NCBI GenBank assembly: GCA_049515535.1
Contig: JBEKTZ010000002.1
Span: forward strand, 91,787-147,466
Source: Candidatus Aminicenantales bacterium
GTDB taxonomy: Bacteria > Acidobacteriota > Aminicenantia > Aminicenantales > UBA4085
Length of the DNA stretch: 55,680 nucleotides
Reading direction: 5' to 3'
Under the pieces are notes generated by a model, which was not told the origin of the DNA, made no database searches, and saw nothing but the letters and a program-made list of their open reading frames with translations. Position numbers and translations under genes: made by a program. This document shows positions 1-55,680 of this stretch, in pieces (position 1 is the first letter of the stretch; each line of letters begins with the position of its first letter).

Positions 1-76
1 CGAAACTGAGGATATAGACGGCCAGCATCACCAGAATAATGACTTTCGTTTTTTTCAAGAGTTGGAAGAATTTCAA
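1..76 (-). CDS. 5' part of a probable membrane/exported protein, truncated by the window edge
   Basis: TTG at 76 opens MKFFQLLKKTKVIILVMLAVYILSF..., a basic N-terminus followed by a hydrophobic stretch; frame stays open to position 1. Confidence 0.35.
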   Translation of the reverse strand, partial: MKFFQLLKKTKVIILVMLAVYILSF

Positions 77-400
77 ATGCCCGTTTCCATCATGGATTTG
101 AGGCCGCGCGCCCAGAGGGATTCCTGGTTCGGGAAAAGGTACTCGGCTCTCCCTTCTCTCTTCTTGAGTTCCTTCAAAATGTCCAGAAGTTCTGAGCTGA
201 TAGGGATGAACCTGGTCCTTCCGCTTTGAGTCCGCTCAACCCTGATTTGGCTTCTGCGAAAATCGACCTGGTCCCATTTCAGGCCCAATATCTCTCCCTT
301 TCTCATGTCGGTGTCAATGGCCACTTTAAGGAAATGGCCACTTTAAGGATAGGACGGAGGCGTTCTATGCTTGTCTCAAGGAGCTTCTTTTCCTCGTCCG
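73..400 (-). pseudogene. Tyrosine recombinase/phage integrase fragment, frameshifted
   Basis: DEEKKLLETSIERLRPILKVAI/DTDMRKGEILGLKWDQVDF...RTRFIPIS...YLFP matches integrase box I (TGMRxGEIxxLxW). Frame broken by a 17-bp duplication; N-terminal domain and HxLR/Tyr box absent. Confidence 0.8.
316..349. repeat. Perfect 17-bp tandem duplication AATGGCCACTTTAAGGA x2
   Basis: Copies at 316-332 and 333-349 read directly from sequence. Confidence 0.95.
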
Positions 401-434
401 GGCCGCGACAACTCATAACGCCCCCTTCTCAAGA

Positions 435-1406
435 TCACAGGTCTTCGGGAGCATAGATCATCCGCATATGAGCGGATCGCTCCACGAGACGCTTCACGCC
501 GTCGACCTTTTCCGTCCCGATCTTCAGGACGCCCGAGATATCCGCGACGCTGTGCTCCTTCTCGAATCCCAGAAGGATGAGATCTAAAACGTCGTAAGGG
601 AGGCCGATGGCATCCTCGTCATCGATGCCGGGAATGATATCTGGAGAGGGTGGTTTGGCGATGATATGGGGGGGGATCTGAAGATAGCGGGCAAGTTCCC
701 GGACCTGCGTCTTATATAGTGTGATCAAGGGCATGATGTCCGCGGCATCGTCACAACCGTGTTTGACAAAATAACCGATGAGCTTCTCGGTCTTATTGGC
801 CGCGCCGACAACGAGACGATTTTCCCTCTCGCCGTACAGATAGAGAAGCGCCATCCGCAAGCGGTGTTTGATCCGGTAGTAGGCATTTCGTTTTTTTAGG
901 ATCGTTTCGTATTTTTCGCTCCGGATACCCGCGAGCGACGCCGAAAATAGAGTCTCGCCCGTTCGCCGTTCGAAAATGCGATACCCCATCTTATTGAGAA
1001 AGCCTCTGATCCGGCGCATGAAGGGGATCTTGCTGAGCGGCACGAGATCGTAGACGTCCAACTCCCTGAGATAACGGGTCATGTCGATCAACCTGGCTTC
1101 GATGTTCAGGTTCTTGGCCAAGGCGAGGGCATCTTTAATATGATTCGCCTCCGAATCTTTCTCGGGCATCAAAAGAGCCACGGTTCGCTCGGCGCCGACC
1201 GCCCGCCGGCACAGTGCGGCCACGACGGCGGAATCAATTCCGCCGCTCAGCCCAAGGATGACGCCGTCGCGGTCCAGCTTTTCCATTTTATCTAAAATGA
1301 ACGCTTCCAGATGATGGCAGAGCTTTTCCGGCTCAAGGGCCATTTCCTTCTTCAGAACGTCAAGGAATAGCGTCTCGTTCATGTCGAAAAGGGTTTCTCC
1401 CTTCAT
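435..1406 (-). CDS. nadE: NH3-dependent NAD+ synthetase
   Basis: GLSGGIDSAV PP-loop, KHRLRM, NKTE..IGYFVKHG, LYKTQVRELARYL, KPPSPD; start could be 1383. Confidence 0.9.
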   Translation of the reverse strand: MKGETLFDMNETLFLDVLKKEMALEPEKLCHHLEAFILDKMEKLDRDGVILGLSGGIDSAVVAALCRRAVGAERTVALLMPEKDSEANHIKDALALAKNLNIEARLIDMTRYLRELDVYDLVPLSKIPFMRRIRGFLNKMGYRIFERRTGETLFSASLAGIRSEKYETILKKRNAYYRIKHRLRMALLYLYGERENRLVVGAANKTEKLIGYFVKHGCDDAADIMPLITLYKTQVRELARYLQIPPHIIAKPPSPDIIPGIDDEDAIGLPYDVLDLILLGFEKEHSVADISGVLKIGTEKVDGVKRLVERSAHMRMIYAPEDL

Positions 1407-1407
1407 T

Positions 1408-1554
1408 TTACTCCAGCCTTTTCCGGAAGCGGAGCGATCTGAGGACGATCGCCGCCAGGCCGAAGGCCAGCAGGATCAGCAGCTCCGGCCAGAGGACTGC
1501 CGGGCCGTTTCCTTTCAGAAGAATTTCCCGGAAGTTTCCTTTTTTTCGGCGCAC
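1408..1554 (-). pseudogene. 48-aa ORF consisting mostly of the C-terminal tail of an ABC-2 type permease (YbhR/YbhS-like)
   Basis: GTG 1554 with GGGAGG upstream; MRRKKGNFREILLKGNGPAVLWPELLILLAFGLAAIVLRSLRFRKRLE*; R.I.LKG.G...LWP...L..FG...RF.KRL is the typical ABC-2 permease end. Confidence 0.6.
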
Positions 1555-1948
1555 CGACTTTCCCTCCCGCTAAGCTCGGAATCGATACCGCCCATCACGA
1601 AATGAGGATAATCCCGTCCGCGGATTGATGTCAACAACACAAAAATGCCCGCTAGAGCAAATAGTTTTTTGACCCCTACAACAGCTTTTTTAAAACCTTA
1701 AATCACAAAAAAAACGCCACAAACGCCGAATTCAAAGCTGAGCTTATCGTTTCTAGCTGAATATTCTATTTTCTTCCTTGCCTCTTCTCTTTCGCGCAGA
1801 AATATCCTTCTTCGGCGATTCGAGAGCGGTTTCATACCATCGAAGCTCTTTTAAATTTCGATGACTTGGCTTAATTTGGCTATAAGGGGTGCAGCAAAGA
1901 AAATTTTGTAACTTATAATATGAAAAGAATATAAGAGCAAGAAGGGAG

Positions 1949-2022
1949 CGCGCCCGGAGGGATTTGAACCCCCGACCTATGGATTCGAAGTCCAGCGCTC
2001 TATCCAGCTGAGCTACGGGCGC
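1949..2022 (-). tRNA. tRNA-Arg (anticodon TCG), CCA not encoded
   Basis: GCGCCCG acceptor stem, TAGCTCAGCTGGATAGAGC D-arm, CT-TCG-AA anticodon loop, GGTTCAAATCC T-arm. Confidence 0.95.
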
Positions 2023-2140
2023 ACACGGCCCCGTATCTTAACTCATTGGGCTATTGATGTAAATCGGCGAGCTGAGAAACTTGACCGCATTGTGGGCCTT
2101 TGAAGAACGGCCCGAGTTTGGCCGGAAAATCCGAGGCTCT

Positions 2141-2944
2141 TCAGGGCTTCAGGCCGTATATTTTCGCGATGATCTTTTCGACGAGCTGATCGCTGAGAAA
2201 CCTCTTGGCGAAGACCATGAGCGGGGCTTTGCCTCCCGAGGCGTAAAAGGGGGCCGGATTTCGTTTCTTCATGATGGCCCATGTTTTTTTGGCGACGACG
2301 TCAGGCGCGCTGCCGCCGGCGATTTGGTCTCGCCTCGATTGGACGACGATCCGCAGGTTTTCCTGAAAAATGGAAGCGGGCGCCGCATAGATCTCCGGTT
2401 CGATCCCCGTGCGGATATGGCCGGGCTCGAGCATCACGACTTTAACGCCCAGGCTCTTCACTTCGTTCCTCAAGGACCAGGTGAATCCGGCCAGGGCAAA
2501 TTTCGAGGCTGAGTAGGCCGACTGAAACGGCACGGCGAATTTCCCGGTCATCGAGCCGACATTGATGATGAGTCCGCGCCGCCGCCGGGCCATATCGGAA
2601 AGGACGCATTGAATGAGCTTGATCTGGCCGAAGACGTTGGTTTCGAAGAGCGAACGGATCTTTTCAACGGGCGTGTCGGCCGCCGGCCAGACTTGGCTTT
2701 CCCCCGCATTGTTGATCAGGACATCGATCGGGCCGGCCGAAACGACGCAGGCCTCGATGGAGCGTTCGTCGCGGAGATCCAGGGGAAGATACGTCACGCC
2801 CTCGATTTTATCCGGAATGGCATCGGGTTGCCGGGAGGTCCCCATGACCGGACATCCCTTCCGGACGAGGAGCGCGGCGATGGCTTTACCGATGCCTTTG
2901 GAGGCCCCCGTTACGAGGACCCTCGGCGCGGTTGCGTCCGTCGT
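2141..2944 (-). CDS. SDR family oxidoreductase; candidate 3-keto long-chain-base (dehydrocapnine/KDS) reductase
   Basis: TGASKGIG, INNAG, YSASK, EPG motifs. Start set at ACG 2944, 7 nt after GGAG; the ORF-track extension to 3283 overlaps the upstream gene. Confidence 0.8.
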   Translation of the reverse strand, partial: TTDATAPRVLVTGASKGIGKAIAALLVRKGCPVMGTSRQPDAIPDKIEGVTYLPLDLRDERSIEACVVSAGPIDVLINNAGESQVWPAADTPVEKIRSLFETNVFGQIKLIQCVLSDMARRRRGLIINVGSMTGKFAVPFQSAYSASKFALAGFTWSLRNEVKSLGVKVVMLEPGHIRTGIEPEIYAAPASIFQENLRIVVQSRRDQIAGGSAPDVVAKKTWAIMKKRNPAPFYASGGKAPLMVFAKRFLSDQLVEKIIAKIYGLKP

Positions 2945-2946
2945 TT

Positions 2947-4194
2947 TTATTCTCCCTGATCCCGGGCCAACATCGCCTTGGCCGCCCCAAGATTGAGCTT
3001 GAGCTCGTCGCGGACCGTCTTGAACGCGGCGATGGTCCGCCGGATATCCTCGTCGGTGTGCGACGCTGTCGGGACCATCCGGAAGAGAAGGATGCCCTTG
3101 GGAACCACGGGATATATGACGCCGGTGATGAAGATCCCGAGATCGCGCAACGCTTTGATGATCGCCATCCCGAGGTTGATGTCGCCCGCGGGCACGTAGA
3201 CGGCGCAGAGCGGCGACGGAACGTCCCCGACCTCGTAGCCGAGGTCTCTCAGGCCGCTTTTGATCTTGTTCGCGTTGGCCCACATCCTCTGCCGCCGCGC
3301 GTCGTCGTGGGCGATGATGTCAAGCGCCTTGGAAAGCACTGCGACGTAAATCATCGGAAGGCTCTTGGCGAAGACCTGGGTCCGGGCGTTATATCGGATC
3401 CATTCGGCGACGGGCTTGGTCGTGGCCGACACGCCGCCGATCGCGGCAAAGGCCTTGGCGAACGTGCCGAAGTAAATGTCGAGCTTGTCGTGAACGCCGA
3501 AATACTCGCCGCTCCCGCGTCCTCCCGGGCCCATGACGCCGAAACCGTGGGCGTCGTCGATATAAATCCGCGCGCCGTATCGGTCTTTCAGCGCGCAAAT
3601 GGCCGGCAGGTCGGCGATATCTCCCTTCATCCCGAAGACGCCTTCGGTGACGATCAGGACCCCGCCCTTGCGGTCCTTGTTGACGTGTTTCAGATGCGAT
3701 TCGAGGCTGTTCATGTCGTTGTGCCGGTAGACGCGGAACTTCGCCTGGGAGACGAAGACCCCGTCGAGCATCGAAGCATGGGACAGCTTGTCGACGAGGA
3801 TCGTGTCGTTGGAGTCGACGAGCGAAGCGATCGTGCCGAGGACGCCGAGGTAGCCGTAATTGAACAGAACGGCGTCCTCTTTCTGGAGCCAATCGGCGAA
3901 TTTCTTTTCGAGGGCGATGTGATGCTCGGTGTTCCCGGTCATCATCCGGGCGCCCATGGGGGCGCTGGCGCCGTACGTCCGGGCCGCCTCTACGGACAGG
4001 GCTTTGAGCTCCTCGTTCTCGGCCAAGCCCAGATAATTGTTGATCGACCACTGAACGACTTTTTTCCCTTGAAATATCATTTCCCGGCCGGGGATCGGGT
4101 CCAGGATCGGTCGGCTGAAATAATGGTCGCCGCGAGCCCTGAACGGTCCGAAATATCCTCCGTCCGTCTGGCATTTGTCGAAAAGATCTATCAT
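2947..4194 (-). CDS. PLP-dependent alpha-oxoamine synthase, SulA/CapB (cysteate fatty-acyltransferase)-like
   Basis: WSINNYLGLA, PMGARMM, HAS, EGVFGMKGD, DDAHGFG, GTFAK (PLP Lys247), QVFAKSLP. Confidence 0.85.
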   Translation of the reverse strand: MIDLFDKCQTDGGYFGPFRARGDHYFSRPILDPIPGREMIFQGKKVVQWSINNYLGLAENEELKALSVEAARTYGASAPMGARMMTGNTEHHIALEKKFADWLQKEDAVLFNYGYLGVLGTIASLVDSNDTILVDKLSHASMLDGVFVSQAKFRVYRHNDMNSLESHLKHVNKDRKGGVLIVTEGVFGMKGDIADLPAICALKDRYGARIYIDDAHGFGVMGPGGRGSGEYFGVHDKLDIYFGTFAKAFAAIGGVSATTKPVAEWIRYNARTQVFAKSLPMIYVAVLSKALDIIAHDDARRQRMWANANKIKSGLRDLGYEVGDVPSPLCAVYVPAGDINLGMAIIKALRDLGIFITGVIYPVVPKGILLFRMVPTASHTDEDIRRTIAAFKTVRDELKLNLGAAKAMLARDQGE

Positions 4195-4239
4195 CTTGGC
4201 TCCGTTTTTTTTAAAAATGTTCGATTTCTACGATAACCT

Positions 4240-4268
4240 ATCATACCGACCTCGGACTCGAAAAGCAA
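4240..4268 (-). promoter_or_regulatory. sigma70-like promoter of the oxoamine synthase-SDR operon
   Basis: TTGCTT-17 nt-TATGAT on the minus strand. Confidence 0.5.
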
Positions 4269-4312
4269 GGTTTCATGAAATCCCCGTCTCCGAAAATATT
4301 CACGATTAAAGA

Positions 4313-4816
4313 TCACGAAAAGGCGGCCGGAATTTTCCTGAGAAGTCTTTTTTTATCGCGGATGGATTGAAGCAGATCCGCCGCCAGCCGGCGAAGCCCT
4401 TGCCCCTCGTAATCCGAGCTCACGACCGAGAGGCGTCGGCCGGCGATACGGCATTTGAGATTCTTCGTTTCCTTGGCGATCTTAATCCTGGGATTTTCCC
4501 GGGTGCGCTCCATATAAGTCACCTGAATCATCATCGTCTCCAAGCCGTCGACCGTCTGAATCAGGACGACGGCCTGCGTATCTTTGTTCGTATCGTCATC
4601 GTCCGGGGCCCCGATGAAGAATTCGCCCTTGACGAAATCCTCTCCGGGCCGGGCGCCCATCTCTCTGACCTCATCGAAAATCATTTTCAAGGCGGCGAGG
4701 TCATCGGCCTTTGTTTGAGAGTGAGCCAAAAGGCCAGACAAGAGAAAAGGAATCGAAAAAAGCGCCGCCGCGAGCGATCGGGGAAAACGCGAAGATTCAA
4801 TCCTTCCCTTATTCAT
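4313..4816 (-). CDS. Hypothetical exported protein
   Basis: Signal-peptide-like N-terminus; fills the gap between divergent genes; TTGTCC-17-TAAAAT upstream. Confidence 0.65.
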   Translation of the reverse strand: MNKGRIESSRFPRSLAAALFSIPFLLSGLLAHSQTKADDLAALKMIFDEVREMGARPGEDFVKGEFFIGAPDDDDTNKDTQAVVLIQTVDGLETMMIQVTYMERTRENPRIKIAKETKNLKCRIAGRRLSVVSSDYEGQGLRRLAADLLQSIRDKKRLLRKIPAAFS

Positions 4817-4975
4817 CCTTATTCCATTTCTATTTTATCTTGTCCCTCTCCACGGGACAAGAAAATATGTCGAGGATCGCGATCCTCTTCGGCCTCGATA
4901 AGATTTGACCCCCTCTTTTTTCCTGTGATATAAAAGGAAGCAATGTCTGAGAATAGATCTTCCAAGGAGGTCGGC

Positions 4976-7099
4976 ATGACGAAGGTTCGACGCTATTCCT
5001 TTATCGTCATTTTTCTTTTCATCCTGGCGCTCGCCGCGCCTGCGGCGCAGAAAGTCCCCATCGGCTTCGACGATTACCACGGCTATACGGGAGCCGTGAA
5101 ATACATCAAAGACGTGGCCGCAACCTACCCGAACATCACCGAGCTCATCGAGACCGGCAAAAGCGGGCTTGGCCGGCCGATCTATGTCCTCGTCATCTCG
5201 AACATGAAGACCGGCACGACGATCGACCGCTATGTCGAGCTTCGTCACATGCGCAACCTCGAGGTCACGGAGACTTTTCATCAGAAGCCCTATGAAGGCA
5301 AACCCGGCCAATGGATCGACGGCGGCATGCACGGCAACGAATATACCGGCGTCGAGGTCTGCCTCTACATCATCGACAAACTGGTCAGCGGTTATGGGCT
5401 CAATCCCGAGATCACGAACCTTGTCGACAACAAGACATTTTACGTCTGCCCCGTGGTCAACCCCGACGGCGTTTTCAACAGCGTCGAGCGCGAGATCTCC
5501 CAGCGCGGGAACGGCGACCTCGGCGCCGCCAAGGACGGACCGAAGGACCTCAACGGCGACGGCCACATCACCCAGTTCCGCTTCAAAGACCCGAGAGGCT
5601 CTTATGTCGTGGACGACAAGGATCCCCGCCTGATGATCCGCCTCACCGCGAATGAACAGACGACCAAACAGCGCTATACGGTCGTCACCGAGGGCCAGAA
5701 GCCCGCGGCGGGTGGGCCGCGAGGCGGCGATCCCGAAGCCGCCGGCGGCAGCATCGACGTTAACCGCAATTTCCCCGAGGGATGGTGGACGGAGGAGGGC
5801 ATGCCGGGCGGCACCGGCTTTTACCCGACCTCGTCTCCCGAAGCGCATGCCCTCGTGGAATTCGCGGTCGACCATCGCAATATCCTTATGGTCCAGAATT
5901 TCCACACATCGGGCGGATTCACGTATCGCGTGCCCGGGACCGCCCCGGACACCGCCATAGCGCCCAAAGACGTCGCCGTCTACGACCTCGTCCTGGGAAA
6001 GAAATACCTCGAGATCATCGGCGAAAAAGTGCCCGACGCCTGGCAGAAACCCGAACAAATGGCTGATTTCAAAGCCAAGCTGCGCGAGACATCGAAGAAT
6101 AAATTCGCGATCGAACGCGGATATGAGATGCCGCGCGGCTGGATCATGGGCTACAACGAGGAACGCGATCAGCGTTACGGCTACGGCATGGTCATCGACT
6201 GGTGGTATCAGCAATTCGGCGCCTATGCGGTGACGACCGAGCTCTGGAATCCCACCGCGGACATCCCGGGATTTCCCAAGAGCGCGGCCGCGTCCCCCGA
6301 CGCGCGCAACGAACAGGAGCGCGGCCTGCTCAAGGTCAACGACGAAAAATACGGCGGCCGGCTGTTCGTCAAATGGGCGCCGTTCAAGCATCCGGAGCTC
6401 GGGGACGGCGAGATCGGCGGATGGATTCCGAAATACCGCGGCAATGCGCTCCCCGGAGAGCCGCTGAAATATGTCTGCGAAAACCACTGGCAATTCGAGA
6501 TGTTCAGGGCCGGACTGCTCCCGGATATCGCCATCACGGAAGCCAAAGCCGACATCCTCTACACGACCGATAACGCCCGCGCGGCCGCGGCCGAAGTCCA
6601 GGGAGATCAGGTGACGATCAAAAAAGGCGCGTCGAAGGGAAAATATAAAATCGTCGAAGTCACGGCGACGATCGAGAACAGGGGCAAGCTGGCCACGCAC
6701 GTCGCCCGAGGCGCCCAGCTCAATGAAAATCGCGAAGACGTCGTTTGGCTCGTCGGAGATCGCGATAAAGTCAAGTTTCTCCAGGGCGGCGCCTATCAAA
6801 AACTCGGAGTCCTCGACGGAACGCTGAGGATTCCCGGCGTTTCAGGACAAGCCGGATCGCCATCCCCAGGTCAGCGGGGAGCGGGAGGAGGCGCTCCGCC
6901 CGCGGTGACGGCCCAGATGCCGGCCGGCTTGCCCGGAGGGCAGCGCGGCATGGGGGCCGTCCGGCCGCAACAGCCTCTCCAAATGGGCCCCCGCCGCGAA
7001 GTGAAATGGCTTATCGCCGTCGAAGGCGATACGCCGCTTAAAATCGTCTTCACTTCCGAAAAGGGCGGAACCGTCGTCAAGGACATCGCCGTCCGGTGA
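4976..7099 (+). CDS. Secreted M14 zinc carboxypeptidase
   Basis: AGGAGG then ATG 4976; signal peptide; HGNE, NPDG, DVNRNF, NFHT, TELW. Confidence 0.9.
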   Translation: MTKVRRYSFIVIFLFILALAAPAAQKVPIGFDDYHGYTGAVKYIKDVAATYPNITELIETGKSGLGRPIYVLVISNMKTGTTIDRYVELRHMRNLEVTETFHQKPYEGKPGQWIDGGMHGNEYTGVEVCLYIIDKLVSGYGLNPEITNLVDNKTFYVCPVVNPDGVFNSVEREISQRGNGDLGAAKDGPKDLNGDGHITQFRFKDPRGSYVVDDKDPRLMIRLTANEQTTKQRYTVVTEGQKPAAGGPRGGDPEAAGGSIDVNRNFPEGWWTEEGMPGGTGFYPTSSPEAHALVEFAVDHRNILMVQNFHTSGGFTYRVPGTAPDTAIAPKDVAVYDLVLGKKYLEIIGEKVPDAWQKPEQMADFKAKLRETSKNKFAIERGYEMPRGWIMGYNEERDQRYGYGMVIDWWYQQFGAYAVTTELWNPTADIPGFPKSAAASPDARNEQERGLLKVNDEKYGGRLFVKWAPFKHPELGDGEIGGWIPKYRGNALPGEPLKYVCENHWQFEMFRAGLLPDIAITEAKADILYTTDNARAAAAEVQGDQVTIKKGASKGKYKIVEVTATIENRGKLATHVARGAQLNENREDVVWLVGDRDKVKFLQGGAYQKLGVLDGTLRIPGVSGQAGSPSPGQRGAGGGAPPAVTAQMPAGLPGGQRGMGAVRPQQPLQMGPRREVKWLIAVEGDTPLKIVFTSEKGGTVVKDIAVR

Positions 7100-7110
7100 A
7101 GGAGAAAGCC

Positions 7111-9006
7111 ATGAAGAAAAACCATACCCATAAAGCCAAGATTTTCAGCATCGCCTTCCTCCTTCTCTTTTCTTTGATTCTCCTCCCCGCCCCCACATCC
7201 CCATCTTCTCCCCAAACGAAGCTCCAAAACTCCCCGGGGGGCTACCACGGCGAGATGGACTTCCCCATTTCGTGGAAGCACTATTACGCCTATGACGAAT
7301 GGACCAAAATCATGCGCGACCTGCAGGCGAAATATCCTCAGCTCTGCGATATCCGGAGCATAGGAAAAAGCCGGCAGGGCCGCGACCAGCTTCTTTTGAC
7401 CATCACCGCCAAATCGACGGGAAAACCCGAAACCAAAACGGCTATGTGGCTGGACGGCGCGATCCACGGCAACGAAATCAACGGCATCACCTGCGCGCTC
7501 TACACGGCCTGGTACCTGTTGTCCCGCTATGATTACGATCCTTACGTCAACGGTCTCGTCAACGGGACAACGTTCTACATTCTTCCCGGCCTGAATGTGG
7601 ACGGCAACGATTCCTACGTCCGCTTCCCCAATACCGCCAACAATCCTCGTGAGCCGTTCCGCCGCAGCGATGACGACGGCGACGGCCTTTTCGATGAAGA
7701 CCAGACCGAGGACGTGGACGGCGACGGCGAAATCTCGATGATGTACGTCGAGGATCCGCTGGGCGATTTGAAGCTCTCGCCCGACAAGCGCCGTTTCGTC
7801 CAGGTCGAAGACCCGCGCGAGGACGTCCGGCGGTTCCGCCGCATCGGCATGGAAGGTTACGATAATGACGGTGACGGACGGATCAATGAAGACGATCTGG
7901 GCGGACCCGACCCGAACCGGAATTTCCCCTTTGATTGGAATTTGCGGGACGGCGCTCCCTATCCCATGAGCGAGCCGGAGACGCGCAATGTCTTCGAATT
8001 CTGGCTCGCCCACCCGAACATCTTCGCCTCGTTCCATTTCCACAATACGGGAAAGCTGCTCATGTTCTCGGCCCCCCCGGCCGCCCGAGGCACGACGATG
8101 ACGCCCGAGCAGCAACGCCAGATGCAGGAGCGAAACGCGCTGCGTCTGGAAGAGATGCGCAAGACGAATCAGTATGCCCAGCTTTTCGATCGCGTCGTGG
8201 ATCGGAATTACCAGGGCGACATGGACGCCTTGACCGAAATGATGACGATGGGCGCCCGCATCACGAAGGATTACCGGCCGACGATCAGCGGGATGGTCGG
8301 GCAGGCCCAGGCGGCTTCCTATTACATGCTGGGAGCCTACGCCTGCTTGATCGAGCTGTGGGGCTCGCCGGTCGCCGAGGCGGACGAAAACAAGGACGGC
8401 CGGGTCTCCGATGAGGAATTCATGAAATGGATCGACATCGAGCTCGGCGGCGAAGGCTGGATCAACCCTCACCCGTTCCATCATCCGGATCTCGGCGATA
8501 TCTGGATCGGAGGAACGGCCAAGAAACACGTTACCCGTACGCCGCCGGCGCGATATATGGAAGGGGAAGCGCTCCGGATCGCGCAGTTCGTCCTGTACAG
8601 CGCCAGCCAGTTTCCGAAAGTGGAGATTGAGAGAGTCCGGGTGAAACCGGCGACGGATAATCTCGTCTGGGTCGAAGTGACGGTCAAGAACGGAAGCGTC
8701 TATCCGACGAGCTCGGACCGGATGGTCCAGTTGAAGAAAGACGTGAAGGACAAGCTGACGATCGCCACGTCCGGGAATGTCAAACTCATCGACGTCCCCG
8801 AAGGCCAGACGGTCCTCGATCCATTGAACCCCGCCGAGCGCCTCCAAACGCCCAAAGGCAAAACGGCCGAATTCCGTCTCGGCGGAAAACAATCACAAAC
8901 GTTCGCCTATTTGTTGAAGATGGACGGGAGCGAAGGGTGGGTGGAATTCGAGGTGAATTCGAAGTTCGGAGGAACGGCCAAGAAGCACATCACCTTCAAA
9001 TCATGA
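7111..9006 (+). CDS. Secreted M14 zinc carboxypeptidase (paralog) with DxDxDG Ca-binding loops
   Basis: AAGGAG then ATG 7111; HGNE, NVDG, DPNRNF, FHN, IELW; DDDGDG, DVDGDG, DNDGDG, DENKDG. Confidence 0.9.
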   Translation: MKKNHTHKAKIFSIAFLLLFSLILLPAPTSPSSPQTKLQNSPGGYHGEMDFPISWKHYYAYDEWTKIMRDLQAKYPQLCDIRSIGKSRQGRDQLLLTITAKSTGKPETKTAMWLDGAIHGNEINGITCALYTAWYLLSRYDYDPYVNGLVNGTTFYILPGLNVDGNDSYVRFPNTANNPREPFRRSDDDGDGLFDEDQTEDVDGDGEISMMYVEDPLGDLKLSPDKRRFVQVEDPREDVRRFRRIGMEGYDNDGDGRINEDDLGGPDPNRNFPFDWNLRDGAPYPMSEPETRNVFEFWLAHPNIFASFHFHNTGKLLMFSAPPAARGTTMTPEQQRQMQERNALRLEEMRKTNQYAQLFDRVVDRNYQGDMDALTEMMTMGARITKDYRPTISGMVGQAQAASYYMLGAYACLIELWGSPVAEADENKDGRVSDEEFMKWIDIELGGEGWINPHPFHHPDLGDIWIGGTAKKHVTRTPPARYMEGEALRIAQFVLYSASQFPKVEIERVRVKPATDNLVWVEVTVKNGSVYPTSSDRMVQLKKDVKDKLTIATSGNVKLIDVPEGQTVLDPLNPAERLQTPKGKTAEFRLGGKQSQTFAYLLKMDGSEGWVEFEVNSKFGGTAKKHITFKS

Positions 9007-9044
9007 ACCGGGAGGCGGGCCGCACCTTCACCAGTTCAGTGGCC

Positions 9045-9081
9045 TTGACGTTCGGGGCGCCTGGAATATAGAATTCTTCCC
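9045..9081 (+). promoter_or_regulatory. sigma70 promoter, probably leaderless
   Basis: TTGACG(9045)-18-TAGAAT(9069), then 7 nt to GTG 9082; no Shine-Dalgarno. Confidence 0.65.
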
Positions 9082-10227
9082 GTGAACCTTGACGATAAGG
9101 ATCGGCTTGTCTGGGCTTTGGGCGAGCGCGTCAAGGAACTCACCGCGCTTCACGGCGCCGCCCGCATTCTCCAGGATCATCAAAAATCCCCAGCTCTCAT
9201 CCTCCAAGAAATCGTCGCGTTGCTTCCCCCCGCCTGGCAGTATCCGGAGATCACTTGCGCGCGCATCGCCTTTCGGGACATCGAAGCCGCCACGCCGGCT
9301 TTCGTGCGCACGCGCTGGCTGCAATCCGCCGCTTTTACCACTCGCGAGGGCGTCGGAGGTCTGATCGAAGTCATCTACCGCGAAGAAAAACCAGCGTCGT
9401 TCGAAGGACCTTTCCTTAAAGAAGAACGAGCGCTTATCCAATCGCTGGCCCAGATGCTCGCCTCCTATTTCGAACGAAAGGCGGCCGAGGAAAAAATCCT
9501 CATCGCCTATAATAGCCTCGAACAGCAAGTCAAGGACCGGACAGCCCAGCTCAGGCGCCTCGCCTCGGAACTGGCCTTGACCGAAGAGCGGGAAAGACGG
9601 ACGATCGCTTCGGATCTCCATGACCATATCGGACAGGCCCTGGCCTTGATCAAATCCCGATTACGGGAAATACAGGGCAACTCGGTTTTTAGCGGTATGG
9701 AAAAAAGCTTTGAGGAAGTCTTGACGCTCGTGGACCAGACCATTCAATCCACCCGAACGCTGACGTTCGAGATCAGCCCGCCCGTTCTTTACGAGTTGGG
9801 TTTGGAAGCCGGCTTAAGCTGGCTGTGCCGTCAATTCCAGAGAAAAAACGGCTTTCCGGCAGAAATGCACTCCGAAGGGCACGCGATAACCGTGCCGGAC
9901 GATGTTCAGATCACTGTCTTCCGATCCATTCAAGAGCTCTTATTGAACGCGGCTAAACACGCAAAGGCGGCATTAGTGTCGGTATTCGTGAAATGGCAAA
10001 GCGTTGGAGTCCGCATCGAAATCCGAGACGATGGTGTCGGCTTCGATGTTGATCGAATGAAAGGCCCATCGGATAAGCCCGCAGGGTTTGGGTTGTTCAG
10101 CATCCGGGAAAGGATGAAGGGTCTTGGCGGCTCATTGGAAATCTCTTCTTCTCCCGGATGCGGCTCATCGTTCATTCTGACGGTCCCGATCTCGGCCGAA
10201 GCGCCATCTGCCGGAGAGGGCACATGA
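9082..10227 (+). CDS. Cytoplasmic sensor histidine kinase, HisKA_3 (NarX/UhpB class)
   Basis: ERERRTIASDLHDHIGQAL H-box; ELLLNAAKHA, DDGVGF, GFGLFSIRER; GAF-like N-terminus without TM helices. Confidence 0.9.
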   Translation: MNLDDKDRLVWALGERVKELTALHGAARILQDHQKSPALILQEIVALLPPAWQYPEITCARIAFRDIEAATPAFVRTRWLQSAAFTTREGVGGLIEVIYREEKPASFEGPFLKEERALIQSLAQMLASYFERKAAEEKILIAYNSLEQQVKDRTAQLRRLASELALTEERERRTIASDLHDHIGQALALIKSRLREIQGNSVFSGMEKSFEEVLTLVDQTIQSTRTLTFEISPPVLYELGLEAGLSWLCRQFQRKNGFPAEMHSEGHAITVPDDVQITVFRSIQELLLNAAKHAKAALVSVFVKWQSVGVRIEIRDDGVGFDVDRMKGPSDKPAGFGLFSIRERMKGLGGSLEISSSPGCGSSFILTVPISAEAPSAGEGT

Positions 10228-10871
10228 GCCTCCGCATTTTACTGGCTGACGATCATAAGATCATCGTGGACGGCCTGCGGAGCCTCCTCGAGAAGAAACC
10301 GGAATATCAGGTCATCGGACAGGTTTCCGATGGGCTGGCCGCCGTCCGCTTGGCCGACGAACTCGCCCCCGCTCTTATCATTATGGACATCACGATGCCG
10401 GGTCTGAACGGGATCGAGGCTACGCGCCGCATCCTGGAACGAAATCCGAAAATCAAGATCATCATCCTCTCCATGCATGCCGACGGCCGGTTTATCGCCG
10501 AGGCGCTCAAAAGCGGAGCTTCAGGCTATCTCCTGAAAGATTCAGCCTTCCAGGAGCTTTCAGCGGCCATCCCGGCCGTTATGAAAAACCAGACATACCT
10601 CAGCACCGCCATTACCGATATTGTGATCAAGGATTATATCCGCCACCTCGAGCGACAGGGCGCGGGGGCCTTCGACATCCTGACCGCCCGGGAGCGCGAA
10701 GTGCTTCAATCTCTTTCCGAAGGCCTGGCGACTAAACAAATCGCCGCCCGCCTGGGCATCAGCGTCAAGACCGTGGAAACCCACCGCGCCCAGATTATGA
10801 TCAAACTCAACATCCATAGCATCGCAGAACTCACGAAATACGCCATCCGCGAAGGGATCACGTCCCTTTAG
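10224..10871 (+). CDS. NarL/LuxR-family response regulator
   Basis: LADDH, MDITMPGLNG, GYLLK, LTAREREVL...SVKTVETHR; ATGA overlap with the kinase. Confidence 0.93.
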   Translation: MSLRILLADDHKIIVDGLRSLLEKKPEYQVIGQVSDGLAAVRLADELAPALIIMDITMPGLNGIEATRRILERNPKIKIIILSMHADGRFIAEALKSGASGYLLKDSAFQELSAAIPAVMKNQTYLSTAITDIVIKDYIRHLERQGAGAFDILTAREREVLQSLSEGLATKQIAARLGISVKTVETHRAQIMIKLNIHSIAELTKYAIREGITSL

Positions 10872-11014
10872 CTCTCAGGTTTTTCGCCATTCCGATTTCT
10901 GATTTTCCTGATTGAAAACCAGCCCGCGCCATTATATGTATTCTTGGAAATCCCAAAAGCGCCTCGTGCGCTTTTCGCCCGGAACAAAGGGCGGATTTTC
11001 AAGGAGGTAGCAAA

Positions 11015-12229
<1,215 letters not shown>

Positions 12230-12276
12230 AGGGGAAGCTGAAGAGCCGGGCAGCGGAACCTTTGGACGAGTTCATG

Positions 12277-12346
12277 GCCTTGACAATTGAAGCGCCTGGA
12301 ATTTAGGATTCTTCCAGTGAACCTTGACGATAAGGATCGGCTTGTC
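12277..12346 (+). repeat. Second copy of the 9041-9111 promoter plus first 10 codons of the histidine kinase
   Basis: GTGAACCTTGACGATAAGGATCGGCTTGTC identical at 9082-9111 and 12317-12346; upstream TTGACA-18-TAGGAT vs TTGACG-18-TAGAAT with shared GCGCCTGGAAT. Confidence 0.92.
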
Positions 12347-12364
12347 GTAGCATTAACGCCATGA
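12317..12364 (+). CDS. 15-aa leaderless uORF MNLDDKDRLVVALTP
   Basis: GTG 7 nt after the -10 box; its TGA overlaps ATG 12361 (ATGA). Confidence 0.55.
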   Translation: MNLDDKDRLVVALTP

Positions 12365-13170
12365 AGCGAATCCAATGGTCGGCGCTGGTTGGCCTCCTGG
12401 CCGCGATCCTCGCGCCTTCAATCTTTAGTCAATCCGCCGCCGTCACGGGGAACGCGTCCCTCGGCCTTTATAACCGGTATATCTTCCGCGGGTATCTGTT
12501 GGGAAGGGACAGCCTGATCATCCAGCCGTCCCTTTCGGTCTCTTACGGCGGTTTTTCTGCGTCGCTTTGGGGAAATATCGATACGTCCGAAAAGGCCACG
12601 CCGTGTTTCTATCCGGACGCTCCGGGACTGATGAGCTTCAATGAAACCGATCTGACTCTCTCCTATGCTCAGAGCGCCGGAAAATTCGGATGGACGGCGG
12701 GATTCATCTATTACGGGACAAAATACGCGAAGGAAACACAGGAGCTTTATGCGGGCATCAGCTGCGATATCTTGGGAAAGCCGACTTTAACGGTTTATCG
12801 GGACATTTCGGCATATCCCGGCACCTATCTGAATTTCTCCCTGGCCCATTCGATCTCCTTGAAGAACGGTCTTTTGCTCGACCTGGGTGTTTCTCTGGCT
12901 TATTTCGCCGGCGCGGCCGATTATTGGCGGACGTACGACTCAAGCTCCGGCGCCTATACGGGGAAAAAATATCGAGCCCTCCATGATGGCCAGATCAAGG
13001 CCGCGCTGACAGTGCCTTTGGGAAAAGGCCTAAACCTTCAAGCTCTCGTCCAATATTGCTTCCCGCTCTCCGCTGCGGCTAAAAGAACGATCGACGGATA
13101 TTCCTACAACATCAATGGTCATTTGGAAAGAGTCTTCGTTTTCGGCACAACGTTGACGTTTTCTTATTAA
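12361..13170 (+). CDS. Outer-membrane beta-barrel, TorF/Gcw_chp (TIGR02001)-like putative porin
   Basis: Signal peptide; YIFRG...QP...WGN...ETDL pattern; terminal aromatic residue (TFSY); family commonly found beside amtB. Confidence 0.7.
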   Translation: MKRIQWSALVGLLAAILAPSIFSQSAAVTGNASLGLYNRYIFRGYLLGRDSLIIQPSLSVSYGGFSASLWGNIDTSEKATPCFYPDAPGLMSFNETDLTLSYAQSAGKFGWTAGFIYYGTKYAKETQELYAGISCDILGKPTLTVYRDISAYPGTYLNFSLAHSISLKNGLLLDLGVSLAYFAGAADYWRTYDSSSGAYTGKKYRALHDGQIKAALTVPLGKGLNLQALVQYCFPLSAAAKRTIDGYSYNINGHLERVFVFGTTLTFSY

Positions 13171-13198
13171 GCGCGTTAATCGCGTTAATCACGCGACC

Positions 13199-13235
13199 TT
13201 GACGCCGGCCGACGTCCGCGGATAGAATTCTCCGC
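13199..13235 (+). promoter_or_regulatory. sigma70 promoter, probably leaderless
   Basis: TTGACG(13199)-18-TAGAAT(13223), then 7 nt to ATG 13236; no SD. Confidence 0.65.
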
Positions 13236-15191
13236 ATGAACCTCACTGTCCTCGACTGGGCCATTGTCGTCACCGTCTTTTCTTTCATCATCGTCGTCGT
13301 CATATCCTCCAAGAAGCTCATGCGCTCGGTTTCGGACTTCCTCGCCGCCGGACGCACGGGCGGACGCTACCTCATAAGCCTCTCGCAGGGCACGGCCGCG
13401 CTCGGCGCGATCACCATCGTCGGCATGTTCGAAATGAACTATGTCGCCGGATTCTGCCTGCGCTGGTGGGAAATGGTTATGGCCGTCGTGCTCGTGGCCA
13501 TCAGCGTCTCCGGCTGGGTGCTCTACCGGTTCCGGCAGACGCGCGCGTTGACCATGGCTCAATTCTTCGAGATCCGGTACAGCCGGAATTTCCGGATTTT
13601 CGCCGGCCTGCTGGCTTTTTTTGCGGGCTTGATCAATTTCGGGATCTTCCCGGCGGTGAGCGCCCGGTTCTTCATCTACTTCTGCGGACTCCCTCCCTCG
13701 ATCGACGTCTTCGGGATTCCCATTTCGACGTTCGCCCTGACGATGATCATCGTCCTCTGGATCCCGCTTTATTTCGTCTTCAGCGGCGGCCAGATCGCGG
13801 TGATGATCACCGATTTCCTGCAGGGGATCTTTACCAACGCCGTCTTCATCGTGATCATCGTCGTTTTGATGCTCAAGGTCGATTGGGCCCATATCTTTGC
13901 CGCCTTGAGTCAGGCGCCCAGGAACGCCTCTCTGATCAATCCGTTCCTGACCGGGAGCACGAAAGACTACAATTTCTGGTATTTCCTCATCGGGATGATC
14001 GGCGTCATTTACGGCAAGCTATCCTGGCAGGGAACGCAGGCTTATAACGCCTCGGCTAAAAGCGCCCACGAAGCGAAGATGGGCGATGTCCTTATGAACT
14101 GGCGCAACATCCCTCAATGGGGATTATTCCTCGTCATCGTTCCCATCGTCGCCTATGCGTTTCTGCACCATCCGGATTATGCCGGAGCGGCGGCCGGCGT
14201 CCAGCCGCTATTGAACGGACTGGCCTCGGACGCGTTGCGGAGCCAGTTGACCGTGCCGGTCGCGCTGACCAAACTTCTGCCGCCCGGGCTGATGGGCGCG
14301 TTCGCGGCCGTGATGCTGGCGGCTTCGATCGCCTGCCACGAGACGTATCTCCATTCATGGGGGAGCATCTTCATCCAGGACGTCGTGATGCCGCTCCGGC
14401 GCCGTCCGTTCCCGCCCGAGCGGCATATCCGATATCTGAAGCTTGCGATTCTGGGTGTGGCCGTGTTCATTTTCTTTTTCAGCCTGCTCTTCCAGCAAAG
14501 CGAATATATCTTTCTGTTTTTCGCGGTCACGGGGGCGATTTTCGCGGGCGGAAGCGGAGCGGTCATTATCGGAGGGCTTTACTGGAAACGAGGCACGTCG
14601 GCCGCGGCCTGGTCGGCGATGATTACGGGGTCGATCACGGCGGTCGGCGGAATCGTCATTCGGCAGATCGACAAGAGCTTTTTCATCAACGGTCAGATGT
14701 TCTGGGGTCTGGCCATGGGCTTGAGCAGCGTGGTCTATATCGTTGTTTCCCTTGTGACCGGACGCGGGAGAAAGGCCTTCGACTTGGACCGCATGCTCCA
14801 TCGCGGAGCTTACCGGCTCAAAGAAGAATACAAAATCGTGGACGCCGCGCCCATCAAGGGCTGGAGAGTCCTGGGCATGGGCAAGGAATTCACAAAATTC
14901 GACAGGGTGATCTATATCGCGACATATGCCTGGACGCTGTCCTGGGTCATCGTCTTCACCATCGGGACGATCATGAATCTGACTGGCGCCGTCGGCAACT
15001 CGGCCTGGTTGAGTTTCTGGAAAACCTACGTTTGGATCTATCTCGCGGCCTCGATCGTCGTCCTCGTCTGGTTCTCAACCGGCGGCCTGATTAACCTCAG
15101 GGACATGATCAAGGCGCTGAAGACGATGACGCGGGACCACGCGGATGACGGGTTCGTGTACAAAAAAGAAAAGGAGAGCCGCCTCCCATGA
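13236..15191 (+). CDS. Sodium:solute symporter (SSS/SLC5 family)
   Basis: DFLAAGR, TMAQFFEIRY, LPPGLMG...MLAA, GGLYWKRGT; about 14 hydrophobic segments. Confidence 0.9.
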   Translation: MNLTVLDWAIVVTVFSFIIVVVISSKKLMRSVSDFLAAGRTGGRYLISLSQGTAALGAITIVGMFEMNYVAGFCLRWWEMVMAVVLVAISVSGWVLYRFRQTRALTMAQFFEIRYSRNFRIFAGLLAFFAGLINFGIFPAVSARFFIYFCGLPPSIDVFGIPISTFALTMIIVLWIPLYFVFSGGQIAVMITDFLQGIFTNAVFIVIIVVLMLKVDWAHIFAALSQAPRNASLINPFLTGSTKDYNFWYFLIGMIGVIYGKLSWQGTQAYNASAKSAHEAKMGDVLMNWRNIPQWGLFLVIVPIVAYAFLHHPDYAGAAAGVQPLLNGLASDALRSQLTVPVALTKLLPPGLMGAFAAVMLAASIACHETYLHSWGSIFIQDVVMPLRRRPFPPERHIRYLKLAILGVAVFIFFFSLLFQQSEYIFLFFAVTGAIFAGGSGAVIIGGLYWKRGTSAAAWSAMITGSITAVGGIVIRQIDKSFFINGQMFWGLAMGLSSVVYIVVSLVTGRGRKAFDLDRMLHRGAYRLKEEYKIVDAAPIKGWRVLGMGKEFTKFDRVIYIATYAWTLSWVIVFTIGTIMNLTGAVGNSAWLSFWKTYVWIYLAASIVVLVWFSTGGLINLRDMIKALKTMTRDHADDGFVYKKEKESRLP

Positions 15192-17572
15192 ATTACGGCC
15201 GCTTCAGCGAGGACGGGAAAGAATACATCATCACCAACGTGGCGACCCCGAGCCCGTGGATCAACTATATCCAAAACGGGAGATACTTCGCCACGATTTC
15301 GAACAACGGAGGGGGGATCAGTTATTATAAAAGTCCCCTCCACGGAAGGATCACGCGCTATCGCATCAACGACGTTCCTCCCGACCGGCCGGGGAAATAT
15401 GTTTACGTCAAAGACAGGGATTCGGAATCCGTCTGGAGCCTGACCTGGCAGCCGGTCGGAAGAGACGTGCGGGCCTACCAAGTTGCGCATGGATTCGGCT
15501 ACACCCGGGCCCAGGCCGAAATAGAGGGGATCGCCTCTTCCCTTCTCTTCTTCGTTCCGCTCGACGACGATCAGGAGATCTGGCGCGCGCGCCTCACCAA
15601 CACAACCGGCCGGCCACGCCGCCTTTCGATGTTCGGCTATGTGGAGTTCGCTCTCGGACATGCCCTCATCGACCTGATCAATCAATGCGACGACCAGCAT
15701 TTTAACAGAGTCTATTTTGAGAGCGGCCTCAATACGCTTTTTGCCACCAAGACCTATTGGGTCACGGAAACGCGCGGCACGCAGCATCAAGAAAACAAGG
15801 AATGGGACCAATGGGCGTTTTTCACCGTGAACTCGCCCGTCACGGCCTATGAAACGATGAGAGAACGGTTTATCGGTCCCTACCGCTCCGAAAACAATCC
15901 CCTGGCCGTCGAAAAAGGACAGTTGGCTTCGCACGGCACGGATTACGGGAACGCGGTCGGCGCCCTTCAGGTCGATATCGATCTCGAACCGGGCGAATCC
16001 AAAGAGGTCGTTTTTTCGCTCGGCGTCATCCCCAAGGCCGAATTCGAACGGAAGAAAAGCGCTGTCGTCGCGAAATATCGCGAACCCGGCGCCGTAGATG
16101 CGGCTTTCGCCGCCGTGAAGAAGAAATGGACCGATTTTTTCCATCATGTTAAAGTCGAAACGCCTGACCCGGACTTCGACGTCTTCTTGAACTACTGGAC
16201 GCCCTATCAGGCCAAGGTCGCCTTCGACGTCGGCCGCGTCGCGAGCTTCTATTACTGGGGTATCGGCCGCGGGTTCGGTTACCGCGACACGGCCCAGGAT
16301 ACGATCGCCATCACGATCTCCGATCCCTCTCGCGCCCGCGAACGCGTCCTCCTGCTCGCGCGCCAAATGCGAAGCGACGGCAAGGTCTATCATCATTTCT
16401 ACGGCGACGGGGAGGGCGAATTCACCGAGCACTGCGACGATCCGCTGTGGTTCATCCTGGCCGTCACGGAATATCTCAAGGAGACGGGAGATTTCGCCCT
16501 TCTCGACGAGATCGAGCCGTTTCTCGACGGCAAGCGGGGCACGATCCTCGACCATCTGTTCTCCGTCGTCGCGTTCGCCGGGACTCATCTCGCATCCCAC
16601 GGGCTGCCGATTTTCGGCCGGGGCGACTGGAATGACACACTCGACTATATCGGAGGCCGCGAAGGCGGCGAAAGCGTTTGGGGCGGGATGTTTTACGTCG
16701 CGATGCTCGACCGGCTGATAGAGCTGCTGAGGCACCTGAAAAAGGACGAGCGCCGGAGGGAAACGGAAGAATTGCGGGACCGACTGCAGGACTCCCTCGA
16801 AAAATATTGCTGGGACGGCGCCTGGTACATCCGCGCCTTCGGAGAGAATGGAAAGAAGATCGGTTCAAAGGACAATGCATACGGGAAGATCTTCATCAAC
16901 ACCCAAAGCTGGGCCGTCATCGCCGGTCTGCCGGACCGGAAGAGGCTCGTGGCGGCGATGGACAGCGCGCGGGACAGGCTCGGCTCCGCATACGGCCCGA
17001 AGATCTGCGCTCCCGCTTTCCGCGAGATCGATCCGAACGTCGGCTTGATCACGCGCTGCGTGTGGGGAAAGAAAGAAAACGGCGCCGTCTTTTGCCATCC
17101 GGCGGCCTGGCTGATTCAGGCAGAATGCCTGCTCGGCCGGGGCGACGCGGCGTTCGGATATTTCAAGACTTTGCTTCCCAACCGCGTGGATTCGGACGTT
17201 TTCGTCGCCGAGCCCTATGTCTACTCGCAATATATCACCAGCGACGAACACGAGACGGCCGGCCGGGCGAGCCACTCCTGGCAAACGGGCAGCGCGGCCT
17301 GGATGTTCCGGATCGGCTTCGATTATATCCTGGGCATCAGGCCCACATACGACGGACTCCTCATCCATCCCGTGATTCCATCTTTTTGGAAGTCCTTTAA
17401 AGCCGAACGCGTTTTCCGCGGAACCCGCCATCTCATCCACGTCGAAAATCCGTTCGGCGTCGAATCGGGCGTCGCCGAGCTGACGATCGACGGCCGCCCG
17501 GTCCATGGCCAGATCGTGCCGCTGTCGGGACAAGCGCTGCGGCAAATCCATGTTAAAATGGGGACGAGGTGA
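15188..17572 (+). CDS. GH94 glycoside phosphorylase (cellobiose/chitobiose phosphorylase family)
   Basis: YGRFSEDGKEY, PWINY, DRPG, GYRDTAQD, DDPLW, GDWNDTL, ENGAVFCH, SWQTGSAAW. Confidence 0.92.
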   Translation: MNYGRFSEDGKEYIITNVATPSPWINYIQNGRYFATISNNGGGISYYKSPLHGRITRYRINDVPPDRPGKYVYVKDRDSESVWSLTWQPVGRDVRAYQVAHGFGYTRAQAEIEGIASSLLFFVPLDDDQEIWRARLTNTTGRPRRLSMFGYVEFALGHALIDLINQCDDQHFNRVYFESGLNTLFATKTYWVTETRGTQHQENKEWDQWAFFTVNSPVTAYETMRERFIGPYRSENNPLAVEKGQLASHGTDYGNAVGALQVDIDLEPGESKEVVFSLGVIPKAEFERKKSAVVAKYREPGAVDAAFAAVKKKWTDFFHHVKVETPDPDFDVFLNYWTPYQAKVAFDVGRVASFYYWGIGRGFGYRDTAQDTIAITISDPSRARERVLLLARQMRSDGKVYHHFYGDGEGEFTEHCDDPLWFILAVTEYLKETGDFALLDEIEPFLDGKRGTILDHLFSVVAFAGTHLASHGLPIFGRGDWNDTLDYIGGREGGESVWGGMFYVAMLDRLIELLRHLKKDERRRETEELRDRLQDSLEKYCWDGAWYIRAFGENGKKIGSKDNAYGKIFINTQSWAVIAGLPDRKRLVAAMDSARDRLGSAYGPKICAPAFREIDPNVGLITRCVWGKKENGAVFCHPAAWLIQAECLLGRGDAAFGYFKTLLPNRVDSDVFVAEPYVYSQYITSDEHETAGRASHSWQTGSAAWMFRIGFDYILGIRPTYDGLLIHPVIPSFWKSFKAERVFRGTRHLIHVENPFGVESGVAELTIDGRPVHGQIVPLSGQALRQIHVKMGTR

Positions 17573-17577
17573 TCATC

Positions 17578-18549
17578 ATGGAACGCTGCTCTATCAATCC
17601 CATCCTCACCCGGAAAAGCATTCCTAAAGTTCCTCCCCTTTTAACGGACATCACCTCGGTCTTCAACCCCGGCGCCGCCCTGCACCACACCGGCTATCAC
17701 TTGATTCTGAGAGTCCAGGCCCGCTCGCGCGAAACATTCCTGATGCTCGCGGAGAGCGCGGAGGGCGTCAATTTCACGGTCAGGCCGGAGATCGTCGATC
17801 TCGCCGGTATCGACAAGGTCAAAGAAAGAATTTATCACATCTATGACGCTCGCATCACGCCGCTCCAAGGCGCTTTTTACATTATGTTCGCAATGGATAT
17901 GGACTCCGGCTGCCGGCTGGGGCTCGGAAGAACGCGGGATTTCGCGAAATTCGAATTCCTCGGAATTGTGTCCTCGGAAGACACGCGAAACGGCGTCCTC
18001 TTTCCGGAAAAAATCGGCGGCCTCTATCTGCGCATGGACCGGCCGAATAAAACGCGCCTGGAGGGCGGCCCGACATCCGGCAGCACGATCTGGCTCTCGG
18101 CATCAGAAGATCTGCTCCGCTGGAAGCCTGTGGCGCCGCTCGCCGGCGGCCGGCTTCATTACTGGGACGAACTCATCGGTTCCGGCCCTCCTCCCGTCAA
18201 AACGCGCGAAGGATGGCTCCATATCTACCACGGCGTCGCCACCCATTTCGGCAGCGCCAATATCTATCAGGCCGGAGTGATGCTGCTCGATCTAAAAGAC
18301 CCGTCCAAGGTCCTTGGAAGATGCCGCGGCAATATTCTCGAGCCTCGCGAGCCTTACGAACTGACCGGCCAGGTCCCGAACGTCGTTTTTCCGAGCGGGA
18401 TGATCGTCGAAAAAACCGATAAGGAAGGATACGCGTTGCCGGATTCCCCCGTGAAAGTTTATTACGGCGCTGCGGATACGGCGGTCGGCCTCGCGACCAC
18501 AACCATCAGGCAGCTTTTGACGGCGGCGAAGGAACGCCCCATAATTTGA
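17578..18549 (+). CDS. GH130 beta-mannoside phosphorylase/glycosidase
   Basis: NPILT, VFNPGA, YDARIT, RNGVLFPEKIGG, PPVKTREGWLHIYHGV, YYGAADT; alternative GTG start at 17569. Confidence 0.9.
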   Translation: MERCSINPILTRKSIPKVPPLLTDITSVFNPGAALHHTGYHLILRVQARSRETFLMLAESAEGVNFTVRPEIVDLAGIDKVKERIYHIYDARITPLQGAFYIMFAMDMDSGCRLGLGRTRDFAKFEFLGIVSSEDTRNGVLFPEKIGGLYLRMDRPNKTRLEGGPTSGSTIWLSASEDLLRWKPVAPLAGGRLHYWDELIGSGPPPVKTREGWLHIYHGVATHFGSANIYQAGVMLLDLKDPSKVLGRCRGNILEPREPYELTGQVPNVVFPSGMIVEKTDKEGYALPDSPVKVYYGAADTAVGLATTTIRQLLTAAKERPII

Positions 18550-18559
18550 GTCGCCAAAG

Positions 18560-19612
18560 ATGCCCGATCCCATGCCCCCGTCGACAATCTCAATGAACAG
18601 CCGGGAACGCGTCAAGAGAGCGATCAGATTCCAGAAGCCCGACCGCATCCCCATATCCCATGCCGTCCTGCCGGCCGCCCAATGGAAATATGGCCCGGCG
18701 CTCGACGACATCCTGGCCGATTTCCGCGAGGATTTCGGATGGGATTATATGGCCGACTTGCCTCCCGAAAAATCCAACCCTCAGTATCGACAAGGACTCA
18801 ACGTCGATGATTTCGGCACCGTCTGGCGGGTGGAATGGCCGGGAATCTGCGGCATTCCCGTCCGCTGGCCGATCCCCGACCTCGGCCGCTATGACGAATA
18901 TCTCTGGCCCCGCGATTTCATGGCGGGACCTCCGGCCGGCCGCCAATACAGCGGGCATATGTGCGGTTTCGACGGCCGCTGGTACGCGCGCGGGGCCTGG
19001 ATCACGTTCTTCGAACAACTCCAGCAGCTTCGCGGCATGGAAAACCTGTTGATGGACATCGCCCTCGAATCCGGGGAGTTCCTGCGTCTCATGGACGATC
19101 TCCTGGCGTTCAACCTGCGTTGGATCGACCAATGGATCAGACTCGAATACGACGGCCTCCATTTCGGCGATGACTGGGGGACGCAACGCGGCCTCCTCAT
19201 CCGGCCCGAAGCCTGGCGGTGCCTGTTCAAGCCGCGCTATGCCGAGATGTTCGCTCGAGTCAAGGCCGCCGGAAAGAACGTCTGGTTCCACAGTGACGGC
19301 TTCATCAACGATATCTTCGGCGATCTCGTGGACATCGGCGTGGACGTCATCAATTTCCAGATCGCGGTGGTCGGCCACGAATGGACGGCGCGGAACGTCC
19401 GCGGCCGCGTCGCCGTCCGGACCGATATCGATCGCCAAAACATCCTGCCCTTCGGCTCGCCCCCCGACGTCAAAGAGGAAGTGCGACGGACGTTTGAATC
19501 CTGCGGCACGACCGACGGCGGAATCATCGCTTGCGGCGAAATCGGGCCGGACGTCCCGCTGCCCAATATCCGGGCCATGTACGAGGCGTTTCGAGAACCC
19601 GGTCTTCGCTAA
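18560..19612 (+). CDS. Uroporphyrinogen decarboxylase/MtaA-CmuA superfamily TIM-barrel protein
   Basis: SRERVKRAI...PDRIP, LRGMENLLMD, FGDDWGTQ, FHSDG, DLVDIGVD, IDRQ..LPFG.P..V, NIRAM. Confidence 0.85.
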   Translation: MPDPMPPSTISMNSRERVKRAIRFQKPDRIPISHAVLPAAQWKYGPALDDILADFREDFGWDYMADLPPEKSNPQYRQGLNVDDFGTVWRVEWPGICGIPVRWPIPDLGRYDEYLWPRDFMAGPPAGRQYSGHMCGFDGRWYARGAWITFFEQLQQLRGMENLLMDIALESGEFLRLMDDLLAFNLRWIDQWIRLEYDGLHFGDDWGTQRGLLIRPEAWRCLFKPRYAEMFARVKAAGKNVWFHSDGFINDIFGDLVDIGVDVINFQIAVVGHEWTARNVRGRVAVRTDIDRQNILPFGSPPDVKEEVRRTFESCGTTDGGIIACGEIGPDVPLPNIRAMYEAFREPGLR

Positions 19613-19703
19613 AAGCCGAAAGGATCATCCCTCGGCGTCCAATCTGTGATATAATTTTCATTCCAACTTGGCAATGGAATTTTAAAGAAGAGGAGGAATG
19701 GGC

Positions 19704-20090
19704 ATGCCCAACGTCAATCAAAAACTGCAGGTTTACAAATGCGGCGTCTGCGGCAACATCGTCGAAGTCCTTTATGTCGGCGGCGGCGAGCTCGTCTGCT
19801 GCGGCCAGCCGATGAGCCTTCTGACCGAGAATACGGTCGACGCCTCCAGGGAAAAGCACGTTCCCGTGATCGAAAAGAAGGCGGATGGTATCCGGGTAAA
19901 AGTCGGGGCCGTCCCCCATCCCATGGAAGACAAGCATTATATTCAATGGATCGAAGTCATCGACGGCGAGGTCGTCTATCGGCAATTTCTGAAGCCCGGA
20001 CAGGCCCCGGAAGCCGGTTTCTGCCTCAAGACCGCGGGAAAAGTGTCGGCCAGGGAATACTGTAACCTTCACGGCCTATGGAAAGCGTAA
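19704..20090 (+). CDS. dfx: Desulfoferrodoxin (2Fe superoxide reductase)
   Basis: [22 protein letters not shown]...[20 protein letters not shown]. Confidence 0.95.
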
Positions 20091-20108
20091 GCGTCGAGGA
20101 GACTGAAC

Positions 20109-20687
20109 ATGCCGAAATCCATTAAAGGAACACAATCCGAGAAGAATCTTTTAACCGCGTTCGCCGGGGAATCGCAGGCCCGCAATCGCTACACATATTT
20201 CGCCGGAGTCGCCAAGAAAGCCGGATATGAACAGATCGCCGATATCTTTCTCGAGACGGCCGAGAACGAAAAAGAGCACGCCAAGCGGTTCTTTTTATTG
20301 CTCGAAGGCGGCGAAGTCGAGATCACGGCTGCCTATCCCGCCGGCGTGATCGGCGATACGGCGGCCAACCTCGAGGCCGCCGCAGCCGGCGAGCATCTCG
20401 AATGGACGATGCTTTACGTGGACGCCGAGCGAACGGCCGAAGCGGAGGGTTTTCCCGAGGTCGCCAAGCAGTTCAAGGAAATCGCCGAAGTCGAAGTCCA
20501 GCATGAGAAACGTTACCGGAAATTGCTGGCCAACATCAGAGAGGGGAAAGTCTTCAAGAAGGACGTCGTCGTCAAATGGAAATGCCGGAATTGCGGCTAT
20601 GTCCACGAGGGAAAAGACGCCCCCCTCATCTGCCCGGCCTGCAAACACGCCCAGGCGTACTACGAAGTCATGGCCGAGAATTTCTGA
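20109..20687 (+). CDS. rbr: Rubrerythrin
   Basis: [34 protein letters not shown]...CPAC. Confidence 0.95.
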
Positions 20688-20708
20688 GCGGCCCGGCGCT
20701 GTTTCGAT

Positions 20709-21701
20709 TCAGGTGACGATCGGGCGAACGACGATTGCCCCGATTTTCCCCAATTCGCCGGCGATCCGGCCGAATGTCGTTTCTCCGCGGCAGATGCCGA
20801 TGATGGAGCCTCCGGAGCCGGCGAATGTCGCCGAAGCGCCGCATGACCTCGCCGTTTCGATCAGTTCGTCATTCTCCCTGGTGATGGTCATGATCGAACG
20901 CCTCAGGTCAAAATTCTCGTCCATGAGACGGGATAGGGTTTCATAATCACGCCGGAGGAGCGCTTCCCGGCCCGCTTCGGCAAGCCCGGCGATCTTGCTT
21001 AACGTATTGATCGTATGACAGTCGCCCTTATCGTAGTTCATCCGGATTTCGTTGAGGACGCGGCCCGAGATTTTGCCCAGCGCGGGCTTGTAGGCCAGAT
21101 AAAGGTCGGGGAGCAACGCCTCGTCGAGCCGCTCATAGATTCCGTATCCTCGTTCCGCGATGCGTTTGGAATCCAAATCCATATACACGCAGCCTTCGTA
21201 AACCTGGGTGACTCTGTCCATGAAGCCGGCATTGATATCGAGCTCGTCGCGTTCCGCGCTGAGGACGAGCGACGGCAGGATCTCGAGAGGGATGGAAAGG
21301 CCGTAGTAAGCCATGAAAGCGCGCATTGCGGCGGTAATAATAGCGCTCGATCCGCCCAGCCCGACTTGCCGGGGGATGGAAGACTCGTAGCGGACGGAAA
21401 AATTCCGATCATGGATCGGGAGCCCGGCCTCAAGGCTGTATTCGTGGAATCTCTTCAAGGCGGCTTTGATCAGGCGCACGCCGCCGTAATGGCCGTAGAG
21501 ACGGGTCCTCATGGCGAATTCACGGAGGGATGCGAACCGGTCGCCGTCTTCGGACGACGGCAGGATCCGAAGCTCGGCGCTTTCCTCGACGACGACGCGG
21601 GCGGCGAAGTTCTTGACCGAAATCGCGAGGACCTTCCCGAAATAGCCGTCCGAAGGATTGCCCAACAGTCCCGCCCGGGCGTAGGCGATGCCCGCGATCA
21701 T
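20709..21701 (-). CDS. GHMP kinase, glucuronokinase-like
   Basis: YARAGLLGNPSDGYFGK, IPRQVGLGGSSA, AGFMDRV.QVY.G..YMD, AGSGGS. Confidence 0.8.
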   Translation of the reverse strand: MIAGIAYARAGLLGNPSDGYFGKVLAISVKNFAARVVVEESAELRILPSSEDGDRFASLREFAMRTRLYGHYGGVRLIKAALKRFHEYSLEAGLPIHDRNFSVRYESSIPRQVGLGGSSAIITAAMRAFMAYYGLSIPLEILPSLVLSAERDELDINAGFMDRVTQVYEGCVYMDLDSKRIAERGYGIYERLDEALLPDLYLAYKPALGKISGRVLNEIRMNYDKGDCHTINTLSKIAGLAEAGREALLRRDYETLSRLMDENFDLRRSIMTITRENDELIETARSCGASATFAGSGGSIIGICRGETTFGRIAGELGKIGAIVVRPIVT

Positions 21702-22552
21702 AAGGCCGCCAAGACCCCCCGGATATACCCGATCGATTCTGAAGCGCCGGGCAGCGGGTCCTTCACGTCCTTTTCATATTCCAGGCTGACCGTCCCCGAG
21801 TAATTCAGCCGGATGATCGTCCGGAGGAATTTCGGGATATCGATCACGCCGCGGCCGATCTCGACCGTCGTGCCGTCGGCGGTCGCGGCGCTGACGTCCT
21901 TGATATGAACGTCCAAGAGCCGGTCGAAATACCGTTCGGCCGGAAGGGAAGGATCGATCCCGCTTCTCTGGGTATGGCCGACATCTATGCACAGTCCGAC
22001 GTGTCTGTCGAGGGACTTGATCTTCTCGTAGACGCTGTCCGGGGTCGGGTAAATCTTATCCGTCGGCCCGTGATTGTGGATCGCGAGCATGATATCGTAT
22101 TGACGGGCGTGGCGGGCGGCCAAATCTAAAAGGTCGTGATTGGGCACGCCGATAATCATTTTCATGCCGGCCGCCTGCGCATAAGCGAACGCTTGTTTGA
22201 CATCCTGTTCTTTCGTCATATAGATCACGCCGCCCGCGTAGAGATCCAAGCCCGCGGCCTTCACTTTCGCCGCGGCGGCCTTGATCTCGTCCGCCGTGCT
22301 CTCGAGAGGGAGGTGCATGCTTTTCAAGGAGATCTTGCGCAGGCCGAGCCGCTTGGTCATGGCCAGGGTCTCGTCGAATCCGAACGCGCGGAAGGTATAG
22401 GAAGCCAGGCCGAGTTCGAACCTGATCTTTTCCATGATCAAAATTTGATCGGGGCGCATTTTCTGAGCGGAAAGCAGGCCGCGCGAAATCGCCGGCACAG
22501 CAAGTCCCGCACCGGCGGCCTTTAAGAAGTTGCGCCGCGTCGTCCTGGTCAT
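21698..22552 (-). CDS. Tat-exported sugar phosphate isomerase/epimerase (xylose-isomerase-like TIM barrel)
   Basis: TRRNFLK twin-arginine signal; AIHNHG, CIDVGH, HIKD, SLEYE; ATGA overlaps on both sides. Confidence 0.88.
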   Translation of the reverse strand: MTRTTRRNFLKAAGAGLAVPAISRGLLSAQKMRPDQILIMEKIRFELGLASYTFRAFGFDETLAMTKRLGLRKISLKSMHLPLESTADEIKAAAAKVKAAGLDLYAGGVIYMTKEQDVKQAFAYAQAAGMKMIIGVPNHDLLDLAARHARQYDIMLAIHNHGPTDKIYPTPDSVYEKIKSLDRHVGLCIDVGHTQRSGIDPSLPAERYFDRLLDVHIKDVSAATADGTTVEIGRGVIDIPKFLRTIIRLNYSGTVSLEYEKDVKDPLPGASESIGYIRGVLAAL

Positions 22553-23898
22553 TTCGGCAACTCCCAAGGTTTCCGATACAGCCGGCCGACCAAAGCCTGG
22601 GCTTCCGCGTCCCCGGCGATCTTCTCGTTCCGGCTGTCCCATTTGACGTACCGTTTCAAGCGGACCGCGATGTTGCCCAAATGGCAAGCCGTGACCGATT
22701 TATGCCCGATCTCGACGTCGGCCGTCGGCATTTCCCTCGACTTAACGCAGGCGACAAAATTTTTGACGTGCTCGAAGTGAAAATCCCCGGAGCCGGGCTG
22801 TCTCGGTGTCGGCATCATCCGGAACACTCGCTCCGGCTGCTTGAACTGGTCGGTTTCGGAAAAAACCTCCCACCCTCCCCTGTCCACGACCAGAATCCCG
22901 TTTTCGCCGTGGAATTCGCAGCCGTGTTCCCGCTGCCAGGGCCCGACGCCGCAGCCGATCATGTGTTCCCAAACGAGCGAGAATGTCGGAAAATCGATGA
23001 CGGACTGCTGCGTGTCCGGCGTTTCGCGGATGTCGTCCGGAAAGCCGTATTTCCCGCCGATGGCCATGGCCCCGACCGGCTCCTCGCCCATAGTCCACAT
23101 CACAACGTCAATCATGTGCGCGCCCCAGTCCGTGGCCAAGCCTCCCGAATAGTCCCAGAACCAGCGGAAGTTGTGATGAAAGCGCATCGGATTGAAGGGA
23201 CGCGCGGGCGCCGGGCCTAGCCACATATCGTAATCGACGCCTTCCGGCACGGGGCCGTCAGCCGGACGGCCAAGGCCGCTTTTCCAATCGAGATAGGCCC
23301 AGGCGCGCGTCATCCGGATCTTTCCGAGTCGGCCGGACTTGACAAAATCCCGGGCCGCCAGAAAGTGCTTGGAGCTGCGCTGCTGGGTTCCGACCTGGAC
23401 GATATGGTTGGTTTTTCGGGCGGCCATCACCATGGCCCGTCCTTCCTCGATGGTCGTGGCGAGGGGTTTTTCGACATAGACGTCTTTGCCGGCCTGGCAA
23501 GCGAAAATAGCGGCCAGCGCATGCCAGTGGTCGGGCGTGGCGACGATCACGGCATCGATGTCTTTACGATCGAGGATTTTGCGGAAATCCTTATAGCCTT
23601 CCGGGACCTTGCCGCGCGCGTCAGCGACCATTTTTACGCCTTCGGCAATGCGTTTTTCATCAACGTCAGAGACGGCCGGACAGTCGATTTCGGGAATTCG
23701 AAGAAACGCCCCGAGGTCGGCTTTTCCCTGGCCGCCAACGCCGATGAGGCCGATCCGGATTTTGTCAGCCGCGGCAACTCTCTTTTGAGCCCGGCCGAAG
23801 GCCGCGGCGGCCGGCGCCAGGCCCGCGGCCAAGGCCGTGGCCGTGAGCGATGCCTTCGAGGCGTTCTCGATAAATTCTCTGCGCGTCAATCTGCTCAT
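22549..23898 (-). CDS. Tat-exported Gfo/Idh/MocA oxidoreductase
   Basis: TRREFI signal; GLIGVGGQG, ATPDHWH, YVEKP, YDMWLGPAP, DWGAHMID. Confidence 0.93.
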   Translation of the reverse strand: MSRLTRREFIENASKASLTATALAAGLAPAAAAFGRAQKRVAAADKIRIGLIGVGGQGKADLGAFLRIPEIDCPAVSDVDEKRIAEGVKMVADARGKVPEGYKDFRKILDRKDIDAVIVATPDHWHALAAIFACQAGKDVYVEKPLATTIEEGRAMVMAARKTNHIVQVGTQQRSSKHFLAARDFVKSGRLGKIRMTRAWAYLDWKSGLGRPADGPVPEGVDYDMWLGPAPARPFNPMRFHHNFRWFWDYSGGLATDWGAHMIDVVMWTMGEEPVGAMAIGGKYGFPDDIRETPDTQQSVIDFPTFSLVWEHMIGCGVGPWQREHGCEFHGENGILVVDRGGWEVFSETDQFKQPERVFRMMPTPRQPGSGDFHFEHVKNFVACVKSREMPTADVEIGHKSVTACHLGNIAVRLKRYVKWDSRNEKIAGDAEAQALVGRLYRKPWELPK

Positions 23899-24058
23899 GT
23901 CATCTCCTTTGGAAAGATGAAAACCGGGTTCGGCGGAGCGAGATATCGACGATAAGCCCCTCTTTCATGCCCCTCGATTTTCGCCCTCACGACCATAATA
24001 TATACACATAACAAGGGAAATTTGCTATATTTTTATAAGCACGAATGGAGAGAAAAAT

Positions 24059-24850
24059 ATGATCAAAAAAAAGCGCCGGTTCGGGCTTCCGCTCTTTTTC
24101 TTAGCCGCCGTTTTCATGACGACAGCCGCTGCGCAGAAAGAAAACCATCCATCGCCGCTTCTCAACGCGCTGACCGAGCAGGAAAAGGCCGAGGGTTGGG
24201 TTCTCCTGTTCGACGGAAAGACGTTCAACGGCTGGCGCGGCCTCGGCTATGACGGCGTTCCTTCGGCCCACTGGATCATCGAGGAGGGCGCCATTAAAAA
24301 AGTGCCGGACAAGGATGTCCCTCTCCAGAAAGACGGCCAGCCGCTCGAAGGCGGCGATCTCATGACGAGCGCGACGTTCGAGGATTTCGAGCTGGCCTTC
24401 GAGTGGAAGATCACCCCGGCCGGAAATTCGGGTGTGAAATATAACGTCTCCGAGGAAATGTCGGTGGCCAAACAGCCCGTCCACGCCGCCCTCGGGTTCG
24501 AATACCAGGTCCTCGACGATGACCGGCATCCCGACGCGAAAAACGGCCCCAACAGGACCGCGGCCGCGCTGTATGATTTGATCGGACCGCAAAACAAGAA
24601 GCTGAAACCGGTCGGTGAATTCAACTCGGGCAAGATCATTTTCGTAGGAAAACACGGCGAGCATTGGCTGAACGGCGTCAAGGTCCTGGAATTCGAATTG
24701 GGAACGCCGCGATTCGAGAGGCTGTTGGCCGCCAGCAAATATAAGGACCTGCTTCGTTTCGCCGACAAGAGAAAAGGGCATATCGTGCTTCAGGACCATA
24801 CGGATGCCGTCTGGTTCAGAAACATCAAGATCCGGGTCATCAAAAAATGA
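24059..24850 (+). CDS. DUF1080 (3-keto-disaccharide hydrolase family) secreted protein
   Basis: GWVLLFDGKTFNGW, GNSGVKY, EYQVLDD, LQDH...VWFRNIKIR. Confidence 0.92.
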   Translation: MIKKKRRFGLPLFFLAAVFMTTAAAQKENHPSPLLNALTEQEKAEGWVLLFDGKTFNGWRGLGYDGVPSAHWIIEEGAIKKVPDKDVPLQKDGQPLEGGDLMTSATFEDFELAFEWKITPAGNSGVKYNVSEEMSVAKQPVHAALGFEYQVLDDDRHPDAKNGPNRTAAALYDLIGPQNKKLKPVGEFNSGKIIFVGKHGEHWLNGVKVLEFELGTPRFERLLAASKYKDLLRFADKRKGHIVLQDHTDAVWFRNIKIRVIKK

Positions 24851-24868
24851 AAGCCGGTTTCGGGGAGT

Positions 24869-25774
24869 CTATCCCCACAGCGGAGAGGGGTACTGGCCTG
24901 CGGCCACGAGTTTCTTGATCTCGGCCATGACCCGGGGTTTGTCTTCCTTATAAGTGACGCCGAACCAGATTTTCCCGCCTTCGAGCACCTGGACGTCCGC
25001 CAGGCCTGACTTGACCAGCTTGTTGATCACGAGGGGAATGTAAAGCTCAGCCTTGAGATTGCCGGCGTTTTCCTTGACGAACGATTCGAACTCCGCCTTG
25101 GCGAACTTGAAGAACTCCGGCGTGAATCCCCAGAAATTCATGGAAACCATGTCCCCCTCGCCGAGACAAGCGCTCCGGCCGCTTTCGTCCTTAAAAACGA
25201 TCGAAGACCCGGCTTTTTCGATGCACGTCCGTTCGACGATGCCCTTCAGCGTTCCGTCGTCATCCACTTCGCAGATCCCCCGGGCCACCGATCCGTGTTC
25301 GGAAAGCGTATGTCCCAGACGATAGCCGACAAGCGAGAATCGACGCTCCGTATTCTTCAACTTCGACAAATATCCGGCCATGGCCCGGAAAGCCTCCCGG
25401 CCGTAGAAATCGTCGGCATTGATGGCAGCGAATGGCCCTAGAATCTTCGGTTCGGAAACGATTACGGCATGGCTGGTTCCCCAGGGCTTGCTCCGGCCGG
25501 GGGGGACGGTCAATCCGCGCGGAACATCCTCGATCTCTTGAAAAACATAGTCGATATCCGTTTTATCTTTCAAGCGGGTCAGAAAAACCTCGCGGAAGTC
25601 CTTTTCGATGCTCTTGCGAATGACGAAGACGATCTTGCCGAATCCCGTCCGGATCGCGTCATAGATCGAATAATCGACGATGGTTTCGCCCGAGGGGCCG
25701 ACTCCGTCCATCTGCTTCAGTCCCCCGTACCGGTTGCCGATGCCGGCGGCGAGAATCACGAGCGTCGGTTTCAT
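24869..25774 (-). CDS. Sugar-phosphate nucleotidyltransferase family protein
   Basis: LAAGIGNRYGGLKQ, KPWGT, INADDFYG, SMNFWGF, WFGVTY. Confidence 0.88.
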   Translation of the reverse strand: MKPTLVILAAGIGNRYGGLKQMDGVGPSGETIVDYSIYDAIRTGFGKIVFVIRKSIEKDFREVFLTRLKDKTDIDYVFQEIEDVPRGLTVPPGRSKPWGTSHAVIVSEPKILGPFAAINADDFYGREAFRAMAGYLSKLKNTERRFSLVGYRLGHTLSEHGSVARGICEVDDDGTLKGIVERTCIEKAGSSIVFKDESGRSACLGEGDMVSMNFWGFTPEFFKFAKAEFESFVKENAGNLKAELYIPLVINKLVKSGLADVQVLEGGKIWFGVTYKEDKPRVMAEIKKLVAAGQYPSPLWG

Positions 25775-25960
25775 GACGAATGCTCCTTTGAGGCCGCCTT
25801 ATTATATCAAAAATCGAACGCATTTTTAGAGCTTAAATCAAGCTATAGCGGCGAGGAGACGAACGCCCCGGCCGAGGCCTCACGGTCCATCAAGGCCGCG
25901 TTCCGAGCTAATTTGACTTCCTTACACGCTCATGTTAATTAATTGAAAAGGAATCAGGCA

Positions 25961-27916
25961 ATGAAGTGTCCGTCCTGTCGGGCCGACAATCAACCCGACA
26001 GCCGCTTCTGTCACTACTGCGCCACTCCTCTGCCCTCGGACATCGCCGAGTCGGCACCGTCGCCCTCGACGAAGACAATGGTGACGCCTTTCATGGACCT
26101 CTCCCGGGGAACGCTGTTCGCCGGTCGCTACGAAGTGATCGAAGAGATCGGCAAAGGCGGCATGGGCAAGGTTTATAAAGTTTATGATCAGAAGATCAAG
26201 GAAATCGTCGCCCTCAAGCTCATCAAACCCGAGATCGGATTCAACGAAAAGGCCGTCGAGCGGTTCAAGAACGAACTCAAATTCGCCCGGAAGATCTCCC
26301 ACCGGCACGTCTGTCGCCTTTACGATTTGGGGGAAATAGGGATGTCTCATTTCATCACGATGGAATATGTCGAGGGCGAAGATCTCAAGAACTTCATTCG
26401 CCGGGCCGGCCACATCACGACGCCTAAGGCCATCAGCATCGCCCAGCAGATCTGCGAAGGGCTGGTCGAAGCCCACAGGCAGGGCGTCGTCCATCGCGAC
26501 CTGAAGCCGCAAAACGTGATGATCGACCGGGAGGGCAATGTCCGGGTCATGGATTTCGGGCTTGCCCGATTCACCGAAGTCGACGGCGTCACGGGATCGG
26601 GCGTCATGCTCGGGACGCCGGAATATATGTCGCCCGAACAAGTCGAGATCAAGGATATCGATGCCCGTTCGGACATTTATTCGCTCGGAGTGATCATGCA
26701 CGAAATGGTCACCGGGAAAGCGCCCTTCTCCGGCGAGACGCCTCTCAGCATTGCCATCAAGCACAAGAGCGAGAAGCCGCGCGATTCGCGCGAGATCAAT
26801 CCCCTTGTTCCGGAAGCGCTATCCCGCCTGATCCTCAAGTGCATGGAAAAGAACCCCGACAAGCGCTATCAAAGCGCGGACGAGCTTCTCCAAGACTTGA
26901 TCCGGGTCGAGCAGGGACTTCCGACCGCGATCAAAGAGATCACCAAGAGCGAGCCTCTCGGCTCTAGGGAGATCACGGTCAAATTCCAACTTAAAAAAAT
27001 CATCCTGCCGCTCATCTTGATCACTTTTTGCCTGATCGTTCTCGGAGGGCTCTTTAAAAAGACGAAGAACGATCAAAGGTCCGGCGGCAATCCTGCTCTC
27101 CTGCAAAAGCCTCCGAATGACTCTTATTCACCGGGTCTATCCTCCATAAAAGACGTTCCTTCTCCGTCCCGGCCGGATGCCCCACCCCAAGGCGGCGGAG
27201 GGAGCTCGCCCAATATCTTGAACCGGATTGGCGGAGAAATCTCGAAATATCTGGCTTCCATGGATGGTCAAGACGTCAAAGACCTGGAGAAATTCACAAG
27301 CACCCTCAAGGGGATCCTCCCCGAAAAAGGGCCGTATGCGGACGCTTATAAAAATATAGAAGACAAAATCAACGAAAGCAAAAAGAAAACCGCGGCGGAG
27401 AAGCCGGCCGGAGCGGCGCCCGCCGGACCCGCCGTGCAGAACGATATGAAGAAGCTCCTCTCGCTCGTCTCCGAACGACAAGCCGCGCTCACGGCCAAGG
27501 AGACGATGACCGCGGCCAAAATGAAGGCCCAACGGAAGACCGACATGGACAAGAATTTGATCTTCCGATTGGCGCGCTACGAAGAAACCAACGCCGATGA
27601 CGCCTTCGCCAAAAACGATTTTTCCGGTGCCACCACCCTTTACCGGGTGCTTGAAAAGATTTATGACCTCGCTCCCCTGGCCGCGAACGACAAGGACGGC
27701 GTGGATAAATTGCGGCAATTCGTGGCCGGGCTCATTAAAGGAAGAGACCAAGAAGGACCGTCCGGGACGGATCCTTGGCTCCTCGAATATGCCCGGGAAA
27801 CCGAAACTCAAGCCCAGGTTTTTTCGGATAAAAACGATTGGGAAAACGCGGGCGGCGCCTACATCCGGGCGGCCTTCCTTTACCAAAAGCTTATCGAGAC
27901 GGCCTCTCAGAAATAA
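25961..27916 (+). CDS. Membrane-anchored Hanks-type Ser/Thr kinase with N-terminal zinc ribbon
   Basis: CPSC..CHYC; GKGGMG, ALK, HRDLKPQN, DFG, GTPEYMSPE; one TM helix followed by a helical external domain. Confidence 0.93.
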   Translation: MKCPSCRADNQPDSRFCHYCATPLPSDIAESAPSPSTKTMVTPFMDLSRGTLFAGRYEVIEEIGKGGMGKVYKVYDQKIKEIVALKLIKPEIGFNEKAVERFKNELKFARKISHRHVCRLYDLGEIGMSHFITMEYVEGEDLKNFIRRAGHITTPKAISIAQQICEGLVEAHRQGVVHRDLKPQNVMIDREGNVRVMDFGLARFTEVDGVTGSGVMLGTPEYMSPEQVEIKDIDARSDIYSLGVIMHEMVTGKAPFSGETPLSIAIKHKSEKPRDSREINPLVPEALSRLILKCMEKNPDKRYQSADELLQDLIRVEQGLPTAIKEITKSEPLGSREITVKFQLKKIILPLILITFCLIVLGGLFKKTKNDQRSGGNPALLQKPPNDSYSPGLSSIKDVPSPSRPDAPPQGGGGSSPNILNRIGGEISKYLASMDGQDVKDLEKFTSTLKGILPEKGPYADAYKNIEDKINESKKKTAAEKPAGAAPAGPAVQNDMKKLLSLVSERQAALTAKETMTAAKMKAQRKTDMDKNLIFRLARYEETNADDAFAKNDFSGATTLYRVLEKIYDLAPLAANDKDGVDKLRQFVAGLIKGRDQEGPSGTDPWLLEYARETETQAQVFSDKNDWENAGGAYIRAAFLYQKLIETASQK

Positions 27917-27985
27917 ACGGCTATTCCGACCTCGGGTTCACGACGCTGCGGAACGCCGAACCGAACTTAACGCTCGAGCCCGCCA

Positions 27986-28033
27986 ATAAAAAGCTCCCTT
28001 TCCCGCCCGGCTAAGGGCTAAAAAAGGGAGCTT
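27986..28033. terminator. Intrinsic terminator between convergent kinase and tricorn genes
   Basis: AAGCTCCCTTT...AAAGGGAGCTT stem with a T-rich tail on the minus strand. Confidence 0.7.
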
Positions 28034-28048
28034 GAAGCGGTCCAGGCT

Positions 28049-31000
28049 CTATTTGATGTGGATCGGATACGGCGGCCGCTGCGGTTTTTTCGGGGGATTC
28101 TTCTTGAGCTCGTCCATTACCACCTGGATGGCTTTTTCGAGTTGAGGATCATGTCCGGCGATCACATCGGCCGGGATCTGTTCAACTTCGATGTCGGGCG
28201 GAACGCCGATATTCTCCACGACCCAGCCGTCCTCGGTCCAAATGGCCAGGTTGGGGGCCGTGACCGACCCTCCGTCCATCAGGACAGGAAAGCCGAGCGT
28301 GCCGACCAGTCCACCCCACGTCCTCTTCCCGACAATAGGTCCCAGCTTGAACTTCCGCCACATCCAAGGAAAAAGATCGCCGCCCGATCCGGCCGTCTCG
28401 TCGGTCAGAAGGACTTTCGGCCCCTGGATCGAAGCGCTCGGCGTTTTGAGATCCGCTCCGTAGCGCATGTTCCAATAGCTGATGAGCGGCTGGCGCAGAT
28501 GGTCGATGTAATAGTCGGCCACGAGCCCGCCGCCGTTGAAACGCTCATCGACGATGATGGCGTCCTTGTCGGCCTGCGGGTAGTAATAGCGCTTGAAATA
28601 GGTATGCCCGAGCGTTGTCGTGTTCGGAACGTAGACATAAGCCACGCGCCCGCCCGTCGCCTGTTCGACCTTTCTGAGATTTGTCTCGACCCAATCGCGA
28701 TTACGGAGGTTGGATTCGCTTTCGATGGGGACGACCTGGACGGTCCGCGCGCCTACGCCGTCGGGATTCGGCCCCACGGTGATCTCGACGATCTTGCCGG
28801 CCGTGCTCTCGAACATCGCGTAAAGGTTGGCGGGAGGGCGGAGGTCCTTGCCGTTGACGGCCAGAAGATATTCGCCGGCCCGGACATCCACGCCGGGCTC
28901 GGTCAGCGGAGATCGGAGATCGGGGTTCCAATTCAAGCCGCCGTAAACCTTTTTGAAACGGTAGCGCCCGTTTTCGATCGCATAGTCCGCGCCGAGAAGC
29001 CCTCCCGGCACCGTTTTAGGCGTATTCGGGCTATCCCCTCCTCCGACACGATGATGGCCGACGCCCAGTTCCGAGCACATCCATTGGATGACACGGTTGA
29101 GGTCGTTGCGGCAAGAGAGGTGGGGCAGAAAAATCTCGTATTTCCTCTTCATCGCCGGCCAATCGACGCCGTGCATGTTCGTCGCGTAGAAATAATCGCG
29201 GTTGATGCGCCAGGCCTCGTCGAAGATCTGTTTCCATTCCGAAATCGGATTGATCTTGACTTCGATGGCGTCAACGGCCAGACGGCCCTGGCCCGGCTGG
29301 GGCTTCGGCCCCACGGCCGTGATGAAGAACGCGCCGCCGGAAGAGTAAAGGATTTTTTTCTTGTCGGCGGATAAATCATATCCGGACACCGAGCCGAGGA
29401 CGACCTCGTCCTTGCGGGTTTTAAAATCGAACTTGTGGAGCGTCGCGCCGGGCGCGGCGGACGAGCCGACGTCAGGCGCATTTTCGAGGTAAAAAATCTG
29501 TCCCGCCTCTCCGGCGGATAGGCTTCGGTAGATCCCCGCCGCGACCGGAAGCGCCAGGATGCGGTGGTTGAGGCCCTCGAAATCGATTTTGAATTCTGCG
29601 CCGGGCTTGGCCTGAGTCCCCCCTGCTTTTTCGTCCTTGGCCGGGACGGGTTTGGCCTCGGGTTTCGCGGGGGCCGCCTTTTCGGCCGCGGGTTTGTCGG
29701 CGGCCGGTTTTTCCGGCGTCCCTTGCTCCTCATCGCTTTCCCGGGCCAGCGGATTCGGAGCCGCATTCGTCAGCGCCGCGACATAGATCGAGCTCGTGAG
29801 GCGCATATCGGCGTTCGACATGTCGAACCACTGCTTGACGGGACCGGCGTCCGTCGAGGAGAAGAAATACAAATACTTGCCGGTCGCGTCGAAAACGGGC
29901 TCGCTGACCTCACTCAGGCCGTCCGTGATCGGGAATGACTTGTCCTGATCGAGCGAATAGACGTAAATCTTCTGGATATAGGTCGCGGAGTTCAAAACAT
30001 AGACGATCCATTTGGAATCGGGCGACCAGGATGTGGCGTTGCCGCCTCTCCCGCCAAGCTGGTAGTCTGAGGCGATTTTTTTCTGGGTCGCGGTTTTCAG
30101 GTCGATCCAGTAGAGCGTCCGCGAATTGTCTCCGAAGGAGATCTTCTGGCTGTCCGGCGACCAGACGGGGGAGTCATAGAATCCGGAACCCGTGAGCTTA
30201 TAGGTCTTCGCCGCGCTCTTTCCGTCCTGGGCCCGGACGTGGAGTTCGTACTCGCCTGATGCGTCGGAGACATAGGCGATGGATTTGCCGTCCGGCGACC
30301 AGACCGGAGAACGCTCGTGCGTTCCCGGCGTGCCGGTGATCAGGCGCGGATCGCCTTTCTCCGCGGGAACGGTCACGATCTCGCCCCTGAATTCGAACAC
30401 GGCCCGCGCTCCCGACGGCGAGAGGTCCGCGTTTCTCACCCAGCGCGAGCCCTTGACATAGCGCTCACGCAGCTCATTGAGGTCGGCGGAGACGCCGATC
30501 ACGAGGCGCTTGTTCGTGCCGGCCTGGGGATCATAGACATGGATCTCGCCGGCCTGCTCGAAGATGATTTTTCCGCCGCCGGCCGAAGCGTTGAGAACGG
30601 GGTAGTCTTTGTACGCCGTGAGCTGTTTCATGTCTTTGGTCTTCGGGTCGTAGGAAAAGAGGTTGAACTCGCCGTTGCGGTCGGAGCGAAAATAGATCTT
30701 ATCGCCGATCCACATCGGTCCGGGATCGTTTGACCGGCCCTCGGGCTGGGGGACTTTTTCGAACGAATAATCGCTCAGCTTCAGGATCCAAATGACGGAG
30801 TTGCGGCCGCCGCGATAATTCTTCCACTGGGTGAACGCTTCCGGCAGGGGATTATAGGCGAGCCTCGCTCCATCCGGCGAAAAAGACGCCCTGAACGCGT
30901 TGGGGACCTTGAGCTGCGTAGGAAATCCGCCGTCGAGAGGGACGGTGTAGAGCTGGGCATAGGATGCCGTGTAGCTGGCCCTCCCGGACGAGAACAGAAC

Positions 31001-31381
31001 GGCCTTTCCGTCCGGAGTGAAACCCTGGACGACGTCCGCGGACGGATGCCAAGTCAGCCGTTTCGGGATGCCGCCCGCGGCGGGAACGAGATAGACATCG
31101 GTATTCCCATCATACTGGCCGCTGAAGGCGATCTGCGTTCCGTCCGGCGAGAAGGCCGGATAGCCCTCGATGCCCAAGTCGGTCGTCAGGTGCCGGACAT
31201 TCCTGCCGTCGAGGTCGGCGACCCACAGGTCGTTGGCATAGACAAAGGCGATATGTGTTTGGCTGATCGCGGGCTGCGTCAGCATCTTCGTATCGGTGAT
31301 ATCGATGGCGTTAAGAAAGCTCAACGACGCCATAAACACGAACGCCAGCGCCGTGATTCTTGGCCCATAAGCATTCCGCAT
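28049..31381 (-). CDS. Tricorn protease homolog (S41; PD40 propellers, PDZ)
   Basis: AAGGAGG then ATG 31381; signal peptide; FSPDG repeats, DERFNGGG, AGSGGD, GKRTWGG. Confidence 0.93.
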   Translation of the reverse strand: MRNAYGPRITALAFVFMASLSFLNAIDITDTKMLTQPAISQTHIAFVYANDLWVADLDGRNVRHLTTDLGIEGYPAFSPDGTQIAFSGQYDGNTDVYLVPAAGGIPKRLTWHPSADVVQGFTPDGKAVLFSSGRASYTASYAQLYTVPLDGGFPTQLKVPNAFRASFSPDGARLAYNPLPEAFTQWKNYRGGRNSVIWILKLSDYSFEKVPQPEGRSNDPGPMWIGDKIYFRSDRNGEFNLFSYDPKTKDMKQLTAYKDYPVLNASAGGGKIIFEQAGEIHVYDPQAGTNKRLVIGVSADLNELRERYVKGSRWVRNADLSPSGARAVFEFRGEIVTVPAEKGDPRLITGTPGTHERSPVWSPDGKSIAYVSDASGEYELHVRAQDGKSAAKTYKLTGSGFYDSPVWSPDSQKISFGDNSRTLYWIDLKTATQKKIASDYQLGGRGGNATSWSPDSKWIVYVLNSATYIQKIYVYSLDQDKSFPITDGLSEVSEPVFDATGKYLYFFSSTDAGPVKQWFDMSNADMRLTSSIYVAALTNAAPNPLARESDEEQGTPEKPAADKPAAEKAAPAKPEAKPVPAKDEKAGGTQAKPGAEFKIDFEGLNHRILALPVAAGIYRSLSAGEAGQIFYLENAPDVGSSAAPGATLHKFDFKTRKDEVVLGSVSGYDLSADKKKILYSSGGAFFITAVGPKPQPGQGRLAVDAIEVKINPISEWKQIFDEAWRINRDYFYATNMHGVDWPAMKRKYEIFLPHLSCRNDLNRVIQWMCSELGVGHHRVGGGDSPNTPKTVPGGLLGADYAIENGRYRFKKVYGGLNWNPDLRSPLTEPGVDVRAGEYLLAVNGKDLRPPANLYAMFESTAGKIVEITVGPNPDGVGARTVQVVPIESESNLRNRDWVETNLRKVEQATGGRVAYVYVPNTTTLGHTYFKRYYYPQADKDAIIVDERFNGGGLVADYYIDHLRQPLISYWNMRYGADLKTPSASIQGPKVLLTDETAGSGGDLFPWMWRKFKLGPIVGKRTWGGLVGTLGFPVLMDGGSVTAPNLAIWTEDGWVVENIGVPPDIEVEQIPADVIAGHDPQLEKAIQVVMDELKKNPPKKPQRPPYPIHIK

Positions 31382-31498
31382 TTTGCCCTCCTTGAAGAAA
31401 TGATAAAGATTTATAGCATACGAACTCCGATAAATCAAACGAGGCGGAAGGCCGCCGACGCGCTTGTCAAGTCGGGAGTTTTCTCGTACGATATCGGG

Positions 31499-32971
31499 AT
31501 GCCGCGCGGTTTCGTCAAAGATTTCTATGACGTCCAGAAGGAACAAAAAAAGAAAAGCCTTTTCCTGTTCGCTGTCCTGTTTCTTTTTTACGTCGCCGCT
31601 ATCGGCGTCCTTATTTTCGCGTTCGATTTCGGCATCGGGGCGGTCTTGGCCGGTCCCCGGACGTTCTCGGGAGCGCGCATCGCCGGAACGCTGGGGCTCG
31701 CGCTCGCTTTTGCCGTAGCCATCGCGGCTTTCCAATATCACGACGCCCGGAAAAACGGGGCTCCGTTCATCCTGAAGAGAATTTCGGCAAAGCGTCCCGA
31801 TCTCACGGACCTTTACCACCGGCAATTCATGGATGTTGTCCAGGAGATGGGGATCGCGGCGGGCATCCCGGCCGCCCGGCCCTATGTCATTCCCGACCAC
31901 ACGATCAATGGCCTGGCGCTGCTGGAGCCAGACGGAGTCGCGGCCATCGCCGTGACGGAAGGGATGCTGGCCGATTTCACGAGGGATGAACTCGGAGCCG
32001 CGGTCGCCCATGAATGCGCTCATATCGTTCGCGGCGACACCTTCTTTCTGACATTCGTCTGTTCGATGGCCGATTTTTTCGAGCGACTCCGGGATTCCTT
32101 CTCTCCGGGAAAGGACGGAGAGAAGGAGGAATCTCTTTTGATCACAACGATCTTCATGCGCCTTTTGAGCCGGTTCATCAGCCGCGAACGCGAAATCCTA
32201 GCCGACGCGGCCGCGGTCGAGTTGTGCCGGAACCCGGTCGGGCTGGCGCGGGCGATCTACAAAGCGCATATCAAGAACTCATTCGTCGGGGACTTCGACG
32301 CGACATACGCCCCTCTCTTCATCGTCTCGCCGGAATCGAGAGGAGAAGGCGAAGACAAAGTCGAGCGATGGATGGACACCCACCCTCCCCTCATGAAGCG
32401 GATTCGGCTGCTGGCCGAAATGGCCGACGTCCGTTCGAGCGACGTGATCCGGCAGGTCTGGGAAACACAGACACGCCGGGAGGCGGCGAAGTCCCTCGAG
32501 CCCGTGCGTCCTGAAACCTCCTTGGCCGCAGGCCAGCGCCGGCCGGCCGAAGCCGCCGGCGTATCGGGCGAAAGAGGAAAATGCCCGCATTGCCGGACTC
32601 CGCTCGCCGATGATTTTTATGAGGGCGTCCCCATCCAATATTGCCGGCACTGCGCCGGAAAGCTCGTCGACGGGGATATCGTGGACCGGATCCTGGCCCG
32701 GACGGAAGTCGGATTTTCCGATGATCTCCGTGGAAAAGCCGAAGAGTTCCGCGAACGCTTCTTGAGGAACCCGATCAAAACGATGAAGATCAACGACCGG
32801 AGCGAAGCTCATCCGGCGTGTCCCGGCTGCGGCTATAACATGGCACCGCGGCCGTTCAATTACCAATACTTCGTCCCCGTGAAGAAATGCCTCTCCTGCG
32901 GCCGGATCTGGTTCGACGCCGATGAACTCGAAATCCTGCAGATCCTGGTCGAAGAGGCAAAAGCCCGCTAG
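31499..32971 (+). CDS. M48/HtpX-like membrane zinc metalloprotease with two C-terminal zinc ribbons
   Basis: Two TM helices, AVAHECAH, SREREILAD, THPP; CPHC..CRHC and CPGC..CLSCGRIWFD; promoter TTGTCA-17-TACGAT ends 6 nt before the ATG. Confidence 0.88.
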   Translation: MPRGFVKDFYDVQKEQKKKSLFLFAVLFLFYVAAIGVLIFAFDFGIGAVLAGPRTFSGARIAGTLGLALAFAVAIAAFQYHDARKNGAPFILKRISAKRPDLTDLYHRQFMDVVQEMGIAAGIPAARPYVIPDHTINGLALLEPDGVAAIAVTEGMLADFTRDELGAAVAHECAHIVRGDTFFLTFVCSMADFFERLRDSFSPGKDGEKEESLLITTIFMRLLSRFISREREILADAAAVELCRNPVGLARAIYKAHIKNSFVGDFDATYAPLFIVSPESRGEGEDKVERWMDTHPPLMKRIRLLAEMADVRSSDVIRQVWETQTRREAAKSLEPVRPETSLAAGQRRPAEAAGVSGERGKCPHCRTPLADDFYEGVPIQYCRHCAGKLVDGDIVDRILARTEVGFSDDLRGKAEEFRERFLRNPIKTMKINDRSEAHPACPGCGYNMAPRPFNYQYFVPVKKCLSCGRIWFDADELEILQILVEEAKAR

Positions 32972-32996
32972 GCCAACGGCCGGATCGCCCGGTCCG

Positions 32997-33719
32997 TCAA
33001 TTGAACAGTTTTTCGAGCGCTTGATATTTCGCGTGGACGTCGTCCACGCCCTTGTCCATGCCCGCGTGATCGTGCGCCTGGCCGGAAGCATCGAGTTGCC
33101 TTGCCTCGGTCAACAGCTCGGCCGCGGCCTTTTTGAAAGCTTCGCTTTTGGCTTCCAATTTCTTCGGCAGAGTCGATTTCGTAATGGCCTCGGCCTTCGT
33201 CACGAGATCCGCCGTGACACCCCGGATCTTGTCGTAGGCTTTATCCGGAAGGTATTGATGATAGACAACATAAAGGACTTGATGGAAATCGTCCATTTCC
33301 TTGAGCACCGGGGCCAGGGCCCGGACCAGGGCTTCATATTTGGCATGAAGATTTTCGGCAGCGGCCAGAAGCGCCTGGTCGTCTTTGCCTGAAGCGGCGG
33401 CGCCGTAATCGTCGACGGCCTTTTTCAAAAGAGCCACGCCCGCTTTCCACTGGACTTCTTTTTCTCTCAAAATGCCCGGCAGTTTGGCGGCGTAAATCGG
33501 AGCGGCTAATTTGTTGATTTCGGCGACATAGCTCCTCAGCGCGGCGAAGTCCTTCGCCGGATAAGCCGTATGCCAGATCGGATAAATAATGTCATGAAAA
33601 GCGACGAGTTCGGGAACTTCGCTCTTGGTCTCATCCGCCATCTCCTGGGCGCGCGCGGCCAAGCCGAGGCTTGACAAACAGATGACGACGCAGATCGAGA
33701 GCCCAATTTTTTTCATCAT
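32997..33719 (-). CDS. Secreted helical protein with two His-containing internal repeats
   Basis: GGAGG RBS; signal peptide; FHDIIYPIWH...LHAKYEAL and FHQVLYVVYH...VHAKYQAL. Confidence 0.8.
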   Translation of the reverse strand: MMKKIGLSICVVICLSSLGLAARAQEMADETKSEVPELVAFHDIIYPIWHTAYPAKDFAALRSYVAEINKLAAPIYAAKLPGILREKEVQWKAGVALLKKAVDDYGAAASGKDDQALLAAAENLHAKYEALVRALAPVLKEMDDFHQVLYVVYHQYLPDKAYDKIRGVTADLVTKAEAITKSTLPKKLEAKSEAFKKAAAELLTEARQLDASGQAHDHAGMDKGVDDVHAKYQALEKLFN

Positions 33720-33850
33720 AAAGACCTCCAAATCATCTTAAAGAATTTCCTATTATGTCTATTTTAATAAAACTTTCAAGACGAAAGCGAAAAAAGCGCC
33801 GTCTGGGAATGCTCAAGCCGATGAAAGAACGATCCAAAGCGCTTCTTTTC

Positions 33851-35875
33851 TTATTTGACCATCGGGAAAACGGAAATGCGGAGCCGGGCGCAGCCCATGG
33901 GAATAAGCGTGATTTCTTCCAAAGGCTCGCTCGTCGCGAGCGGGCCGACCGGGACCTTTCCGACCATTCGTCGATCATTTTTCCATCCCGGCACGCGCTT
34001 CGCTTTGGCTCTTAAAACGATGGGAGCGTCGTCCTGGGTGAAAGGCTGATTGGCCACGGGCCTGAAGGCGGACACGGCCATGGACGCGCCCGGATCAGCC
34101 GCGTTCACGGCCAATCCGTAATTCCATGGCGTAGTCGGCTGAATCTCATAGGCGGGCCAGGCGTCCGTTCCGCCGTAGCGCGCGATCCGCTCTCCGATCT
34201 TGAGCGAAAACCAGAGCGGTCCGCGACGGACGGAGACCGCCTGGCCGAGGGCCGTCCAAGTCTTGATCTCGATCTTTTGCGGAAGTTCGAGACGGACCTG
34301 GTCGCCGTTCTTCCACGTCCGCCGGAGCCCGACATAAATGGACGGCGGAGCCGCCGTCTTCGTGTCTTCGCCGTTGATGAGGATTCTCGCCCGAGAGCAC
34401 CATTCCGGAATCCTGACATAGAGAGAAAACTCGACGGGCGCGCTCGTCCCAACCCGGAAATCGATGACGTCCCCGAAAGGATAAGACGTCTCTTCGGAAA
34501 TCCGGACATCCGCGCCGGAGCCGACTCGGGCGCTCACCCGGGAAGGAGCGTAAAGAGCCGCGGCCAGCCCCTCGTCCGGGGTCGCCAGCCACAGATGTTC
34601 GGCGAAATACGGCCAGCCGAATCCGAAATTATGCTGGCAACAGCGATAGCTCCATGGATCGTAGGACAGGAGCGTCCCTTCGTTCTGGAAATCGTGTTCG
34701 CCGGAACTGTCGCATGAAATGAGATTGGGAGCCGTCAGGTAGTGCAGCCCTTTGAGATCGGGCATGACGGCGGCCGGCAAGGAATTGAAGGCGATTTCTT
34801 CGCACCGTTCCGCATAGCGCGTCTCGCCGGTGATCTTCAGAAGCGATTCGTTGGAATACATGAACTCGACCATGGAGCAGGTCTCGGCCCCCTGTCGCGG
34901 GTCGCCGTGACCGCGCCTCAAGTTTTCGTCGGCGCCGAACATGCCGCCGGGCTGCTGCCCGAATTCATCCATGAGCAGGCGATAATTGCTTTCGACAGCC
35001 CGAATATATTTTTGATCCTTGGACTGCTGAAAATAAACGCCGGGCTGGCGGAGCCCCATGGCGATGTTGACCCCGTGGTAGAAAGAGCTGATCCGGTCAT
35101 GGGCATCCCGCTCCGGATTGAAAAGGGGCGACGTCCAATCCGACGTCCGCTCGAAGAGTCTCCGTCCCAGATCGAGAAGAACCTTATCGCCCGTCCGGTT
35201 GTAGAGCCAATAAACGCTTTCGAGGTTGTCTCCTCCCCTCAGCTTCTGCCAGCTGCCGGGAAGAAGGTTCTCGGGCCGAAGGCCAAGCTCATATCGGAAG
35301 TAGTTGGCCATGAACGGAAGGATGCGCGGATCCGCGGTCGCTTCATAATAGCTCTGCAGGACGAAGAGCATGAGCATGTTCGGCCAGAGGTCGAGGTTCT
35401 TCTTGTTGTCGGGAGGCCCGAAATACCCGTCGGGCTGCTGGCTGCCGAGGGTTTCCTCGATCCAGCCCTTCGCTTCAGCGATGAGCGCGGCGTCCCGCAG
35501 AAGATAACCGAGGTCGCCGAAGCCCTTCAGCCAATACGGCATTTCCTCCCAGCCCTTGGCCTTGAGCGTCAGCCAGCCGCTCCCCGAACTCAAAAATCCG
35601 CTCAGTTCCTTGAGGCGCCCCGTGAATCCGCCGCGCATGAGCTGGAGTTGGCTGAGGAGCCATCCTTTGGGCTCGATCGCGCCGATGGGAAGCTTGAGGA
35701 GCGGACTCCGGAGGAGAGGATCGCGATTGCCGACATAATAGCGATTCCGGCCGTTCGCCGGCAGAATCTTGACGATGGCGATCTGCGTCCCCGGGCCCGC
35801 GCTATTCGCCTGACCCACCGCTATGAACGCCGGGAAAAGGCCGATGGCCCACAGGGAAAGAAGAAGCGTTTTCAT
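33851..35875 (-). CDS. GH127/GH146 beta-L-arabinofuranosidase-like protein
   Basis: GWEEMPYW, HGVN, GADE, ETCS, FNSLP, CCQHN, T.YPF, RGPL, LIPMGCARLRI. Confidence 0.85.
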   Translation of the reverse strand: MKTLLLSLWAIGLFPAFIAVGQANSAGPGTQIAIVKILPANGRNRYYVGNRDPLLRSPLLKLPIGAIEPKGWLLSQLQLMRGGFTGRLKELSGFLSSGSGWLTLKAKGWEEMPYWLKGFGDLGYLLRDAALIAEAKGWIEETLGSQQPDGYFGPPDNKKNLDLWPNMLMLFVLQSYYEATADPRILPFMANYFRYELGLRPENLLPGSWQKLRGGDNLESVYWLYNRTGDKVLLDLGRRLFERTSDWTSPLFNPERDAHDRISSFYHGVNIAMGLRQPGVYFQQSKDQKYIRAVESNYRLLMDEFGQQPGGMFGADENLRRGHGDPRQGAETCSMVEFMYSNESLLKITGETRYAERCEEIAFNSLPAAVMPDLKGLHYLTAPNLISCDSSGEHDFQNEGTLLSYDPWSYRCCQHNFGFGWPYFAEHLWLATPDEGLAAALYAPSRVSARVGSGADVRISEETSYPFGDVIDFRVGTSAPVEFSLYVRIPEWCSRARILINGEDTKTAAPPSIYVGLRRTWKNGDQVRLELPQKIEIKTWTALGQAVSVRRGPLWFSLKIGERIARYGGTDAWPAYEIQPTTPWNYGLAVNAADPGASMAVSAFRPVANQPFTQDDAPIVLRAKAKRVPGWKNDRRMVGKVPVGPLATSEPLEEITLIPMGCARLRISVFPMVK

Positions 35876-35887
35876 GATGTCATCGCC

Positions 35888-37093
35888 CTATTTTTTCATG
35901 ATCGACGCCGCGACAACGTTCGCCACCCGGCTCCGCAACGGAACGATCTGGCCCTTGTCGTCCGGATGGACGCTGTTGGTCAGGAGAATGACGGTGGTTT
36001 CGCTCTCCGGGTCGATCCAGATCGACGTGCCCGTGTAGCCGGAATGGCCGAACGAGCGCGGTCCGAAAAGGTCGCCGCCGTTGCTCGCGTAGGCCGAACT
36101 CAAATCCCAGCCGAGGCCGCGTCCGGCGAACTCCGCTTTGGGATAGATCGTGGTCATGCGCTCCACGGCGAGCGGACTCAGGATGCGGACGCCTTTGTAC
36201 TCTCCCTTGCCGAGGATCATCTGGGCGAATATCGCCAGGTCATCGGCCGTGGAAAAAAGCCCCGCGTTACCGGAAACCCCGCCCTGCAGCCGGGCCAGCG
36301 GATCATGGACGACGCCGACGAGCGGTTTTCCGTCGATGATCTGCGTCGGCACGCAGAACGGCAGATATTTCGGACCCGGATTGTAAAATGTGTGGTTCAT
36401 CTTCAGGGGGTGGAATATGTTTTCCTCGGCGAAAACATCGATCGTCCGGCCGCTCACCTTTTTCACGATATAGGCCATCGTGATGTAGCCGAGACAGCTG
36501 TAATGGAATTCCGCGCCAGGCGGGTTGGTCTTTTTCAGTTGAGCGATATAGCGGACAAGGTCGTCGACGGAACACGGATCTCCCAATTTTTTCTCCGCTT
36601 CGGCCGCGTCCGTATAGGGCGGAAGCCCGGACGTATGGGTCAGGAGATTCCAAATCCGGGCGTCATCGCCTTTGTCGCCCCAATAATCCGCATAGGGAAC
36701 GAACTCGGGAACGTACATCTTGACCCGGTCCCAAAGCGATATTTTTCCTCGCTCGACCAGAAGCATGATCGAGGTGGCCGTGGCGACGGGTTTCGTGATC
36801 GAAGCCAGATCGAAGATCATGTCGGCCGATAAGGGCTTGTGCTGAGGAACCCACTGGGATTCGCCGTACGCTTCGCGCACGATGATCTTTCCCTTGCGCG
36901 CCACGAGCAAAACGGCGCCGGGGAATTCCTTCCGGGCGATGGCCTCTTTAATAATCGGATGGACCAGGTTCAGCCGCTCAGCCGATAGGCCGACTTCTTC
37001 CGCGTTGGATGACGGCAGGGTTTGCCGCCCGCAAGCCAAGGAAAGAAAGACAAGGGCCGACAACCCCAAGAGTGCGATGTTGGACTTTTTCAT
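35888..37093 (-). CDS. Serine hydrolase (beta-lactamase class C/AmiE-like) lipoprotein
   Basis: Lipobox SLAC; ASITK, LLTHTSGL, YS, GHSGYTG. Confidence 0.88.
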   Translation of the reverse strand: MKKSNIALLGLSALVFLSLACGRQTLPSSNAEEVGLSAERLNLVHPIIKEAIARKEFPGAVLLVARKGKIIVREAYGESQWVPQHKPLSADMIFDLASITKPVATATSIMLLVERGKISLWDRVKMYVPEFVPYADYWGDKGDDARIWNLLTHTSGLPPYTDAAEAEKKLGDPCSVDDLVRYIAQLKKTNPPGAEFHYSCLGYITMAYIVKKVSGRTIDVFAEENIFHPLKMNHTFYNPGPKYLPFCVPTQIIDGKPLVGVVHDPLARLQGGVSGNAGLFSTADDLAIFAQMILGKGEYKGVRILSPLAVERMTTIYPKAEFAGRGLGWDLSSAYASNGGDLFGPRSFGHSGYTGTSIWIDPESETTVILLTNSVHPDDKGQIVPLRSRVANVVAASIMKK

Positions 37094-37130
37094 TCTCTCC
37101 CTCCGCTTCTAAACCGTGTCGTTATAAAAA

Positions 37131-38321
37131 TCACGATTCCTCATGGACCTCAAGCGAATTCACGGCCCGTTCTATCCGCTCCAAAGCTTCTGTCAGCAAC
37201 GACCGGGGGCAGCCGAAATTGAGCCTGACGAAGCCGTGGAGTTCCTCGCCGAACAGCGGACCCTCATTGAAAAAGACCTTGGCTTTCCTCAGGAAAAACT
37301 CATTGAGCGCCCCCTGCTCCATCATCAGCGGACGGCAATCCAGCAGCACAAGATATGTTCCTTGGGGCCGGACGATCTTTATCCGCGGGACCTTCTCGGC
37401 CAAGAAACGCTCGAGAATATCCAGGTTCCCTTCAAGATAGACGAGAAGGGCATCGAGCCAGTCGGCCCCGCTCTCATAAGCGGCTTCCATGGCGATCAGC
37501 CCGAAGATATTGCCCATATTCAAGCCGCCGCTCCGGATTTGAGCGTCAAAAAGCCTTTTGAGCTCGGAATTGGGAATGACGGCGAAAGACGTGTTCAGGC
37601 CGGCGACGTTGAATGTCTTGCTCGGAGCGTGCAAAGTCACCGTCCGCCCGGCGAGGTCCCCGGAAATGGCGGCCAGCGGATGATGGTCATGTCCTTTGAA
37701 AACGATCTCGGCGTGGATCTCGTCAGAAATGACGATCAAATCCCTGGCCGCGCAGATCTCCCCCAGCCTGGCAAGCTCATCGCCCGTCCAGACGCGGCCG
37801 ACCGGATTGTGCGGACTGCACAGGATGATCATCCGGGTCCGCGCGTCGATTTTTCTTTCGAGGTCCGCGAAATCCATCTCAAAACGGCCCGCCGCGAACT
37901 TCAAAGGATTGCGGATCAGCCGGCGCCCGTTGTTTTTGATGACATGATGAAAGGGATGATAGACCGGCGTCTGGATGACGATCCCGTCGTCCGGTCGAGT
38001 GAACGCGTTCAGGCAGAGGCTGAGCGAAGGGACGACGCCGGGACAGCGGGAAAGCCATTCCCTGCGGACGTCCCAGCGGTGCCGGATCTTCAACCAATGA
38101 ACAACGCTGTCCCATAGGGAGGGCGAGGCCAAAGGATATCCGTAAATCCCGTGCTCGGCCCGTTTTCTGACGGCTTCAACGACCGCGGGAGGCGCGGGAA
38201 AATCCATATCGGCGACCCACATCGGGATGACGTCTTTTTCGAGAAGAATCCGTTCGCGGCAATCCCATTTCATGGATCCGCTGCCGCGCCGGTCTATGAT
38301 AGTGTCAAAATCGAACGCCAT
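37131..38321 (-). CDS. MalY/PatB-family PLP cystathionine beta-lyase
   Basis: PMWVADMDF, CSPHNPVGRVW, SDEIH, APSKTFNVAGL, RLNFGCP. Confidence 0.92.
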   Translation of the reverse strand: MAFDFDTIIDRRGSGSMKWDCRERILLEKDVIPMWVADMDFPAPPAVVEAVRKRAEHGIYGYPLASPSLWDSVVHWLKIRHRWDVRREWLSRCPGVVPSLSLCLNAFTRPDDGIVIQTPVYHPFHHVIKNNGRRLIRNPLKFAAGRFEMDFADLERKIDARTRMIILCSPHNPVGRVWTGDELARLGEICAARDLIVISDEIHAEIVFKGHDHHPLAAISGDLAGRTVTLHAPSKTFNVAGLNTSFAVIPNSELKRLFDAQIRSGGLNMGNIFGLIAMEAAYESGADWLDALLVYLEGNLDILERFLAEKVPRIKIVRPQGTYLVLLDCRPLMMEQGALNEFFLRKAKVFFNEGPLFGEELHGFVRLNFGCPRSLLTEALERIERAVNSLEVHEES

Positions 38322-38338
38322 GGGTCTGGCCGTAAGGT

Positions 38339-39448
38339 TCAGCGGTCCTTCCACACTTTGCCGTCTTCCCGGATGCGCCAGATATCGCCGGCTTCACCTT
38401 TATAAAACGCTTCAAAAAGGCTGTCCGTCGTTTGGATGACGGGCGGAAACCCGTATCCTTTGAGTTTAAGATCTTTCTCCTTCAGTCCAAGGACCTTCCA
38501 ATCGCTTGAAAAAGCGCCTTTTTCGGCCCGCGAGGCCCATTCGGCATAATAAATCTTGCGGAGCGCCCATTTCGCTTTTTCTTCCGGCTTATCCTGAAAG
38601 GAATCCCTGCCCCGGCCGGCGATTTTTCCCGAAAATTGGACATAACCCCACATTTCCGGATAATGGATGTTGACCAGGCCCGAGGGCGACCAAACCCAAT
38701 TGTCTTCGGGCAAAGGCTTGCCGCTGGACGGATCGTTGGCCTTGACGTAATTCCCGTCCACGACGTTCAGCCGGTATTCGACCCTGGAGAAATTCAGCCG
38801 CCATTGATCCCCGGCTTTCGGCGATGATTTCGGAAACGCCGCCTCCTTGAGGACTTCCCAGGGCATGGCGATCTCGGCGAACCAGCCCTTGTCCTTGTCA
38901 TTGGGGTCGTTGAGCGTCCCGTTCACCTTGACCGCGGACTTCAAGCCCTGGATGTCCCAGGAATGAATGGCCGGGCCGCCGTCGCGATAAGGCTTGACGA
39001 GGAAAAGGTCCCAGATCGTGTTGAGGGCGTTCATCTCGAGCTCATAATAATTGTGGGTATCTCCGTCGGGATCGATGAAGACCTCGAAGTCGTTGTCCTG
39101 ATAAATGATCGAATCGCGCTTGGTCAAGGTCGCCCAGACGTTCGGCTCCTCAAGATACGCGCCGATATAAAAGTAGTCATCGTCCCAAAGCATCTTGACC
39201 ATCGTCCGGAACCGCGGCTTGCCTCTCGAAGAACCTTCGATATCCAGGAAAGCGTCCGACCAGGTCGCCTTGGACCAGACGTCCTCGTCCAGATCGCCGT
39301 CGATCTGGACAGGGCTCGCGGCGCGATAGCAGATGGTTTTTGGAGGATCAAAAGGGATCTTCGGCTCAGGCACTTTGGACGGCGCGGGGAATCCCAAAAC
39401 GATAAGAACCACCATTACGGAAAGAAAGCCCATGGCGCGTTTGATCAT
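38339..39448 (-). CDS. Carbohydrate-binding family 9-like secreted protein
   Basis: AAGGAGG then ATG 39448; IDGDLDE..W, KMLWDD, DNDFEVFIDP, WRLNFSRV, NWVWSP. Confidence 0.8.
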   Translation of the reverse strand: MIKRAMGFLSVMVVLIVLGFPAPSKVPEPKIPFDPPKTICYRAASPVQIDGDLDEDVWSKATWSDAFLDIEGSSRGKPRFRTMVKMLWDDDYFYIGAYLEEPNVWATLTKRDSIIYQDNDFEVFIDPDGDTHNYYELEMNALNTIWDLFLVKPYRDGGPAIHSWDIQGLKSAVKVNGTLNDPNDKDKGWFAEIAMPWEVLKEAAFPKSSPKAGDQWRLNFSRVEYRLNVVDGNYVKANDPSSGKPLPEDNWVWSPSGLVNIHYPEMWGYVQFSGKIAGRGRDSFQDKPEEKAKWALRKIYYAEWASRAEKGAFSSDWKVLGLKEKDLKLKGYGFPPVIQTTDSLFEAFYKGEAGDIWRIREDGKVWKDR

Positions 39449-39620
39449 GCGGGGACCTCCTTGGACATGTCCGTTGCTCTTTCTTTTCGATTTCCTATGA
39501 TACAGGAAATCGCCCCCGCCGTTGAAGAATTTTTTTTTGGAAAATGGCGGCAAGATGAATGGGGCTTATCGCTTTCAAGATAGGGCGATACGCCCAGCTC
39601 TGTCGTTCTCCGCGGCGTCC

Positions 39621-42600
39621 TTAGAACCCGGGGAAGAAACTGAACTGCCAGTACCAGCCTTTGGTTGGCCTGTCGAACGGATAGACGTAATTGACGCCTA
39701 GAACGACATATCCAAAAAGGTTCACGCGCAAACCCGCGCCCGCGCTTCGTATCAACTTCCGGTCGCCGCCGCTCACGAACCACGGCTTGTTTTGACTGTC
39801 CCAGGCCAGGCCCATGTCATAAAAGGCGAAGAAATCCACGGGAAAGATGCCATAGAACCCCCTCCCGAGGCCGAGGGCGCCGAACAGCGGGAAACGAAGC
39901 TCGAAATTGGCGACCATCATCCGGCTGCCGAAAAGCCTGTTCAGATCGAAGCCGCCGTTCGCCGTATCGACTTCTTCGGCGGTGAAGGAATTGTAATCAT
40001 AGCCCCGGATATTCCAGTCGTAGCCCAGGAACATCGGGTACAAGCGTTCGTCGTCGGCGCCTTTCCCATAGCGGCCGTAATGCATGACCCGGAGGGCCAG
40101 AGTGAAAGGCTTGACGGGCATAAAGTATTTTCGATAATCGGCCAGGATGGAATAATAGTTCAAAGAGCCGACAGTGGGGGAAATTTCGAGCCTGTAGCTT
40201 TGGCCGAGAATGGGAGCCGTAGCGCCGTTTAAGGAACTGTCGTAAACCAGGGCCGCGGACACATAGGCCATATGGAGACCCGGCGGAGAAGGAAGATCGG
40301 TCCGGTCATCGATCAGTAAGGGATTGCCGTACAAATCGTAATAGCTGGTGTAGATGACATTGTTGAACTGGATATAGTCATAGCCGCCGCTGAATTCGAG
40401 TCTCTGCATCTGGCTCAGGGGATAGGAAGCGAATCCGCCGAGCTCATAGTAGATCTGCCGGTAGAGGATTTCCTGTTCGATATACGTATCCCCTTGATAG
40501 CCGTAGGCATAATCTCCGTAGACATAGGGAATCCGCTGGGCGACGAAGCCGTAGTTCAAACGGTTCTTGGAATTCTGGTAGCCGACCATGGCCGCCGAGT
40601 CCATGAGGCGGCTGGACACCTGGGCCATCGTCATGAGATTATGCCAGCCGAGCATGTCGCTCCAATAGAGGGCGATGCCGCCTCCGCCGTACGCCCCATA
40701 GAAGCGATCATAGCCCACCCCGACCTGCGGCTGGCTGACGTAATCGAGCGTCAGCTTCGGCTTATAAGGACCGACGGAAAACTTGGACGGATCCGGGAGC
40801 CCATAGTTCGAATTCTTTATGAGCCCGAGGACCTCCGAGCCTTGGCGGTCCCGGGGAGGGAGGATGGCGGCCGAATAGAAAGGCGCCGCTTCGGGCGCCG
40901 GCGTTCCGGAAAGCAACGCCTGGGGCTCGATCGAATAGATGCTGAAGTCGCCGTTGCCGTAGACGCTGTAAAGAACATCGTTGGATTTGGCCGCGATGGA
41001 GAGGGCTGGACTCAAGCTCGTGATCCCGCTCACTCCCGTGTACAGATTCGTCACTTGGAAAAGCGCGCCGGACGACATATCCATCCGGTAAACATTGGGA
41101 ATGCCCCCCCTGTCGGCGATGAAGAAGAGGGATTTAGAATCGGCCGACCACTGCGGATTGATCTGCTTGCCTTCTTTAAAGGCCTTCAATGGCGTGATCT
41201 CTCCCGTTTCGGGATTCATCAAAGCCAGTTGATAATCTCCAATGCTCAAAGTGCTCAGTTGGCTCGTGAATCGTTCCGTGACGAATGCGATCCACCGGCC
41301 GTCGGGAGACCAGGCCGGATGGATGTCCCCGAACGGATCCTGAGTCATGTTCCTCAGGGCTTTCGTCTCGAGGTCGTAAATATAGATATCCGTGTAGCCT
41401 CCGGTCAGGCCCGAAAAGGCAATGCGCTTTCCGTCCGGCGACCAGGTGGGGTTCAGGATTTCGCCCAGCGTCGGGAACCTGATCTCGTCCGAGGCCTTGC
41501 CTCCTTCGTCATCCAGAAAGGCGAGGACCGGCTTGCCTTCGCTCACGGCGCCGAAGACGAAGCGTTTTCCAGCCATGTCCCATGAGCCGGCCGAATTGAT
41601 GAACTGGATGCTCTGGAAATGGGAATCCACGGCGGTTTTGGTCAGCTTCTTGTTGACTTTTCCGGTCTTGGCGTCGCCCATGAACATTTCAATGGAAAAC
41701 AGTTCCCGGGACGAGATGAAGACCACTTTCTTCCCGTCGGGGCTCAGCGAAGGCGCGACATTGTAAGGATTATCCTCGGCTCCTCTGATCAGAAGCTTTC
41801 CGGTCGTCTCGGGAAGCCGGGTCGCCTGGAAAATGGGATCATAGTCCTTCTTCAGCGCCTCCTGCCAATCCGTCGAAAGTTTCTCCAGCTTGACCCCGCA
41901 CGTTTTTTCCAGGGCTTTATCGTAATCCATGCCGCGGATAACACCCTTCAAGATGCTGGCAACGGCGATATCGCCGTATTTTCCGCCGATATATGCCCAG
42001 ACGGAATGTCCATAGCGGTAGGGAAAATATCTATACGGATCGCGCAAGTCCTTGATGGTAGGGAGTTTTTTCTTCTTGATCATGTCGCGCATCCACATCG
42101 CCGTGAGAGGATCCACGGGGCCGATCGAAAGATATTCGGCCATCCCTTCGATGAACCAGAGGGGCGCGCGTTCCAGGCCGCTTCCTCCCTGCTGGCCGAG
42201 TCGCGACCCCAGGGACGCGGCGAGATCGTACTGAAAAGCATGCACGAGCTCGTGGCCGATGACGTGGTCGGTGTCCGCGAGCGTGCCGCCGAAGGGAAGA
42301 ATGATCCGGCGCTTGATGGATTCCGTGACGCCGCCGGTCCCCTCGCTCATGACGTCCGGGATAACAGTCGTCTGCTCGAACTGGGGATGGCTGGCGTACA
42401 TGATCAAGGCCTGGCGGCCGCGCAATTCGGAACTGAACAGCCGGGACAGCCGTTTGTACCAGCGTTCCGCCATTTGTCCGGCGACTTTGACCGCCGCCTC
42501 CTCCTCCGGATAGAAATAGATGTCAAAATGTTCAGTTTTCAGGACTTTATAGTCAAATTTCTCATATTGGACCTTATTCCGGCCGAAATACTGGCCGAAG

Positions 42601-42692
42601 GCCGGCTGAAACCCTAAGCTAATGCCGAAGACGGCAAGGACCGAAAAAAGGATCCATTTTTTAGCCAAAGCGGGAAAAGGAATGGACGACAT
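39621..42692 (-). CDS. Omp85/BamA-family protein with N-terminal zincin (HELVH) and PD40/TolB-like propeller
   Basis: AGGAGG then ATG 42692; HELVHAFQ...WFIEGMAEY; WSPDG repeats; IRGY...ELRFP barrel motifs; terminal Phe. Confidence 0.85.
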   Translation of the reverse strand: MSSIPFPALAKKWILFSVLAVFGISLGFQPAFGQYFGRNKVQYEKFDYKVLKTEHFDIYFYPEEEAAVKVAGQMAERWYKRLSRLFSSELRGRQALIMYASHPQFEQTTVIPDVMSEGTGGVTESIKRRIILPFGGTLADTDHVIGHELVHAFQYDLAASLGSRLGQQGGSGLERAPLWFIEGMAEYLSIGPVDPLTAMWMRDMIKKKKLPTIKDLRDPYRYFPYRYGHSVWAYIGGKYGDIAVASILKGVIRGMDYDKALEKTCGVKLEKLSTDWQEALKKDYDPIFQATRLPETTGKLLIRGAEDNPYNVAPSLSPDGKKVVFISSRELFSIEMFMGDAKTGKVNKKLTKTAVDSHFQSIQFINSAGSWDMAGKRFVFGAVSEGKPVLAFLDDEGGKASDEIRFPTLGEILNPTWSPDGKRIAFSGLTGGYTDIYIYDLETKALRNMTQDPFGDIHPAWSPDGRWIAFVTERFTSQLSTLSIGDYQLALMNPETGEITPLKAFKEGKQINPQWSADSKSLFFIADRGGIPNVYRMDMSSGALFQVTNLYTGVSGITSLSPALSIAAKSNDVLYSVYGNGDFSIYSIEPQALLSGTPAPEAAPFYSAAILPPRDRQGSEVLGLIKNSNYGLPDPSKFSVGPYKPKLTLDYVSQPQVGVGYDRFYGAYGGGGIALYWSDMLGWHNLMTMAQVSSRLMDSAAMVGYQNSKNRLNYGFVAQRIPYVYGDYAYGYQGDTYIEQEILYRQIYYELGGFASYPLSQMQRLEFSGGYDYIQFNNVIYTSYYDLYGNPLLIDDRTDLPSPPGLHMAYVSAALVYDSSLNGATAPILGQSYRLEISPTVGSLNYYSILADYRKYFMPVKPFTLALRVMHYGRYGKGADDERLYPMFLGYDWNIRGYDYNSFTAEEVDTANGGFDLNRLFGSRMMVANFELRFPLFGALGLGRGFYGIFPVDFFAFYDMGLAWDSQNKPWFVSGGDRKLIRSAGAGLRVNLFGYVVLGVNYVYPFDRPTKGWYWQFSFFPGF

Positions 42693-42988
42693 AGTCAAGC
42701 CTCCTTTACGATCAGGACGGCCGATTCGGCTCGTCCTTTTCCGGAACCACAAATATCATGTCTCATGAACTCAACTTCTATTCAAAACCTAGAACTCTAT
42801 TCTTTCGTTCCTATATTATACAAGAAATGTGCCATTCTGCTATCCCTTATAGCGGAAAAACGACCATTTTGAAATGTCCTTATTTTGGGACAGTCAGGAG
42901 GACAGGTCGTCCTCAGCGCGCCTTTGCGCCCGCCTATGTTCTCCAAAAAATTAGACAACCTCGGAAGGCAATTTCTTTGAACGGGAGG

Positions 42989-45637
42989 TTATTTCCTAAC
43001 ATCCACCCTGGCCGAAAGGACTCTGCCCTTCCGGCCTGAATCCGCTTCGAATCCGGGAAGGACTCCTCCAACGGCAACCTCGAAGATTCCCGGCTCGACC
43101 TTTTTCTTGAGATTCTTGTCGATCAGCGAAAACTGGTCCGGATTGAGCGTAAATGAAACAGTCTGCTTTTCGCCCGGATTCAGATGGATGCGTTTGAACC
43201 CCTGAAGGGAAAGCAAAGGAACCGGAACGGACGCGTCGATGTCTCGAATATACAATTGCACGACCTCCTCCCCCGCCCTGGTCCCGATATTTTTAACCTC
43301 GACGGAAACGGGCAGCGGAGAATCCATTTTGCTCGTTTTCGGAAGGGACATGTTGGAGTATTCGAAATTCGTGTAGCTCAGGCCAAATCCGAAGGGATAA
43401 AGCGGCGCGCCCTGGAAATAGCGATAGGTCCGGCCTTTCATCCCGTAGTCCTTGAACGGCGGAAGCTCTTCCGCGGATTTATAAAACGTGACCGGCAGCC
43501 TTCCCGCCGGATTGTAATCGCCGAAAAGGACATCCGCGATGGCTCGGCCGGCCGCCTGCCCAGGATACCAAACTTCGAGGATCGATGGGACGTTCACGCT
43601 CGCCCAGTTGACGGCGATCGCGCTCCCGTTCAAAAGCACGAGGACGACGGGCTTCCCCGTTTCCACGACGGCTTTTAGAAGATCTTCCTGTTCGCCGGGC
43701 AAATCCAGCGTCAGTCGGTCGCCCCCCGCGAAGCCGGCAACGGGGACGTCCATTTCCTCTCCTTCCAGACGGGGCGAGAGTCCCATGATGCAAATGACCG
43801 CATCCGCTTGACGGGCTTTCTCGATGGCGTCTTTCCGCGCGCCCTGATCAGGGACCTTCCAAAGCAGGCGCATGTTCGCCTCGCCGGAACGCTCGAAATA
43901 CTCGATCTTGATCTTTTGGGATTTCCCGCGGACAAGTTCGACCGCCTTATAAATTTTTCTCGGCTCATGAGTCCCGTTGAACTGGACAAAGAGCTTGTCG
44001 TCGAGAAAAATTCGAAAACCGTTGAAACCTTCCGCGCCGAGGATATAGGTGCCGGTCAGGGGAGGCACGATCTCGCCCGTCCATCGCACGCCGAAATCGT
44101 CGGCGTCAAGATGCGGATCCGGCGCGCCGTCCCACCACTGGAAATCGATCTTTTCATCGACGCGAACGAACGCGGGCTCGCCGCGAAAATCGCGATTGGC
44201 GAAATATTCTCCGGTCAGTCCGCGAATTTTTTTCCCGGCTTCGGTCGTGGCCAAGGCGGTCGCCGGGACCACATCCAGGCTCGGCATATTTTTGGCCCAA
44301 TCGCAGCCGAGGGCATGGAGGACCCGCGTCCCCGGCCCGACCTTGTCGATGATGCCTTCGAGCGGAGTGACGGGACTTTTGGGGGTCCCGTTATAGTTGC
44401 CGAGGAGGACTTCCACGTCGTCCGCGTTCGGCCCGATGACGGCGATGGTCTTCAGGTCCTTCGCCAAAGGGAGCAGATGCTTGTCGTTCTTGAGGAGGAC
44501 GATGGATTTCCTCGCGGCTTCGAGCGCCAGAATTCTGTTCGGTTCGCTGTCCACCACGGAATAAGGGATCTTCGCGTACGGCACCAAGTCCGGAGGATCG
44601 AACATCCCGAGCTTGAAGCGTGCCCTAAACAGTCTTTTCAAGGAACCATCGATCTCCTTTTCCGTCAGCAGACCTTTTTTCACGGCTTCGAGAAGACCTT
44701 TAAATTCGCTGCCGCAATTAAGGTCGCAGCCCGATTTGACGGCCATGGCGGCGGCTTCCGCGGACGTCGAAACCAGGCGATGGCCCGTCCGGATATCGTT
44801 GACCGCGTCGCAGTCCGATACGACATATCCGTCAAATCCCCATTCTTTTCGGAGAATCTCCGTCAGGAGCTTGGCGCTCCCGCAGCAGGGTTCCCCCAGA
44901 ACCCTGTTGTAGGCGCACATGACGGAAAACGCCTTGGCCTCTTCGACGCAGGCCTGGAAATGCGGAAGGTAGGACTCCCGGAAATCGCGTTCGTCGATGA
45001 CCGCATCGAAGGAGTGTCGGTCGGGCTCGGGCCCGCTATGGACAACGTAATGCTTTGGCGTGGCCACGACTTTCAGGTAATGAGGATCGTTCCCCTGCAT
45101 CCCGCGGATGAAGGCGACGCCCATCCGCCCGGTCAGATACGGGTCTTCGCCGTAAGTCTCCATCCCTCGGCCCCAGCGCGGGTCGCGGAAAAGGTTGATG
45201 TTGGGCGACCAGAATGTGAGGCCCTGATAAAGACCGCGCAGACCGCGCCGGACGAATTCGTGATGCTTGGCTCGGGCTTCGTCCGAAATCGCGGAAGCGA
45301 CCCGCAACATGAGGTCGACGTCCCAGGTGGCAGCCAGGCCGATGGCCTGGGGAAAAACCGTGGCCAGCCCGGCCCTGGCGACTCCGTGCAACCCCTCGCT
45401 CCACCAATTGTAAGCCGGGACGCCGAGGCGGTCGACGGCCGGAGCGTCATTCATCATCTGCGAGATTTTCTCTTCGAGGGTCAGGCGGGAAACAAGGTCC
45501 TCCACCCGTTTTTCGAGCGGCTGGATGGGGTCTTTATAGGCTGGAAGCGGAACCGACTTGTGCGCACACGCGATAAAACCGAAAGCGAGGACCATCGCTG
45601 CCAGGGGTCCGAGCTTGATTGTTTTCACTGCGCTCAT
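42989..45637 (-). CDS. GH3 beta-glucosidase/xylosidase with PA14 insert (lipoprotein)
   Basis: WSEGLHG, RDPRWGRG.ETYGED, KHY, VVSDC, VLLKN, PAGRLPVTFY, Fn3-like end. Confidence 0.93.
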   Translation of the reverse strand: MSAVKTIKLGPLAAMVLAFGFIACAHKSVPLPAYKDPIQPLEKRVEDLVSRLTLEEKISQMMNDAPAVDRLGVPAYNWWSEGLHGVARAGLATVFPQAIGLAATWDVDLMLRVASAISDEARAKHHEFVRRGLRGLYQGLTFWSPNINLFRDPRWGRGMETYGEDPYLTGRMGVAFIRGMQGNDPHYLKVVATPKHYVVHSGPEPDRHSFDAVIDERDFRESYLPHFQACVEEAKAFSVMCAYNRVLGEPCCGSAKLLTEILRKEWGFDGYVVSDCDAVNDIRTGHRLVSTSAEAAAMAVKSGCDLNCGSEFKGLLEAVKKGLLTEKEIDGSLKRLFRARFKLGMFDPPDLVPYAKIPYSVVDSEPNRILALEAARKSIVLLKNDKHLLPLAKDLKTIAVIGPNADDVEVLLGNYNGTPKSPVTPLEGIIDKVGPGTRVLHALGCDWAKNMPSLDVVPATALATTEAGKKIRGLTGEYFANRDFRGEPAFVRVDEKIDFQWWDGAPDPHLDADDFGVRWTGEIVPPLTGTYILGAEGFNGFRIFLDDKLFVQFNGTHEPRKIYKAVELVRGKSQKIKIEYFERSGEANMRLLWKVPDQGARKDAIEKARQADAVICIMGLSPRLEGEEMDVPVAGFAGGDRLTLDLPGEQEDLLKAVVETGKPVVLVLLNGSAIAVNWASVNVPSILEVWYPGQAAGRAIADVLFGDYNPAGRLPVTFYKSAEELPPFKDYGMKGRTYRYFQGAPLYPFGFGLSYTNFEYSNMSLPKTSKMDSPLPVSVEVKNIGTRAGEEVVQLYIRDIDASVPVPLLSLQGFKRIHLNPGEKQTVSFTLNPDQFSLIDKNLKKKVEPGIFEVAVGGVLPGFEADSGRKGRVLSARVDVRK

Positions 45638-45670
45638 TAACGATCCGGGGGCGAGAAGATCCGACGCGGA

Positions 45671-45952
45671 TTACTTTTCGACTTTTTCAACGACGATCGT
45701 CAACTTGGAGACAAGCGCGGCGATCGCCCCGACCGCGGCCAGAACCGGGGCCAGCGCCGCGCCGATGATCCCGACCGTCAGCGGGATCTCAAGAAACACT
45801 TTCCCCTGTTCGTCTTTGAGAATGATCCGACGGATATTCCCTTCATGAATGACTTCCTTGATCTTGTCGAGGATTTCACCGCCGTTCAATTTGAATTCCT
45901 CGGTCCGGGTCTTTCCCGTCGTCTTTTGGTCTTTTTTTTCTTCATCGGTCAT
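45671..45952 (-). CDS. DUF4342 family small protein
   Basis: KIKEVIHEGNIRRIILK...LEIPLTVG...APVLAAVGAIAAL; AGGAGG RBS. Confidence 0.8.
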   Translation of the reverse strand: MTDEEKKDQKTTGKTRTEEFKLNGGEILDKIKEVIHEGNIRRIILKDEQGKVFLEIPLTVGIIGAALAPVLAAVGAIAALVSKLTIVVEKVEK

Positions 45953-46034
45953 GGTTGCCTCCTGATCTAAAAATGTCGTCCCTATTCACAGGACTATACG
46001 GAAAACCGGGAGAAAGAGTTCAATGGGATCCCGA

Positions 46035-47882
46035 TTATCCGGCGCTGCCGCCGCCTCCTCCTCCGCCTCCTCCTCCGCCGCCGCTGAATCCCCCTCCTCC
46101 TCCGGACGAATAATAGGCCGCGGACGTGCTGGCCTGCTGGATGGTCGTGGACATGGCATTGATGCTGCCGATCATATGCTCCAGGCTCCCGGAGCTGATG
46201 AACCCGCCCCGATCGAAGCCGTAATACCAGACCGGCACGGCTGAACGCCCGTCTTCGAGAATGACCGGCAGCATCTTAATGATCTTCTTAGCGCTGCCGA
46301 ACAGGATGCCGAACACGAGATACTGCTCCCAAAGCTTATAGGCTTCGGGCGGGATCTCCTTGAAGTTTGAAAAATCATGGAGAAACCGGTCGAGGGCTTT
46401 CCACAGCTCGTATTCATGGGCCCATGTCATGGACCGCCGTTTCAACTTGGGGATCAGGCCCCCGCAGATGACGCCCAGGATCGGGTTGGCGGTTAGGATG
46501 GCCAGCGGCAGCGTGACGACGGCAAAGATGGTCCGCATCCGGAGGCTGGCCGGCTCGATGAACTCGCGTTTTTTCCCTTCCTCCTTGATGTCCTTGGCCC
46601 AGGCCTGATACCACTTCTGGAATTGCTGCGGATGGCGCTTGAAATATTTTTTCAGATCATCCAATGTCAGACGGGCTCCTTTGAGATTGCCTTGTTCACC
46701 GATCTCTCCGAATATGAGGTCCAACAGGTCTTTCTCGAAACCGAGCAGTTCCCGGTCATCCTGATAATCCTTCTTGAGAGTCAGGGTCGTCTCATAATCC
46801 TGCCGGATTCCGAAGATGGCTTTCTTTTCGATGATCCGGTCCTCCATTTCGATCAGGCCGCGGCGGGCCATGTCGAAAATCGTGGCCGTGAAGGACCGGG
46901 GCGTGATACCGGTGCCTTCCTTCATCAAATTCTCGACGAGCGCCGGAGGCAGCTTCGACGGCGGCTCGTGCATATACAAAGGAACATCGGGGAAACGGTA
47001 ATCCCGCCCGACCTTTCGCCAGAACCGGAGATAGAACGGGAGCCAGACGAGCGGGCCAAGGAAGAGCCAGGCCAGCCAGACGCCGATGATCTTTTTATAA
47101 GTCCCGGCCCGACGATCGGCGGCTTCCCGGGCTTGTTTCGCTCTGGCGATGGTGTCTTGGACGAAACGGGCCTCTTCCTCCCGGATGGATTCGAGCGTAT
47201 GACGGTCGGAAGGGACGCCTATCACCAGACCGGCCGGCCAGACGACGCGGATCTCCAGGAACTGGCCCGCGCGGAGATCCGTGGCCGTGAAGCGCACGTT
47301 GCCCGTATCCAGGATTTCGGAAAATCCGGAAAGGGGGCCGTGGCCGTAGACGAGAATGTCCTTCATGTCTTTGACCGGAACCGGAAGATGGACCAGAACC
47401 TCGGCTTCTTTCGTGGGCTTGTCCCAACCGCCGCCGATAGCCTGCCAGTAAAGTTCGGAGACATGGGGATAGCTGATGATGCCGCCGCGAGCCCGGTAAT
47501 GGATGTGAAAAGTCCGGCGCTCGTTGCCGGCCGAAAAGGACCATTTGGCCTCGAACCTTTCCCCTCGATTTCCGATCTCGGTCTTCAGCGCCGCGTCGTT
47601 CTCGTCCATGACCAGAAAATCCTCGATCGAAACGGCATAACCGTAGCCCTGCCGCTCGACGCGGAGCGGAATCCAGAGCGAGGCCCAGCTGAATCTTCCC
47701 TTGAATTCGTAGGTGCGATATTCATCGACCGTGAACACGCCGTCGCCGGCGATCTGAATGTCGATCCTGACCTTCGGAAAATAGAAGGTCTTCGTGGCGG
47801 CGGGTAGAAGGATGGCCAATCCCCAAAAAAGCAGGATCCCGGCGAAAAATCGATATCGCGCCGGCGGGACGGACTTGATCAT
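46035..47882 (-). CDS. DUF2207 family membrane protein
   Basis: ELYWQAIG, GHGPLSG, ATIFDMARRG, LWEQYLVFG, poly-Gly C-terminus. Confidence 0.85.
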   Translation of the reverse strand: MIKSVPPARYRFFAGILLFWGLAILLPAATKTFYFPKVRIDIQIAGDGVFTVDEYRTYEFKGRFSWASLWIPLRVERQGYGYAVSIEDFLVMDENDAALKTEIGNRGERFEAKWSFSAGNERRTFHIHYRARGGIISYPHVSELYWQAIGGGWDKPTKEAEVLVHLPVPVKDMKDILVYGHGPLSGFSEILDTGNVRFTATDLRAGQFLEIRVVWPAGLVIGVPSDRHTLESIREEEARFVQDTIARAKQAREAADRRAGTYKKIIGVWLAWLFLGPLVWLPFYLRFWRKVGRDYRFPDVPLYMHEPPSKLPPALVENLMKEGTGITPRSFTATIFDMARRGLIEMEDRIIEKKAIFGIRQDYETTLTLKKDYQDDRELLGFEKDLLDLIFGEIGEQGNLKGARLTLDDLKKYFKRHPQQFQKWYQAWAKDIKEEGKKREFIEPASLRMRTIFAVVTLPLAILTANPILGVICGGLIPKLKRRSMTWAHEYELWKALDRFLHDFSNFKEIPPEAYKLWEQYLVFGILFGSAKKIIKMLPVILEDGRSAVPVWYYGFDRGGFISSGSLEHMIGSINAMSTTIQQASTSAAYYSSGGGGGFSGGGGGGGGGGGGSAG

Positions 47883-48096
47883 GCTAGGACCTTTTCATCG
47901 TCACGCTCGGAATAAGAGATTATTATCACAACTCTTTCCTCTTGTCCAAGCGGCGAAACGGATATCGCACGCATCACAGCCACGGCCCCAGCGCGTTCGT
48001 GCGGCTCGACGTCCTCTTTTGTTGACAAAGAAACGGAATTTATATATTTTTCGTACTACATGAGAATAGTGTTTCCCCTGTGAAAGGTAGGTGGGC

Positions 48097-49302
48097 ATGA
48101 GCGTTAAATTCCGTCTTGGCACCATGATGTTCCTGCAATACGCCATCTGGGGAGCCTGGGCTCCCATCCTGACCGACTATCTCCAAAACACTTTGCATTT
48201 CAGCGGAGGCCAGTACAGCTTCATCATGAGCCTGCTTCCCATTGCTATGATCTTCGCTCCGCTCATCGGAGGACAGCTCGCCGACCGCTTCTTTCCCTCG
48301 CAGAAGGTCATCGCCGTCCTTCAGCTTATCGGCGGCGGCATTCTCCTTCTCGGAGCGGCGGTGTCGTCCTATTCGGGCATGATCTGGGTGATGCTCGTTT
48401 ATTGCCTGATTTACGCCCCGACCTTGGCCCTGACAAACTCCATCGCCTTCATCAATCTGAAGAATTCCGAAAAAGATTTCGGCAAGATCCGGGTCTGGGG
48501 GACGATCGGCTGGATCGCGGCCGGATGGTGCCTGGTCGGATTCAGATCTTTGGCCAAGACCGTTCCCGCTTTGGCCTTCCGGGGCGATCTCCTCTTTCTC
48601 GCCGGCATTTTCTCCATCATCATGGGGCTTCAATCCTTCACGCTGCCCAACACGCCTCCCCAGAAGGAAGGGACAAAGCCCTGGGCATTCCTGGAAGCCA
48701 TGAAGATGCTCAAGGACAAGGACTTTTTCATCTTCACGTTCATTTCGTTCATCGTCGCCACGGAACTCCAGTTCTACTACGTCCTGACCGCGCCGTTTTT
48801 GACATCGTCGAAAATCGGTGTCGCCAGCCGCTCGGTCTCCGGCGTCATGACCATTGCCCAAGTCGCCGAGATCTTCGTCATGGCTTTGCTCCTGCCCAAA
48901 TTCCTGCCCAAGAACGGTATCAAGAAGACCATGACGCTGGGGGTGCTTGCCTGGCCGTTGCGCTATATCATTTTTGCGATCGGCGCTCCCGCCTGGCTGG
49001 TCATCGCTTCGCTGGCCTTGCATGGCTTCTGCTACGTCTTTTTCTTCACGGCGGCTTTCATCTACGTGGACATGATCGCTCCGACCGATCTCCGAGCCTC
49101 GGCCCAGAGTCTGATCGCCGTCGTGATTCTCGGGATCGGGAGCTTCCTCGGCAGCAACTTCGCCGGCTGGATCAAGGACCTGTTCACGACGGCGGACGTG
49201 ACTAAATGGCGGAACGTGTTTCTTGTGCCCATGGTCCTGACGCTCTTGTGCGCGGTTCTGTTCGTCGCCCTGTTCAAAGAGAAGAAAGCGGCCCAGGCGT
49301 AA
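48097..49302 (+). CDS. MFS nucleoside:H+ symporter family (NupG/YegT-like)
   Basis: MMFLQYAIWGAW, GQLADRFF, PTLALTNS, IRVWGTIGWI, LHGFCY.FFF. Confidence 0.88.
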   Translation: MSVKFRLGTMMFLQYAIWGAWAPILTDYLQNTLHFSGGQYSFIMSLLPIAMIFAPLIGGQLADRFFPSQKVIAVLQLIGGGILLLGAAVSSYSGMIWVMLVYCLIYAPTLALTNSIAFINLKNSEKDFGKIRVWGTIGWIAAGWCLVGFRSLAKTVPALAFRGDLLFLAGIFSIIMGLQSFTLPNTPPQKEGTKPWAFLEAMKMLKDKDFFIFTFISFIVATELQFYYVLTAPFLTSSKIGVASRSVSGVMTIAQVAEIFVMALLLPKFLPKNGIKKTMTLGVLAWPLRYIIFAIGAPAWLVIASLALHGFCYVFFFTAAFIYVDMIAPTDLRASAQSLIAVVILGIGSFLGSNFAGWIKDLFTTADVTKWRNVFLVPMVLTLLCAVLFVALFKEKKAAQA

Positions 49303-49316
49303 AAAAGAGGTCGGCC

Positions 49317-50567
49317 ATGAAAAAGAAAACGTTAGGCATCGGCATCATCGGCGGAGGATTCATCGCTCGCTTCCACATCAGGTCCTGGGTCGGCGTCCGC
49401 GACGCGGACATCCTCGGCATTTTCGATCCCGACCGGAAACGGGCCGAAGAGGCGGCCGCGCTCGCCCGGAAGCTGAATGTCGGCCGGGCGAAGACGTACT
49501 CCTCCGTGACGGAGATGCTCGCCGATCCGGCCATCGATGCGCTCTGGATCGGAGCGCCGAACTACACGCGGCTGGCCGTCATGGAAGAAATCGTCCAGGC
49601 CCTGCTCAAGGGGAAGGGCGAACTCCTCGGCGTCGCCTGTGAAAAACCGCTGGGCCGGAACGTCAAGGAAGCGCGCAAAATGCTCGAACTCGCCGCCAGG
49701 GCGAATCTTCTCGACGGGTATCTTGAAAACCAGGTGTTCGCGCCGTCCGTCGTCCGCGGCAAGGACATCATCTGGGCACGAGGCGCCGCGATCTCCGGAC
49801 CGCCGTATCTGGCGCGCGCGGCCGAAGAGCACAGCGGCCCGCACATGCCCTGGTTCTGGGAAGGGACGCTCCAGGGCGGCGGCGTGCTCAACGACATGAT
49901 GTGCCACTCGGTGGAGGAGGCGCGGTTCATGCTGACGCCACCGGGCGCGCCGCGGGATGTCCTTACGCCGGTGAGCGTCACCGCTTATACGAACTGTCTC
50001 AAGTGGCAGGAGCCGTTTTACGCGAAAATCCTGGCCAGGAACAGCGGCGGCAAGACCGATTACATCAACCGCCCGGCCGAAGACTTCGCCCGCTCGCTCG
50101 TGGAGTATCGAAATCCAAAAGGCAAAAAGATCGTGGTCGAAACGACCACTTCCTGGTGCTATATCGGCGCCGGCCTGCGGCTGACCATGGAATTGCTCGG
50201 ACCGGAATATTCTCTGGCCATCAACACCCTCGATTCCGGGTTGAAGATCTTCTTCAGCCGCAACGTTCGTGGAAAATCCGGAGAGGACCTGGTCGAAAAG
50301 CAAAATGCCGAAATCGGACTCATGCCGGTCGTGGCCAGCGAAGAAACCGAGTACGGGTACATCGCCGAGAACCGGCACATGGTCCAGTCGTTCCTGAAAG
50401 GCCGACGGCCCGAGGAGAATTGGAGCGACGGCGTGAACGTCACCGAACTTTTGATGACGGCCTACATGAGCGCGGAGAAGGAAAAGACCATCCCCTTCCC
50501 GCCGCCGGGGCTCGAGAATTACGTTCCTTCCGTGGCGAAGGGGACCTGGAATCCGAGAGGAAAATGA
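49317..50567 (+). CDS. Cytoplasmic Gfo/Idh/MocA oxidoreductase
   Basis: GIIGGGFIA, ACEKP, GGGVLNDMMCH. Confidence 0.88.
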   Translation: MKKKTLGIGIIGGGFIARFHIRSWVGVRDADILGIFDPDRKRAEEAAALARKLNVGRAKTYSSVTEMLADPAIDALWIGAPNYTRLAVMEEIVQALLKGKGELLGVACEKPLGRNVKEARKMLELAARANLLDGYLENQVFAPSVVRGKDIIWARGAAISGPPYLARAAEEHSGPHMPWFWEGTLQGGGVLNDMMCHSVEEARFMLTPPGAPRDVLTPVSVTAYTNCLKWQEPFYAKILARNSGGKTDYINRPAEDFARSLVEYRNPKGKKIVVETTTSWCYIGAGLRLTMELLGPEYSLAINTLDSGLKIFFSRNVRGKSGEDLVEKQNAEIGLMPVVASEETEYGYIAENRHMVQSFLKGRRPEENWSDGVNVTELLMTAYMSAEKEKTIPFPPPGLENYVPSVAKGTWNPRGK

Positions 50568-50608
50568 TGACATTATCGTTGTTATGGCGCGGGTCCTGCC
50601 GGGCACTC

Positions 50609-50642
50609 TTGGAGGAAAACCCTTTTTTGGGTTTCCCTCCAA
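50609..50642. repeat. Intergenic inverted repeat (REP-like hairpin)
   Basis: TTGGAGGAAAACCC-TTTTTT-GGGTTTCCCTCCAA, one mismatch. Confidence 0.7.
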
Positions 50643-50807
50643 CGGGAGCTTCGTTCCCTGCCACCCTTCCCTGGAGCATTTCGTGAACGCAATTTTACGG
50701 TCACAGCCTATTTATAAAATGGGGCGCCCCGGTCGGCGTCACCCGCGCTAAGCCATCCATGATCGCTTTAGCCATTCCGGAGAATCCCGTTTTGACAAGG
50801 AGGTAGC

Positions 50808-52289
50808 ATGTTAAGAAGAAGCTGCGTCGTGATTTCAATCGCTTTCTTTTTGGGAGTCCTCTGGGTTGGACACGCTCAACCCCAGGCCGCGGCTCCAGCG
50901 CAGATCCGACACATCTCGCCCGAGCTGCAGAAATATGTCGCGACGATGAACTATAAGGACATCCGGATCAAGACGTTCCCCGTCGCCTCGCAGGCCTGGA
51001 CCTTCCGCCGGTTCACGTTCTTCGACACGCTGGCCAAACTCAAGGACCTCGGGATCAAGTTCGTCCAAGCTTATCCCGGACAAGCGCTGGGCGAGGACAT
51101 GCCGGGCGCCAAGTTCGATCACAATATGACCGACGAGCAGATGGCCAAGGTCAAGGACAAACTCAAAGAAACGGGCATAGCGCTCGTCGCCTACGGCGTC
51201 GTCGGCGGCGGCGACTTCGGCAAGACCGAAGAGAGCATGCGCAAGGTCTTCAATTTCGCCCGTAAGATGGGCATCCGGACGATCGTCACCGAGCCCGCGG
51301 ATGACGATTTCATGCTGCTCGAAAAGCTGGTCAAGGAATACAATATCCGGATCGCGATCCACAACCATCCTCCCGGGACCAAATACAGCCTGCCCGAGAC
51401 CGTCTTCAATCATGTCGACGGCAAGGACGCCCGCATCGGCTCCTGTTTCGATAACGGGCATTTCATGCGCGGCATGAACGATCCGCGGGAAGCTCTCAAA
51501 CTCCTCGAAGGCCGCATTTTCGACGTTCATTTCAAGGATCGCAGCGACTTCGGGACGGCCAAGGGCGTAGACGATGTTCCCTGGGGACAGGGCAAAGGAA
51601 ACCTCCGCGATCTCCTGGCCGAGTTGACGCTCCAGGACTATGACGGCTACCTAACGATGGAATACGAGAACGAGGCGGAGGTCGGCGACCCGATGCCCGC
51701 CTTCCGCAAGAGCATGGAGTTCGTTAAGAGCGTCACCTACTTTGAAGGCTACGAGCGGATTTTCCGGAGAGAAAAACACGGCTGGAACCATTACGGGCCG
51801 GGTTATTTCGAGGTCGACCCGAAGACGGGGGTCCTGAAAGGCCAGGGCGGCATGGGCCTGCTCTGGTACAGCGTCAAGAAATACAAGGACTTCATCTTCG
51901 AGTGCGATTATAAATGCGCCGCGAAGGAAACGAACTCCGGGATCTTCCTCCGTGTCCCCGATGTTCCGACGAGCGACGATTACATTTATCACTCGTTCGA
52001 AATCCAGATTTACGACGCCGGCGAGGGCATCCACGTCACGGGCGCGGTTTATGACGTCCAGGCGCCGAAAATGAACGCGTTTCTGCCGCCCGGCGAATGG
52101 AACCACATCAAGATCGAATTCCGGGGAAAACATTTGAGGATCGAACTGAACGCCAAGCTCATCATGGATTGGGAGGCGAAGCCCGGCGGGAAAGTCAAGG
52201 ACTACGCCCTGGAGGGCTATATCGGACTCCAGAACCACGACAGCATCGCCCCGCCCTTCTTCCGGAATATTTACGTCAAAGAGCTTTGA
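50808..52289 (+). CDS. Secreted fusion of xylose-isomerase-like TIM barrel and DUF1080
   Basis: AIHNHP, CFDNGH, HFKD, TMEYE followed by NSGIFLR, EIQI, GEWN, GYIGLQNH..FRNIYVKEL. Confidence 0.88.
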   Translation: MLRRSCVVISIAFFLGVLWVGHAQPQAAAPAQIRHISPELQKYVATMNYKDIRIKTFPVASQAWTFRRFTFFDTLAKLKDLGIKFVQAYPGQALGEDMPGAKFDHNMTDEQMAKVKDKLKETGIALVAYGVVGGGDFGKTEESMRKVFNFARKMGIRTIVTEPADDDFMLLEKLVKEYNIRIAIHNHPPGTKYSLPETVFNHVDGKDARIGSCFDNGHFMRGMNDPREALKLLEGRIFDVHFKDRSDFGTAKGVDDVPWGQGKGNLRDLLAELTLQDYDGYLTMEYENEAEVGDPMPAFRKSMEFVKSVTYFEGYERIFRREKHGWNHYGPGYFEVDPKTGVLKGQGGMGLLWYSVKKYKDFIFECDYKCAAKETNSGIFLRVPDVPTSDDYIYHSFEIQIYDAGEGIHVTGAVYDVQAPKMNAFLPPGEWNHIKIEFRGKHLRIELNAKLIMDWEAKPGGKVKDYALEGYIGLQNHDSIAPPFFRNIYVKEL

Positions 52290-52295
52290 TCGGAC

Positions 52296-52343
52296 AATCC
52301 CCCCGATCTCCCGCCGCCAACGGGAGAGACGGGGGATTTTTTT
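52296..52343 (+). terminator. Intrinsic terminator
   Basis: AATCCCCC..TCTCCCG-loop-CGGGAGA..GGGGGATT followed by a T-run. Confidence 0.75.
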
Positions 52344-53754
52344 ATTTCAAAATGAGCTCTATGACCGGCACGGTGACCTTGGGCGGCTGAACCGGCAAAC
52401 GAAGAACCACGGCTTTTCCCGCGGTCTCCTTGTTCTCGCCGGGAAGGAAACCCATATATCCAAGGTCCGCCGGCCGGCCTTCATCCGTGAACCTGATCTC
52501 TGACGCATCATTCAACAATTGCGCGTATTTCACCTTTCCGGCGAGCCCGTCGAGCCGCAGCACGCCCATCGGCCACTCAAGCACATGAACATAAAGCCGC
52601 CCGGCCTGAGGATTGTAGGTCAGCAAACAGTTCGCGGGTTTCGGGAAGTTCTCGGGAGCTTCGGTGCAGCCGTAAATCGAACGGCCGTGAAACTTCATCC
52701 AATCGCCGATGCCGTTCAATCGCTCGACCGCGCGGTCGTCGAAGGCCCCGCGGGCCGTCGGCCCGACGTTCAGAAGCAGATTTCCGCCTTTGCTCACGGT
52801 CTCGATCAGCATGACGACGAGCTGCCGGACGCTTTTCCAGGTCGCCTCGTCGCGATAGTAGCCCCACGAACCCGAAAACGTCTGGCATGTTTCCCAGGGG
52901 ACTTTTTGGCCGTTCATCCTGACCCACTCGCGCGGCATGAACTGCTCGGGCGTCCGGTAATCCCAGCCGCCCGGCACATCGAGCAGGTCGAGCCGGTCGT
53001 TGATGATGATATTCGGCTGGAGCTCGCGGATCATTTTGAGCAGCTTCTCCGACTGCCAGTCGTCCTTCCCCTTCCCGTCCTTGCCGGGGAATGAAAAATC
53101 CAGAAAGAGGCAGTCGATCGGGCCGAATCCGGTCAACAGCTCTTTCACCTGTCCGTGAAGATAATCCGCGTATTTTTTCATGTCGCGGTTTTTGGCTTTC
53201 TCGCGGAACTCGGCATTGTTGGCCATCGGGTGATTGCGGTCGACCGTGTAATCGGGGTGGTGCCAGTCCAGGAGCGAATAATAGAACCCGACCTTGAGTC
53301 CCTCGGCGCGCATCGCCTCGACGAGCGGCTTGATCAGATCCTTCCCGTAGGGCGTCAGCGTGGCCTTGTAATCCGTGGATGGAGAGTCCCACAGGCAGAA
53401 ACCTTCATGGTGCTTTGTCGTGATGACGAAGTATTTCATGCCGGCGGCCTTGGCCATCCGGGCCCATTCTTTGGGGGCGTAAAGGTCGGGGTTGAAGTTG
53501 TCGAAATATTTCCGGTACGCCTCGTCGGGAATGTGCTCGTTGTTCTTGACCCATTCGTGGCGGGCGGCGAGGGCGTAAGTCCCCCAATGGATGAACATTC
53601 CGAAGCGCGCCTCGGTCCACCATTTCATCCGGGCCTCTTTCTGCGCAGCGGTCTCCTGGACGGCCGCCGCCGGGGCGACGAGGGTGAAAACCATCGCCAG
53701 AACCAGTCCGGCCGCGATCAGAAAAGGCATCCCCAAAACGTTTCTTCCGATCAT
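52342..53754 (-). CDS. GH29 alpha-L-fucosidase
   Basis: RFGMFIHWG, TTKHHEGFCLW, YYSLLDW, FLDFS, SWGY, GGNLLLNVGP; AAGGAG then ATG 53754. Confidence 0.93.
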   Translation of the reverse strand: MIGRNVLGMPFLIAAGLVLAMVFTLVAPAAAVQETAAQKEARMKWWTEARFGMFIHWGTYALAARHEWVKNNEHIPDEAYRKYFDNFNPDLYAPKEWARMAKAAGMKYFVITTKHHEGFCLWDSPSTDYKATLTPYGKDLIKPLVEAMRAEGLKVGFYYSLLDWHHPDYTVDRNHPMANNAEFREKAKNRDMKKYADYLHGQVKELLTGFGPIDCLFLDFSFPGKDGKGKDDWQSEKLLKMIRELQPNIIINDRLDLLDVPGGWDYRTPEQFMPREWVRMNGQKVPWETCQTFSGSWGYYRDEATWKSVRQLVVMLIETVSKGGNLLLNVGPTARGAFDDRAVERLNGIGDWMKFHGRSIYGCTEAPENFPKPANCLLTYNPQAGRLYVHVLEWPMGVLRLDGLAGKVKYAQLLNDASEIRFTDEGRPADLGYMGFLPGENKETAGKAVVLRLPVQPPKVTVPVIELILK

Positions 53755-54011
53755 GGAATTCTCCTTATAAAACCCGAATATCCATAGGACTTTTTTCCGG
53801 CAAGCCTTCATGAAGAACCTCGCGCCCCAAGGCGATTTTAGCATGCCGTTCCGCTCGCGTCAAAAAACGAAATCCGAGCCCTTGAAATTGTCGATATATC
53901 TTTACCTTGCACGTGCTTTCCGGGCGCACGGGCGGCGTGTTTTTTCGCCAAATAGTCCGAGCCCTTGACTATTCCGGAAAGCAAAAGATAAAATGGCGGG
54001 TGGAATTGAGT

Positions 54012-55325
54012 ATGACTCTTCAAATCATCGTCATCCTCGTCATTATGGTCGCCGCGTACGCCGCGGCGAAGGGCCTGAAATTATCGGTCGAGCTCAGCAT
54101 CTTCGCCTCCGCCGTCGCCGGCGGACTCGCCGGCGCATTCGTCAAAACGCCGCCCTTGACCGAGCTCCCCAGGCACTTGATCGAAGGCTGCTTTCCGTAT
54201 CTCGACGTCATGCTCGTCTTTTCCACGGCCACCATTTTCATGGCCATCGTCAGCGAATCCGGCGGCGTGAACTACGTCGTCCGCGGGACGATTCGGATGT
54301 TCTATAACGTGCGCCTGATCGCCCTGCTCGTCCTGATGATCATCGTCCTCATACCGGGCGCTCTGACTGGCGCCGGAAGCGTCTCTCTGCTCGTCGTCGG
54401 AACGCCCGTGGCCCTGGCCCTCGGGCATCTCGGCGTCTCTAAAAAGAAAGTCGCGGCCATGATGTTCATTCTGGCCGGGCTCAGCGCCGCCGCCCCTCCC
54501 GTCAACATCTGGGCCATGATCCTCTGCGCGGGGACGGCCATTCCTTACGTCGGATTCGAATTCACCCTCGGCATTCCGGTCCTCATCCTGGGGACCTTCA
54601 CGGTCCTATTCTTCGGCTGGAAGCGGGAGGGGAAGCTCGACAAGTCCGCCGCTCTCGCCAAATTGCCCGAAGTGCCGCGGGGCATGACCTGGTGGCGCGT
54701 CCTGCTGCCGTTCCTGGCGTTTTTCGCCGCGATCGTGGCTTACAGGCTCTGGCCTTTTTCAACGCCCATCTTCGGCCTGCCTCTCGAATTCAGCTTCGCC
54801 GCCATCATAGCTCTCGCCGTCAGCCCGAAAAGAATCCGGATTATGGAGTTATCCCGTGACACGATGAAGCGGCTGCTCCCGCTTCTGGCGACAATGATCG
54901 TCGTCGGCATGCTCCAGCAGATCATGACCGCGACCGGCGTCCGCGGCCTCGTGTCCTTCGCCGTCATGAGCATCCCGCTCGTTCTTCTCTATATCCTTCT
55001 CGCCGCGATCATCCCCTTCTCCGAGGGCGTCCTGACCTACGGCGCCGCGGCGATCCTCGGGATCCCGCTCATCTGGTTCTTCAATTCGATCGGTCTCCAC
55101 GCCACCGTCTGCATCGCCGGCTTGAGCCTCCTCTGGCCTCTGGGCGACGGCCTGCCGCCCACTGCCCTGATCGGACGGCTGAGCCTCATGGTTTCGGATT
55201 ATAAGGATTCCTACTGGTCGTTCCTGAAAACGACTTGGCTGCCGTGGCTCGTCATCACGGCCACCGGCATCCTGATGATCATCTTCAGCGCCAAATTGGC
55301 GTTCCTCGTGCGATGGAGCATGTGA
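54012..55325 (+). CDS. DctM-like/ion-transporter superfamily permease
   Basis: About 12 hydrophobic segments; PGALTGAG, AAAPPVNI, GDGLPPTA; possible in-frame GTG start at 54000. Confidence 0.7.
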   Translation: MTLQIIVILVIMVAAYAAAKGLKLSVELSIFASAVAGGLAGAFVKTPPLTELPRHLIEGCFPYLDVMLVFSTATIFMAIVSESGGVNYVVRGTIRMFYNVRLIALLVLMIIVLIPGALTGAGSVSLLVVGTPVALALGHLGVSKKKVAAMMFILAGLSAAAPPVNIWAMILCAGTAIPYVGFEFTLGIPVLILGTFTVLFFGWKREGKLDKSAALAKLPEVPRGMTWWRVLLPFLAFFAAIVAYRLWPFSTPIFGLPLEFSFAAIIALAVSPKRIRIMELSRDTMKRLLPLLATMIVVGMLQQIMTATGVRGLVSFAVMSIPLVLLYILLAAIIPFSEGVLTYGAAAILGIPLIWFFNSIGLHATVCIAGLSLLWPLGDGLPPTALIGRLSLMVSDYKDSYWSFLKTTWLPWLVITATGILMIIFSAKLAFLVRWSM

Positions 55326-55327
55326 CC

Positions 55328-55483
55328 ATGAACGTCATCATGATCGTTTATTACGTGATCAGCGCCTTTCTCGTCGTTATGCTCGCCTGGAACTTCGTCC
55401 GCGAGAAAAAGAGCGTCAACGACATGATCCTCTATCTGCTGGTGATCATTCCGCTTGTGCTCAGGATTTTGAGGGTCAAATGA
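55328..55483 (+). CDS. 51-aa two-TM membrane protein
   Basis: MNVIMIVYY...LRILRVK; starts 2 nt after the permease stop; ATGA overlap with the next gene. Confidence 0.7.
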   Translation: MNVIMIVYYVISAFLVVMLAWNFVREKKSVNDMILYLLVIIPLVLRILRVK

Positions 55484-55680
55484 CGACACGCCCGTTCCGC
55501 GAATGGACAGTCAAGGCGGCCCTGGTGGCGATCGCCGCGCTGTTCATGGTCTTCGGCGGCGCCCCCCTTTATGAACACCGGCATTATCAGGTTCCCGTCG
55601 TCGCCGGTCCCGGCGTGACGAAAGTCATCAAGCTCAGCGAATTCATGCCGGGGCTCAAGGGGAAGATGGCCGATACGGAC
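55480..55680 (+). CDS. N-terminal part of a membrane-anchored protein, possibly succinylglutamate desuccinylase/aspartoacylase family (truncated)
   Basis: MTTRPF...TM...GPGVTKVIKLSEFMPGLKGKMADTD; catalytic motifs would lie outside the window. Confidence 0.5.
   Translation, partial: MTTRPFREWTVKAALVAIAALFMVFGGAPLYEHRHYQVPVVAGPGVTKVIKLSEFMPGLKGKMADTD

Follow-up and report, generated by a model that had tools for sequence, protein, structure and literature searches.

A putative sulfonolipid-base module with a cysteate-fatty-acyltransferase-type enzyme in an uncultured bacterium of Aminicenantes

We analysed a window of 55,680 nucleotides, the whole stretch of DNA under study, in the genome of an uncultured peat bacterium of Aminicenantes. 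On its reverse strand lies a 415-aa PLP-dependent alpha-oxoamine synthase (AOS; 2947..4194, stop codon TAA at 2949-2947) of the cysteate-fatty-acyltransferase (CFAT; SulA/CapB-like) type, as judged from Pfam, PDB scores, tree and pocket columns, and behind it a classical SDR (2141..2950, stop codon at 2143-2141), a putative 3-keto long-chain-base (3-ketocapnine) reductase by its adh_short domain and its position. The pair is bounded downstream by a tRNA-Arg(TCG) on the same strand (1948..2022, ARAGORN), which has its own promoter-like site at 2063-2035. Upstream of the AOS, a 118-nt spacer (4195..4312, reverse strand) carries the purine-rich ACGGAGCC ahead of the ATG; a consensus scan found no sigma-70-like site in it, and by eye we saw only TTGCTT-17-TATGAT, with a weak −10-like TATGAT and a first hexamer matching at 3/6 positions. 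The original prediction had one promoter upstream; the scan placed a promoter-like site at 4860-4832 (reverse strand), above the preceding ORF. The 167-aa product of this ORF (4313..4816, reverse strand) is hydrophobic near its N-terminus and matched nothing in Pfam or NCBIfam. Its family (cluster 13) was found in the own genome and at the related loci L140, L141 and L142, and the three nearest relatives keep it immediately ahead of the AOS; it is possibly the first gene of the AOS-SDR unit.

Translation of the AOS frame gave the motifs WSINNYLGLA, PMGARMM, EGVFGMKGD and QVFAKSLP, and its Pfam domain was Aminotran_1_2 (PF00155, E 1.7e-44), a fold-type I enzyme; the length, the enzyme class and the four motifs were as first described. 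The PLP lysine is Lys247 (codon 3456-3454), with T244 and K247 matching T247 and K250 (T-x-x-K) of COCFAT from Capnocytophaga ochracea, and a recount on the ORF confirmed the signature residue Lys277 at codon 3366-3364. In PDB phmmer searches, the full-length protein scored 372.9 bits with 28eh (C. ochracea CFAT) and 369.2 bits with 7u7h (SulA), the best SPT and the best Kbl reaching 237 and 234 bits. All NCBIfam equivalogs stayed below their cut-offs (BioF 325/426, Kbl 323/460, SPT-CFB 306/640 and ALAS 233/339). In a quick IQ-TREE analysis of 91 sequences, a branch of length 1.65 with SH-aLRT 100 split the CFAT-like group, consisting of the window protein and proteins of Aminicenantia, Spirochaetaceae, WOR-3 and Rhodothermales and Bacteroidota CFAT-like proteins, from E. 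coli BioF and Kbl, an above-cut-off SPT (L099, 698 bits) and the remaining AOS. In this tree the enzyme belongs to the CFAT clade and stands clear of BioF, Kbl and SPT, with the tie to characterised CFATs made through a Bacteroidota proxy (Apibacter L107, 656 bits to 28eh) that stands in for the assayed sequences.

The alignment columns gave the same grouping. Every one of the 63 CFAT-clade rows had K in column 277, against A, N, T or S in the remaining 27; the loop contrast of the original prediction held, SPT having A, Kbl N and BioF T at this position. K277 (FAKSLP) aligned in the PDB alignments with mFAKSLP of 28eh and yAKSLP of 7u7h, which bore out both the predicted AKSL loop of SulA and CapB and the match with the SulA lysine, and it corresponds to COCFAT Lys280 and SulA Lys281, the role of the latter position being set out in PMC9304779. 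At pocket positions named in PMC13692747 and PMC9304779, the window AOS retains N52, G81, A82, Y113, G114, Y115, H139, E184, H216, F242, T244, A246, K247 and K277. The pocket is remodelled in the CFAT manner, with Y-G-Y at 113-115, E184, F242, A246 and G81-A82: position 113 is F or Y in CFATs and T/A/S in SPT, Kbl and BioF, which elsewhere have V/M/T at 242, S/G at 246 and A/N/T at 277, and position 184 is mostly D in SPT and Kbl and mostly E in BioF-like proteins. It is very improbable that the gene is a plain BioF, Kbl or serine palmitoyltransferase with an unrelated dehydrogenase next to it. Relatives are publicly annotated as 'glycine C-acetyltransferase' or '8-amino-7-oxononanoate synthase', and BioF and Kbl head the NCBIfam rows, but these rows are all below cut-off, the tree sets the AOS apart with full support and residue 277 is Lys; in addition, a true Kbl (565 bits, cut-off 460) and two more SPT/BioF-like paralogues are encoded elsewhere in the genome. 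Membership of the cysteate-fatty-acyltransferase family was supported by every sequence-level test. A CFAT-type enzyme is of a known kind; its host genome belongs to Aminicenantes and not to Bacteroidota, which makes the phylum new.

Comparison with the known systems showed both the kinship and the distance. In Bacteroidota, capnine, a sphingolipid-like base containing sulfur, is made by two enzymes, with cysteate as the starting compound. The window AOS aligned over its full length with CapB/COCFAT (28eh, 28fa) and with SulA of Alistipes finegoldii (7u7h), at 373 and 369 bits, and has in common with them the PLP lysine, the trans-subunit lysine (K280 and K281 there, K277 here) and N52, G81-A82, G114-Y115, H139, H216 and T244. 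Its identity to Bacteroidota proteins of the CFAT group was only 40-45% (tblastn), and it has Y113, S141 and V274 where CapB and SulA have F, C and M. The genome of its Aminicenantes host lacks a cysteate synthase, unlike the CapB/SulA setting, and its reductase gene lies directly behind the AOS, whereas according to PMC11211663 the cfat, cys and kcr genes of C. gleum and A. finegoldii are scattered. The nearest outgroup of the Aminicenantia AOS (SH-aLRT 96) is formed by operons of Spirochaetaceae, WOR-3 and an unclassified MAG (L011-L014 and L021), whose enzymes are 57-60% identical to the window AOS and have the same pocket columns. In these operons an archaeal-type cysteate synthase (TIGR03844, 492-523 bits, above cut-off) lies directly upstream and an adjacent SDR is missing, the reverse of the arrangement in the window; in L011, a PAPS reductase precedes the cysteate synthase. 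Bacterial ceramide genes of the Caulobacter type comprise Spt, the epimerase-family CerR and a GNAT-like bCerS. A second Aminicenantia locus type, in which an epimerase/3beta-HSD-family reductase and a GNAT-like protein of ~375 aa come after the AOS, resembles them by gene families, although its condensing enzyme is CFAT-type and that of Caulobacter SPT-type.

The source of cysteate was sought in the own genome, which is 94.15% complete. None of its PALP-family genes lies inside the window, so the original statement that the window holds no cysteate synthase was correct. Genome-wide, the best match to the archaeal-type synthase model TIGR03844 scored 56.3 bits against a cut-off of 324.9, the best to the CapA-type model NF053679 scored 178.7 bits against 600, and a spirochaete cysteate synthase used as query had no match. 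No PAPS reductase (PF01507), no ThrC-like protein X, and neither ComB nor ComC was found in this genome, and where a sister genome has its cysteate synthase, the own contig carries other genes. ComA is present, together with an overlapping partner ORF of 382 aa that has no Pfam or PDB sequence match. A CuyA/XcbE-like protein (contig C2:72044-73114) scored 334 bits, below the cut-off of 450, and the genes around it (SPFH, BNR and kinase) are unrelated. The genome search proposed with the original prediction thus returned no CapA-type synthase but did return a homologue of the GNAT-like protein of the second locus type, a candidate N-acyltransferase of 374 aa (contig C5:163724-164848), again with no Pfam or PDB sequence match; the Atlas clusters of this protein and of the 382-aa ORF are labelled only 'hypothetical' or 'N-acetyltransferase'. 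Possible cysteate sources are ComA-derived C3 sulfonates, uptake, and a gene located in the 6% that the assembly lacks.

Across the class, a CFAT-type AOS is present in 42 of the 339 Aminicenantia species genomes, and the SDR lies directly downstream of it in 19/36 assessable loci. An unassigned ThrC-like protein (X) behind a PAPS reductase was found in 23/42 genomes with the AOS and in 5/297 without it, which makes X next to PAPS reductase a candidate third type of cysteate synthase. Across the class the CapA model gave 156 sub-cut-off matches (about 310-430 bits), CysK/CBS-like in look and none of them in the own family of the genome studied here. Of the AOS-bearing genomes, 16/42 have neither the archaeal synthase nor X, among them one single-contig genome. 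We also considered ComA as the cysteate supplier and rejected it, as it showed no association with the AOS (12/42 AOS-bearing genomes against 106/339 overall) and ComB and ComC were not found.

These gaps bear on the identity of the amino acid. In the own subclade (own genus and genera g5 and g6) the AOS might condense a different one, such as serine or another small anionic amino acid, e.g., a ComA-derived C3 sulfonate or sulfinate, and the long-chain base would then not be capnine. We regard this as rather unlikely. The own genome, g5 and g6, the single-contig genome included, lack any recognised or candidate cysteate synthase and have ComA with the overlapping partner ORF, and mutagenesis described in PMC13692747 shows that specificity does not arise from first-shell residues alone, so the conserved pocket residues are no proof of the substrate. 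On the other hand, the 20 pocket and loop columns compared are without exception those of homologues adjoining a cysteate synthase, and the window AOS is 85-86% identical to the enzymes of G240 and G241, both of which have the canonical synthase or X. Among characterised enzymes, SulA rejects serine and phosphoserine, and all six CFATs assayed prefer cysteate. For the subclade as a whole, a ComA route via the 382-aa partner and a different anionic head group stand as alternatives.

The SDR has about 269 aa when counted from ATA 2950-2948, carries the motifs TGASKGIG, NNAG and YSASK and matched adh_short with E 1.7e-45. Its NCBIfam rows were led by PRK06179 (200 bits) and, as the best row with a named function, Bacteroides KdsR (NF049977, 3-ketodihydrosphingosine reductase; 154 bits against a cut-off of 400), both below cut-off. 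The best PDB match was 3m1a, an uncharacterised dehydrogenase (110 bits), and in five other genomes with a CFAT the closest homologues were only 30-38% identical. In these NCBIfam, PDB and genome comparisons, no named ketoreductase came out as an orthologue of the SDR. Its likeness to the 3-ketocapnine reductases (CapC of Ornithobacterium rhinotracheale, CG_KCR and AF_KCR) and KdsR lies in class features, namely the classical SDR fold type, Rossmann motif and S-Y-K triad, and PMC11211663 describes the validated KCRs themselves as polyphyletic.

The start of the SDR is unusual. A start 2 nt past the AOS stop had been proposed, and the SDR frame does lie directly behind the AOS, but the codon at that position (2944-2942) is ACG and no start. 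In a start-codon survey, the interval from the AOS stop to the SDR Rossmann motif RVLVTGASKGIG contained no ATG, GTG or TTG; its sole table-11 start is ATA 2950-2948, overlapping the AOS stop as ATAA. The junction of the sister L142 reads ATGA, and L140 and L141 are likewise without an SDR start. A fusion of AOS and SDR by programmed frameshift was rejected by eye, since no X XXY YYZ heptamer precedes the AOS stop. Among the differences listed for contigs of three further peat runs, the AOS-SDR junction was identical, which shows its presence only; of the 13 differences listed within the SDR, 9 were at third codon positions, on these few sites a hint of purifying selection. No RNA run turned up among the sequencing runs listed for the stretch.

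The pair could also be read as a relic: with the cysteate supply gone and SDR translation crippled by an ATG-to-ATA change, the lineage would keep intact genes for a pathway that no longer runs. The canonical synthase and the pair of PAPS reductase and ThrC-like protein are indeed both missing, the ATGA of L142 corresponds to ATAA here with L140 and L141 also lacking a start, and a further genome (G238) has no SDR and carries a transposase ahead of the AOS. However, both ORFs are full length with their catalytic residues intact and the third-position bias points to selection on the SDR. ATA is a permitted table-11 start, and a stop-start overlap favours reinitiation. We consider a relic improbable.

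With moderate confidence, resting on sequence comparison, we favour the AOS-SDR pair as a sulfonolipid-base module that would make a capnine-like base. The clade, the pocket, the gene order and the taxonomic setting lead us to infer the following substrate, product and SDR role. The CFAT-type enzyme would form a PLP external aldimine with cysteate and join it to a long-chain acyl-ACP with loss of CO2, giving 3-ketocapnine. The SDR, probably translated by coupling from the ATA that overlaps the AOS stop, would then use NAD(P)H to reduce 3-ketocapnine at its 3-keto group, yielding a capnine-like sulfonated long-chain base, for which the 374-aa GNAT-like protein is a candidate N-acyltransferase. 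Of the capnine operon originally predicted, the enzyme family stands, whereas the claim that the pair makes capnine is weakened by a genome without the known cysteate synthase types, PAPS reductase or the ThrC-like X, and by an SDR that has no canonical start codon and matched no named ketoreductase as an orthologue.

In the literature searched, no paper named both sulfonolipid and Aminicenantes; non-Bacteroidota CFAT homologues may already feature in the broad tree of PMC13692747 and the taxon lists of PMC11525784. Tentatively, a capnine-like sulfonated long-chain base may be a product of Aminicenantes, and the class may use cysteate routes so far undescribed, the ThrC-like enzyme coupled to PAPS reductase being a candidate. 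The missing cysteate synthase raises the question of where cysteate originates, with that pair and ComA with its partner as candidates, and a different anionic amino-acid head group, if true, would be a new lipid class. The CFAT clade occurs in 42/339 Aminicenantia genomes and beside cysteate synthase in spirochaetes, WOR-3 and others; abundant uncultured anaerobes in peat, sediment and groundwater may therefore have capnine-type lipids in their membranes, and these could serve as biomarkers.

The alpha-oxoamine synthase (AOS) behind the original prediction of a capnine operon is encoded on the minus strand at 2947–4194 (ATG at 4194; Pfam Aminotran_1_2, E 1.7e-44), and all motifs quoted for it are present in this 415-residue ORF. 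In a search of all PDB sequences, its two best matches were 28eh, named Cysteate-C-fatty acyltransferase (CFAT; 372.9 bits, residues 1–414), and SulA (7u7h; 369.2 bits), while the best serine palmitoyltransferase (SPT) reached 237 bits, the best Kbl 234 bits and BioF about 175 bits. The protein fell below the cut-off of every NCBIfam BioF, Kbl, SPT and ALAS equivalog. For the phylogeny, we took 135 AOS proteins from the retrieved loci and removed 17 rows identical to others and a single one shorter than 370 residues; the Bacteroidota CFAT-like proteins were reduced to 16 rows. The resulting 91 sequences also include E. coli BioF, E. coli Kbl and a Reichenbachiella SPT (above its cut-off, 698 bits). 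In a quick IQ-TREE analysis, a branch of length 1.65 (SH-aLRT 100) placed the window protein with all Aminicenantia, Spirochaetaceae, WOR-3, a Rhodothermales fusion protein and the Bacteroidota group, apart from BioF, Kbl, SPT and the remaining AOS. In the tree, the assayed CFATs are represented by a proxy, the Apibacter protein of locus L107, whose scores of 656 bits to 28eh and 570 bits to 7u7h tie the Bacteroidota group to them. The genome carrying the window also has a true Kbl (565 bits, cut-off 460; C12:91030–92277, adjoining an acetate transporter and an acetate–CoA ligase) and two SPT/BioF-like paralogues (C3:304859–306181 and C3:135447–136643; best NF047600 scores 427 and 445, below the cut-off of 640), so those roles do not depend on the window gene. 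The CFAT-type assignment is well supported and the initial observation essentially right: the enzyme is of a known kind, in a phylum new for it.

The residues that passages of PMC13692747 and PMC9304779 name around the PLP–cysteate adduct are all kept in the window protein. We compared these columns (window numbering) between 63 CFAT-clade rows and 27 other AOS rows. Lys277 (codon 3366–3364, counted from the ATG at 4194), singled out in the original prediction, aligns with Lys in 63/63 clade rows, whereas 27/27 other rows have Ala, Asn, Thr or Ser. The clade has Phe or Tyr at 113 (one Ser; Tyr in the window) versus Thr, Ala, Ser or Asn in other AOS, Phe or Leu at 242 (window Phe) versus Val, Met, Thr, Ile or Leu, Ala at 246 (one Ser; window Ala) versus Ser or Gly, and Glu at 184, as in the window, versus mostly Asp, with BioF-like rows mostly Glu. 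Gly81–Ala82 (Gly, then Ala or Ser in the clade) and Gly114–Tyr115 (one Phe in the clade) are variable in other AOS. Residues common to the window, the clade and the other AOS are Asn52 (one exception among SPT, Kbl, BioF and other AOS), His139 (in all rows), His216 and Thr244 (one exception each in other AOS) and the PLP lysine Lys247 (codon 3456–3454, same numbering; one Ile in the clade).

By the labels of the closest proteins and loci, the contig is from Aminicenantes, not Bacteroidota: these are labelled Candidatus Aminicenantes (81–86% identity for the nearest, 63–73% for the next tier), and the family of the genome in the genome collection includes those records. Grouping, the alignment of Lys277 and taxonomy, three points on which the original prediction could have failed, thus all speak for it. 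The enzyme (E < 1e-100) was found in 42/339 species genomes of the class Aminicenantia (25/166 high-quality genomes; 20/95 genera), including 17 of the 26 genomes of its own family. The nearest AOS outside the class come from an unclassified MAG (60% identity), Spirochaetaceae (58–59%) and WOR-3 (58%), followed by a MAG labelled Haloplasma (57%), Rhodothermales (53%) and Bacteroidota (40–45%). In a Rhodothermales MAG, a single 1143-aa protein (L023:5829–9260) combines a fatty-acyl-AMP ligase (AMP-binding) with a carrier domain (PP-binding) and a CFAT-type AOS; it is followed by glyoxalase-fold genes, which likewise occur on the flanks of the spirochaete and WOR-3 loci. A 2023 review describes bacterial sulfonolipid synthesis as seemingly confined to Bacteroidota, and sulfonolipid works on Salinibacter are cited in a reference list. 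Our literature search, with the supplementary trees and taxon tables of CFAT papers outside its scope, found no paper in the library that mentions both sulfonolipid and Aminicenantes; among the top 25 matches listed by a looser search, sulfonolipid or capnine was not paired with Aminicenantes or spirochaetes.

Directly downstream of the AOS lies a classical short-chain dehydrogenase (SDR) on the minus strand (stop at 2143–2141; adh_short, E 1.7e-45; motifs TGASKGIG, NNAG and YSASK). Beyond its end are tRNA-Arg(TCG) (1948–2022) and then an integrase fragment (73–324, minus strand) and NAD synthase (435–1406, minus strand). The best NCBIfam matches of the SDR are generic (PRK06179, 200 bits; PRK06182, 182 bits), and among those with an assigned function Bacteroides KdsR ranks first (154 bits, cut-off 400). 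In the PDB, the SDR matches an uncharacterised dehydrogenase best, and its homologues in five further genomes with a CFAT share only 30–38% identity. A role as 3-ketocapnine reductase is suggested by position and chemistry.

The SDR had been thought to start 2 nt behind the AOS stop, but the codon there is ACG. No ATG, GTG or TTG lies between the AOS stop and the Rossmann strand of the SDR, and the only start available is ATA at 2950–2948, overlapping the AOS stop TAA as ATAA. We found the Rossmann motif in 20 of 22 loci examined, and 17 of these 20 have an ATG or TTG 4–9 codons before it; the exceptions are the window and two of its three closest relatives (L140 and L141), the latter two with no table-11 start at all for the SDR. 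Where the third relative, L142, reads AGA ATG A, the window has AGA ATA A; a single G-to-A substitution thus preserved the AOS stop (TGA to TAA) and removed the SDR start. Contigs from three further peat studies span the junction, with no difference listed there. Most likely, the SDR would be translated by termination–reinitiation at the ATA. The promoter proposed upstream of the AOS also needs correction: in a consensus scan, the 118-nt spacer before the gene contained no promoter-like site, and one was found instead at 4860–4832, upstream of a 167-aa ORF that likewise precedes the AOS in its three closest relatives. Farther upstream, within 4943–9006 on the plus strand, are two long exported proteins (718 and 636 aa), M14 carboxypeptidase-like by eye.

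The AOS–SDR arrangement in the window is operon-like. From 42 places outside the window, we retrieved 40 loci, four of which end too soon to be assessed; a classical SDR directly follows the AOS in 19 of the remaining 36. In a second type of locus (at least 12), a CAAX-protease-like membrane protein and an epimerase/3beta-HSD-family reductase come after the AOS, and a GNAT-like protein of about 375 aa is present as well in five loci. The order at L017:9293–13137 and about 12 class loci, with AOS, CAAX-protease-like protein, one or two such reductases and the GNAT-like protein, resembles a complete ceramide-like module. The genome carrying the window has a homologue of the GNAT-like protein (C5:163724–164848; 34–38% identity), by association a candidate N-acyltransferase. 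In one genus (g4; L153:3957–5843, L155, L159 and L161), the AOS–SDR pair is immediately preceded by the gene for a 628-aa protein that joins a cNMP-binding domain to an aspartase/fumarase-family lyase. Unlike the scattered layout of the three sulfonolipid pathway genes that a passage of PMC11211663 reports for Bacteroidota, a CapA-type cysteate synthase gene is next to that of the CFAT in Apibacter (568 bits), and a Saprospiraceae genome has one (490 bits) upstream of the CFAT at a distance of about 2 kb.

Context evidence that a sister clade (L011, L013, L014 and L021) uses cysteate is strong, because an archaeal-type cysteate synthase (TIGR03844, 492–523 bits, cut-off 324.9) lies immediately upstream of the AOS, in L011 itself preceded by a PAPS reductase. 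According to the 2023 review, the Alistipes cysteate synthase is of archaeal type, not CapA. In the genome carrying the window (94.15% complete), the highest TIGR03844 score was 56 bits, reached by its true threonine synthase, and the highest CapA-model score 178.7 bits, reached by a CysK-like protein; a spirochaete cysteate synthase used as query gave no match, and PAPS reductase was absent. Genes flanking the cysteate synthase of a sister genome (G240) were found on its contig C7, but C7 continues with other genes. About 19 kb before the window is a D-cysteine-desulfhydrase-family protein (C2:72044–73114) for which CuyA, D-cysteate sulfo-lyase, is the top-scoring NCBIfam model (334 bits, cut-off 450); its neighbours are unrelated.

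Tracing TIGR03844 matches of about 93–118 bits led to X, a 444-aa ThrC-like PLP enzyme that reaches no NCBIfam cut-off (threonine synthase PRK08197, 150 vs 303; cysteate synthase, 115 vs 325) and shares 24% identity with a spirochaete cysteate synthase. In two genomes, it sits directly behind a PAPS reductase (233 bits, cut-off 154; L091:1393–3570 in G241 and L092:1393–3469 in G227). Surveyed alone, X occurs in 28/339 class genomes, 23 of which have the enzyme; it is found in 23/42 genomes with the enzyme versus 5/297 without, all five being less than 90% complete. We regard this co-occurrence as a strong lead rather than a statistical test, related genomes not being independent, and X as a candidate for a third type of cysteate synthase. 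The archaeal synthase occurs in 7/339 genomes (0/166 high-quality), three also having the enzyme, and 26 of the 42 enzyme-bearing genomes are covered by X or a canonical synthase. The other 16, one of them a single-contig genome, include two neighbouring genera (g5 and g6) and the genome carrying the window, from which X is absent; the latter has neither a known nor a candidate cysteate source. Of the original proposal, the enzyme assignment stands, and the capnine pathway is plausible, though incomplete in this genome.

Eight of these 16 genomes, again including the one carrying the window, have ComA (phosphosulfolactate synthase). In the genome carrying the window, the ComA gene (TIGR03849, 336 bits, cut-off 280) overlaps a 382-aa ORF upstream of it that belongs to no known family (C4:278425–280403; L181:8425–10403). 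ComB and ComC were not found there, and ComA is common with or without the enzyme, at 12/42 genomes with it and 106/339 in this non-methanogen class overall; ComA thus does not settle the source of cysteate. The AOS–SDR pair brings a CFAT-type enzyme into a new phylum.
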